Origin: Patescibacteria group bacterium
GTDB lineage: Bacteria > Patescibacteriota > Minisyncoccia > Minisyncoccales > GWA2-38-27
NCBI GenBank assembly: GCA_020148045.1
Contig: JAHCRG010000003.1
Coordinates: 1-32,086, forward strand
Direction: 5' to 3'
Length of the DNA stretch: 32,086 bases
Of this stretch, positions 1-32,086 are shown piece by piece. Under the pieces are notes generated by a model. It ran no database searches. It was not told where the DNA came from and worked only from the letters and a program-made list of their open reading frames with translations. Positions within the stretch are counted from its first letter, which is position 1. Each line of letters opens with the position of its first letter. The position numbers were made by a program, and so were the translations under genes.

Positions 1-2
1 AC

Positions 3-3000
3 TATGATGGTGATGAGAACATAACTATCATTGCTTTACCTACAGCTAATCTCAATACCACAGATGACTATATTATTAAGTATGATGCTGCTTCAGATGA
101 CTTCCAAATGGAAGCAGATGCAGGAGGAGCTGGCGATGTTGAAAGCGTTGGCGATTGTCTTACTGGTGCTTGCTTAGATGGTTCAGCGGATGGTGGAACT
201 TATATCCGTATTTATGATGGAGACAGCCATTATTTAGAGATTAACCCTGGCGACATAACAGCAGACAGGATTGTTAATTTTAGAGATGCTGCAGGAACAG
301 TTTTATTGTCAGGGGATACCCTTACTGGAGACATTACTGCTACATTTGATACAGATGGAAGCACTGCTACTGCTCTTGCCAATGATACGGTTGCTGTTGC
401 AGAATTTTTAGCTTCTCAGGATTGGGGAGATATGTCAACTGACGCTGATGGGCTTGTGACATTAGATACAGGAGTCGTAGATACTACCGCTATCGCAGAT
501 GATACTATTTTAGAAGCTGACCTAAATGTTGACGAGGTTGTTGCTGATAATGATATTCTAACCTTTGACACTACTGGTTCTAATTTTAGCTGGCAGACTC
601 CTTCAGAACTTATAACGGCAGGAGATGATATATCTTGGACTGGAACAACTCTTAATGTGACGGATAGTTGGTGGGATGCTTTGACAGATATGGTTCTAAC
701 TGATACTTATATTTATGTTGGAAATGACTCAAATGACCCAGTTGGAGTAGCAATGAGTAATGATTGCACAATGGCTAATACTGGTGCAATAACTTGCGAC
801 CACGATGCTTTAGATAATTATGTGGCAGCCGAGCATGTTGACTGGGCAGCTGCTTCGGCAGGGACTATCCATACTGATAATTATATTGAGAATGCCACTC
901 ATACAGGAGACGTAACGGGAGCTACTGCTCTAACTATTGGCAACGATAAAGTTTTAGAAGTTCATTTAAAAGCAGTAAATGCTGGTGTTGATGAATATTG
1001 TTTAACCTATGAGACCACAACTGGTGATTTTGAATGGCAAACTTGTGGAGCGGGAGCTACTACCTTTGTAGGATTAACAGATACACCAGCAGATTATACT
1101 GGTGCTGCCAAGAAAGTCACAGTTGTTAATGAATCAGCCGACGCAATTGCTTTTGCCTCCAATCTATATTGGGATGAAACAAATGATAGAGTCGGGATTG
1201 GGACGACGAGTCCGAGTAGCACATTGGACATCTGGCAGCCAGCGTCAGGCGATATTCTTAATGTTTCCAGCAGTACGGCAGGGGATTTGTTGACCATAGA
1301 TAATAACGGCAACGTCGGGATTGGGGATACAACGCCGAGTCAAGAATTATCAGTAACTGGGGATGGATTATTTAGCGAAAACTTGGGCGTGCATGGCGGT
1401 TCAGTTAACAGCACTTATGGAGTAACTATTGGTACTGTTGGAAATTGGGAAAGAGGGGTAGATATCACAATCAACGGTGATAGCGGTATGTCATCGAGCT
1501 ATGGCATTTACAATTACATTCATGATAGTAACGCAGCTAGCCACGGTGTTTACAACGACGTTGTCGTTAGTGGCGGTGGAGGCGTAGGTTATGGTATCAG
1601 CAATCACATCACTGTCAGCGGTTTAAGCGCGATCGGTTACGGCATCAGAAATTATATCCTTACTTCCGATGATGCTAATACTCAAACTGTGTATGCTTTC
1701 CAAGCCGAGCTAAAAACTTTTTCTGGCGCTGATGATAAGGCCTACGGAACACACATCGTAGATTGGGCTGACACTTCCACCGGCGGCACTCAATATGGCC
1801 TCTATGTAGATTTGGATGACGCCGAGGTGACCAACTACAGTATCTATGTAGAAGATGGAAGCGGGATTTCATATTTCGGTTCTAACGTCGGCATCGGGGA
1901 CACTGATCCTGACTTTGGCTTGGAAATCGCTGCTTCTTCAACCACTGGTTATCTGGCTGTTTCTTCAGCCAGCAGCACTGATGGTGATTTGTTTATCATT
2001 GATGAAGCCGGCAGCGTCGGCATCGGGACGACGAGTCCGAGTAGCACATTGGACATCTGGCAGCCAGCGTCAGGCGATATTCTTAATGTTTCCAGCAGTA
2101 CGGCAGGGGATTTGTTGACCATAGATAATAGCGGCAACGTCGGGATTGGGACGACGAGTCCGAGTAGCACATTACATGTGGTTGATGGAGCTATTCTTGC
2201 CTCCGGCACCACAGGCAGCACTCCTGTTTCAGGTACTGGCAATAGATTGATGTGGATACCTGCTAAAGCTGCGTTTAGGGCAGGGGTTGCAATTAGTCCT
2301 AAATGGGATGATGCTAATATAGGATATAATTCAATGGCAACGGGACAAGGCACAACAGCAAGTGCAGACGGAAGCGTGGCAATGGGAAGCGGGGAAGGAG
2401 GAATAGGCCCAACAGCAAGCGGACTCGGAAGCGTAGCAATGGGATACGGAAACGTAACAGCAAGCAGCAATTACGCCGTAGCAATGGGAGTAGGCACAGC
2501 AGCAAGCGGAACAGCAAGCGTAGCAATGGGATACGAGACAACAGCAAGTGGTCCTTTCTCCTTCGCCATAGGAAGAGAAATAGAGGCACAAGGAGATTAT
2601 TCAGTTGCAATTGCCCTGAGTGACCAAGATGGTGCAGTAGTTTCACAATCAAATACAATGGCAATAATGGGCGGCAAGGTCGGCATCGGGACGACGACGC
2701 CGGATGAAATTCTCCTTGTAGCCTCTGAAGATGTTACTGTCATCGCTGCTCAACGTAGCTCTGCAGATACTTATACATCCGGTTTTAATACTCGAAAATC
2801 GCGAGGTACTCTAGGTTCGCCAGCTTTAGTGGCAAGTGGAGATTACTTAGGTTCAATCGCGGCCCGCGGATATGATGGAAGTAGTTGGCTGGCTGGCGGA
2901 GCTATTTATGTCCTAGCTACAGGCACACCGTCGGCTAGTAACATGCCAGCAGATATGATTTTCAGTACGAATGAAGGTGGCGACTTCCCAACTGAGCACA

Positions 3001-3902
3001 TGCGAATAACAAGTGCTGGCAAAGTCGGCATCGGGGATACAAGCCCTGATTATATATTTACTGTTGATCATAATGGCGATGGTGTTAATGTTGCCTATGT
3101 TAGTGATACTAACGCATGGACAAATGGTTTAGCTGATTATGCTGAATATTATTACACCAAAGACACTGATTTAGAGTCAGGCGAAGTGGTTTGTGTTGAT
3201 ATTGAACAAAAGAATACAGTAAAGCGCTGTGAACATTCTGCAGACAGCAATTTAATAGGTATTGTTTCAACTCAGCCAGCATTTTTAGGAAATGCACCAA
3301 GTGAAGAACATAGAGAGGAGGACCCAAATTATGTAATAATTGGAATGATAGGACAAGTTTTAACGAAAATCAGCACAGAAAATGGTGCTATTGAGCCAGG
3401 TGATTATCTAACTTCTTCTTCTATCCCAGGAGTAGCAATGAAAGCCACTGAATCGGGCCCAGCTATTGGAAAAGCTTTGGAGCCATATAACTCAGATGAA
3501 ATAGGCAATATTATGGTCTTTCTTAATCTCGGTTGGTATGGTGGGGAGCTTGCTGGAGATGGTTTGATAGACAACGGAGACAATGGAGAACCTGAAGTCA
3601 CAATTAGTGAATCTTTTATTCAGAAAGTAAAGCAAGCCCTCGCTTCGCTCGGGCTATTTATTCAAGATGGTATCGCTCAAGTAAAAGAGATTATTACAGA
3701 AAAATTATTTGTTAGAACAGCAAGAATTGAAAAAATGGAAATGGTTGACCAAAGAACCGGTGATATTTACTGCACCTGGATTGAGAATGGCGAAATGAAA
3801 AGAGTAAGAGGAGAGTGCTCAACAATAGGATTTAGTGATAGTTCAGATGACAATGACCAAACCGGGTATGGAGAAGGCCAGACCGGGTATGGAGGGGCTT
3901 AA
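3..3902 (+). CDS. Giant modular surface/tail-fibre-like protein, 5'-truncated; VGIG-bounded beta modules, YadA-head-like repeats, C-terminal intramolecular chaperone/autoproteolytic (peptidase G2-like) domain
   Basis: Frame is open from base 3 (YDGDENITIIALP...), so ATG108 is probably internal. Seven VGIG motifs, (T/A)AS..S/AVAMG repeats at ~2320-2670, and ADYAEYY...GIVST.P...GDYLTSS..PG.AMKA...IGKAL at 3132-3537; stop TAA at 3900-3902. Confidence 0.75.
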   Translation, partial: YDGDENITIIALPTANLNTTDDYIIKYDAASDDFQMEADAGGAGDVESVGDCLTGACLDGSADGGTYIRIYDGDSHYLEINPGDITADRIVNFRDAAGTVLLSGDTLTGDITATFDTDGSTATALANDTVAVAEFLASQDWGDMSTDADGLVTLDTGVVDTTAIADDTILEADLNVDEVVADNDILTFDTTGSNFSWQTPSELITAGDDISWTGTTLNVTDSWWDALTDMVLTDTYIYVGNDSNDPVGVAMSNDCTMANTGAITCDHDALDNYVAAEHVDWAAASAGTIHTDNYIENATHTGDVTGATALTIGNDKVLEVHLKAVNAGVDEYCLTYETTTGDFEWQTCGAGATTFVGLTDTPADYTGAAKKVTVVNESADAIAFASNLYWDETNDRVGIGTTSPSSTLDIWQPASGDILNVSSSTAGDLLTIDNNGNVGIGDTTPSQELSVTGDGLFSENLGVHGGSVNSTYGVTIGTVGNWERGVDITINGDSGMSSSYGIYNYIHDSNAASHGVYNDVVVSGGGGVGYGISNHITVSGLSAIGYGIRNYILTSDDANTQTVYAFQAELKTFSGADDKAYGTHIVDWADTSTGGTQYGLYVDLDDAEVTNYSIYVEDGSGISYFGSNVGIGDTDPDFGLEIAASSTTGYLAVSSASSTDGDLFIIDEAGSVGIGTTSPSSTLDIWQPASGDILNVSSSTAGDLLTIDNSGNVGIGTTSPSSTLHVVDGAILASGTTGSTPVSGTGNRLMWIPAKAAFRAGVAISPKWDDANIGYNSMATGQGTTASADGSVAMGSGEGGIGPTASGLGSVAMGYGNVTASSNYAVAMGVGTAASGTASVAMGYETTASGPFSFAIGREIEAQGDYSVAIALSDQDGAVVSQSNTMAIMGGKVGIGTTTPDEILLVASEDVTVIAAQRSSADTYTSGFNTRKSRGTLGSPALVASGDYLGSIAARGYDGSSWLAGGAIYVLATGTPSASNMPADMIFSTNEGGDFPTEHMRITSAGKVGIGDTSPDYIFTVDHNGDGVNVAYVSDTNAWTNGLADYAEYYYTKDTDLESGEVVCVDIEQKNTVKRCEHSADSNLIGIVSTQPAFLGNAPSEEHREEDPNYVIIGMIGQVLTKISTENGAIEPGDYLTSSSIPGVAMKATESGPAIGKALEPYNSDEIGNIMVFLNLGWYGGELAGDGLIDNGDNGEPEVTISESFIQKVKQALASLGLFIQDGIAQVKEIITEKLFVRTARIEKMEMVDQRTGDIYCTWIENGEMKRVRGECSTIGFSDSSDDNDQTGYGEGQTGYGGA
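1191..1325 (+). repeat. Intragenic direct repeat copy 1 (135 nt; copy 2 at 2016-2150)
   Basis: Offset 825 nt; 3 mismatches over 135 nt, and only 1 over 1200-1325 vs 2025-2150. Encodes VGIGTTSPSSTLDIWQPASGDILNVSSSTAGDLLTIDN.GNVGIG. Confidence 0.95.
2016..2173 (+). repeat. Intragenic direct repeat copy 2, plus a third partial copy (2139-2173, identical to 1191-1225)
   Basis: Direct sequence comparison. Confidence 0.95.
3635..3655. repeat. Short palindromic element within CDS (AGCCC-TCGCTTCGCTC-GGGCT)
   Basis: 5-bp stem around an 11-mer that is the reverse complement of GAGCGAAGCGA at 30388-30398. Confidence 0.6.
3858..3899 (+). repeat. 21-nt tandem duplication encoding QTGYGEG/QTGYGGA at the C-terminus
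   Basis: ACCGGGTATGGAG at 3861-3873 and 3882-3894. Confidence 0.85.
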
Positions 3903-3968
3903 AAGCTTGATTTTTATGGAAGATTAACGTAATGTAAATAATAAATCTATTAAAATGCGTAAAAAAAA

Positions 3969-6359
3969 ATGAAAAACACGTTAGAGAAATCTTCTAAAGC
4001 AGTTGGAACTTGTGAAAAAGTTTCTAGGGGCAGTATTTACCTTTTAGTTTTTTTGCTGCCTATCTTATTTTTGCCCTGGACAGCAAATGTTCTTGACTTT
4101 AATAAACAGGCATTGTTGATTATTTTGGTTTTTGCTTCCCTCTTTGCCTGGATACTGAAAGCTTTGATTTCAGGGAAAGTTAGTTTTAATTTTGGTTCAG
4201 TTCATATTCCAGTATTAGTTTTATTCTTAATTTACACTGCCTCAACAATTTTCTCTTTGTGGCGCTATGGAAGTTTCTGGGGCTGGCCTCAGGTTAGTAG
4301 CGAAAGTTTACTTAGTTTACTTGGCCTTTTACTGCTTTATTTTTTGGTGGTTAATATTTTTGAGAAAAAGGAGATTTTTCGTCTGATAACTTTCTTAGTG
4401 GTTTCTGGCTTTCTGGCAATGCTTTATGGGGCGCTTCAACTTTTTGGCAAGTTTTTGTTTCCTATTGATTTCACTAAAGCAGTTTCCTTCAATACTATCG
4501 GAGGGCTAAATAGTTTAGCTGTATTTACAGCTGTTTTATTACCTTTAATTATTATTTTAATCACAGTAAGCACTAAGAGATATTTAAAAATATTTTTTAT
4601 AGCAGTTGCAGCTTTTAGTGCTGTTTTGCTGATTTTGATAAACTTCTTAACTGCCTGGTGGTTGGTAATAGTAGGTTCTGCTTTGATTATTGCTTTTGGG
4701 ATGCAGAAAAGAGATATTTTTGACAGCCGTTGGCTGGTCTTGCCGATGTTCTTTTTGGCTCTGGCTTTGTTCTTTAGTTTCATTAGGTTTCAGATTCCCG
4801 GACTTCCCGAGCGACCCGTTGAGGTTTTCTTAACCCACCGGGCAAGTTCTGATATTTCTTGGAAGGCCTTAAAAGAAAACTCAATTCTCGGCTCAGGTCC
4901 TGGCACTTTTGTTTATAATTTCTCAAAATACAGAGACATTAGTTTTAATCAGAATCCCCTTTGGAGCGTAAGATTTGAATGGGCCAGTTCAAAGTTCCTT
5001 ACTATTTTAGCCACTTGCGGAATTTTAGGAGTTCTTTCATTTTTATCTTTGATTGGCTTTTTTATTTTTTATGGAATAAAATCTCTTTTTAAGAAATCCG
5101 CTAAGGCATCGTCAGAAGCTCTAAGCAAAGATGAGGAAGGAGTAAATAAGAGGTTTTTCTGGCTCTTGGCTTTGGGAATTTTTATTAGTTTCCTGACCTT
5201 AAGCGTAGGATATTTTTTCTGCCAGTCAAATCTTTCCTTGGATTTCGTTTACTTTTTGTTTATGGGAAGCTTTATTTCTTTGCTTTGTTCTGCTAAAAAA
5301 GAAATTTTGCTTAAAACGTCTTCTTTAATAACTCTTGGCCTTACTTTTATTTTTACTGTGGTTTTCATTTTCGGTTTAGGACTTTTTATTCTTGAAGGAC
5401 AAAGATACGTAGCTGCAGTGAGTTATTTGAAGGGGCTGAGGAGCTGGCAACAAGGGGAAAGTGGTAATACTTTAAAGCATTTGGAAAGGGCAGTCAGGAT
5501 AAGTCCCGGAGTAGATTTGTATTGGCGGGAAATATCTCAGGTCTATCTTCAGAATATAAATGAAGTAGCCGGAAGAACAGATTTATCTCAGGAAGAAATT
5601 ACCCAGAGGCTTCAGCTTTACATCAATAATGCGGTGAATTCTGCTAAGGCAGCCACTGATACGAATCCTAAAAATGTGGCCAATTGGTCAGTTAAGGGTT
5701 TTATTTACCAGAGTCTAATTGGGGTTATTGGCGGGACAAAGGATTGGGCAGTGGATTCCTATAAGGAAGCCCTAGAACTGGAACCAAACAATCCTTATTT
5801 CCCAGCTCAAACAGGAATTGCCCTTTTGAGGGAAGTAACCTTTTTATCGCAAGAAAAAGCAGAAGAGAGAGAAAAAATTCTTAGAGAAGCCCAGGAGCAA
5901 TTTAAAAAAGCAATTGAAATGAAACCTGATTATGCTCCAGCTCACTTTCAGTTGGCAGTGGTTTATCAAGCCCAAGGCAAGCAGGCAGAAATGATTGAGG
6001 AACTTGAAAAAACTAAGAGTTTTGCTCCTTTTGATGTTGGCTTGGCTTTTCAGTTGGGATTGATCTATTTTCAGAAAAAAGATTATGAAAAAGCTCTCAT
6101 TGAATTGGAAAGAGCGGTTATACTCAATCCTGATTATGCTAATGCTTTGTACTTTTTGGGGTTAACATATGATGAATTGGGAGAAAAAGAAAAAGCCATT
6201 AGAGTTTTTGAGAAGATTCAAATTGCAAATCCCGATCATTCATTAGTGATTACGATTTTAAACAATTTAAGAAGTGGGGAAAAGGCATTGAAAGGCGTAG
6301 TTGAAGAACAGCCGCCAGTTGTTCCAATTGAAGAAGAACACCCAGAGATTGAAGAATAG
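3969..6359 (+). CDS. Polytopic membrane protein, O-antigen ligase/oligosaccharyltransferase-like, with C-terminal TPR repeats
   Basis: About 12-13 hydrophobic segments, a GSGPGTF loop motif typical of Wzy_C/WaaL-like proteins, and C-terminal TPRs (AIEMKPDYAPAHFQLA, AVILNPDYANALYFLG). Confidence 0.7.
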   Translation: MKNTLEKSSKAVGTCEKVSRGSIYLLVFLLPILFLPWTANVLDFNKQALLIILVFASLFAWILKALISGKVSFNFGSVHIPVLVLFLIYTASTIFSLWRYGSFWGWPQVSSESLLSLLGLLLLYFLVVNIFEKKEIFRLITFLVVSGFLAMLYGALQLFGKFLFPIDFTKAVSFNTIGGLNSLAVFTAVLLPLIIILITVSTKRYLKIFFIAVAAFSAVLLILINFLTAWWLVIVGSALIIAFGMQKRDIFDSRWLVLPMFFLALALFFSFIRFQIPGLPERPVEVFLTHRASSDISWKALKENSILGSGPGTFVYNFSKYRDISFNQNPLWSVRFEWASSKFLTILATCGILGVLSFLSLIGFFIFYGIKSLFKKSAKASSEALSKDEEGVNKRFFWLLALGIFISFLTLSVGYFFCQSNLSLDFVYFLFMGSFISLLCSAKKEILLKTSSLITLGLTFIFTVVFIFGLGLFILEGQRYVAAVSYLKGLRSWQQGESGNTLKHLERAVRISPGVDLYWREISQVYLQNINEVAGRTDLSQEEITQRLQLYINNAVNSAKAATDTNPKNVANWSVKGFIYQSLIGVIGGTKDWAVDSYKEALELEPNNPYFPAQTGIALLREVTFLSQEKAEEREKILREAQEQFKKAIEMKPDYAPAHFQLAVVYQAQGKQAEMIEELEKTKSFAPFDVGLAFQLGLIYFQKKDYEKALIELERAVILNPDYANALYFLGLTYDELGEKEKAIRVFEKIQIANPDHSLVITILNNLRSGEKALKGVVEEQPPVVPIEEEHPEIEE

Positions 6360-6369
6360 GGCTTCGCTA

Positions 6370-6398
6370 TTGACATATTCTTTTAAAAGAACTAAAAT
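6370..6398 (+). promoter_or_regulatory. sigma70-type promoter for rpoBC
   Basis: TTGACA (6370-6375), 17 nt, TAAAAT (6393-6398). Confidence 0.75.
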
Positions 6399-6435
6399 CT
6401 AAATTAGTATTAGTTAAACATTTGCATACTAAACC

Positions 6436-6480
6436 AGAGATATTTTTTATAAAATATCTCTTTTGGTACTTGTTTTTTCT
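6436..6480 (+). terminator. Terminator/attenuator-like hairpin in the rpoB 5' leader
   Basis: AGAGATATTTT/AAAATATCTCT 11-bp stem (6436-6461) followed by a T-rich run; AT-rich stem, so weak. Confidence 0.35.
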
Positions 6481-6545
6481 TCCCCCTTTTTAAACATTCA
6501 AAAAAATCTACCCCTCCCTAAAATTTTAGGGTTCTTTTGCTTTTT

Positions 6546-9500
6546 ATGAAGACAAAAAATTTTTCTAAATCAAAAGTTTCCCTGCATCTGCCTTATTTGC
6601 TAACTCTCCAAAAAGAGAGCTGGCAGTGGTTTTGGTCAGAGGGGCTAAAAGATCTTTTTTCTGAAATTTTTCCTATTCGTGACCATACCGGTAAAGAGCT
6701 TGAACTCTGGTTTTTAGATTATAAACTTGATGAGCCAAAATATAAGACTGATTTAGAAGCAAAGAGGAATAACGATTCTTACGAAGCATCTTTACGAGTT
6801 AAAGCAAAATTAGTTAGTCTCAAAACCAAAGGGATTAAAGAACAGGAAGTTTTTTTAACTGATTTCCCCTTGATGACAGAAAGGGGAACTTTTGTTGTTA
6901 ATGGAATTGAAAGAGTGGCAATCTCCCAACTTATTCGCTCCCCCGGAGCTTTTTTTAATCTTCAGACAATCAGAGGAAGAAATCGTTTTGGCGCTAAGAT
7001 TATTCCTAATCGAGGAGCTTGGCTTGAATTTGAAACCGACGCTTCTGGATTTATAGGAGTAAAGATTGACCGAAAAAGGAAAGTAGCAGCAACTACCTTA
7101 TTAAAGGCACTTTCTGGTTTAGATAATAAGCAGATAAAAGGGATTTTCCAGGATGTGGACCGCGACCCAGACATAAAATATATTGAAGAGACCTTAAAAC
7201 GAGACCCAACCAAGGATCAACCAGAGGCCTTGGTTGAAATTTATAGACGTTTAAGGCCCGGGGATTTAGTAACCCCTGATACAGCAAGAGAGTTGATTGA
7301 GAGTGTATTTTTTAATTTTGAAAGATATGATTTATCCAAAGTCGGCAGATGGAGAATGTGGCAGCGCCTGCCGGCGCTGCGCGAAACTAGGCGAAAGAAA
7401 AAGGTTGAAGGAAAAATTACTCCAGAAGATAGAGTGCTGAAGCCGGAAGATATAATAGAAGTTATCCGAGAAATTATTAGGCTAAACAATGATCCTGAAG
7501 CTAAGGCAGACGAAATTGACCACTTGGGAAACAGAAGAGTAAGAACTGTTGCTGAACTTCTCCAAAACAGAGTTAGAGTGGGCTTAATGAGGATGGAAAG
7601 AATTGTAAAAGATAAAATGTCCACTTTAGATACCCATACTTTAACCCCGGCTCAAGTAATTAATCCCAGACCGGTTATGGCAATTGTTAAAGAATTCTTC
7701 ACTTCTTCCCAGATGTGCCAATTTATGGATAATGAAAATCCCTTAGCTGAGTTAGAACATAAAAGGAGATTGTCAGCTACCGGGCCGGGAGGGTTAACTC
7801 GGGAGAGAGCAGGATTTGAAGTTAGAGATGTTCAACCTTCTCATTACGGAAGAATTTGCCCAATTCAAACTCCTGAAGGTCCTAATATTGGATTGGTCAA
7901 CCACTTAGCCTCCTTTGCCGAAGTTAATCCTTATGGATTTGTTGAGACACCATATTTTAAAGTGGAAAAGGGAAAAGTTACGTCTAAGATTCAATATCTC
8001 AGTGCTTTTGAAGAAGAGAAATATAATATTGCTCACGGCGGCGTAGCAGTTGGTGACAGAGGAAATATTATCCCTAAAAAAGTTGAGGCAAGGATAAAGG
8101 GAGAGCCGGGATTAATTGATAGGAATAAAATAGATTTTATGGATGTTTCTACTGAGCAATGTTTTTCAGTTGGGACATCTCTTATTCCTTTTTTGCAAAA
8201 CGATGATGCAAACCGAGCCCTGATGGGTTCAAATATGCAGAGGCAGTCAGTGCCTTTAGTAAAACCCGAGGTGCCTCTGGTTTGTTCAGGGGTAGAGGAA
8301 AGAGTGGCTAGAGATTCAGGCCAGGAAGTAATTGCTGAAGAAGATGGAAAAGTAATTGAAGTTGATGCCGGCCATATTGAAGTGAAGCAGGGGAGTCAGA
8401 GGAAAAGTTATGATTTGAAGACTTTCGTCAGAACCAATCAATATACCTGTTTCCACCAAAGACCAGTAGTCCAAAAAGGGCAAAAAGTTAAAAAAGAGGA
8501 TATTTTGGCAGACGGTGGAGCAATTTCTCAGGGGAGATTAGCTTTGGGCCAGAATGTTTTAGTTGCCTTTCTTTCCTGGCAGGGAGCAAACTTTGAAGAT
8601 GCAATCATTATATCAGAGAGATTAGTAAAAGATGATTATTACACTTCAATCCATCTTGAAAATCTCACTTGCGATGTCAGAGAGACAAAATTAGGACCAG
8701 AAATTACTACTTGTGATATCCCTAATGTTTCAGAAGAAAAATTAAAAGATTTAGATGAGGAAGGAATTGTCAGGGTTGGAGCTGAAGTTGGACCGAATGA
8801 TATTTTAGTTGGGAAAATCTCACCAAAAGGAGAGGCGGGTTTAACTGCTGAAGAAAGATTATTAAGGGCAATTTTTGGAGAGAAGGCAAGAGATGTTAAA
8901 GACACTTCTTTACTAATGGAGCATGGGAAGCGAGGAAGAGTAGTTGAGGTGAAGGTTTTCTCCAGAGAACAGGGGCATAAGTTAGAGCCCGGGATCATGA
9001 GGAGAATTGAGGTTGAGGTGGCGGTGGTTCGGAAAATTCAGGCCGGAGATAAATTGGCCGGTCGTCATGGAAACAAAGGAGTGATTTCTAAAGTTGTACC
9101 AGTAGAGGAAATGCCCTTTTTGGAGGATGGAACTCCAATAGATATTGTCCTAAATCCTTTGGGCGTGGCTTCAAGAATGAATGTTGGACAGATATTAGAA
9201 ACTCACCTTGGCTTAGCTGCTAAAAAATTGGGATATGTGGCGATATCCCCGGCTATGGCTGGCGCTGCTGAGGCAGATATTAAAGAAGAATTAAAAAAGG
9301 CAGGTTTTTCAGAAGAAGGAAAGCTTACTTTATATGATGGAAGAACTGGTCTTCCTTTTCTTGAAAAGATTACAGTTGGTTATATTTATATGATGAAACT
9401 AATCCATATGGTTGAAGATAAAATCCATATGCGTTCAATTGGACCTTATTCTTTAATTACTCAGCAGCCATTAGGGGGTAAGGCTCAGTTTGGAGGTCAG

Positions 9501-9737
9501 AGATTTGGAGAGATGGAAGTTTGGGCTTTAGAAGGATACGGAGCAGCTGATATTTTACAAGAGATGTTAACGATAAAGTCAGATGATGTTTTAGGAAGAG
9601 CAGCGACTTATGAGGCGGTTTTAAAGGGAGAGCCAATTAAAAATCCAAACATCCCGGCCTCATTTAATCTTTTAGTTAACGAATTAAAATCTTTAGGGCT
9701 TAGTGTGGAAGTGAAGGAAAAGCCCAGGGAGAAATAG
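6546..9737 (+). CDS. rpoB: DNA-directed RNA polymerase subunit beta
   Basis: Motifs QFMD.NPL..HKRR, GDKLAGRHGNKGV, GGQRFGEMEVWALEGYGA; ATG at 6546 preferred over TTG 6537. Confidence 0.99.
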   Translation: MKTKNFSKSKVSLHLPYLLTLQKESWQWFWSEGLKDLFSEIFPIRDHTGKELELWFLDYKLDEPKYKTDLEAKRNNDSYEASLRVKAKLVSLKTKGIKEQEVFLTDFPLMTERGTFVVNGIERVAISQLIRSPGAFFNLQTIRGRNRFGAKIIPNRGAWLEFETDASGFIGVKIDRKRKVAATTLLKALSGLDNKQIKGIFQDVDRDPDIKYIEETLKRDPTKDQPEALVEIYRRLRPGDLVTPDTARELIESVFFNFERYDLSKVGRWRMWQRLPALRETRRKKKVEGKITPEDRVLKPEDIIEVIREIIRLNNDPEAKADEIDHLGNRRVRTVAELLQNRVRVGLMRMERIVKDKMSTLDTHTLTPAQVINPRPVMAIVKEFFTSSQMCQFMDNENPLAELEHKRRLSATGPGGLTRERAGFEVRDVQPSHYGRICPIQTPEGPNIGLVNHLASFAEVNPYGFVETPYFKVEKGKVTSKIQYLSAFEEEKYNIAHGGVAVGDRGNIIPKKVEARIKGEPGLIDRNKIDFMDVSTEQCFSVGTSLIPFLQNDDANRALMGSNMQRQSVPLVKPEVPLVCSGVEERVARDSGQEVIAEEDGKVIEVDAGHIEVKQGSQRKSYDLKTFVRTNQYTCFHQRPVVQKGQKVKKEDILADGGAISQGRLALGQNVLVAFLSWQGANFEDAIIISERLVKDDYYTSIHLENLTCDVRETKLGPEITTCDIPNVSEEKLKDLDEEGIVRVGAEVGPNDILVGKISPKGEAGLTAEERLLRAIFGEKARDVKDTSLLMEHGKRGRVVEVKVFSREQGHKLEPGIMRRIEVEVAVVRKIQAGDKLAGRHGNKGVISKVVPVEEMPFLEDGTPIDIVLNPLGVASRMNVGQILETHLGLAAKKLGYVAISPAMAGAAEADIKEELKKAGFSEEGKLTLYDGRTGLPFLEKITVGYIYMMKLIHMVEDKIHMRSIGPYSLITQQPLGGKAQFGGQRFGEMEVWALEGYGAADILQEMLTIKSDDVLGRAATYEAVLKGEPIKNPNIPASFNLLVNELKSLGLSVEVKEKPREK
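7361..7380. repeat. GC-rich perfect hairpin inside rpoB
   Basis: GCAGCGCC-TGCC-GGCGCTGC, 8-bp stem. Confidence 0.6.
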
Positions 9738-9741
9738 AATT

Positions 9742-12700
9742 ATGCGGGTTCAAGATTTAGAAGCAATAAGAATAAAACTTGCCTCACCAGAGGAGATTTT
9801 AAGTTGGAGTTATGGTGAGGTTACTAAACCTGAAACCATTAATTACCGAACTCAGAGGTCTGAAAAAGATGGTCTTTTTTGTGAAAGAATTTTTGGCCCA
9901 GGAAAAGATTATGAGTGCTATTGCGGTAAATATAGAAGAATTCGTTACAAAGGGATAGTTTGCGATAGATGCGGGGTTGAGGTAACAAAGTCATCGGTGA
10001 GGCGGGAAAGAATGGGGCATATAGAATTAGCCTGTCCGGTTTCTCACATTTGGTTTTTACGGGGGGTTCCTTCAAGAATAGGAATGGTTTTAGGTATTCC
10101 TATGCAGCAGCTGGAAAAAGTAATTTATTTCGCAGCTTACATTGTTACTGACGTCAATAAAGAAGCAAAGGAAAAAGCTTTGAAGGAAATTGAAAAAGAA
10201 TACAAAATTAAAACAAAAAATAAAAAACAAAAAATAAAAAACAAAAAAGAATTGAAGACCAATTTAGAGGAATTGAAGGCAGCGAGGGGCAGGGCAAGGG
10301 AAGAGATTTTAGGGATTGAACCCTTAAGAGTTTTTTCTGAAGTTGAATATTATGATTATTCTTTGAAATATGGTGAAGTTTTTGAAGCAGGAACAGGAGC
10401 TGAGACCTTAAGAAAAATTTTTGAGAAGATTGATTTAAAAAAAGAGATTAAGAAATTGAAAAAGGAGGAAGAAAAAGTAACATCAATATCTCGGAGAAAA
10501 ATTTTAAGGAGATTGAGGTTTTTAGAGGGTCTGGTTAAAGCTGGCATTAGACCTGAATGGATGTTTTTAACGGTTTTGCCAATTTTACCACCCGATTTAA
10601 GACCAATGGTTCAATTGGATGGCGGTCGTTACGCTTCTTCTGATTTGAATGACCTTTATCGGAGGGTAATCAATCGAAACAACCGCTTAAAATACTTATT
10701 GGAGATTGCCGCTCCGGAAGTGATTGTTAGAAATGAAAAAAGGATGCTCCAGGAAGCGGTTGATGCTTTGGTTGATAACGGGATGAGAAAAGGGATTTTG
10801 ACTACAGCTACTACTGGAGGGAGAAGGTTATTAAAATCTTTAGCTGATATGCTTAAAGGGAAACAAGGCAGATTCCGCCAGAATCTTTTGGGAAAGCGAG
10901 TCGATTATTCAGGGAGGTCAGTAATTGTTGTCGGTCCACAATTAAAACTTCATCAGTGCGGACTTCCAAAGAAAATGGCTTTGGAGTTGTTTAAACCCTT
11001 TGTTATTAAGAGAATTTTAGATAAAGAACTTGCCTATAATGTTCGGGGAGCTTCAAAATTAATTGAACAGGGAACCGATGAGGTCTGGGCAATTTTAGAG
11101 GAAGTGGTCAAAGATAAATTGGTTTTGCTAAATCGTGCCCCTACCCTTCACCGTTTAGGAATTCAGGCATTCCAGCCGGTTTTGATTGAAGGAGAATCAA
11201 TTGAGGTCCACCCTATGACTTGTAAGGCATTTAACGCTGATTTTGATGGGGACCAGATGGCAATTCATGTTCCCCTAAGCGAAGGAGCTCAAAAAGAGGC
11301 AGGAGAAATAATGTTATCTACTCTTAATTTATTGAAACCTGCTACCGGCGTTCCTGTTGTAGCCCCTACTCAGGATATTATTCTCGGCTGTTATTGGATT
11401 ACCAAAATAAAGAAAGAAGCAAAAGGAGAGGGAAAGAATTTCTCTAATCCAGAAGAGGCAATTATGGCCTATGAATTCGGAGATATTGATTTAAGAGCTC
11501 GCATTCGTGTGCGAATGCGAGCCAGTTTGGCAGAGACCTCGGTGGGAAGGATTTTATTTAACGAAACCCTACCCGAAGATTACCCTTTTGTTAACGAAGT
11601 AATAAATTCAAAAAGATTAGAAAAAATAACGGGTGAGATTATTGAGAAATATAAACAGGAAATAATTGAAGATACTTTAGATAAAATTAAAGATTTGGGA
11701 TTTGAAAGCGCTACAATTTCTGGAATAACTTGGGGAATGGATGATTTGATTGTTCCTCCAGAAAAAGAGGAAATTATTAAAGCGGCTGAAAAAGAAATTG
11801 AACTGATTGAAAGTCATTTTAAAAGAGGTTTGCTTTCTAAAGAAGAGAAGAGCAGTAAAGTAATTGAGGTTTGGACAAAAGCAAAATCAGAAGTTGAGAA
11901 ATTAGTGCCAAAAACATTGCCTGAAATGGGTTCAATATTTTCAATGGTTGATTCAGGAGCAAGAGGATCTTGGACCCAGCCGGTTCAAATGGCAGGAATG
12001 AAGGGTTTGGTAATTAATCCAGCCGGCCAAATTATTGAACTGCCGGTAAAGAGTTCTTTTAAGGAGGGGTTTGATGTTTTGGAATATTTCATTTCTACGC
12101 ATGGAGCAAGAAAAGGAACAGCAGATACAGCTTTGCGGACTTCAACTGCTGGGTATCTAACCAGACGTCTTGTTGATGTTTCTCATGAAGTGGTAATTTC
12201 AGAGGAGGATTGCAAAGACCAGGATGGCTTTGAAGTATTCCGACAAGATGCTGATGAATTAGGCCAGGACTTTATCTATAAGATTGTTGGCAGAAAGGCT
12301 TTGGAGGGTATAAAGGGCATTGTCAAGAAAGGAGATATAATTGGCTGGAAAGCAGCAAGAAAGATAAGCGAGCAAGGAATTGAAAAAGTTAAGGTCCGCT
12401 CACCAATTAGTTGTAAATCTGTTCGGGGAATTTGTCAGAAATGCTATGGCTGGGATCTTGGGTCAAATCAATTGATAAAAAAAGGAGCAGCAGTAGGAAT
12501 TGTTGCTGCTCAGGCAATAGGAGAGCCCGGTACCCAGCTAACGATGAGGACTTTTCACACCGGAGGGGTGGCTGGTGGCGGTGATATTACTTTTGGTCTT
12601 CCCCGAGTCCAAGAGATTTTTGAGGCAAGAATACCTGGAGGAAAGGCAGAAATTTCCCGGGTTGAAGGGAAGGTATTAGAAATAACTCCAGAGAGGATAA

Positions 12701-13341
12701 TCAAGATTAAAACGAGCCCCGTTAGGGGTTCCGAGGGCAAAAAAATATCACCGGGCAGACGAACCTCTAACGGGGCGGGTTCCAAGAAAAGTGATGTTGT
12801 TGAGTATAAGATACCTTCCAAAACAGCAATTTTCGTGGAAAAAGGGCAAGATATCAAAAAAGGACAGCAGCTTTGCGAAGGGAATTTAGATTTAAGAGAA
12901 CTATTTAAAATAAAAAATAAAGAAGAGACCCAACGGTATGTCTTAAAAGAAATTCAGAGAATTTATGTTTCTCAGGGAGCAGTTATTCATGATAAACATG
13001 TTGAAGTGATAATTCGCCAGATGTTTTCCCGAGTAAGAATTAAAGAAGTAGGGGATAGTAGTTTTACAATTGGAGAGATTGTTGAAAGATCTAAGTTTCT
13101 TGAAGAAAATGCTAAACTGAAAAAAGAAAAAAAGAAACTGGCAAAAGCTACCGCCGTTTTATTGGGAATTTCCCGGGTAGCTCTTACTACCGATTCCTTT
13201 TTATCTGCTGCCTCTTTCCAAGAAACCTCCAGAGTTCTAATTAGGGCAGCCCTTGAAGGAAAGGAAGATAAATTGCGGGGATTGAAAGAAAACGTAATAA
13301 TTGGTAAACTAATACCAGCAGGGACAGGATTTAAGAAATAA
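9742..13341 (+). CDS. rpoC: DNA-directed RNA polymerase subunit beta'
   Basis: Zn finger CYCGKY...CDRC, catalytic NADFDGD, EPGTQLTMRTFH, ends LIPAGTGFKK. Confidence 0.99.
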   Translation: MRVQDLEAIRIKLASPEEILSWSYGEVTKPETINYRTQRSEKDGLFCERIFGPGKDYECYCGKYRRIRYKGIVCDRCGVEVTKSSVRRERMGHIELACPVSHIWFLRGVPSRIGMVLGIPMQQLEKVIYFAAYIVTDVNKEAKEKALKEIEKEYKIKTKNKKQKIKNKKELKTNLEELKAARGRAREEILGIEPLRVFSEVEYYDYSLKYGEVFEAGTGAETLRKIFEKIDLKKEIKKLKKEEEKVTSISRRKILRRLRFLEGLVKAGIRPEWMFLTVLPILPPDLRPMVQLDGGRYASSDLNDLYRRVINRNNRLKYLLEIAAPEVIVRNEKRMLQEAVDALVDNGMRKGILTTATTGGRRLLKSLADMLKGKQGRFRQNLLGKRVDYSGRSVIVVGPQLKLHQCGLPKKMALELFKPFVIKRILDKELAYNVRGASKLIEQGTDEVWAILEEVVKDKLVLLNRAPTLHRLGIQAFQPVLIEGESIEVHPMTCKAFNADFDGDQMAIHVPLSEGAQKEAGEIMLSTLNLLKPATGVPVVAPTQDIILGCYWITKIKKEAKGEGKNFSNPEEAIMAYEFGDIDLRARIRVRMRASLAETSVGRILFNETLPEDYPFVNEVINSKRLEKITGEIIEKYKQEIIEDTLDKIKDLGFESATISGITWGMDDLIVPPEKEEIIKAAEKEIELIESHFKRGLLSKEEKSSKVIEVWTKAKSEVEKLVPKTLPEMGSIFSMVDSGARGSWTQPVQMAGMKGLVINPAGQIIELPVKSSFKEGFDVLEYFISTHGARKGTADTALRTSTAGYLTRRLVDVSHEVVISEEDCKDQDGFEVFRQDADELGQDFIYKIVGRKALEGIKGIVKKGDIIGWKAARKISEQGIEKVKVRSPISCKSVRGICQKCYGWDLGSNQLIKKGAAVGIVAAQAIGEPGTQLTMRTFHTGGVAGGGDITFGLPRVQEIFEARIPGGKAEISRVEGKVLEITPERIIKIKTSPVRGSEGKKISPGRRTSNGAGSKKSDVVEYKIPSKTAIFVEKGQDIKKGQQLCEGNLDLRELFKIKNKEETQRYVLKEIQRIYVSQGAVIHDKHVEVIIRQMFSRVRIKEVGDSSFTIGEIVERSKFLEENAKLKKEKKKLAKATAVLLGISRVALTTDSFLSAASFQETSRVLIRAALEGKEDKLRGLKENVIIGKLIPAGTGFKK
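10214..10248 (+). repeat. Heptamer tandem repeat (C/T)AAAAAA x5 in rpoC
   Basis: CAAAAAA TAAAAAA CAAAAAA TAAAAAA CAAAAAA, encoding TKNKKQKIKNKK. Confidence 0.8.
11497..11522. repeat. Perfect 11-bp-stem palindrome inside rpoC
   Basis: GCTCGCATTCG-TGTG-CGAATGCGAGC, encoding ARIRVRMRA. Confidence 0.85.
12716..12776. repeat. Inverted-repeat element (16-bp arms, 29-nt spacer) inserted in frame in rpoC
   Basis: GCCCCGTTAGGGGTTC (12716-12731) / GAACCTCTAACGGGGC (12761-12776), 15/16 plus one G-T pair; encodes SPVRGSEGKKISPGRRTSNGA. Confidence 0.9.
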
Positions 13342-13353
13342 AAATTAAGAATC

Positions 13354-15588
13354 GTGTCTAAAAGAAAAAAGCGAAAATTTAAGAGGAGATTTGAAAAGAG
13401 AGAAAAGCGTAGTAGATTTGCTCTGCTTGATGAAATCAAACAAATGATTTTTGGGGTTTTAATGATTTTAATAGCAATAATCATTAGTTTGAGTTTTTTC
13501 GGGAAGGCCGGAAGGGCAGGTCAGTTTTTTATGAGAGGGACCAGGTTTTTAATTGGAGAGACGGTTTTTCTAATTCCTTTAATTTTTATTTTAGGAGGAT
13601 TGGTGCTTTTAAGTATCAAAGGTGACCAGAAGTTTTTTAAAAAGGGAAGAAAAGTTTTTTGGCCAGTAATTTTAGCTGTTTTAATTTTAATTTTAGGACT
13701 CACTGGAATTTTAGGTAGCTTTAATGCCCAAAATATAAGAGGGGGCTGGCTGGGTTATGTTTTAGGCTGGCCCTTTTTAAGGTATTTCGGATTTTGGGCA
13801 ACCCAACTTATTTTTTTAGCTTTAGTTGTTATTGGGGTTTTAATTTTCTGGCAATTTTTGGGTAGATCTCTTAAGAAAGAGAAGCCCGAAGCTGCCCAGG
13901 TTCCGGGCAAACCCCCCACTTTTTCAGAAAAGGTGAGGGGTAAACCTTCCATCATTAAAAGAATTTTTGCCCCCCGATTTAAAGTTAAGGAAATTCCTGG
14001 TTTTGCTCCCAAGGAGGTGGGACAACCCGAAAAGGAGCTGAGCCCTTTGAAGTTGGAAACTAAACCAATAAGTAAAGATATTGTTTTTTCTTATCAGCCC
14101 CCTCCTTTTAATCTACTGGAGCCTGATCATGGGGCTCCTGCCAGTGGCGACACCAGAATAAATTCAGCTATTATTAAAAAAACCTTACAGAACTTTGGTA
14201 TTGAAGTTACAATGTCAGAGATAAATACCGGCCCGACTGTTACTCAATATACTTTGAAGCCGGCTGAAGGAGTGAAATTATCTAAAATAACCGGTCTTTC
14301 CAATGATTTGGCCCTGGCTTTAGCTAGTCACCCAATTAGAATTGAAGCTCCTATTCCAGGGAGGTCTTTAGTAGGGATTGAAGTTCCAAATAATGTTCGG
14401 GCCCAGGTTAGATTGAGAAATTTAATTGAAAATCCTAATTTTCAAAAATCTCCATCAAACTTGGCAATCGCTTTAGGCAGAGATGTTTCAGGCATTCCTA
14501 TTTATACAGATTTAGCTAAAATGCCTCATCTTTTGGTAGCTGGAAGTACTGGAACAGGTAAAACCATTTTTCTGAATTCTTTGATTTTGAGTTTGCTTTT
14601 TCAGCCCAGCACTTCTACTAAGAGTGCAAGCCCCGAAACTTTAAGGTTTATTTTGGTTGACCCTAAAAGAGTTGAGTTCCCGGTTTATAATAATCTTCCC
14701 CATCTTTTGTGCCCGGTGATTTATAGTGCAACTCAAACTATTAGTGCTTTAAAATGGCTGACCAGCGAGATGGAGAGAAGGTTTGATTTATTATCAGAAG
14801 CCCGGGCAAGAGATATTGCTTCTTTCAATGAGTTGACTTTAAAAAATGGAACTGCTCCCTTACCTTTTATTGTTTTTGTTATTGATGAGTTGGCTGATTT
14901 GATGGCAGCTAAAGGAAGAGAGATTGAAGCTGGGATTGTTAGATTAGCTCAGATGGCTAGAGCAGTTGGTATTCATTTGATAGTGGCTACCCAGAGGCCA
15001 TCAGTGGAAGTAATTACCGGCTTAATTAAAGCAAATATAACGTCTAGGGTTACTTTTCAAGTTGCTTCTCAGGTTGATTCCAGAACAGTTCTGGATACAG
15101 CCGGGGCAGAAAAACTTTTAGGTTTGGGAGATATGCTTTATGTTTCGGCAGAAGTAGTTAAACCCAGGAGAATTCAAGGGGCTTATGTTTCAGAGAAAGA
15201 AGTGAGGAAAGTGGTCAAGCATATAACGTCAGAAGTTGAGGAGTTAAAGCCCTCAGTAGAAATGGAAAGCCAGTTAATTAAAGAGTTAAAGAAGGATTTA
15301 GGGGAGACAGGGGCTTCGGGGGCCGGAGCTCTTTATGGCGAGGAAGACCCTCTTTATGAAGAAGCAAAGAGGATGGTTATTGAGGCAAGGAAGGCCTCTG
15401 CCTCTTTGTTGCAGCGGAGGTTGCGAGTTGGTTATGCCCGAGCAGCCAGATTAATTGATATTTTAGAAGAAAAAGGTGTGGTTGGACCTGGAGAAGGAGC
15501 TAAGCCGAGAGAGGTGTACGGCGACGTGGAAACCGAACCAGAAAACCCCGAAAGTCCCGAAGACAAAGGCGAATGGGAAAAAGTCTAA
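13354..15588 (+). CDS. ftsK: DNA translocase FtsK/SpoIIIE
   Basis: N-terminal TM segments, RIEAPIPG, Walker A GSTGTGKT, DELADLM, ATQRPS, gamma domain SASLLQRRLRVGYARAARLID; GTG start. Confidence 0.96.
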   Translation: MSKRKKRKFKRRFEKREKRSRFALLDEIKQMIFGVLMILIAIIISLSFFGKAGRAGQFFMRGTRFLIGETVFLIPLIFILGGLVLLSIKGDQKFFKKGRKVFWPVILAVLILILGLTGILGSFNAQNIRGGWLGYVLGWPFLRYFGFWATQLIFLALVVIGVLIFWQFLGRSLKKEKPEAAQVPGKPPTFSEKVRGKPSIIKRIFAPRFKVKEIPGFAPKEVGQPEKELSPLKLETKPISKDIVFSYQPPPFNLLEPDHGAPASGDTRINSAIIKKTLQNFGIEVTMSEINTGPTVTQYTLKPAEGVKLSKITGLSNDLALALASHPIRIEAPIPGRSLVGIEVPNNVRAQVRLRNLIENPNFQKSPSNLAIALGRDVSGIPIYTDLAKMPHLLVAGSTGTGKTIFLNSLILSLLFQPSTSTKSASPETLRFILVDPKRVEFPVYNNLPHLLCPVIYSATQTISALKWLTSEMERRFDLLSEARARDIASFNELTLKNGTAPLPFIVFVIDELADLMAAKGREIEAGIVRLAQMARAVGIHLIVATQRPSVEVITGLIKANITSRVTFQVASQVDSRTVLDTAGAEKLLGLGDMLYVSAEVVKPRRIQGAYVSEKEVRKVVKHITSEVEELKPSVEMESQLIKELKKDLGETGASGAGALYGEEDPLYEEAKRMVIEARKASASLLQRRLRVGYARAARLIDILEEKGVVGPGEGAKPREVYGDVETEPENPESPEDKGEWEKV

Positions 15589-15713
15589 GCTCCATAAGCT
15601 CAAAAAACAAATTTTGAAATCGCAGGTGTGGACGCACGTTTGTTGATAAGTTTAAATAACGCTATATTATATAAAATAGTTCTTTACAATCCAAAACGAA
15701 AAGTATATTGAAA

Positions 15714-15722
15714 AAGGAGGTG
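15714..15722 (+). promoter_or_regulatory. Strong Shine-Dalgarno site
   Basis: AAGGAGGTG, 7 nt before ATG 15730. Confidence 0.8.
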
Positions 15723-15729
15723 TTTTCCA

Positions 15730-16317
15730 ATGGGATACAGAGGCAAGAGATTTCTGGATGTAACTATTTCTCTTTTTTTGTTGATAATCCTTTCTCCTCT
15801 ATTTCTTTTAGTTGCTTTGGCAATAAGGATTTTCTCTGGCCCCCCGGTTATTTATCCCAGAGAGATGGTGGGATATAAGGGGAAGCATTTTATTGTGTTT
15901 AAGTTCCGTTCAATGATAAGGGGCGCCGATGGGCAAGAAAAGGATATTTTTCTGGAAACGAGAGAAAAAAAATCAATTAAAGATAGCCGAGTAACCAAAA
16001 TAGGAGTTATTTTGAGGAAAACTAGCTTGGATGAATTACCACAGTTTATTAATGTGATAAAAGGAGAAATGACTTTAGTAGGAGCAACAAGACCTAGGTT
16101 TCCCTGGGTAGTGAGTAGATGGTCAGATTCTAGAAGAAAAAATTATACTTCCTTTCCACCAGGTTTAACTGGTTTAGTTCAAGTGACAGATCGTTCTTTT
16201 AGGGATTTTTCGTCAGAAGTTGAGAGATTAGAATCAGAATATTTAGAAAAATGCTCTTTATGGTTCGATTTGAGAATTGTGATAAGGACCATTCCAGTGG
16301 TGATGTTAGGTCGGTGA
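15730..16317 (+). CDS. Bacterial sugar transferase (monotopic phosphoglycosyl transferase, PglC/WcaJ C-terminal type)
   Basis: KRFLD, FKFRSM, D.RVTKIG..LRKTSLDELPQF.NV.KGEM, PGLTGLVQV motifs. Confidence 0.9.
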   Translation: MGYRGKRFLDVTISLFLLIILSPLFLLVALAIRIFSGPPVIYPREMVGYKGKHFIVFKFRSMIRGADGQEKDIFLETREKKSIKDSRVTKIGVILRKTSLDELPQFINVIKGEMTLVGATRPRFPWVVSRWSDSRRKNYTSFPPGLTGLVQVTDRSFRDFSSEVERLESEYLEKCSLWFDLRIVIRTIPVVMLGR

Positions 16318-16318
16318 T

Positions 16319-16348
16319 AAAGCCCTTTATTCAAGAGGGGCTTTTTTT
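16319..16348 (+). terminator. Intrinsic terminator after the sugar transferase
   Basis: AAAGCCC...GGGCTTT stem followed by a T run. Confidence 0.75.
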
Positions 16349-16364
16349 AATTCACAAAGGGGTG

Positions 16365-16392
16365 TTGATTTCTGGTGGTGGTATGTTATTAT
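16365..16392 (+). promoter_or_regulatory. Probable recA promoter (extended -10), predicting a leaderless mRNA
   Basis: TTGATT (16365-16370), 16 nt, TATTAT (16387-16392) preceded by TG-N; ATG at 16398. Confidence 0.55.
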
Positions 16393-16397
16393 AGAAT

Positions 16398-17393
16398 ATG
16401 GCAAAGAAAAAAGAGGAAAAAACTGAAAAAAAGGATTTGCAAGAAGCGGTAGATGAGATTAAACAACGTTTTGGCGAAGGGGCAATTATGAAGCTTAAAG
16501 AAGCCAGAGCGGTTGATATCGATGCTATCCCTACTGGTTCCATTTCTTTAGATTCAGCTTTAGGAGTAGGCGGAATCCCCCGAGGGAGAGTGATTGAGAT
16601 TTATGGGATTGAATCGACCGGAAAAAGTACTTTAGCTTTACATATTTGCGCTGAAGCTCAAAAAAAAGGAGGAGTGGCTGCTTTTATTGATGCTGAGCAT
16701 GCTTTAGACCCTGATTATGGCAGAAGAATTGGGGTCAATATTGATGACCTTTTGATTTCCCAGCCAGATTCAGGGGAACAGGCCTTGCAGATTGTTGAAA
16801 CTTTAGTTAGGTCAGGTGAGGTTGATGTTATTGTTATTGATTCAGTAGCCGCCTTAACTCCAAAAGCAGAGATTGCTGGAGAGATGGGTGAGTTTCAGAT
16901 TGGTCTCCAGGCTCGTTTGATGAGTCAAGCGTTAAGAAAACTTTCCGGGATCGTTGCCAAAACAAAAACAGCTGTTATATTTTTAAATCAAACTCGAATG
17001 AAAATCGGAGTGATGTTTGGGAATCCGGAAACAACTCCGGGAGGATTAGCCTTGAAATTTTACTCTTCAGTCAGGATTAATTTGAGAAGAATTGCTCAGA
17101 TAAAACACGGGGATGAAATTATTGGCAGCCGAATTAAGGCAAAAATAGTTAAAAATAAAGTAGCTGCTCCTTTTAAAATCACTGAGTTTGATATTTACTA
17201 CAATGAGGGCATTTCTTATTTGGCAGATATTTTAAACACTGGTTTAAAACAGGAAATTGTAAAAAAAGCAGGCAGCTGGTATCAGTATGAGGACACCAAA
17301 TTAGGACAGGGAATGGAGGGAGCTAAGGCATTTTTAAAAGCGAACCCTGAAATAACAAAAAAAATAAAAAAAGCCATTGTAGAACAGGTCTGA
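16398..17393 (+). CDS. recA: Recombinase RecA
   Basis: GIESTGKST Walker [39 protein letters not shown]. Confidence 0.99.
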
Positions 17394-17419
17394 AGATTTA
17401 AAAAGCGCCCATTTAATTA

Positions 17420-17450
17420 GAGCGTCTTTAAGAAAAAGGCGTTTTTTTCT
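17420..17450 (+). terminator. Probable terminator between convergent recA and rpsR
   Basis: AGCGTCTTT/AAAGGCGTT stem with G-T pairs followed by a T run. Confidence 0.55.
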
Positions 17451-17462
17451 AGAATGATTTAT

Positions 17463-17660
17463 TTATTTTGTCGTGGCTGACAGCAATCCAAGATGTCTTG
17501 CTCGTTTTATTGCTTTTGCGAGCTGGCGTTGATGTTTAGAGCAAACTCCGGTTCTTTTTCTTGCTCTGATTTTGCCCAAGCCAGAGATAAACCTTGAGAG
17601 AAGCTCTGTATTTTTAAAATCAATTTCTTTAATATTTCTTTGGCAAAAGTGACAGTCCAT
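17463..17660 (-). CDS. rpsR: 30S ribosomal protein S18 (Zn-binding C+ form)
   Basis: CHFC...IDFKN..LL.RFIS..GKI...[17 protein letters not shown]; follows ssb. Confidence 0.97.
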
Positions 17661-17663
17661 AAT

Positions 17664-18200
17664 TTAGAAAGGTATCTGCGAGACGTCTATTTCTTCATTA
17701 TTCTGGTCTTTGTCTTTTGGTGGATTTTCAGCCGTGGTCGCTTGGGGCTCTTGGGTAGAGGAAGGTTTCTCTTCTTCTTTCCATTCTTCAATAATCGGGA
17801 TTTCTTCTTGGGACATTTCTTTTTGAGTTTGGTTCGGAACAGAAGGTTCAGGAGAGGTTGTTTGAAAAGAAGCGGTTCTTGGTCCCAATTGTAATCTCTC
17901 AGTAATAATTTCTGTTCGGTATCTTTTATTCCCAGAGGAATCCTGCCAGTTTCTGGTTTGAATCCTTCCTTCAATTAGAACCATTGAACCTTTTCTTAAG
18001 TATTGTTGAGCAATTTCTGCGCTTCTGCCAAAGGCGACAATATTATGAAATTCGGTCCGTTGTTGTTTTTGTCTATCTCTATCATAAAAGATTCTATTAG
18101 TAGCTAGACCAAAGTTAGCTACAGATTGACCCGAAGGTAGAGCTCTAACGATTGGGTCTGCAGTAAGATTTCCTAAAACAAAAACTTTATTTAAATTCAT
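17664..18200 (-). CDS. ssb: Single-stranded DNA-binding protein
   Basis: NKVFVLGNLTADP, IEGRIQTRNW, acidic tail ending IPF; ATG at 18200. Confidence 0.97.
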   Translation of the reverse strand: MNLNKVFVLGNLTADPIVRALPSGQSVANFGLATNRIFYDRDRQKQQRTEFHNIVAFGRSAEIAQQYLRKGSMVLIEGRIQTRNWQDSSGNKRYRTEIITERLQLGPRTASFQTTSPEPSVPNQTQKEMSQEEIPIIEEWKEEEKPSSTQEPQATTAENPPKDKDQNNEEIDVSQIPF

Positions 18201-18206
18201 ATTCAA

Positions 18207-18656
18207 TTATTCTCCGAGGATTTCTTCTATTTTTTTATCAATCTCTTTTAATTCGACCTTTTTGGGTTCAGTTATTTTTGGAGGAACTTTAGGAGGTTTT
18301 TTTATTTTTGGTAAGGTCTCTTCGGTTGCCAGCCCGAGACTGGTCCGTCTTGGGCGGAGGATTTTTTCAGGAGTTTTTTTGGTTAAAATTACATAGCGGA
18401 GAATTTGGTTTTCAGATTTGAGTTTTTTCTCCAAGCTTCCCAATTTTTCAGGATTTAAAGAGAAATTTAGAGCAACTAAAAAAGCTTCCTCTTTTTTCTT
18501 TATGGGATAGCCCAGTTTTTTCTTAGAGGGCTCAGTTGTTTTTTCTAAAGTGCCAGTTTCTTCCTGAATGAAGTTGCTTATTTTTCCAGAAAAAATCTTT
18601 AATTCCTCTTCAGAAAGATCCGGCGAAATAAGATAGGTTAGTTCGTAGTTTTTCAT
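18207..18656 (-). CDS. rpsF: 30S ribosomal protein S6 with extended C-terminal tail
   Basis: MKNYELTYLISP, KKLGYPIKK, ILRY; rpsF-ssb-rpsR synteny. Confidence 0.95.
   Translation of the reverse strand: MKNYELTYLISPDLSEEELKIFSGKISNFIQEETGTLEKTTEPSKKKLGYPIKKKEEAFLVALNFSLNPEKLGSLEKKLKSENQILRYVILTKKTPEKILRPRRTSLGLATEETLPKIKKPPKVPPKITEPKKVELKEIDKKIEEILGE
18328..18357. repeat. GC-rich palindromic element in the rpsF tail
   Basis: Minus strand CCGCCCAAGACGG-A-CCAGTCTCGGGCTGG (two small hairpins), or alternatively a 9-bp stem at 18332-18355; encodes RPRRTSLGLA. Confidence 0.65.
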
Positions 18657-18658
18657 TT

Positions 18659-19525
18659 TTAAATCTTAAATTCTAAAATATCTCCGTCTTGGACAATATA
18701 TTCTTTCCCCGCTGTTTTTATTTGGCCTAATTCTTTTGCCTTAGTCCAAGAACCTGTTTCAACTAATTTTTGCCAAGGAATTACTTCTGCTCGAATAAAC
18801 CTTTCTTTGAAGTCAGAATGGACCTTGCCCGCAGCTTCAAGGGCATTGGAACCTTTTTTTAGGGTCCAAGCCCGAGTTTCTTTTCCTCCTGTTATTGTGA
18901 AGAAAGTAATAAGGTCAAGGATATTGTAACAAGCAAGAATTAATTGGTCAAGCTTAGATTTAATTTTGAGTTCTTCTGCCTCAGATTCAGAAAGTTCAGA
19001 TGCCTCTTCTTCAAGTTTTAAATCAATGGTTAAGGAATTTGGAATTTCAGGGACACCTGCTCCTTCTTGAATATTAAAAACATAAACTTTTGGCTTTGAA
19101 GCTAAAATATTATCGTCAGTTTCTTGGTCTTTCATTAAGAGTTCATTTTCAATTATTTCAATGTCTCTTTTAGGACTAATTTCTTCTGTGATATCAGAGG
19201 TTTTAAAACCTCTGATTACTTCTACTACCGCATCACATGGTCTTATATATGATAAAAATTGATTCCCCATTCCTTCTCCTTTGTGGGCTCCTTCCACTAA
19301 CCCAGCAATATCTACAAATTCAATAACGGTTTCAATAGTTTTCTCGGGCTTTACTATTTGGGCGATTTTTTTTAATCTTTCGTCAGGGACAGTTACCACG
19401 CCAACATTTGGGTCAATGGTAGTAAAAGGATAAGCTGCAATATCAACTTTCTTTTTAGTTAAAGCTTTAAATAGGGTGGACTTACCAGCGTTAGGAAGAC
19501 CAATAATACCTACTGAAAAACTCAT
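18659..19525 (-). CDS. ychF: Ribosome-associated ATPase YchF, short form
   Basis: GLPNAGKST, YPFTTIDPN, DIAGLVEGAHKGEGMGNQFL, TGS domain AAGKVHSDF...FIRAEV...YIVQDGD. Confidence 0.93.
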   Translation of the reverse strand: MSFSVGIIGLPNAGKSTLFKALTKKKVDIAAYPFTTIDPNVGVVTVPDERLKKIAQIVKPEKTIETVIEFVDIAGLVEGAHKGEGMGNQFLSYIRPCDAVVEVIRGFKTSDITEEISPKRDIEIIENELLMKDQETDDNILASKPKVYVFNIQEGAGVPEIPNSLTIDLKLEEEASELSESEAEELKIKSKLDQLILACYNILDLITFFTITGGKETRAWTLKKGSNALEAAGKVHSDFKERFIRAEVIPWQKLVETGSWTKAKELGQIKTAGKEYIVQDGDILEFKI

Positions 19526-19560
19526 AAATTTATGCTACAATATATTAATATGAAAATCAA
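19513..19560. promoter_or_regulatory. Overlapping divergent promoters for ychF and the phosphomutase operon
   Basis: Plus: CTGAAA (19513), 17 nt, TACAAT (19536-19541) with TG-N. Minus: TTGATT (19560-19555), 17 nt, TAGCAT (19537-19532). Confidence 0.6.
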
Positions 19561-21007
19561 CTCTCAGACTCAACGAAAGAATCGAAACCAAGATTTGGTT
19601 GAGTCATTTTCTGGAATTAGAGGAATATATGGTCAAAGTATTACTGAACAGCTTGCTTATAAATATGCCTGGTCTTATTGCCAATTATTTAGAAACAAGG
19701 TATTGAGTTTAATAATTGGGGGTGATAGTAGGAGTTCAACGCCGATTCTTAAAAAAGCAATGATTAAAGCTTTTAAGGATTGGGGAATAGAAAAAATTAT
19801 AGATGTTGGGGTGGTTCCAATCCAAGTTTGTGAATATGGAATTTTAAAATTTAAAATTTCGGGAGGTGTCTATGTCTCCGCCTCTCATAATGAGCCAGAA
19901 TATAATGGTTGGAAATTTTTAAAAGAAGATGGCGCCTTGTTATATCCGGAGCAAGTTAATCAATTAATAAAGAAAGCTCATGAAATTCCAGACCGCAAGC
20001 CAAAAATAACAAAGTTAAGGAGAAAAGTAATAAATAAACACAAGGAAATTATTGATGAATACATACGTTTTGTTCTCAAGAAAATTGGTCCAACGGCAGT
20101 AGATAAAATAAAAAAATCTAAACTCAAGATTTTAGTTGATCCAAATGGCGGTTCGGGGATTGTAATTTTAAAAGAACTTTTTAAAAAATTGGGTCTTCAG
20201 GTCAAAATTATAAATAATAAATTAAGCCAATTTGTTCGATTGATAGAGCCGAATGTTAGCTCACTTGCTTATTTAAAAAAACAAGTAGATAATGGCAAAT
20301 TTGAATTTGGTTGTGGGTTTGATTGTGATGCAGATAGGATTGAATTTGTAATACCATCTATTTCTAAATTTGCCAAAGAAATGGGACCGGTAGTTTCCGG
20401 ACAGTATGTCTTAGCTTTAGCCTGCGATGCTTATCTTGAAGGCATTAAGAACCAAGTAGTAGTAACCAATGACTGTACTTCTTATTTAGTTAGAGATATT
20501 ATAAAAAAATATGGGGCAAAAATAAAAGAAGTAGAAGTTGGAGAAATGGTTGTGGTTGAGGAAATGGAAAGGCAAAAAAGCATTATCGGAGGTGAGGGTT
20601 CTTGTGGCGGGGTGATTATTCCTCCGATAAAATGTCGGGATGGTATTATGAGCACGGTTCTGATTCTGAAGATGATTGCTGAGAAAGAGAGGTCTTTAAT
20701 TGATATTTTGGAGAATTATCCTAAATATTATTCAGAACGGACAGTAATAAGTTGCTCACCGGTAAAAGTTATTAAGATTAAGAATAAATTAGAGAAATAC
20801 TTTAAAAGTAAAGGTTACAAGGTTAAAAAAACAGGTGGTACTACTGGCGGGTTTAAAGCATTAATTGACAAAAATTCTTATATTTGGTTTCGTCAGTCAA
20901 AAACCGAACCAGGAACTTTCAGAATAATTACTGATGGAGACGATTATAGAAAAGTTAAAAAATTGCTCAAAGAAGGAATAAAATTATTTAATAAATTTAA
21001 AAAATAG
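19550..21007 (+). CDS. alpha-D-phosphohexomutase family (phosphomanno/phosphoglucosamine mutase-like)
   Basis: SGIRG, catalytic SASHN, metal loop FDCDADR, GGEG, RDG, R.S.TEP; ATG19550 preferred because ATG19532 overlaps the predicted -10. Confidence 0.88.
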   Translation: MKINSQTQRKNRNQDLVESFSGIRGIYGQSITEQLAYKYAWSYCQLFRNKVLSLIIGGDSRSSTPILKKAMIKAFKDWGIEKIIDVGVVPIQVCEYGILKFKISGGVYVSASHNEPEYNGWKFLKEDGALLYPEQVNQLIKKAHEIPDRKPKITKLRRKVINKHKEIIDEYIRFVLKKIGPTAVDKIKKSKLKILVDPNGGSGIVILKELFKKLGLQVKIINNKLSQFVRLIEPNVSSLAYLKKQVDNGKFEFGCGFDCDADRIEFVIPSISKFAKEMGPVVSGQYVLALACDAYLEGIKNQVVVTNDCTSYLVRDIIKKYGAKIKEVEVGEMVVVEEMERQKSIIGGEGSCGGVIIPPIKCRDGIMSTVLILKMIAEKERSLIDILENYPKYYSERTVISCSPVKVIKIKNKLEKYFKSKGYKVKKTGGTTGGFKALIDKNSYIWFRQSKTEPGTFRIITDGDDYRKVKKLLKEGIKLFNKFKK

Positions 21008-21017
21008 TAAAAATTTT

Positions 21018-22445
21018 ATGGAAATTTTCCGCGCTTACGATATCCGGGGAGAGTATCCAAAGGATATCAATGATGAAATTGTTTATAAAATTGGTCGTTG
21101 CCTCATTAAACTATTTAATGCTAAAAATCTTGTTGTTGGTAGAGATATTAGTTTAAATTCACCAAAGATTCATAAAGCTTTGATTAAAGGTGTTGCTGAT
21201 AGTGGAGCAGATATTCTTGATATTGGATTAGCAGGAACAGATGTAGTTTATTTTGCCGGCGGTTTTTATAAGTTTGATTCTGGGGTAGAGATAACTGCTT
21301 CCCACTCTGCTGGATATTTAAGTGGAATGAAAATTATTGGGCCGGTAGCTAAACCTTTTGGAAAAGGACTTGGTATGGAAGATTTAAAAGAATTATATGA
21401 GAATTATAAGGCAGAAACAGCAGCCAAAAAGAAAGGGAAGATAAAAAAGATGGATGTTTGGGATGATTTTATCCGGGAGTCCTTAAAATTTGTTGATGTT
21501 AAGAAGATAAAACCTCTTAAAGTAGTTGTTGATGCCTCTAATTCCGTTGGAGCAATTGAAATTGATAAGGTTGAAAAATTTTTACCAGTAGAATTTATTA
21601 AAATAAATTGGGAATTGGACGGTAATTATCCCGGGCACGAACCTAATCCTTTTTTACCAGAAAACAGGAAGCAAGCAAGGGATAAGGTTAAAGAGGTAGG
21701 GGCGGATATGGGTTTAATTTTTGATGGCGATGGAGACAGGATTTATTTTATTGATGAAAATGGCGACTATCTTTACGGAGTTTATATCGGTGGTTTGATT
21801 GCCAAAAAGATGCTAGAGAGCAATCCCGGCAGAGTGATTTTGCATGATGTTAGAGCGGTAAACTATTTAAAAAAGATGGTTGAAGAAGGTAAGGGAATTC
21901 CCAAGATTGAGCTGGTTGGGCACGCTTTTTTTAAAAACAGAATGAAGGGGGAAAATGGGCTTTTTGGGGCTGAATCTTCTGGTCATATTTATTATAATTT
22001 TGGTGAATTTATGGTTGAGAATAGTTTAATTGCCGTTTTACAAATAATGGAAATAGTTTCCGAGACCGGGAAAAGCTTGGGAGAGTTAACTAGAAAGCCG
22101 AGAAAACTATATCCAGTAAGCGGTGAATACAACTTCTCTTTACCAGGTTTTGAAGCCACTGATGATTTAACACCCAAAGCTCTTGAAGTAATGAATGAGA
22201 TTTTGAAGAAAGTAGAAGAAAAATATAAAAATGGCAAAATCTCTCATTTCGATACTTTGACTATTAACTTTCCTGATTGGAGTTTTAATCTACGACCCTC
22301 AGCAAATGATCCGTTACTTAGATTTAATATGGAGGCAAGCAGTGCTGAAAAAGTTAAAGAGAAAACAAAGGAGATTTCTGATTTGCTAATAGCCCTGGGT
22401 TGTAAAATGGTTAATGAATCTGGAGTAACCCAAATTGAAGATTAA
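21018..22445 (+). CDS. Phosphomannomutase/phosphoglucomutase (AlgC/ManB-like)
   Basis: IFRAYDIRG, TASH, FDGDGDR, ESSGH, NLRPS.NDPLLR.N.E. Confidence 0.9.
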   Translation: MEIFRAYDIRGEYPKDINDEIVYKIGRCLIKLFNAKNLVVGRDISLNSPKIHKALIKGVADSGADILDIGLAGTDVVYFAGGFYKFDSGVEITASHSAGYLSGMKIIGPVAKPFGKGLGMEDLKELYENYKAETAAKKKGKIKKMDVWDDFIRESLKFVDVKKIKPLKVVVDASNSVGAIEIDKVEKFLPVEFIKINWELDGNYPGHEPNPFLPENRKQARDKVKEVGADMGLIFDGDGDRIYFIDENGDYLYGVYIGGLIAKKMLESNPGRVILHDVRAVNYLKKMVEEGKGIPKIELVGHAFFKNRMKGENGLFGAESSGHIYYNFGEFMVENSLIAVLQIMEIVSETGKSLGELTRKPRKLYPVSGEYNFSLPGFEATDDLTPKALEVMNEILKKVEEKYKNGKISHFDTLTINFPDWSFNLRPSANDPLLRFNMEASSAEKVKEKTKEISDLLIALGCKMVNESGVTQIED

Positions 22446-22463
22446 TCCATTAATAAAAAATCA

Positions 22464-23258
22464 ATGACAAAAGAACTAAAATTTGCTATCAAGCTAGCTA
22501 AGGACGCGGGCAAGATTGTAATAGGTGGACTTGATAAAGTTGTAGTAAAAAAAAGCAAAGCTGACAAGCGGGATATTTATACAAATATAGATCGGGAAGC
22601 AGAGAGGATGATAATAAATAGAATCAAAAAGAAATATCCCCATCATAAGATTTATGGGGAGGAGTATGGGAAGATCGATGCAGAAAGTGATTATGTCTGG
22701 ATAATTGACCCAATTGATGGCACAAAATATTATGTAGCAGGTATTAAGCTTTTTGATGTCTCAATTGCCTTGTGGAAGGGCGATACGCCAATTGTCGGAG
22801 TGGTCTATTTACCGGCATTGAATGATATCTATTTCGCAGAAAAAGGAAAAGGCGCTTTTCATAATCAAAAAAGACTAAGAGTTTCGAATGTCAACAGGTT
22901 GAATGAATCAATAATTTATTTGGATATAACTGGTAGCAATAAATTAAAAGCAGAGGAACAAAAAATCACTATGAGAAGATTAGAGTTGATTTTTAAAAAT
23001 GTTTATCGTTTTCGTGCTTTTGGATTAGGAGCTGTTGCTTGTTGTTATACTGCCCAGGGAGGTTATGACGGGTATTTTGATTTAACCGGTAAAGAAAAAA
23101 TTTTAGATATAGCAGCAGGTATAGCTATTGCCAAAGAGGCCGGGGCTAAAGTTACTGGACTGGACGGAAAGTATCACGGCCAAGATACATCTAACATTGT
23201 AATAACAAACGGAAAAATTCACAATAAATTTCTGAAATTATTAAATAGTGTTAAATAA
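22464..23258 (+). CDS. Inositol monophosphatase family protein (SuhB-like)
   Basis: GEE, WIIDPIDGTK, D.AAG..I.KEAG. Confidence 0.9.
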   Translation: MTKELKFAIKLAKDAGKIVIGGLDKVVVKKSKADKRDIYTNIDREAERMIINRIKKKYPHHKIYGEEYGKIDAESDYVWIIDPIDGTKYYVAGIKLFDVSIALWKGDTPIVGVVYLPALNDIYFAEKGKGAFHNQKRLRVSNVNRLNESIIYLDITGSNKLKAEEQKITMRRLELIFKNVYRFRAFGLGAVACCYTAQGGYDGYFDLTGKEKILDIAAGIAIAKEAGAKVTGLDGKYHGQDTSNIVITNGKIHNKFLKLLNSVK

Positions 23259-23290
23259 ACCCTATCACCTTATGCTTAAGGTGATAGGGT
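23259..23290. repeat. Perfect 14-bp-stem intergenic palindrome (REP-like or terminator)
   Basis: ACCCTATCACCTTA-TGCT-TAAGGTGATAGGGT starting right after the stop codon; no T tail on the plus strand. Confidence 0.85.
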
Positions 23291-23307
23291 AAATCTATAT
23301 CTTTTTA

Positions 23308-23335
23308 TTAAAAGAAAAAAGAGCTATTAGCTCTT
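23308..23335 (-). terminator. Probable trpS terminator
   Basis: AAGAGCT-att-AGCTCTT stem at 23319-23335 followed on the minus strand by a T-rich run. Confidence 0.5.
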
Positions 23336-23359
23336 ATTGAAAAAGAAAAATAATTATAA

Positions 23360-24337
23360 TTAGGCAAGACCCATTTTGGTGCGGGTTTCTTGGATGGTGC
23401 TTTCGGCGATAGCGCTGGCTCTTTTGACCCCTACCTTAAGAGTTTCTTGAACATAAACTTCTCGTCTGAGAAGTTCTTTTCTTTTCCGGCGGAAAGGTTC
23501 CAAGGAGTTAATCAAAAGTTCAGCTAAAGATTTTTTAAAGTAAGCATAACCTTTGCCTTTGAAAGTTTTTTCTATTTCTTTTATTGGTTTTTCGCTAAAC
23601 AAACCATAAATTGTTAAAAGATTTGAAATTCCTGGTTTTCTTTGAAGATTATACTTTATTTGCTTTCCAGTGTCAGTTACAGCTGACATTATTTTTTTCT
23701 TAATTTCTTCTGGCTCTTCAAACAGAGAAATATAGCTTTGGGGTCCCAATGATTTTGACATTTTTTGCTTGGGATTATTTAAAGCCATAATTTTTGCTCC
23801 AAGTTTTGGGAGTAGGGCTTTGGGTTCAACAAAGGTTTTGCCAAATTTCTGGTTAAATTTTCTGGCAATTGTTCTTGCTAATTCAATATGTTGGACCTGG
23901 TCTTTTCCCACTGGCACTGCTTCTGTCTTATAAAGTAAAATGTCAGCTGCCTGCAAAATTGGATAGACCAAGAGGCCAGCATTAATATTCTTTTTAAATT
24001 GTTTGGCCTTTTCTTTGTATTGGGTCATTCTTTCTAAATCTCCAATCGGACAAACAGTATTTAAGAGCCAGCAGAGCTCAGTATGTTCTTTGACATCTGA
24101 TTGGATAAAGAAAATACTTTTTTGAGGGTCAATGCCAGCTGCCAGATAAACGATAGCAGTTTCTAAAATGTTTTTTTGAAGCTCTTTGGGTTTATAGGGA
24201 ATAGTTAAAGAGTGTAAGTCAGCAATAAAAAAGATACACTCATTTTTTTCTTGGAGTTTAATCCATTGTTTGATAGCTCCCAGATAATTTCCTATATGTA
24301 TTGAGCCGGTTGGCTGAATACCGCTTAAAGCTCGCAT
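23360..24337 (-). CDS. trpS: Tryptophan--tRNA ligase
   Basis: SGIQPTG.IHIGNYLGA, YP.LQAADIL, VPVGKDQ.QHIE, KMSKS. Confidence 0.98.
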   Translation of the reverse strand: MRALSGIQPTGSIHIGNYLGAIKQWIKLQEKNECIFFIADLHSLTIPYKPKELQKNILETAIVYLAAGIDPQKSIFFIQSDVKEHTELCWLLNTVCPIGDLERMTQYKEKAKQFKKNINAGLLVYPILQAADILLYKTEAVPVGKDQVQHIELARTIARKFNQKFGKTFVEPKALLPKLGAKIMALNNPKQKMSKSLGPQSYISLFEEPEEIKKKIMSAVTDTGKQIKYNLQRKPGISNLLTIYGLFSEKPIKEIEKTFKGKGYAYFKKSLAELLINSLEPFRRKRKELLRREVYVQETLKVGVKRASAIAESTIQETRTKMGLA

Positions 24338-24340
24338 AAA

Positions 24341-26020
24341 TTAAACTTCGATTATTACTGGTAATATTATTGGTCTTCTTTTGGTTTTTGAAAAGAGAAA
24401 TTGGCCAATCTTATTTCTGATTTCGTCTTTAACGTAGACCCAGTTAACAGCTCCGCCGCTTCCAGCTGCTTTATCCACAATATTAATTACTTTTTTCCGG
24501 GTTTGAGCAAGCAATTCCTTTGATTCTCTTAAATAAACGAACCCTCTTGATATTATATCAGGAGAACCCCTTACTTGACCAGTAGTCCTATCCACAATTG
24601 CCACAATAACAAACATCCCATCTTCTGCCAGCATTTGGCGATCTCTTAGAACAACCTCGCCAACATCTCCAATACCCAAACCATCAACCATAACATAATT
24701 TGAGGGGACAGTTTTTTTATCTATAGAGATTCTCTCTTTGTCTAAATTAATTATTTGGCCATTTTCAGCTACTAGGATGTTTTTTCTGGGTATTCCTTCT
24801 TCTTCGGCTAACTCAGCATGCCTAACTAACATTGAATAGCGGCCATAAATAGGGAGAAAGAATTTCGGTTTCATAATTCTGACCATTTCTTTTAATTCTT
24901 CCTGTTTAGCATGACCTGAGGCATGGATATCCATCATTTTATAGTGAAAAACTTTAGCTCCTTGACGGTGAAATGCATCTTTTAAAATCTGAACTGTTCT
25001 TTCATTTCCAGGAACTACAGATGAAGAGAAAACTACTTCGTCTCCCTTTTTTAAGTGGATAAATTTATGTTCCCGATTGGCGATTCTCATAAAAACCGCA
25101 CCCTCTTCTCCCTGAGCGCCGGTACAAATAATAGTTATTTTTGAATCAGGGAATTTGTTAATGTCTTTTGTTTTTATAAAAGTTCCTTTTTTGGCTTTGA
25201 TTATTTTTAAAGTCTGAGCAATCTCAATATTACTTTTCATGCTATATCCTTCAATGGCTACCTTCCTGCCGTATTTTTCTGAGAGAGTAATTAATTGCTG
25301 AACCCTGTTAATAAGAGAAGCAAAGGAGGCAGCAATAATTCTCCCTTGGGCTTTTTGGAAAATTTTATCTAAATTTTCAAAAATTGTTTTCTCAGAACGG
25401 GAATGACTTTCTTCCTCTTCGGCTCCAGTAGATTCAGACATTAAAAGCAGAATGCCTCTTCGGCCAATCTTTTTTAATTTCTTAAAATCGGTTGGAGGTT
25501 CATTAACCGGCGATTCGTCAAATTTAAAATCAGAGGTATGGATAATATTCCCAACAGGGGTATTAATAAACAATCCAAAATTATCTGGAATGTTATGATT
25601 GAGTCGGAAAAATTCAGTTCGAAACGGCCCTAAGTTAATCTTAGCTCCATCTTTTATTTCCTTTATATTAAGTTTAGGTTGGTTAGGAAAATCTTCCTGT
25701 CTTTTTAAAACCATTCCTTTGGTTAGAGAACCGCCATACATTGGGATCGGACCAAGCCTTGGGATGATATAGGGGATAGCTCCAATATGATCATAATGGC
25801 CGTGAGTAAGAAAAACTCCTAAAATATTTTTTTCTTTGCTTTTAAGATAAGAGATATTGGGAATAATACAATCAATTCCTGGCATGTTTTCTCCTGGAAA
25901 ACCAAGGCCCATATCAATAATCAAAATTCCCCCTTTATATTCAAATAGAATCATATTCAATCCAACTTCCCCCAAACCTCCGAGGGGAATTATTCTGAGA
26001 TTTGATTGAGTTTTTTTCAT
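24341..26020 (-). CDS. rnj: Ribonuclease J (beta-CASP metallo-beta-lactamase)
   Basis: IIPLGGLGEVG.N, THGHYDHIGA, TGAQGE, HASGH; ATG at 26020 (the track's 26047 start lies inside the tRNA). Confidence 0.95.
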   Translation of the reverse strand: MKKTQSNLRIIPLGGLGEVGLNMILFEYKGGILIIDMGLGFPGENMPGIDCIIPNISYLKSKEKNILGVFLTHGHYDHIGAIPYIIPRLGPIPMYGGSLTKGMVLKRQEDFPNQPKLNIKEIKDGAKINLGPFRTEFFRLNHNIPDNFGLFINTPVGNIIHTSDFKFDESPVNEPPTDFKKLKKIGRRGILLLMSESTGAEEEESHSRSEKTIFENLDKIFQKAQGRIIAASFASLINRVQQLITLSEKYGRKVAIEGYSMKSNIEIAQTLKIIKAKKGTFIKTKDINKFPDSKITIICTGAQGEEGAVFMRIANREHKFIHLKKGDEVVFSSSVVPGNERTVQILKDAFHRQGAKVFHYKMMDIHASGHAKQEELKEMVRIMKPKFFLPIYGRYSMLVRHAELAEEEGIPRKNILVAENGQIINLDKERISIDKKTVPSNYVMVDGLGIGDVGEVVLRDRQMLAEDGMFVIVAIVDRTTGQVRGSPDIISRGFVYLRESKELLAQTRKKVINIVDKAAGSGGAVNWVYVKDEIRNKIGQFLFSKTKRRPIILPVIIEV

Positions 26021-26105
26021 GGTGCCGAGGGTGGGATTTGAACCCACAAACCATAAAGGTATACGGCTCTGAACCGTATGTGTTTGCCAATTTCACCACC
26101 TCGGC
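26020..26105 (-). tRNA. tRNA-Leu (CAG) with encoded CCA
   Basis: GCCGAGG/CCTCGGC acceptor stem, TACGG-TTCAGAG-CCGTA anticodon arm, long variable arm, GTGGG-TTCAAAT-CCCAC T arm, ACCA end; 86 nt. Confidence 0.96.
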
Positions 26106-26699
26106 TTAACCTTTTAAAAAGTCCAAGTTTTTCGGGATTGATTTTCTGGGTTTTTCAAAACGGAGCTTAGGAACTTTTTTATAATTTTTATTTTTAATCC
26201 AACCCTTTTTAGTATAGAAATAGCACGCTCCTTTCATTGCTCCCAGTTCCTCATAAATATTTTCATTTTTTTCAGAAACCCAATTTGCTGTTTTTAGAGT
26301 TTTTTGAGAGGGGTTTATCATTACAACGGCATATTCAGCAGATATATTTATGGAATCTCCCGGCTTGGCTTTCACTGCTATAACATCCTCAACAATTTCA
26401 ATAGCTTTGCCTTTAGTTTTTTGCATTAAAAAGATTGCTTCCCCTTCTAAAACTATATAGAGTTCTGGAAAGTTTTTTGAGTTCCGATTACCTTTAGTTC
26501 GGACAAATTCTTCTCCTAACATTTGGGGGGGGACAACGGTGATATCATATCTTAATTCTCCTTTCTTTTTTAATCCTCTATACATATAATAAAGTTCAAG
26601 ATTAGGAGCTGTTTTAAGCCACTCTTTGTCATAGATAACATCCTTCATATCATGGAGATAACGGATGTCTGGTGTTTTATCTTTTAAATCCACTTCCAT
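26106..26699 (-). CDS. Cupin-type (archaeal-like) glucose-6-phosphate isomerase family protein
   Basis: LYYMYR...[19 protein letters not shown]...PELY.VLEGEA.FLMQ...GACY; ATG26699 chosen, overlapping the upstream gene end by 16 nt. Confidence 0.75.
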
Positions 26700-28657
26700 A
26701 CTCTTTTTGTTTTGATATACCACTTTTCAATTCCTGAGAAACGTTTTGAGGGGTCAACAATTTTTTCTACTATTATTCCTTTTATTTCTTTTGATACCAG
26801 ATAAATATAATCTGGACTATACAAAAATACTACTGGAACGTCTTCAATTAAGATGTCTTGAAAAAGGGATAGTTTTTCAGCTCGGGTCTCAGGGATTGGA
26901 GATTTTCTATTTTCTTCCAATAATTTATCTGCTTTACTATTCTCATATAAAGCTAAATTTAATCCCGGGTCTTTTTTCTGGGAAGAATGCCAGAAAGGAA
27001 AAGGGTCAGGAACAGCTCCTAAAACTTCTCCAAAAAGCAAACTTTCGTAATTTCTTGGTTTAATAAAGTCCTGCTCTAGTTGGAAAAGAGGAAAGGTTTG
27101 GATTTCAACTTCTGCTCCTAATATTTTCCATTGTTCTTTTAGGATTTCAGCAACCCTAATCATTTGAAGCTGTTCAACAGTTACTAAGCTAAACTTTAAC
27201 AATAGAATTTCTTCTGGTTCTTGGAAGCAGATTTCATTTAATTTGGCTCTGGTGCTTTTGCCTACAGTCCCTGTTCCTTTTGTATAACCCCATGGTTTTA
27301 GGACATCTTCATAATATTTTTCCTGAAATCTAATTACTGCCTGCTTTGTTTTTTCACCAAAATAGCCGGTTATTTCTCCTTCAGGATATATGTCTGGAAA
27401 CTTAGCCAAGCATTTCTGAAGTTCTGTTACTTCTTTTCCTTTTGACCCTTTTGTTAAGCGGCTTTTAAATTCAAAAGCAGGTTTTTTAATAATAATCTTT
27501 TCCCTTAATCCGTCTTGGTTTTCGTCTTTAAACCCAGCTTCTTCTAATATGTTTTTTGCTTTTTCAATATCAAATTCATAAATTTCTGAAGGTGCGTCAA
27601 GCCCATAGATTTCTGGCAAAATGGGGGATTGGACAATTTTTTGGCCAATTTCTTTTTTGTTAACCCCATAATTTAGAGCTAACCGGACTTCTTTTTCAGC
27701 CAGGACTTTTGATTTTTCTTGATTGAAAAACACTGCAAAATATCTTGGCAGAGAGAGCAAATAAGTTCGCCAATTTCCACCAATATTTGCCAGCGAGCTT
27801 AAGGATAGCCCTTTAATTTTCCCTTGCTCAGCTGTTTTAATTAGTTCTTCTTCATTATCAAAAAATACAAATTTGATTTTAGAAATGTAGGGTTTTTTCC
27901 CGGAATGAAGAGAGTTAGCGACCAAGGTTAAAGATTTTATCCAGTTAGAATTTTGTTTTATCTTTTTTAATTTGTAAAGACCTGATCCTATTGGTTTTAA
28001 GTTAGAGGATTCAAAAGCAAAGTTCTCTGGAGAGACATTCTCCCAAATATGCTTTGGCAAAATCTTTAAGGTGCAGTTTTCCAGAAAAGCACTGTAGGGC
28101 TTTCTTAATGTAAATTTAACTCCCAAATCATTAATTTTTTCTATTTCTACCCCCACCCAGTTTGCCTGGAGAGGACTTTTGAAATCCGGGTTTTGGATTG
28201 TTTTGACAGTAAAAATTATGTCGTCAGCAGTAAGTGGGGTTTTGTCTTGCCAGAAAAGATTTTCTTTTAGATAAAATTTATAAACTTTCCCATCTTCTTC
28301 AATTTCAGGATATCCTTTGGCTAAGTCAGGAACTATTTGTAAGTTTTCATCGTATTTCATTAAACCAGAAAAGATAAGCTGGACTAAGTCCCGGTCAACA
28401 TCAGAATTAGCGTAGACGGGATTGATAAATCTCGGTTGGCCAATTACTCCTTCAGTGTGAGTTCCTCCTCGGGCCGGCGCGATTTCAGTATTTTTAAAAT
28501 AAAGATTAATTAAAAGAAAAGTGAAAGAACCGAGGGCTAAAAGAAAAAAAGCAAAAAAAGCGATTTTTTCTTTTTTCGTTAGAACTTTAAAAAATTGCCT
28601 CCACTGAGATTTGGCGGGCCATTTTTCTATAAATAAAAATTTCCTCTTTTTTCTCAT
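26684..28657 (-). CDS. ABC transporter substrate-binding protein, family 5 (OppA/DppA-like), with N-terminal TM anchor and inserted peptidoglycan-binding domain
   Basis: GG...[25 protein letters not shown]...[27 protein letters not shown]; ATG28657 preferred. Confidence 0.85.
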
Positions 28658-28662
28658 AGTCA

Positions 28663-28698
28663 ATGACCTATTTCCGACGACCGTCAAAAATAGGTCAT
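28663..28698. repeat. Long intergenic palindrome between secG and the SBP gene
   Basis: ATGACCTATTT/AAATAGGTCAT 11-bp arms, extended on the minus strand by G-U pairs and GAC/GTC. Confidence 0.8.
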
Positions 28699-28706
28699 AT
28701 CAGAAG

Positions 28707-28925
28707 TTAGAGAATGAGATTTGACAAGGCAAAAACAATAAATAAAACTCCGCAGATTATAGTTGCCCAAAAGATTTTCTTTTGAATACCTCGTCGAGTG
28801 GCGTAAAAACTACCTCCTTCGCCTCCAAAAGCAGACCCCAAAGCAGTCCCTCTTTGCTGAAGGAGGATGAAGACAATTAAGAGTATAGCAACAATGATTT
28901 GAGCGATTGGTAAGAGTGTTTGCAT
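28707..28925 (-). CDS. secG: Preprotein translocase subunit SecG
   Basis: Two TM segments, ILLQQRG..LGSAFGG...TRRG..K. Confidence 0.93.
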   Translation of the reverse strand: MQTLLPIAQIIVAILLIVFILLQQRGTALGSAFGGEGGSFYATRRGIQKKIFWATIICGVLFIVFALSNLIL

Positions 28926-28928
28926 ATT

Positions 28929-29309
28929 TTATTCAATAATTTCTACAATTCTCCTTCTTTTTGGAGTATAGAGACCGAAAATAAAGTTTAAGGCCCAGAT
29001 TATGACTGTTGTCCAGAAAAGGGGAAGGAGACCAGTAATTTCTAAATCTCTTGGGAAAAGAATCTCCATTAGCCAGACCAAGCCCATATTTATCACTAAA
29101 CTAAATAGGCCAAAAGTTAAGATTCTTAAAGGCAGGGAGATTGCTTTTAAAATTGGTTTAAGAGAAAAATTAATAAGACCTAAAACTCCTCCAATTATCA
29201 AAAGCATTAAAAAAGTGCCATAAAATTCTACTCCTGGAACAAACTTAGCAGCCAAAAAAAGACCTAAGGCCCCAGAGATAATATGAAAGAGGGGTTTTCC
29301 TATATACAT
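28929..29309 (-). CDS. 4-TM phage holin family (YvlD/DUF360-like) membrane protein
   Basis: LG.IN..LKPILK.ISLPL.ILTFGLFSLVIN signature; ATG29309 preferred over TTG29351. Confidence 0.8.
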   Translation of the reverse strand: MYIGKPLFHIISGALGLFLAAKFVPGVEFYGTFLMLLIIGGVLGLINFSLKPILKAISLPLRILTFGLFSLVINMGLVWLMEILFPRDLEITGLLPLFWTTVIIWALNFIFGLYTPKRRRIVEIIE

Positions 29310-29322
29310 ATATATTATATAT

Positions 29323-29351
29323 ATACTATCAAATTTTTTGCAAGAGGTCAA
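29323..29351 (-). promoter_or_regulatory. Probable promoter of the holin-secG...trpS operon
   Basis: TTGACC (29351-29346), 17 nt, TAGTAT (29328-29323). Confidence 0.55.
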
Positions 29352-29355
29352 TCTA

Positions 29356-29384
29356 TTGAAATCTTTTGAGGCTTGGGGTATAAT
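29356..29384 (+). promoter_or_regulatory. uvrA promoter, near-leaderless
   Basis: TTGAAA (29356-29361), 17 nt, TATAAT (29379-29384); ATG at 29394. Confidence 0.7.
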
Positions 29385-29393
29385 AGATTACTT

Positions 29394-32086
29394 ATGGAAA
29401 AGGATGTTATTAAAATTCGGGGGGCTAAGGTTCATAATCTAAAGAATATTAATATTGATATTCCCAGGAATAAATTGGTGGTGATTACCGGGATTTCAGG
29501 TTCCGGCAAGTCCTCCTTGGCTTTTGATACTTTATATGCTGAAGGGCAGAGAAGATATGTTGAAAGCTTGTCTGCCTACGCCAGGCAGTTTTTAGGAGTA
29601 ATGGATAAGCCCGAGGTAGAAAGAATTGAAGGGGTAAGTCCGGCTATTTCTATTGACCAAAGAAAAGCAGCTCATAACCCCCGTTCCACAGTGGGCACAA
29701 TAACGGAGATTTACGATTATCTCCGTCTTTTATTTGCCAGAGTTGGAAAGCCCCACTGTCCAAAATGTAAAAAGCCAATTTCCCGGCAGACAGTTGACCA
29801 GATTGTTGAGCAGGTTTTGAAACTTCCTCAAAAATCAGAGATTACTGTTTTAGGTCCGGTAGTTCGTTCCCAAAAAGGAGAACATCAAGGGACTCTGGAG
29901 GAAATTCAAAGAGGAGGATTTGTTAGGGTAAGAGTTGATGGAATAATTTACAGGGTTGAAGAAATATTAGGAAAAAGTTTAGACAGAAATAAAAAACACA
30001 ATATTGAAGTAGTGGTGGATAGATTAGTGATTGGAGAGGACTTAGAAAAATCAAGATTGATTGATTCTTTGGAAATTGGCTTGAGGATCGGGAAAGGCAT
30101 AGTGACAGTAGGTCAGAGAACGAGGAACAAAGAACAAAGAACAAATGATTTAACATTTAGTGAGCGTTTTGCTTGTGAAGAATGCGGCATTTCTTTGCCT
30201 GAATTGGAGCCGCGTCTTTTTTCATTTAATAGTCCTTATGGTGCCTGCCTAGGATGTATGGGATTAGGTGAGAAATTAGAAGTTGACCCAAAGTTAATTA
30301 TTCCAAATCCAAACTTAACTATTGCTGAAGGAGCAATTAGGCCCTTGGTGCGGGCTTCAAATAAAATTGGCAGACGGAGTTATTTTCGAGCGAAGCGAGA
30401 AAATAAGGTTCTACCGAAGGCAGGTTCTTATTTTTGGTGGCAGCTTTCTGATTTAGCAAATAGATATAATTTTTCTTTGGACCAACCAGTTGGGACTTTG
30501 TCTGAGAAAATTTTAGATATTGTCCTTTACGGAAATAAAGATTTTGAAGGCGTAATTCCTAGTCTTGAAAGAAAGTATCATGAAACTAATTCCGACTGGA
30601 CCCGTCAGGAAATTGAACAGTATATGGTAAAAAGACAATGTCCCAAATGTTTGGGAAAAAGATTAAAACCAGAAGTGTTAGCGGTGACAGTAGCTGGCAA
30701 GTCAATTGATGAAATAGTAGGGATGCCAATCGATAAAGTAAAAGTTTTTTTTGGAGTCAGACCCGAGTCTGACCCCAAAGTGGCTCAGCCTATAATTAAG
30801 GAAATTCTAAGTCGCCTTCAATTTTTAATTGATGTTGGGCTTGATTATTTAACTTTGGACAGGAAAGCCGCTACCTTGGCCGGCGGCGAGGAAGAAAGGA
30901 TAAGATTAGCCACCCAAATTGGTTCAAAATTAACTGGAGTTTTATATATTTTAGATGAGCCCTCAATAGGTCTTCATCCAAGAGACCAGGGAAGATTGAT
31001 TGGGACACTTAAAAAATTAAGAGATCTTGGCAATACGGTAATTATCGTTGAGCACGATAATCAAACCATTCGCGCGGCTGACTGGGTAATTGACGTTGGT
31101 CCCGGAGCAGGAAAGCACGGCGGCCGGATTGTTTTTAAGGGGACACCAAAACAATTACTAAAGTCAAAAACTTTAACAGGTGAATATTTATCAGGGCGGA
31201 AGAGGGTTGAAGTGACGTCAGAAAAATCAAAAATCAAAACTCCCGTCTCCGCTAAAGCTTCGGCGGGCAAGCAAAACTATTTAATAATTAAAGGGGCTCA
31301 GGAGCATAATCTAAAAAATATTGATGTTAGAATTCCGCTTGGTAAATTTGTTTGTATAACTGGAGTTTCTGGGTCAGGGAAAAGCTCTCTAATGGATGAT
31401 ATTTTAGCCCGAGCTTTGCTTAAAAAATTTTACAAAACAAAAGAAGAGCCAGGTAAACACAAGAAGATTTTAGGCAGTGAGTTTTTAAATAAGGTTGTTT
31501 TAGTTGACCAATCCCCAATTGGTCGAACGCCCCGTTCTGATCCAGCAACTTATACTGGCGCCTTTTCTTACATCAGAGAACTTTTTTCAAAGACCCGGGA
31601 AGCCAGAGTTAGGGGCTATTCGCCCGGCCGTTTTAGTTTTAATGTGAAAGGCGGTAGGTGCGAGGCCTGTGAAGGTCAAGGCCGGATTAAAGTTGAAATG
31701 TATTTTTTGCCAGATGTTTATGTTGAATGTAAAGAATGCAAGGGAAAAAGATATAATAAAGAAGCCCTTGAAATTGAATACAAGGGAAAAAACATTGCTG
31801 AGGTTTTAGAAATGACAGTTGAAGAAGCCTTAGATTTTTTCAAAAACATCCCTGGTCTTTCCCAGAAATTAAAAACCTTAAATGAAGTTGGCCTATCCTA
31901 TGTTCAACTTGGACAGCCGGCCCCCTCTTTATCTGGAGGAGAAGCCCAAAGAGTAAAATTAGCTACTGAGCTTTCCAGAAAGTCCACTGGTAAAACTTTA
32001 TATATCTTAGACGAACCAACAACTGGTCTTCACCCGGATGATATTAAAAAATTGATTAAGGTCTTAAGAGAATTAGTTAATAAAGG
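29394..32086 (+). CDS. uvrA: Excinuclease ABC subunit UvrA, 3'-truncated by the window edge (absent from the ORF track)
   Basis: [18 protein letters not shown]...[28 protein letters not shown]; second Walker A GVSGSGKS; [12 protein letters not shown]; LDEPTTGLH in the same frame at the window end. Confidence 0.98.
30114..30148 (+). repeat. Heptamer tandem repeat (CAAAGAA-like x5) in uvrA
   Basis: CAGAGAA CGAGGAA CAAAGAA CAAAGAA CAAATGA, encoding [11 protein letters not shown]. Confidence 0.7.
30380..30434. mobile_element. 48-nt in-frame palindromic insertion in uvrA flanked by a TTATTTT direct repeat
   Basis: TTATTTTC-GAGCGAAGCGA-GAAAATAA hairpin plus CTACC-GAA-GGCAG; TTATTTT at 30380 and 30428; peptide [19 protein letters not shown]. 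Confidence 0.7.
30750..30779. repeat. Palindrome inside uvrA
   Basis: TTTGG-A-GTCAGAC-CCGA-GTCTGAC-C-CCAAA, encoding GVRPESDPK. Confidence 0.75.
31222..31272. repeat. Heptamer repeat (AAAAATC x2 + AAAACTC) followed by a GC-rich palindrome in the uvrA linker
   Basis: CCCGTC-TCCGCTAAAGCTTC-GGCGGG at 31242-31267, encoding PVSAKASAG. Confidence 0.75.

Follow-up and report, generated by a model that had tools for sequence, protein, structure and literature searches.

A tRNA-Leu gene abutting the RNase J start codon suggests mitochondria-like tRNA punctuation in a Patescibacteria genome

In a Patescibacteria group bacterium (GCA_020148045.1; genome 97.9% complete), the gene for tRNA-Leu(CAG) is located between two co-directional protein genes without any spacer, with 0 nt on its 5' side and 2 nt on its 3' side, and the excision of this tRNA from a shared transcript would likely free an mRNA for RNase J (rnj) with a leader of 0–2 nt. 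On the genomic evidence, we hold with slightly better than even confidence that this represents a mitochondria-like punctuation and not a device specific to rnj. The sequence analysed was positions 1..32,086 of contig JAHCRG010000003.1 (32,086 nt, hereafter the window). The minus-strand junction reads ...GGT TAA/GCCGAGG...CCTCGGC A CC(A)TG AAA AAA ACT, in which G1 of the tRNA (26105) directly adjoins the TAA (26108-26106) of a glucose-6-phosphate isomerase (GPI) gene and the discriminator (26023) is followed after 2 nt by the ATG of rnj (26020-26018). The abutment of the GPI stop codon on the tRNA, described earlier in a sequence-only reading of this DNA, was confirmed by the agreement of the sequence, ARAGORN, and Rfam, and so was its observation that the last encoded A of the CCA and the A of the rnj ATG are the same nucleotide, at 26020. 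The features of the locus are listed in the table.

Features of the tRNA-Leu(CAG)/rnj locus in the window
Feature	Position	Strand	Basis and remarks
SBP gene, SBP_bac_5 with PG_binding_1 insert	26684..28687	-	domain matches; upstream member of same-strand array
Cupin-type glucose-6-phosphate isomerase ORF	26106..26723	-	PF06560, 83.4 bits; stop TAA 26108-26106
tRNA-Leu(CAG), G1 26105 to discriminator A73 26023	26023..26105	-	ARAGORN, Rfam RF00005, genome tRNA list
C74-C75-A76 as encoded	26020..26022	-	sequence; A at 26020 also the A of the rnj ATG
RNase J gene, 559 aa	24341..26020	-	ATG 26020-26018, stop 24343-24341; TIGR00649 and Pfam domains
trpS, tryptophan--tRNA ligase	23360..24337	-	TIGR00233, 340.6 bits, ORF list; 3 nt after rnj stop; last gene of the array
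Two terminator-like hairpins after trpS	23259..23335	-	consensus matches only

The identities of the genes flanking the tRNA were supported by family models. The upstream ORF, previously called pgi, does encode a glucose-6-phosphate isomerase, but one of the cupin type rather than the classical PGI, as indicated by its match to PF06560 over residues 41-185 with a score well above the gathering score of 20.7; no NCBIfam model matched it. Its start is uncertain, the candidate GTG at 26723 overlapping the upstream ORF. In 11 related loci, too, a GPI homologue precedes the tRNA, and its stop codon lies 0-70 nt from the tRNA. The downstream product belongs to the RNase J family, with a TIGR00649 score of 559.3 bits against a cut-off of 400, the Pfam domains RNase_J_b_CASP (PF22505), RNase_J_C (PF17770), RMMBL (PF07521), and Lactamase_B, and the sequence HGHYDH as an HxHxDH motif, while its score of 615 bits for the J1-specific model NF047419 was under the cut-off of 820. 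The tRNA itself was called by ARAGORN at 26105..26020 and matched Rfam RF00005 with 57.4 bits (gathering score, 29) over 26105..26023, with a 12-nt insert in the variable arm. It is a type II leucine tRNA with a cloverleaf, 7/7 acceptor pairs, a long variable arm, the anticodon CAG, and A73, and the genome tRNA list contains no other CAG isoacceptor.

The sequence-only reading had posed a dilemma, in which keeping the encoded CCA would destroy the start codon of rnj. However, the dilemma probably never arises because a full CCA is encoded in only 4/48 tRNA genes of the genome, C74 being encoded in 47/48. Related loci with a 2-nt gap (n = 20) mostly have CT-ATG (13), with CC-ATG in 5 and CA-ATG in 2. 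The gene is therefore outside the class of conserved CCA-encoding tRNA genes by these counts (CC-ATG in 5 of the 24 abutted relatives), and the encoded CCA at rnj is, as judged by comparison with them, an incidental and not a conserved feature.

The linkage of this tRNA to rnj was found to be widely kept. In 76 of 80 related loci, rnj is preceded by a tRNA-Leu(CAG) gene on its own strand, and three of the four loci without it are cut off upstream, so that the linkage is kept in 76 of the 77 informative loci; in a second sample of species genomes, partly overlapping the first, it was found in 28/28. The gene upstream of the tRNA varies while the linkage is kept, and the arrangement is, by these comparisons, beyond what chance would give. 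Among the 76 loci, the discriminator and the ATG are separated by 1 nt in two cases, by 2 nt in 20, by 3 nt in two, by 6-15 nt in eight, and by more in 44, and the gap is never 0 or negative. Thus, an overlap of tRNA-Leu and rnj, for which conservation had been proposed as a check, is conserved as linkage and, in 24/76 loci, as abutment (gap of 1-3 nt), but not as CC-ATG. The abutted state is scattered over the RNase J tree, where at least 18 changes are needed, 11 of them forced by starred branches, and abutted loci include 9 different acceptor stems. Close sister pairs disagree, as in loci L051 (2 nt) and L042 (49 nt), and in the 44 relatives with larger gaps rnj is preceded by a spacer of between 19 and about 1300 nt; therefore, the abutment is dispensable, and the obligatory coupling of tRNA maturation to rnj expression, for which variable spacers in relatives had been named as refuting evidence, was not sustained. 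It may be that the abutment represents a floor reached by deletion bias.

The start of rnj at 26020 is supported by the alignment of TIGR00649, position 2 of which corresponds to residue 9 of the product, and no further in-frame start was found between the tRNA/ATG 26020 and the conserved LRIIPLGG motif, so that the earlier proviso that RNase J might start at another codon was not borne out. The coding 5' end is A-rich (AUGAAAAAAACUCAAUCAAAUCUC). The sole in-frame start upstream is GTG 26047, to which the ORF list extends the frame, and 11/24 abutted loci have an equivalent in-frame GTG at 26-30 nt before the end of the tRNA. Accordingly, it could be supposed that rnj is translated while still fused to the tRNA, or that translation begins at GTG 26047 or a downstream codon, with the tRNA serving as a stabilising 5' structure. 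We consider this very improbable, since GTG 26047 is located in the T-arm, as part of the conserved T-stem, and is kept as tRNA and not as protein, the family model and the lack of an in-frame start before LRIIPLGG stand against any codon other than the ATG, and a folded tRNA 2 nt upstream would fill the mRNA exit path of the ribosome.

The features of translation initiation in this genome bear indirectly on how such a start may be recognised. A Shine-Dalgarno (SD) core was found upstream of 17% of first starts compared with 13% in the background, the regions upstream of starts are G-poor, and the 3' end of the 16S rRNA reads GGATCACTACTT, in which the anti-SD is lost, where the canonical bacterial 16S rRNA has GGATCACCTCCTT. 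The hexamer TANNNT was found at exactly -12..-7 in 44 of 376 well-defined starts compared with 5-19 at positions -50..-20, which is, as a sequence pattern, the signature of transcripts starting at the AUG. The organism probably uses the leaderless route widely, as suggested because there is no SD/anti-SD pairing; an S1-like protein is also present, and therefore leadered, SD-independent initiation exists as well. The claim that there is no room for a promoter or ribosome binding site outside the tRNA accordingly holds for the space, as none is left for a spacer, promoter, or leader, whereas its second part is moot because the genome is without an SD signal and its 16S rRNA without an anti-SD. 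We also considered the idea that relatives with spacers transcribe rnj leaderless from a promoter of its own, which was rejected, as TANNNT was at -12 in only 5/44 of the spacered rnj loci. There is no fixed -10 box in these loci, and therefore rnj is not uniformly leaderless across the clade.

We then considered the possibility of independent transcription, in which a promoter in the GPI or tRNA gene would give rnj a leader consisting of part or all of the tRNA and the juxtaposition would reflect genome compaction only. Long ORFs cover 89% of the genome, the spacer is labile in relatives, and a weak promoter-like site (9 of 12) lies inside GPI on the minus strand at 26573-26544, all of which are in favour of it. 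However, neither promoter-like nor terminator-like sites were found inside the tRNA, and promoter-like sites in 23200-29500 numbered 24 against 18.4 +/- 3.9 in shuffles, which is the chance level and speaks against the internal promoter raised earlier as a source of a separate rnj transcript. The T-loop TTCAAAT is without the A2 of a -10 box, and no positioned -10 box was found upstream of tRNA-Leu, its distribution being flat over the 76 loci. Moreover, a transcript started upstream would still carry the whole tRNA and would undergo the RNase P cut and 3' maturation anyway. Independent transcription is, hence, improbable in our judgement. On the minus strand, no terminator-like site other than the two hairpins after trpS was found within 23200..29258; 7 terminator consensus matches were found, with 5.7 expected from shuffles. 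The absence of promoter-like and terminator-like sites at the junctions hints, at the level of sequence patterns, at a polycistronic precursor. When the 160 nt surrounding the junction were folded thermodynamically, the acceptor stem was kept and the AUG region was mostly open, with a z of only -1.9, which is uninformative. A pairing of the 5' acceptor strand of the tRNA with CCTCGG of the rnj PLGG codons was also noted and dismissed as a coincidence, as the 24 abutted relatives do not conserve it.

The abutted layout was not confined to rnj. The gaps from a tRNA to the following same-strand coding sequence at the 25 such junctions of the genome were 1, 2, 2, 2, 2, 5, 7, and 10 nt and then 21-951 nt, and an ATG follows the discriminator after 1-2 nt at five of them, which precede the genes for RNase J, RecG, an RluA-type pseudouridine synthase, and a DUF4446 protein and a membrane ORF. 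The first four are real genes, and the gene after the 5-nt gap is that for S15. tRNA-Val(GAC) precedes the RluA-type gene in 22/29 related loci, with a 1-nt gap in 10/22, and both junctions are repeated in a complete genome (G041), with 2 nt from tRNA-Leu to rnj and 1 nt from tRNA-Val to rluA. A layout of the mitochondrial type, in which a tRNA is flanked by same-strand protein genes with almost no spacer, is thus present here and recurs elsewhere. The abutted layout is, from these genomic comparisons, not specific to rnj but one case of a genome-wide and lineage-wide architecture. A feedback loop specific to rnj is not supported, and feedback on RNase J is speculation.

With respect to processing, the enzyme for the 5' cut, presupposed by the sequence-only reading, is encoded, as RNase P RNA (RF00010, 108.9 bits) and RNase P protein (PF00825, 94.3 bits) were both found. 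The CCA-adding enzyme, which was to be checked for, is likewise present, together with RNase Y, RNase J, and PNPase. In contrast, RNase Z, the implied 3' endonuclease and the enzyme making the 3' cut in mitochondria, gave no match to TIGR02651 at E<=0.001 in this 97.9%-complete genome and was over the family cut-off in 0/41 genomes (this one and 40 relatives), with none in G041 or G042. The three other MBL-fold ORFs of the genome are of the UPF0173/Lactamase_B_3, ComEC-like, and small MBL types, and neither RNase E/G nor RNase R/II (RNB-type exonucleases) was found in the genome. Abutment (<=3 nt) occurs in genomes without any RNase Z match (G000, G041, G016, and G029), and in the three scorable genomes whose partial RNase Z-like ORFs are the best the gap is 7, 35, and 65 nt, numbers too small to test for a link between abutment and RNase Z-like ORFs. 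We know of no enzyme here that cuts precisely after position 73/74.

The proposed mechanism would be as follows. The array of SBP, GPI, tRNA, rnj, and trpS would be transcribed as one RNA, and the RNase P cut at G1 of the tRNA would let the GPI message end at its own UAA. An endonuclease other than canonical RNase Z would cut at or just after position 73/74, giving a tRNA ending in A73 or C74, to be completed by the CCA-adding enzyme, and a 5'-(C)CAUG... rnj mRNA, which would be translated by the leaderless route. The near-leaderless rnj mRNA envisaged earlier agrees with the recurrence of abutment in relatives and at other genes, while the RNase Z it would call for is the part that was not found. 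A point against this scheme is that RNase Y or J plus PNPase is the only 3' pathway visible, by which the 5' end of rnj might be lost in the course of tRNA maturation.

An either/or maturation with feedback, which adapts the idea of the sequence-only reading to a genome lacking RNase Z, could also be envisaged, in which RNase Y or RNase J cuts in the A-rich rnj 5' region and PNPase trims, so that a precursor yields tRNA or the rnj message and RNase J lowers its own synthesis. The set of nucleases present and absent in the genome is in line with this, as is the linkage kept in the informative loci despite a varying upstream gene. However, equal abutment is found at RecG, RluA, DUF4446, and the membrane ORF, where such logic fails, the spacers in 44/76 relatives speak against it, and it does not account for initiation on the uncut RNA, where the AUG is 2 nt away from a folded tRNA. 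We therefore regard either/or maturation as unlikely. A bolder idea, to which we assign a low probability, is that RNase J itself supplies the tRNA 3' endonuclease activity that is missing here; by cutting at the 3' end of tRNA-Leu(CAG) it would create its own message, the 5'-monophosphate of which would expose that message to the 5'-to-3' exonuclease of RNase J, and the near-universal linkage would be an autoregulatory circuit within a wider mitochondria-like punctuation system. RNase J is the only beta-CASP/MBL ribonuclease found in this genome, which also gave no RNase E/G or RNase R matches.

The punctuation by tRNA excision that we favour can be compared with several known systems. In animal mitochondria, the punctuation of transcripts by tRNAs was reportedly described by Ojala, Montoya, and Attardi in 1981. 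At the level of layout, to which the comparison applies, both have tRNA genes that butt against protein genes without spacer and no SD-type ribosome binding, and tRNA excision would set the 3' end of the upstream mRNA and leave a leaderless downstream mRNA. Unlike animal mitochondria, however, this is a bacterial chromosome, where abutment is seen at only about a fifth of the junctions between a tRNA and a gene and most genes have no tRNA beside them. The stop codon is also complete without polyadenylation, a search for an RNase Z/ELAC2 homologue in this genome found none, and C74 invariably remains between the tRNA and the AUG. The tRNA-mRNA co-transcripts of Escherichia coli, such as thrU-tyrU-glyT-thrT-tufB and metY-nusA-infB, similarly have a tRNA gene upstream of a housekeeping protein gene in conserved linkage, with which it would be co-transcribed here too, but their spacers are tens of nucleotides long and their starts are SD-led, whereas here the gap is 2 nt with neither SD nor anti-SD.

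Release of linked RNAs by RNase Z is also known from plant mitochondrial t-elements, and Mycoplasma genitalium matures tRNA 3' ends without RNase Z, via RNase R. tRNA-snoRNA co-transcripts in archaea and plants are resolved by RNase Z, which releases the linked RNA (PMC4247193); in both situations a functional RNA further downstream would gain its 5' end through tRNA 3' processing, but what would be released here is an mRNA start codon, and no RNase Z was detected in this bacterium. Likewise, Propionibacterium acnes matures tRNA 3' ends without RNase Z (PMC3848588). The combination of CCA-less tRNA genes with no RNase Z homologue, shared with P. acnes and M. genitalium, implies another nuclease, although neither the RNase E family present in P. 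acnes nor the RNase R family present in M. genitalium was found in this genome. In Actinobacteria and Deinococcus, leaderless mRNAs derived from promoters are described (PMC4633059, PMC3848588, and PMC4007540), which share with the present case a 5'-terminal AUG start without SD and resemble the 44/376 genes here with a -10 box at -12..-7; unlike their 5' triphosphate from transcription initiation, the rnj end would come from RNA processing and is expected to be a monophosphate. No description of tRNA-punctuated leaderless mRNAs in bacteria or CPR was found in the literature searched, the search being limited in coverage.

If confirmed by RNA mapping, these findings would mean that a large group of ultra-small bacteria make translatable mRNA 5' ends by tRNA excision, a strategy that is textbook for animal mitochondria and outside the standard picture of bacterial gene expression, and that, if true, this is achieved without RNase Z and without SD pairing. 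It ties together three questions in Patescibacteria: how translation starts, how CCA-less tRNAs are finished, and how operons are organised with almost no intergenic DNA. It also bears on annotation, as gene callers that expect a ribosome binding site or forbid starts beside tRNAs will misplace such starts, the GTG in the T-arm at 26047 being an example.

Read on the minus strand, the two junctions of the tRNA gene are ...GGT TAA/GCCGAGG...CCTCGGC-A-CC-[A]TG AAA AAA ACT. The sequence-only reading, in which tRNA-Leu abuts the upstream stop codon and its CCA shares the A with the rnj ATG, was exact in coordinates and description, as judged by the sequence, ARAGORN, and profile matches. The Rfam tRNA model matched 26105..26023 with 57.4 bits (gathering 29), the match ending with the discriminator. 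In the RNase J ORF, the beta-CASP and C-terminal domains were both found, and the family model begins at residue 9. The ORF ending at 26106 is not of the classical PGI family, which was ruled out by its match to the cupin-type glucose-6-phosphate isomerase (GPI) family. In their longest frames, the SBP_bac_5 gene (stop 26684) and GPI (GTG 26723) share 40 nt (window 26684-26723), and the real GPI start may be a codon after this GTG.

Features of the locus, tRNA/gene junctions, and 16S rRNA 3' ends (G000, the window's own genome; G041, the complete genome of a relative)
Feature	Location	Strand or orientation	Details
Cupin-type GPI ORF	window, TAA 26108-26106	minus	PF06560, 83.4 bits
tRNA-Leu(CAG)	window, 26105..26020	minus	ARAGORN; single tRNA in window
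RNase J ORF	window, ATG from 26020	minus	TIGR00649, 559 bits (cut-off 400)
trpS	window, 3 nt past rnj stop	minus	
Leu(CAG) to RNase J	G000		CC-ATG
Val(GAC) to RluA-type pseudouridine synthase	G000		C-ATG
Arg(GCG) to RecG	G000		CA-ATG
Ser(CGA) to DUF4446 protein	G000		CT-ATG
Gly(TCC) to 112-aa membrane ORF	G000		CT-ATG
Lys(CTT) to rpsO, then pnp	G000		gap 5 nt
CCA-adding enzyme/tRNA-Pro(CGG) and tRNA-Lys(CTT)/rpsO-pnp sites	G000:C12:45213-46742 and C12:52116-52460		
16S rRNA 3' end	G000:C21, about 638 nt from contig end	minus, reverse orientation	
16S rRNA 3' end	G041, about 548306	reverse orientation	

Using the RNase J protein as the query, we collected 80 loci from Patescibacteria MAGs (60-83% identity; Nealsonbacteria, Paceibacterota, and Parcubacteria occur among the record titles), and ARAGORN located a same-strand tRNA-Leu(CAG) upstream of rnj in 76 of them. 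Three of the other four loci end 0-132 nt upstream of rnj, and the last, L004, is tRNA-less despite 3 kb of sequence before rnj. Between the discriminator (A73) and the start codon, the gap was 1 nt in 2 of the 76 loci, 2 nt in 20 (linker CT in 13, CC in 5, and CA in 2), 3 nt in 2, 6-15 nt in 8, and 19 to about 1300 nt in 44; a gap of 0 or an ATG inside the tRNA body never occurred. In an 80-row RNase J tree (quick IQ-TREE, without bootstrap), the 25 rows abutted by a gap of 1-3 nt (24 loci and the window) were dispersed, which involves at least 18 state changes; well-supported branches force 11 of these. Among the abutted loci, 9 different acceptor stems occur, and near sisters can have unlike gaps, such as 2 nt in L051 versus 49 nt in L042. 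In a second sample, drawn from species genomes within the same family and order and partially overlapping with the first, the tRNA was upstream of rnj in all 28 usable loci, and 6 of these had a gap no larger than 3 nt. From this linkage, spread of gaps, scatter over the tree, and difference between sisters, it follows that the tRNA-rnj linkage is strongly conserved and that tight abutment is common and recurrent without being obligatory. The conservation proposed as a check on the initial reading was thus borne out for the linkage and, for the abutment, in 24 loci, but not in those with long spacers.

At the 5' end of the tRNA, 19 of the 76 loci have a same-strand upstream ORF whose stop codon falls 0-3 nt from G1, with no gap at all in 10, and the gene upstream differs between loci, being a GPI homologue in 11. 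In one locus beyond these 19, L076 (tRNA-Leu 5' end, about 2803), the TAG of a 296-codon upstream ORF shares its G with tRNA position 1, so that an RNase P cut would strip part of the stop codon from the upstream message. At L181 (G003), C-ATGAAAAAAA comes after tRNA-Leu(CAG) with a 1-nt gap, rnj lies about 800 nt beyond, and the abutted position appears to have been taken over by another ORF.

The abutted layout is not special to rnj. G000 (824,760 bp, 23 contigs, 97.9% complete) has 48 tRNA genes and 25 junctions between a tRNA and a same-strand ORF downstream of it, with gaps, resting on crude gene calls made in this analysis, of 1, 2, 2, 2, 2, 5, 7, and 10 nt and then 21-951 nt. An ORF stop codon adjoins the 5' end of 4 tRNAs, and one of these ORFs is the CCA-adding enzyme gene, whose TAA is directly against tRNA-Pro(CGG). 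With this junction and that of tRNA-Lys(CTT), several RNA-metabolism genes (rnj, cca, rpsO-pnp, and the rluA-type gene) therefore adjoin tRNA genes. In G041 (639,534 bp), the genome behind L019, the gap was again 2 nt for Leu(CAG)-to-rnj and 1 nt for Val(GAC)-to-rluA, and it was 10 nt for Ser(CGA)-to-DUF4446. Furthermore, tRNA-Val(GAC) was upstream of the RluA-type gene in 22 of 29 related loci, with gaps of 1 nt (10 loci), 3 nt (1), 5-7 nt (5), and 19-219 nt (6).

Some junctions carry an insert of about 135 nt, found between tRNA-Leu and rnj in L025, L032, L061, and L072, and between tRNA-Val and the RluA-type gene in L142. It sits directly after a relic ATGAA at the tRNA end and is flanked by an inverted repeat (CCCCGTTAGA...TCTAACGGGG). 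Inside it are a hairpin and a TATAAT-like box (reading TGTATAAT in L061), and it provides a new GTG as start codon. It resembles a mobile, palindromic element that carries a promoter and targets tRNA/start-codon junctions.

As for the processing enzymes, RNase P RNA (108.9 bits) and protein, a CCA-adding enzyme with an HD domain, RNase Y, and PNPase are present in G000, and searches of this genome found no RNase Z (TIGR02651), RNase E/G, or RNB-type RNase R/II. The enzyme check suggested at the outset was hence positive for the CCA-adding enzyme but not for RNase Z. The remaining three MBL-fold (metallo-beta-lactamase) ORFs of G000 are a UPF0173/Lactamase_B_3 protein, a ComEC-like domain, and a small MBL. 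Among 41 genomes (G000 and 40 relatives), none had RNase Z above the cut-off. Six relatives (G002, G011, G013, G020, G022, and G025) have partial RNase Z-like ORFs at E <= 1e-20 (253-300 aa, both model halves matched, E 1e-20 to 1e-24, far under the family cut-off), which may represent a divergent RNase Z restricted to part of the family; G041 had no such ORF.

C74 is encoded directly after the discriminator in 47 of the 48 G000 tRNA genes (e.g., on C11, C12, C21, and C23) and in 41 of 46 in G041, mostly followed by A or T in place of a full CCA, which is encoded in only 4 and 6 genes, respectively. This pattern suggests a 3'-end pathway that retains or requires C74. Because C74 is near-universal and CCA rare, the window's CCA is most simply regarded as made up of C74, which is universal, one more C, and the first base of ATG, its overlap with the start codon being incidental. 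The dilemma raised in the initial reading, that keeping the CCA costs rnj its AUG, is probably absent, as the CCA-adding enzyme can complete the tRNA. Either/or maturation with feedback is a rival explanation, and feedback specific to rnj is unsupported.

Translation start signals were also atypical. Shine-Dalgarno (SD) cores precede 17% of first start codons in G000 versus 13% of random in-gene positions, and the 35 nt 5' of 376 well-defined starts are rich in A/T and poor in G. The usual bacterial 16S rRNA 3' end is GGATCACCTCCTT, in place of which we found GGATCACTACTT in G000 and GGATCACTACAT in G041; the anti-SD has therefore been lost, which agrees with the lack of SD signal upstream of genes and makes the earlier argument that the junction leaves no room for a ribosome-binding site moot. 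An S1-like protein of 373 aa is encoded in G000. A TATAAT-like hexamer, TANNNT, occurs exactly at -12..-7 from ATG in 44 of the 376 genes, compared with 5-19 per position from -50 to -20, and T is at -1 in 55% of starts. This spacing is as expected for transcription starting at the A of AUG, a signature of promoter-derived leaderless transcripts, and because of it, translation of leaderless mRNAs is probably already in place in this organism. At rnj, an internal promoter is a rival to processing. Terminator-like hairpins on the minus strand between 23200 and 29258 were found only downstream of trpS.

Bacterial tRNA-mRNA operons have spacers and SD sites, and no description of the tRNA/start-codon abutment in bacteria was found in the literature searched. 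The closest known system is animal mitochondrial tRNA punctuation, whose defining layout is found here at the DNA level; RNase P is present as in that system, whereas RNase Z, unlike there, was looked for and not found. Leaderless mRNAs of Actinobacteria are promoter-derived (PMC4633059, PMC3848588), the combination of CCA-less tRNAs with a lack of RNase Z has a precedent in P. acnes (PMC3848588), and archaeal tRNA-snoRNA co-transcripts are released by RNase Z (PMC4247193).

The most likely mechanism is punctuation-type processing, in which the genes would share a transcript with their neighbours, RNase P would cleave at tRNA G1, an endonucleolytic cut would fall at or right after position 73/74, and CCA addition would finish the tRNA. 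Candidates for the 3' cut are RNase J itself, RNase Y, and the UPF0173 MBL protein, and since C74 is always kept between the tRNA and AUG, it may be part of the tRNA product or of the recognition site. In a rival reading, rnj would be translated on the tRNA-fused RNA. The sole other upstream in-frame start, GTG 26047, lies within the tRNA T-stem. With processing, the mRNA would have a leader of 0-2 nt and be translated via the leaderless route. Taken together, the initial interpretation is supported in part: processing of the punctuation type is plausible and has comparatively good grounding, RNase Z was not found, and the CCA overlap is incidental.
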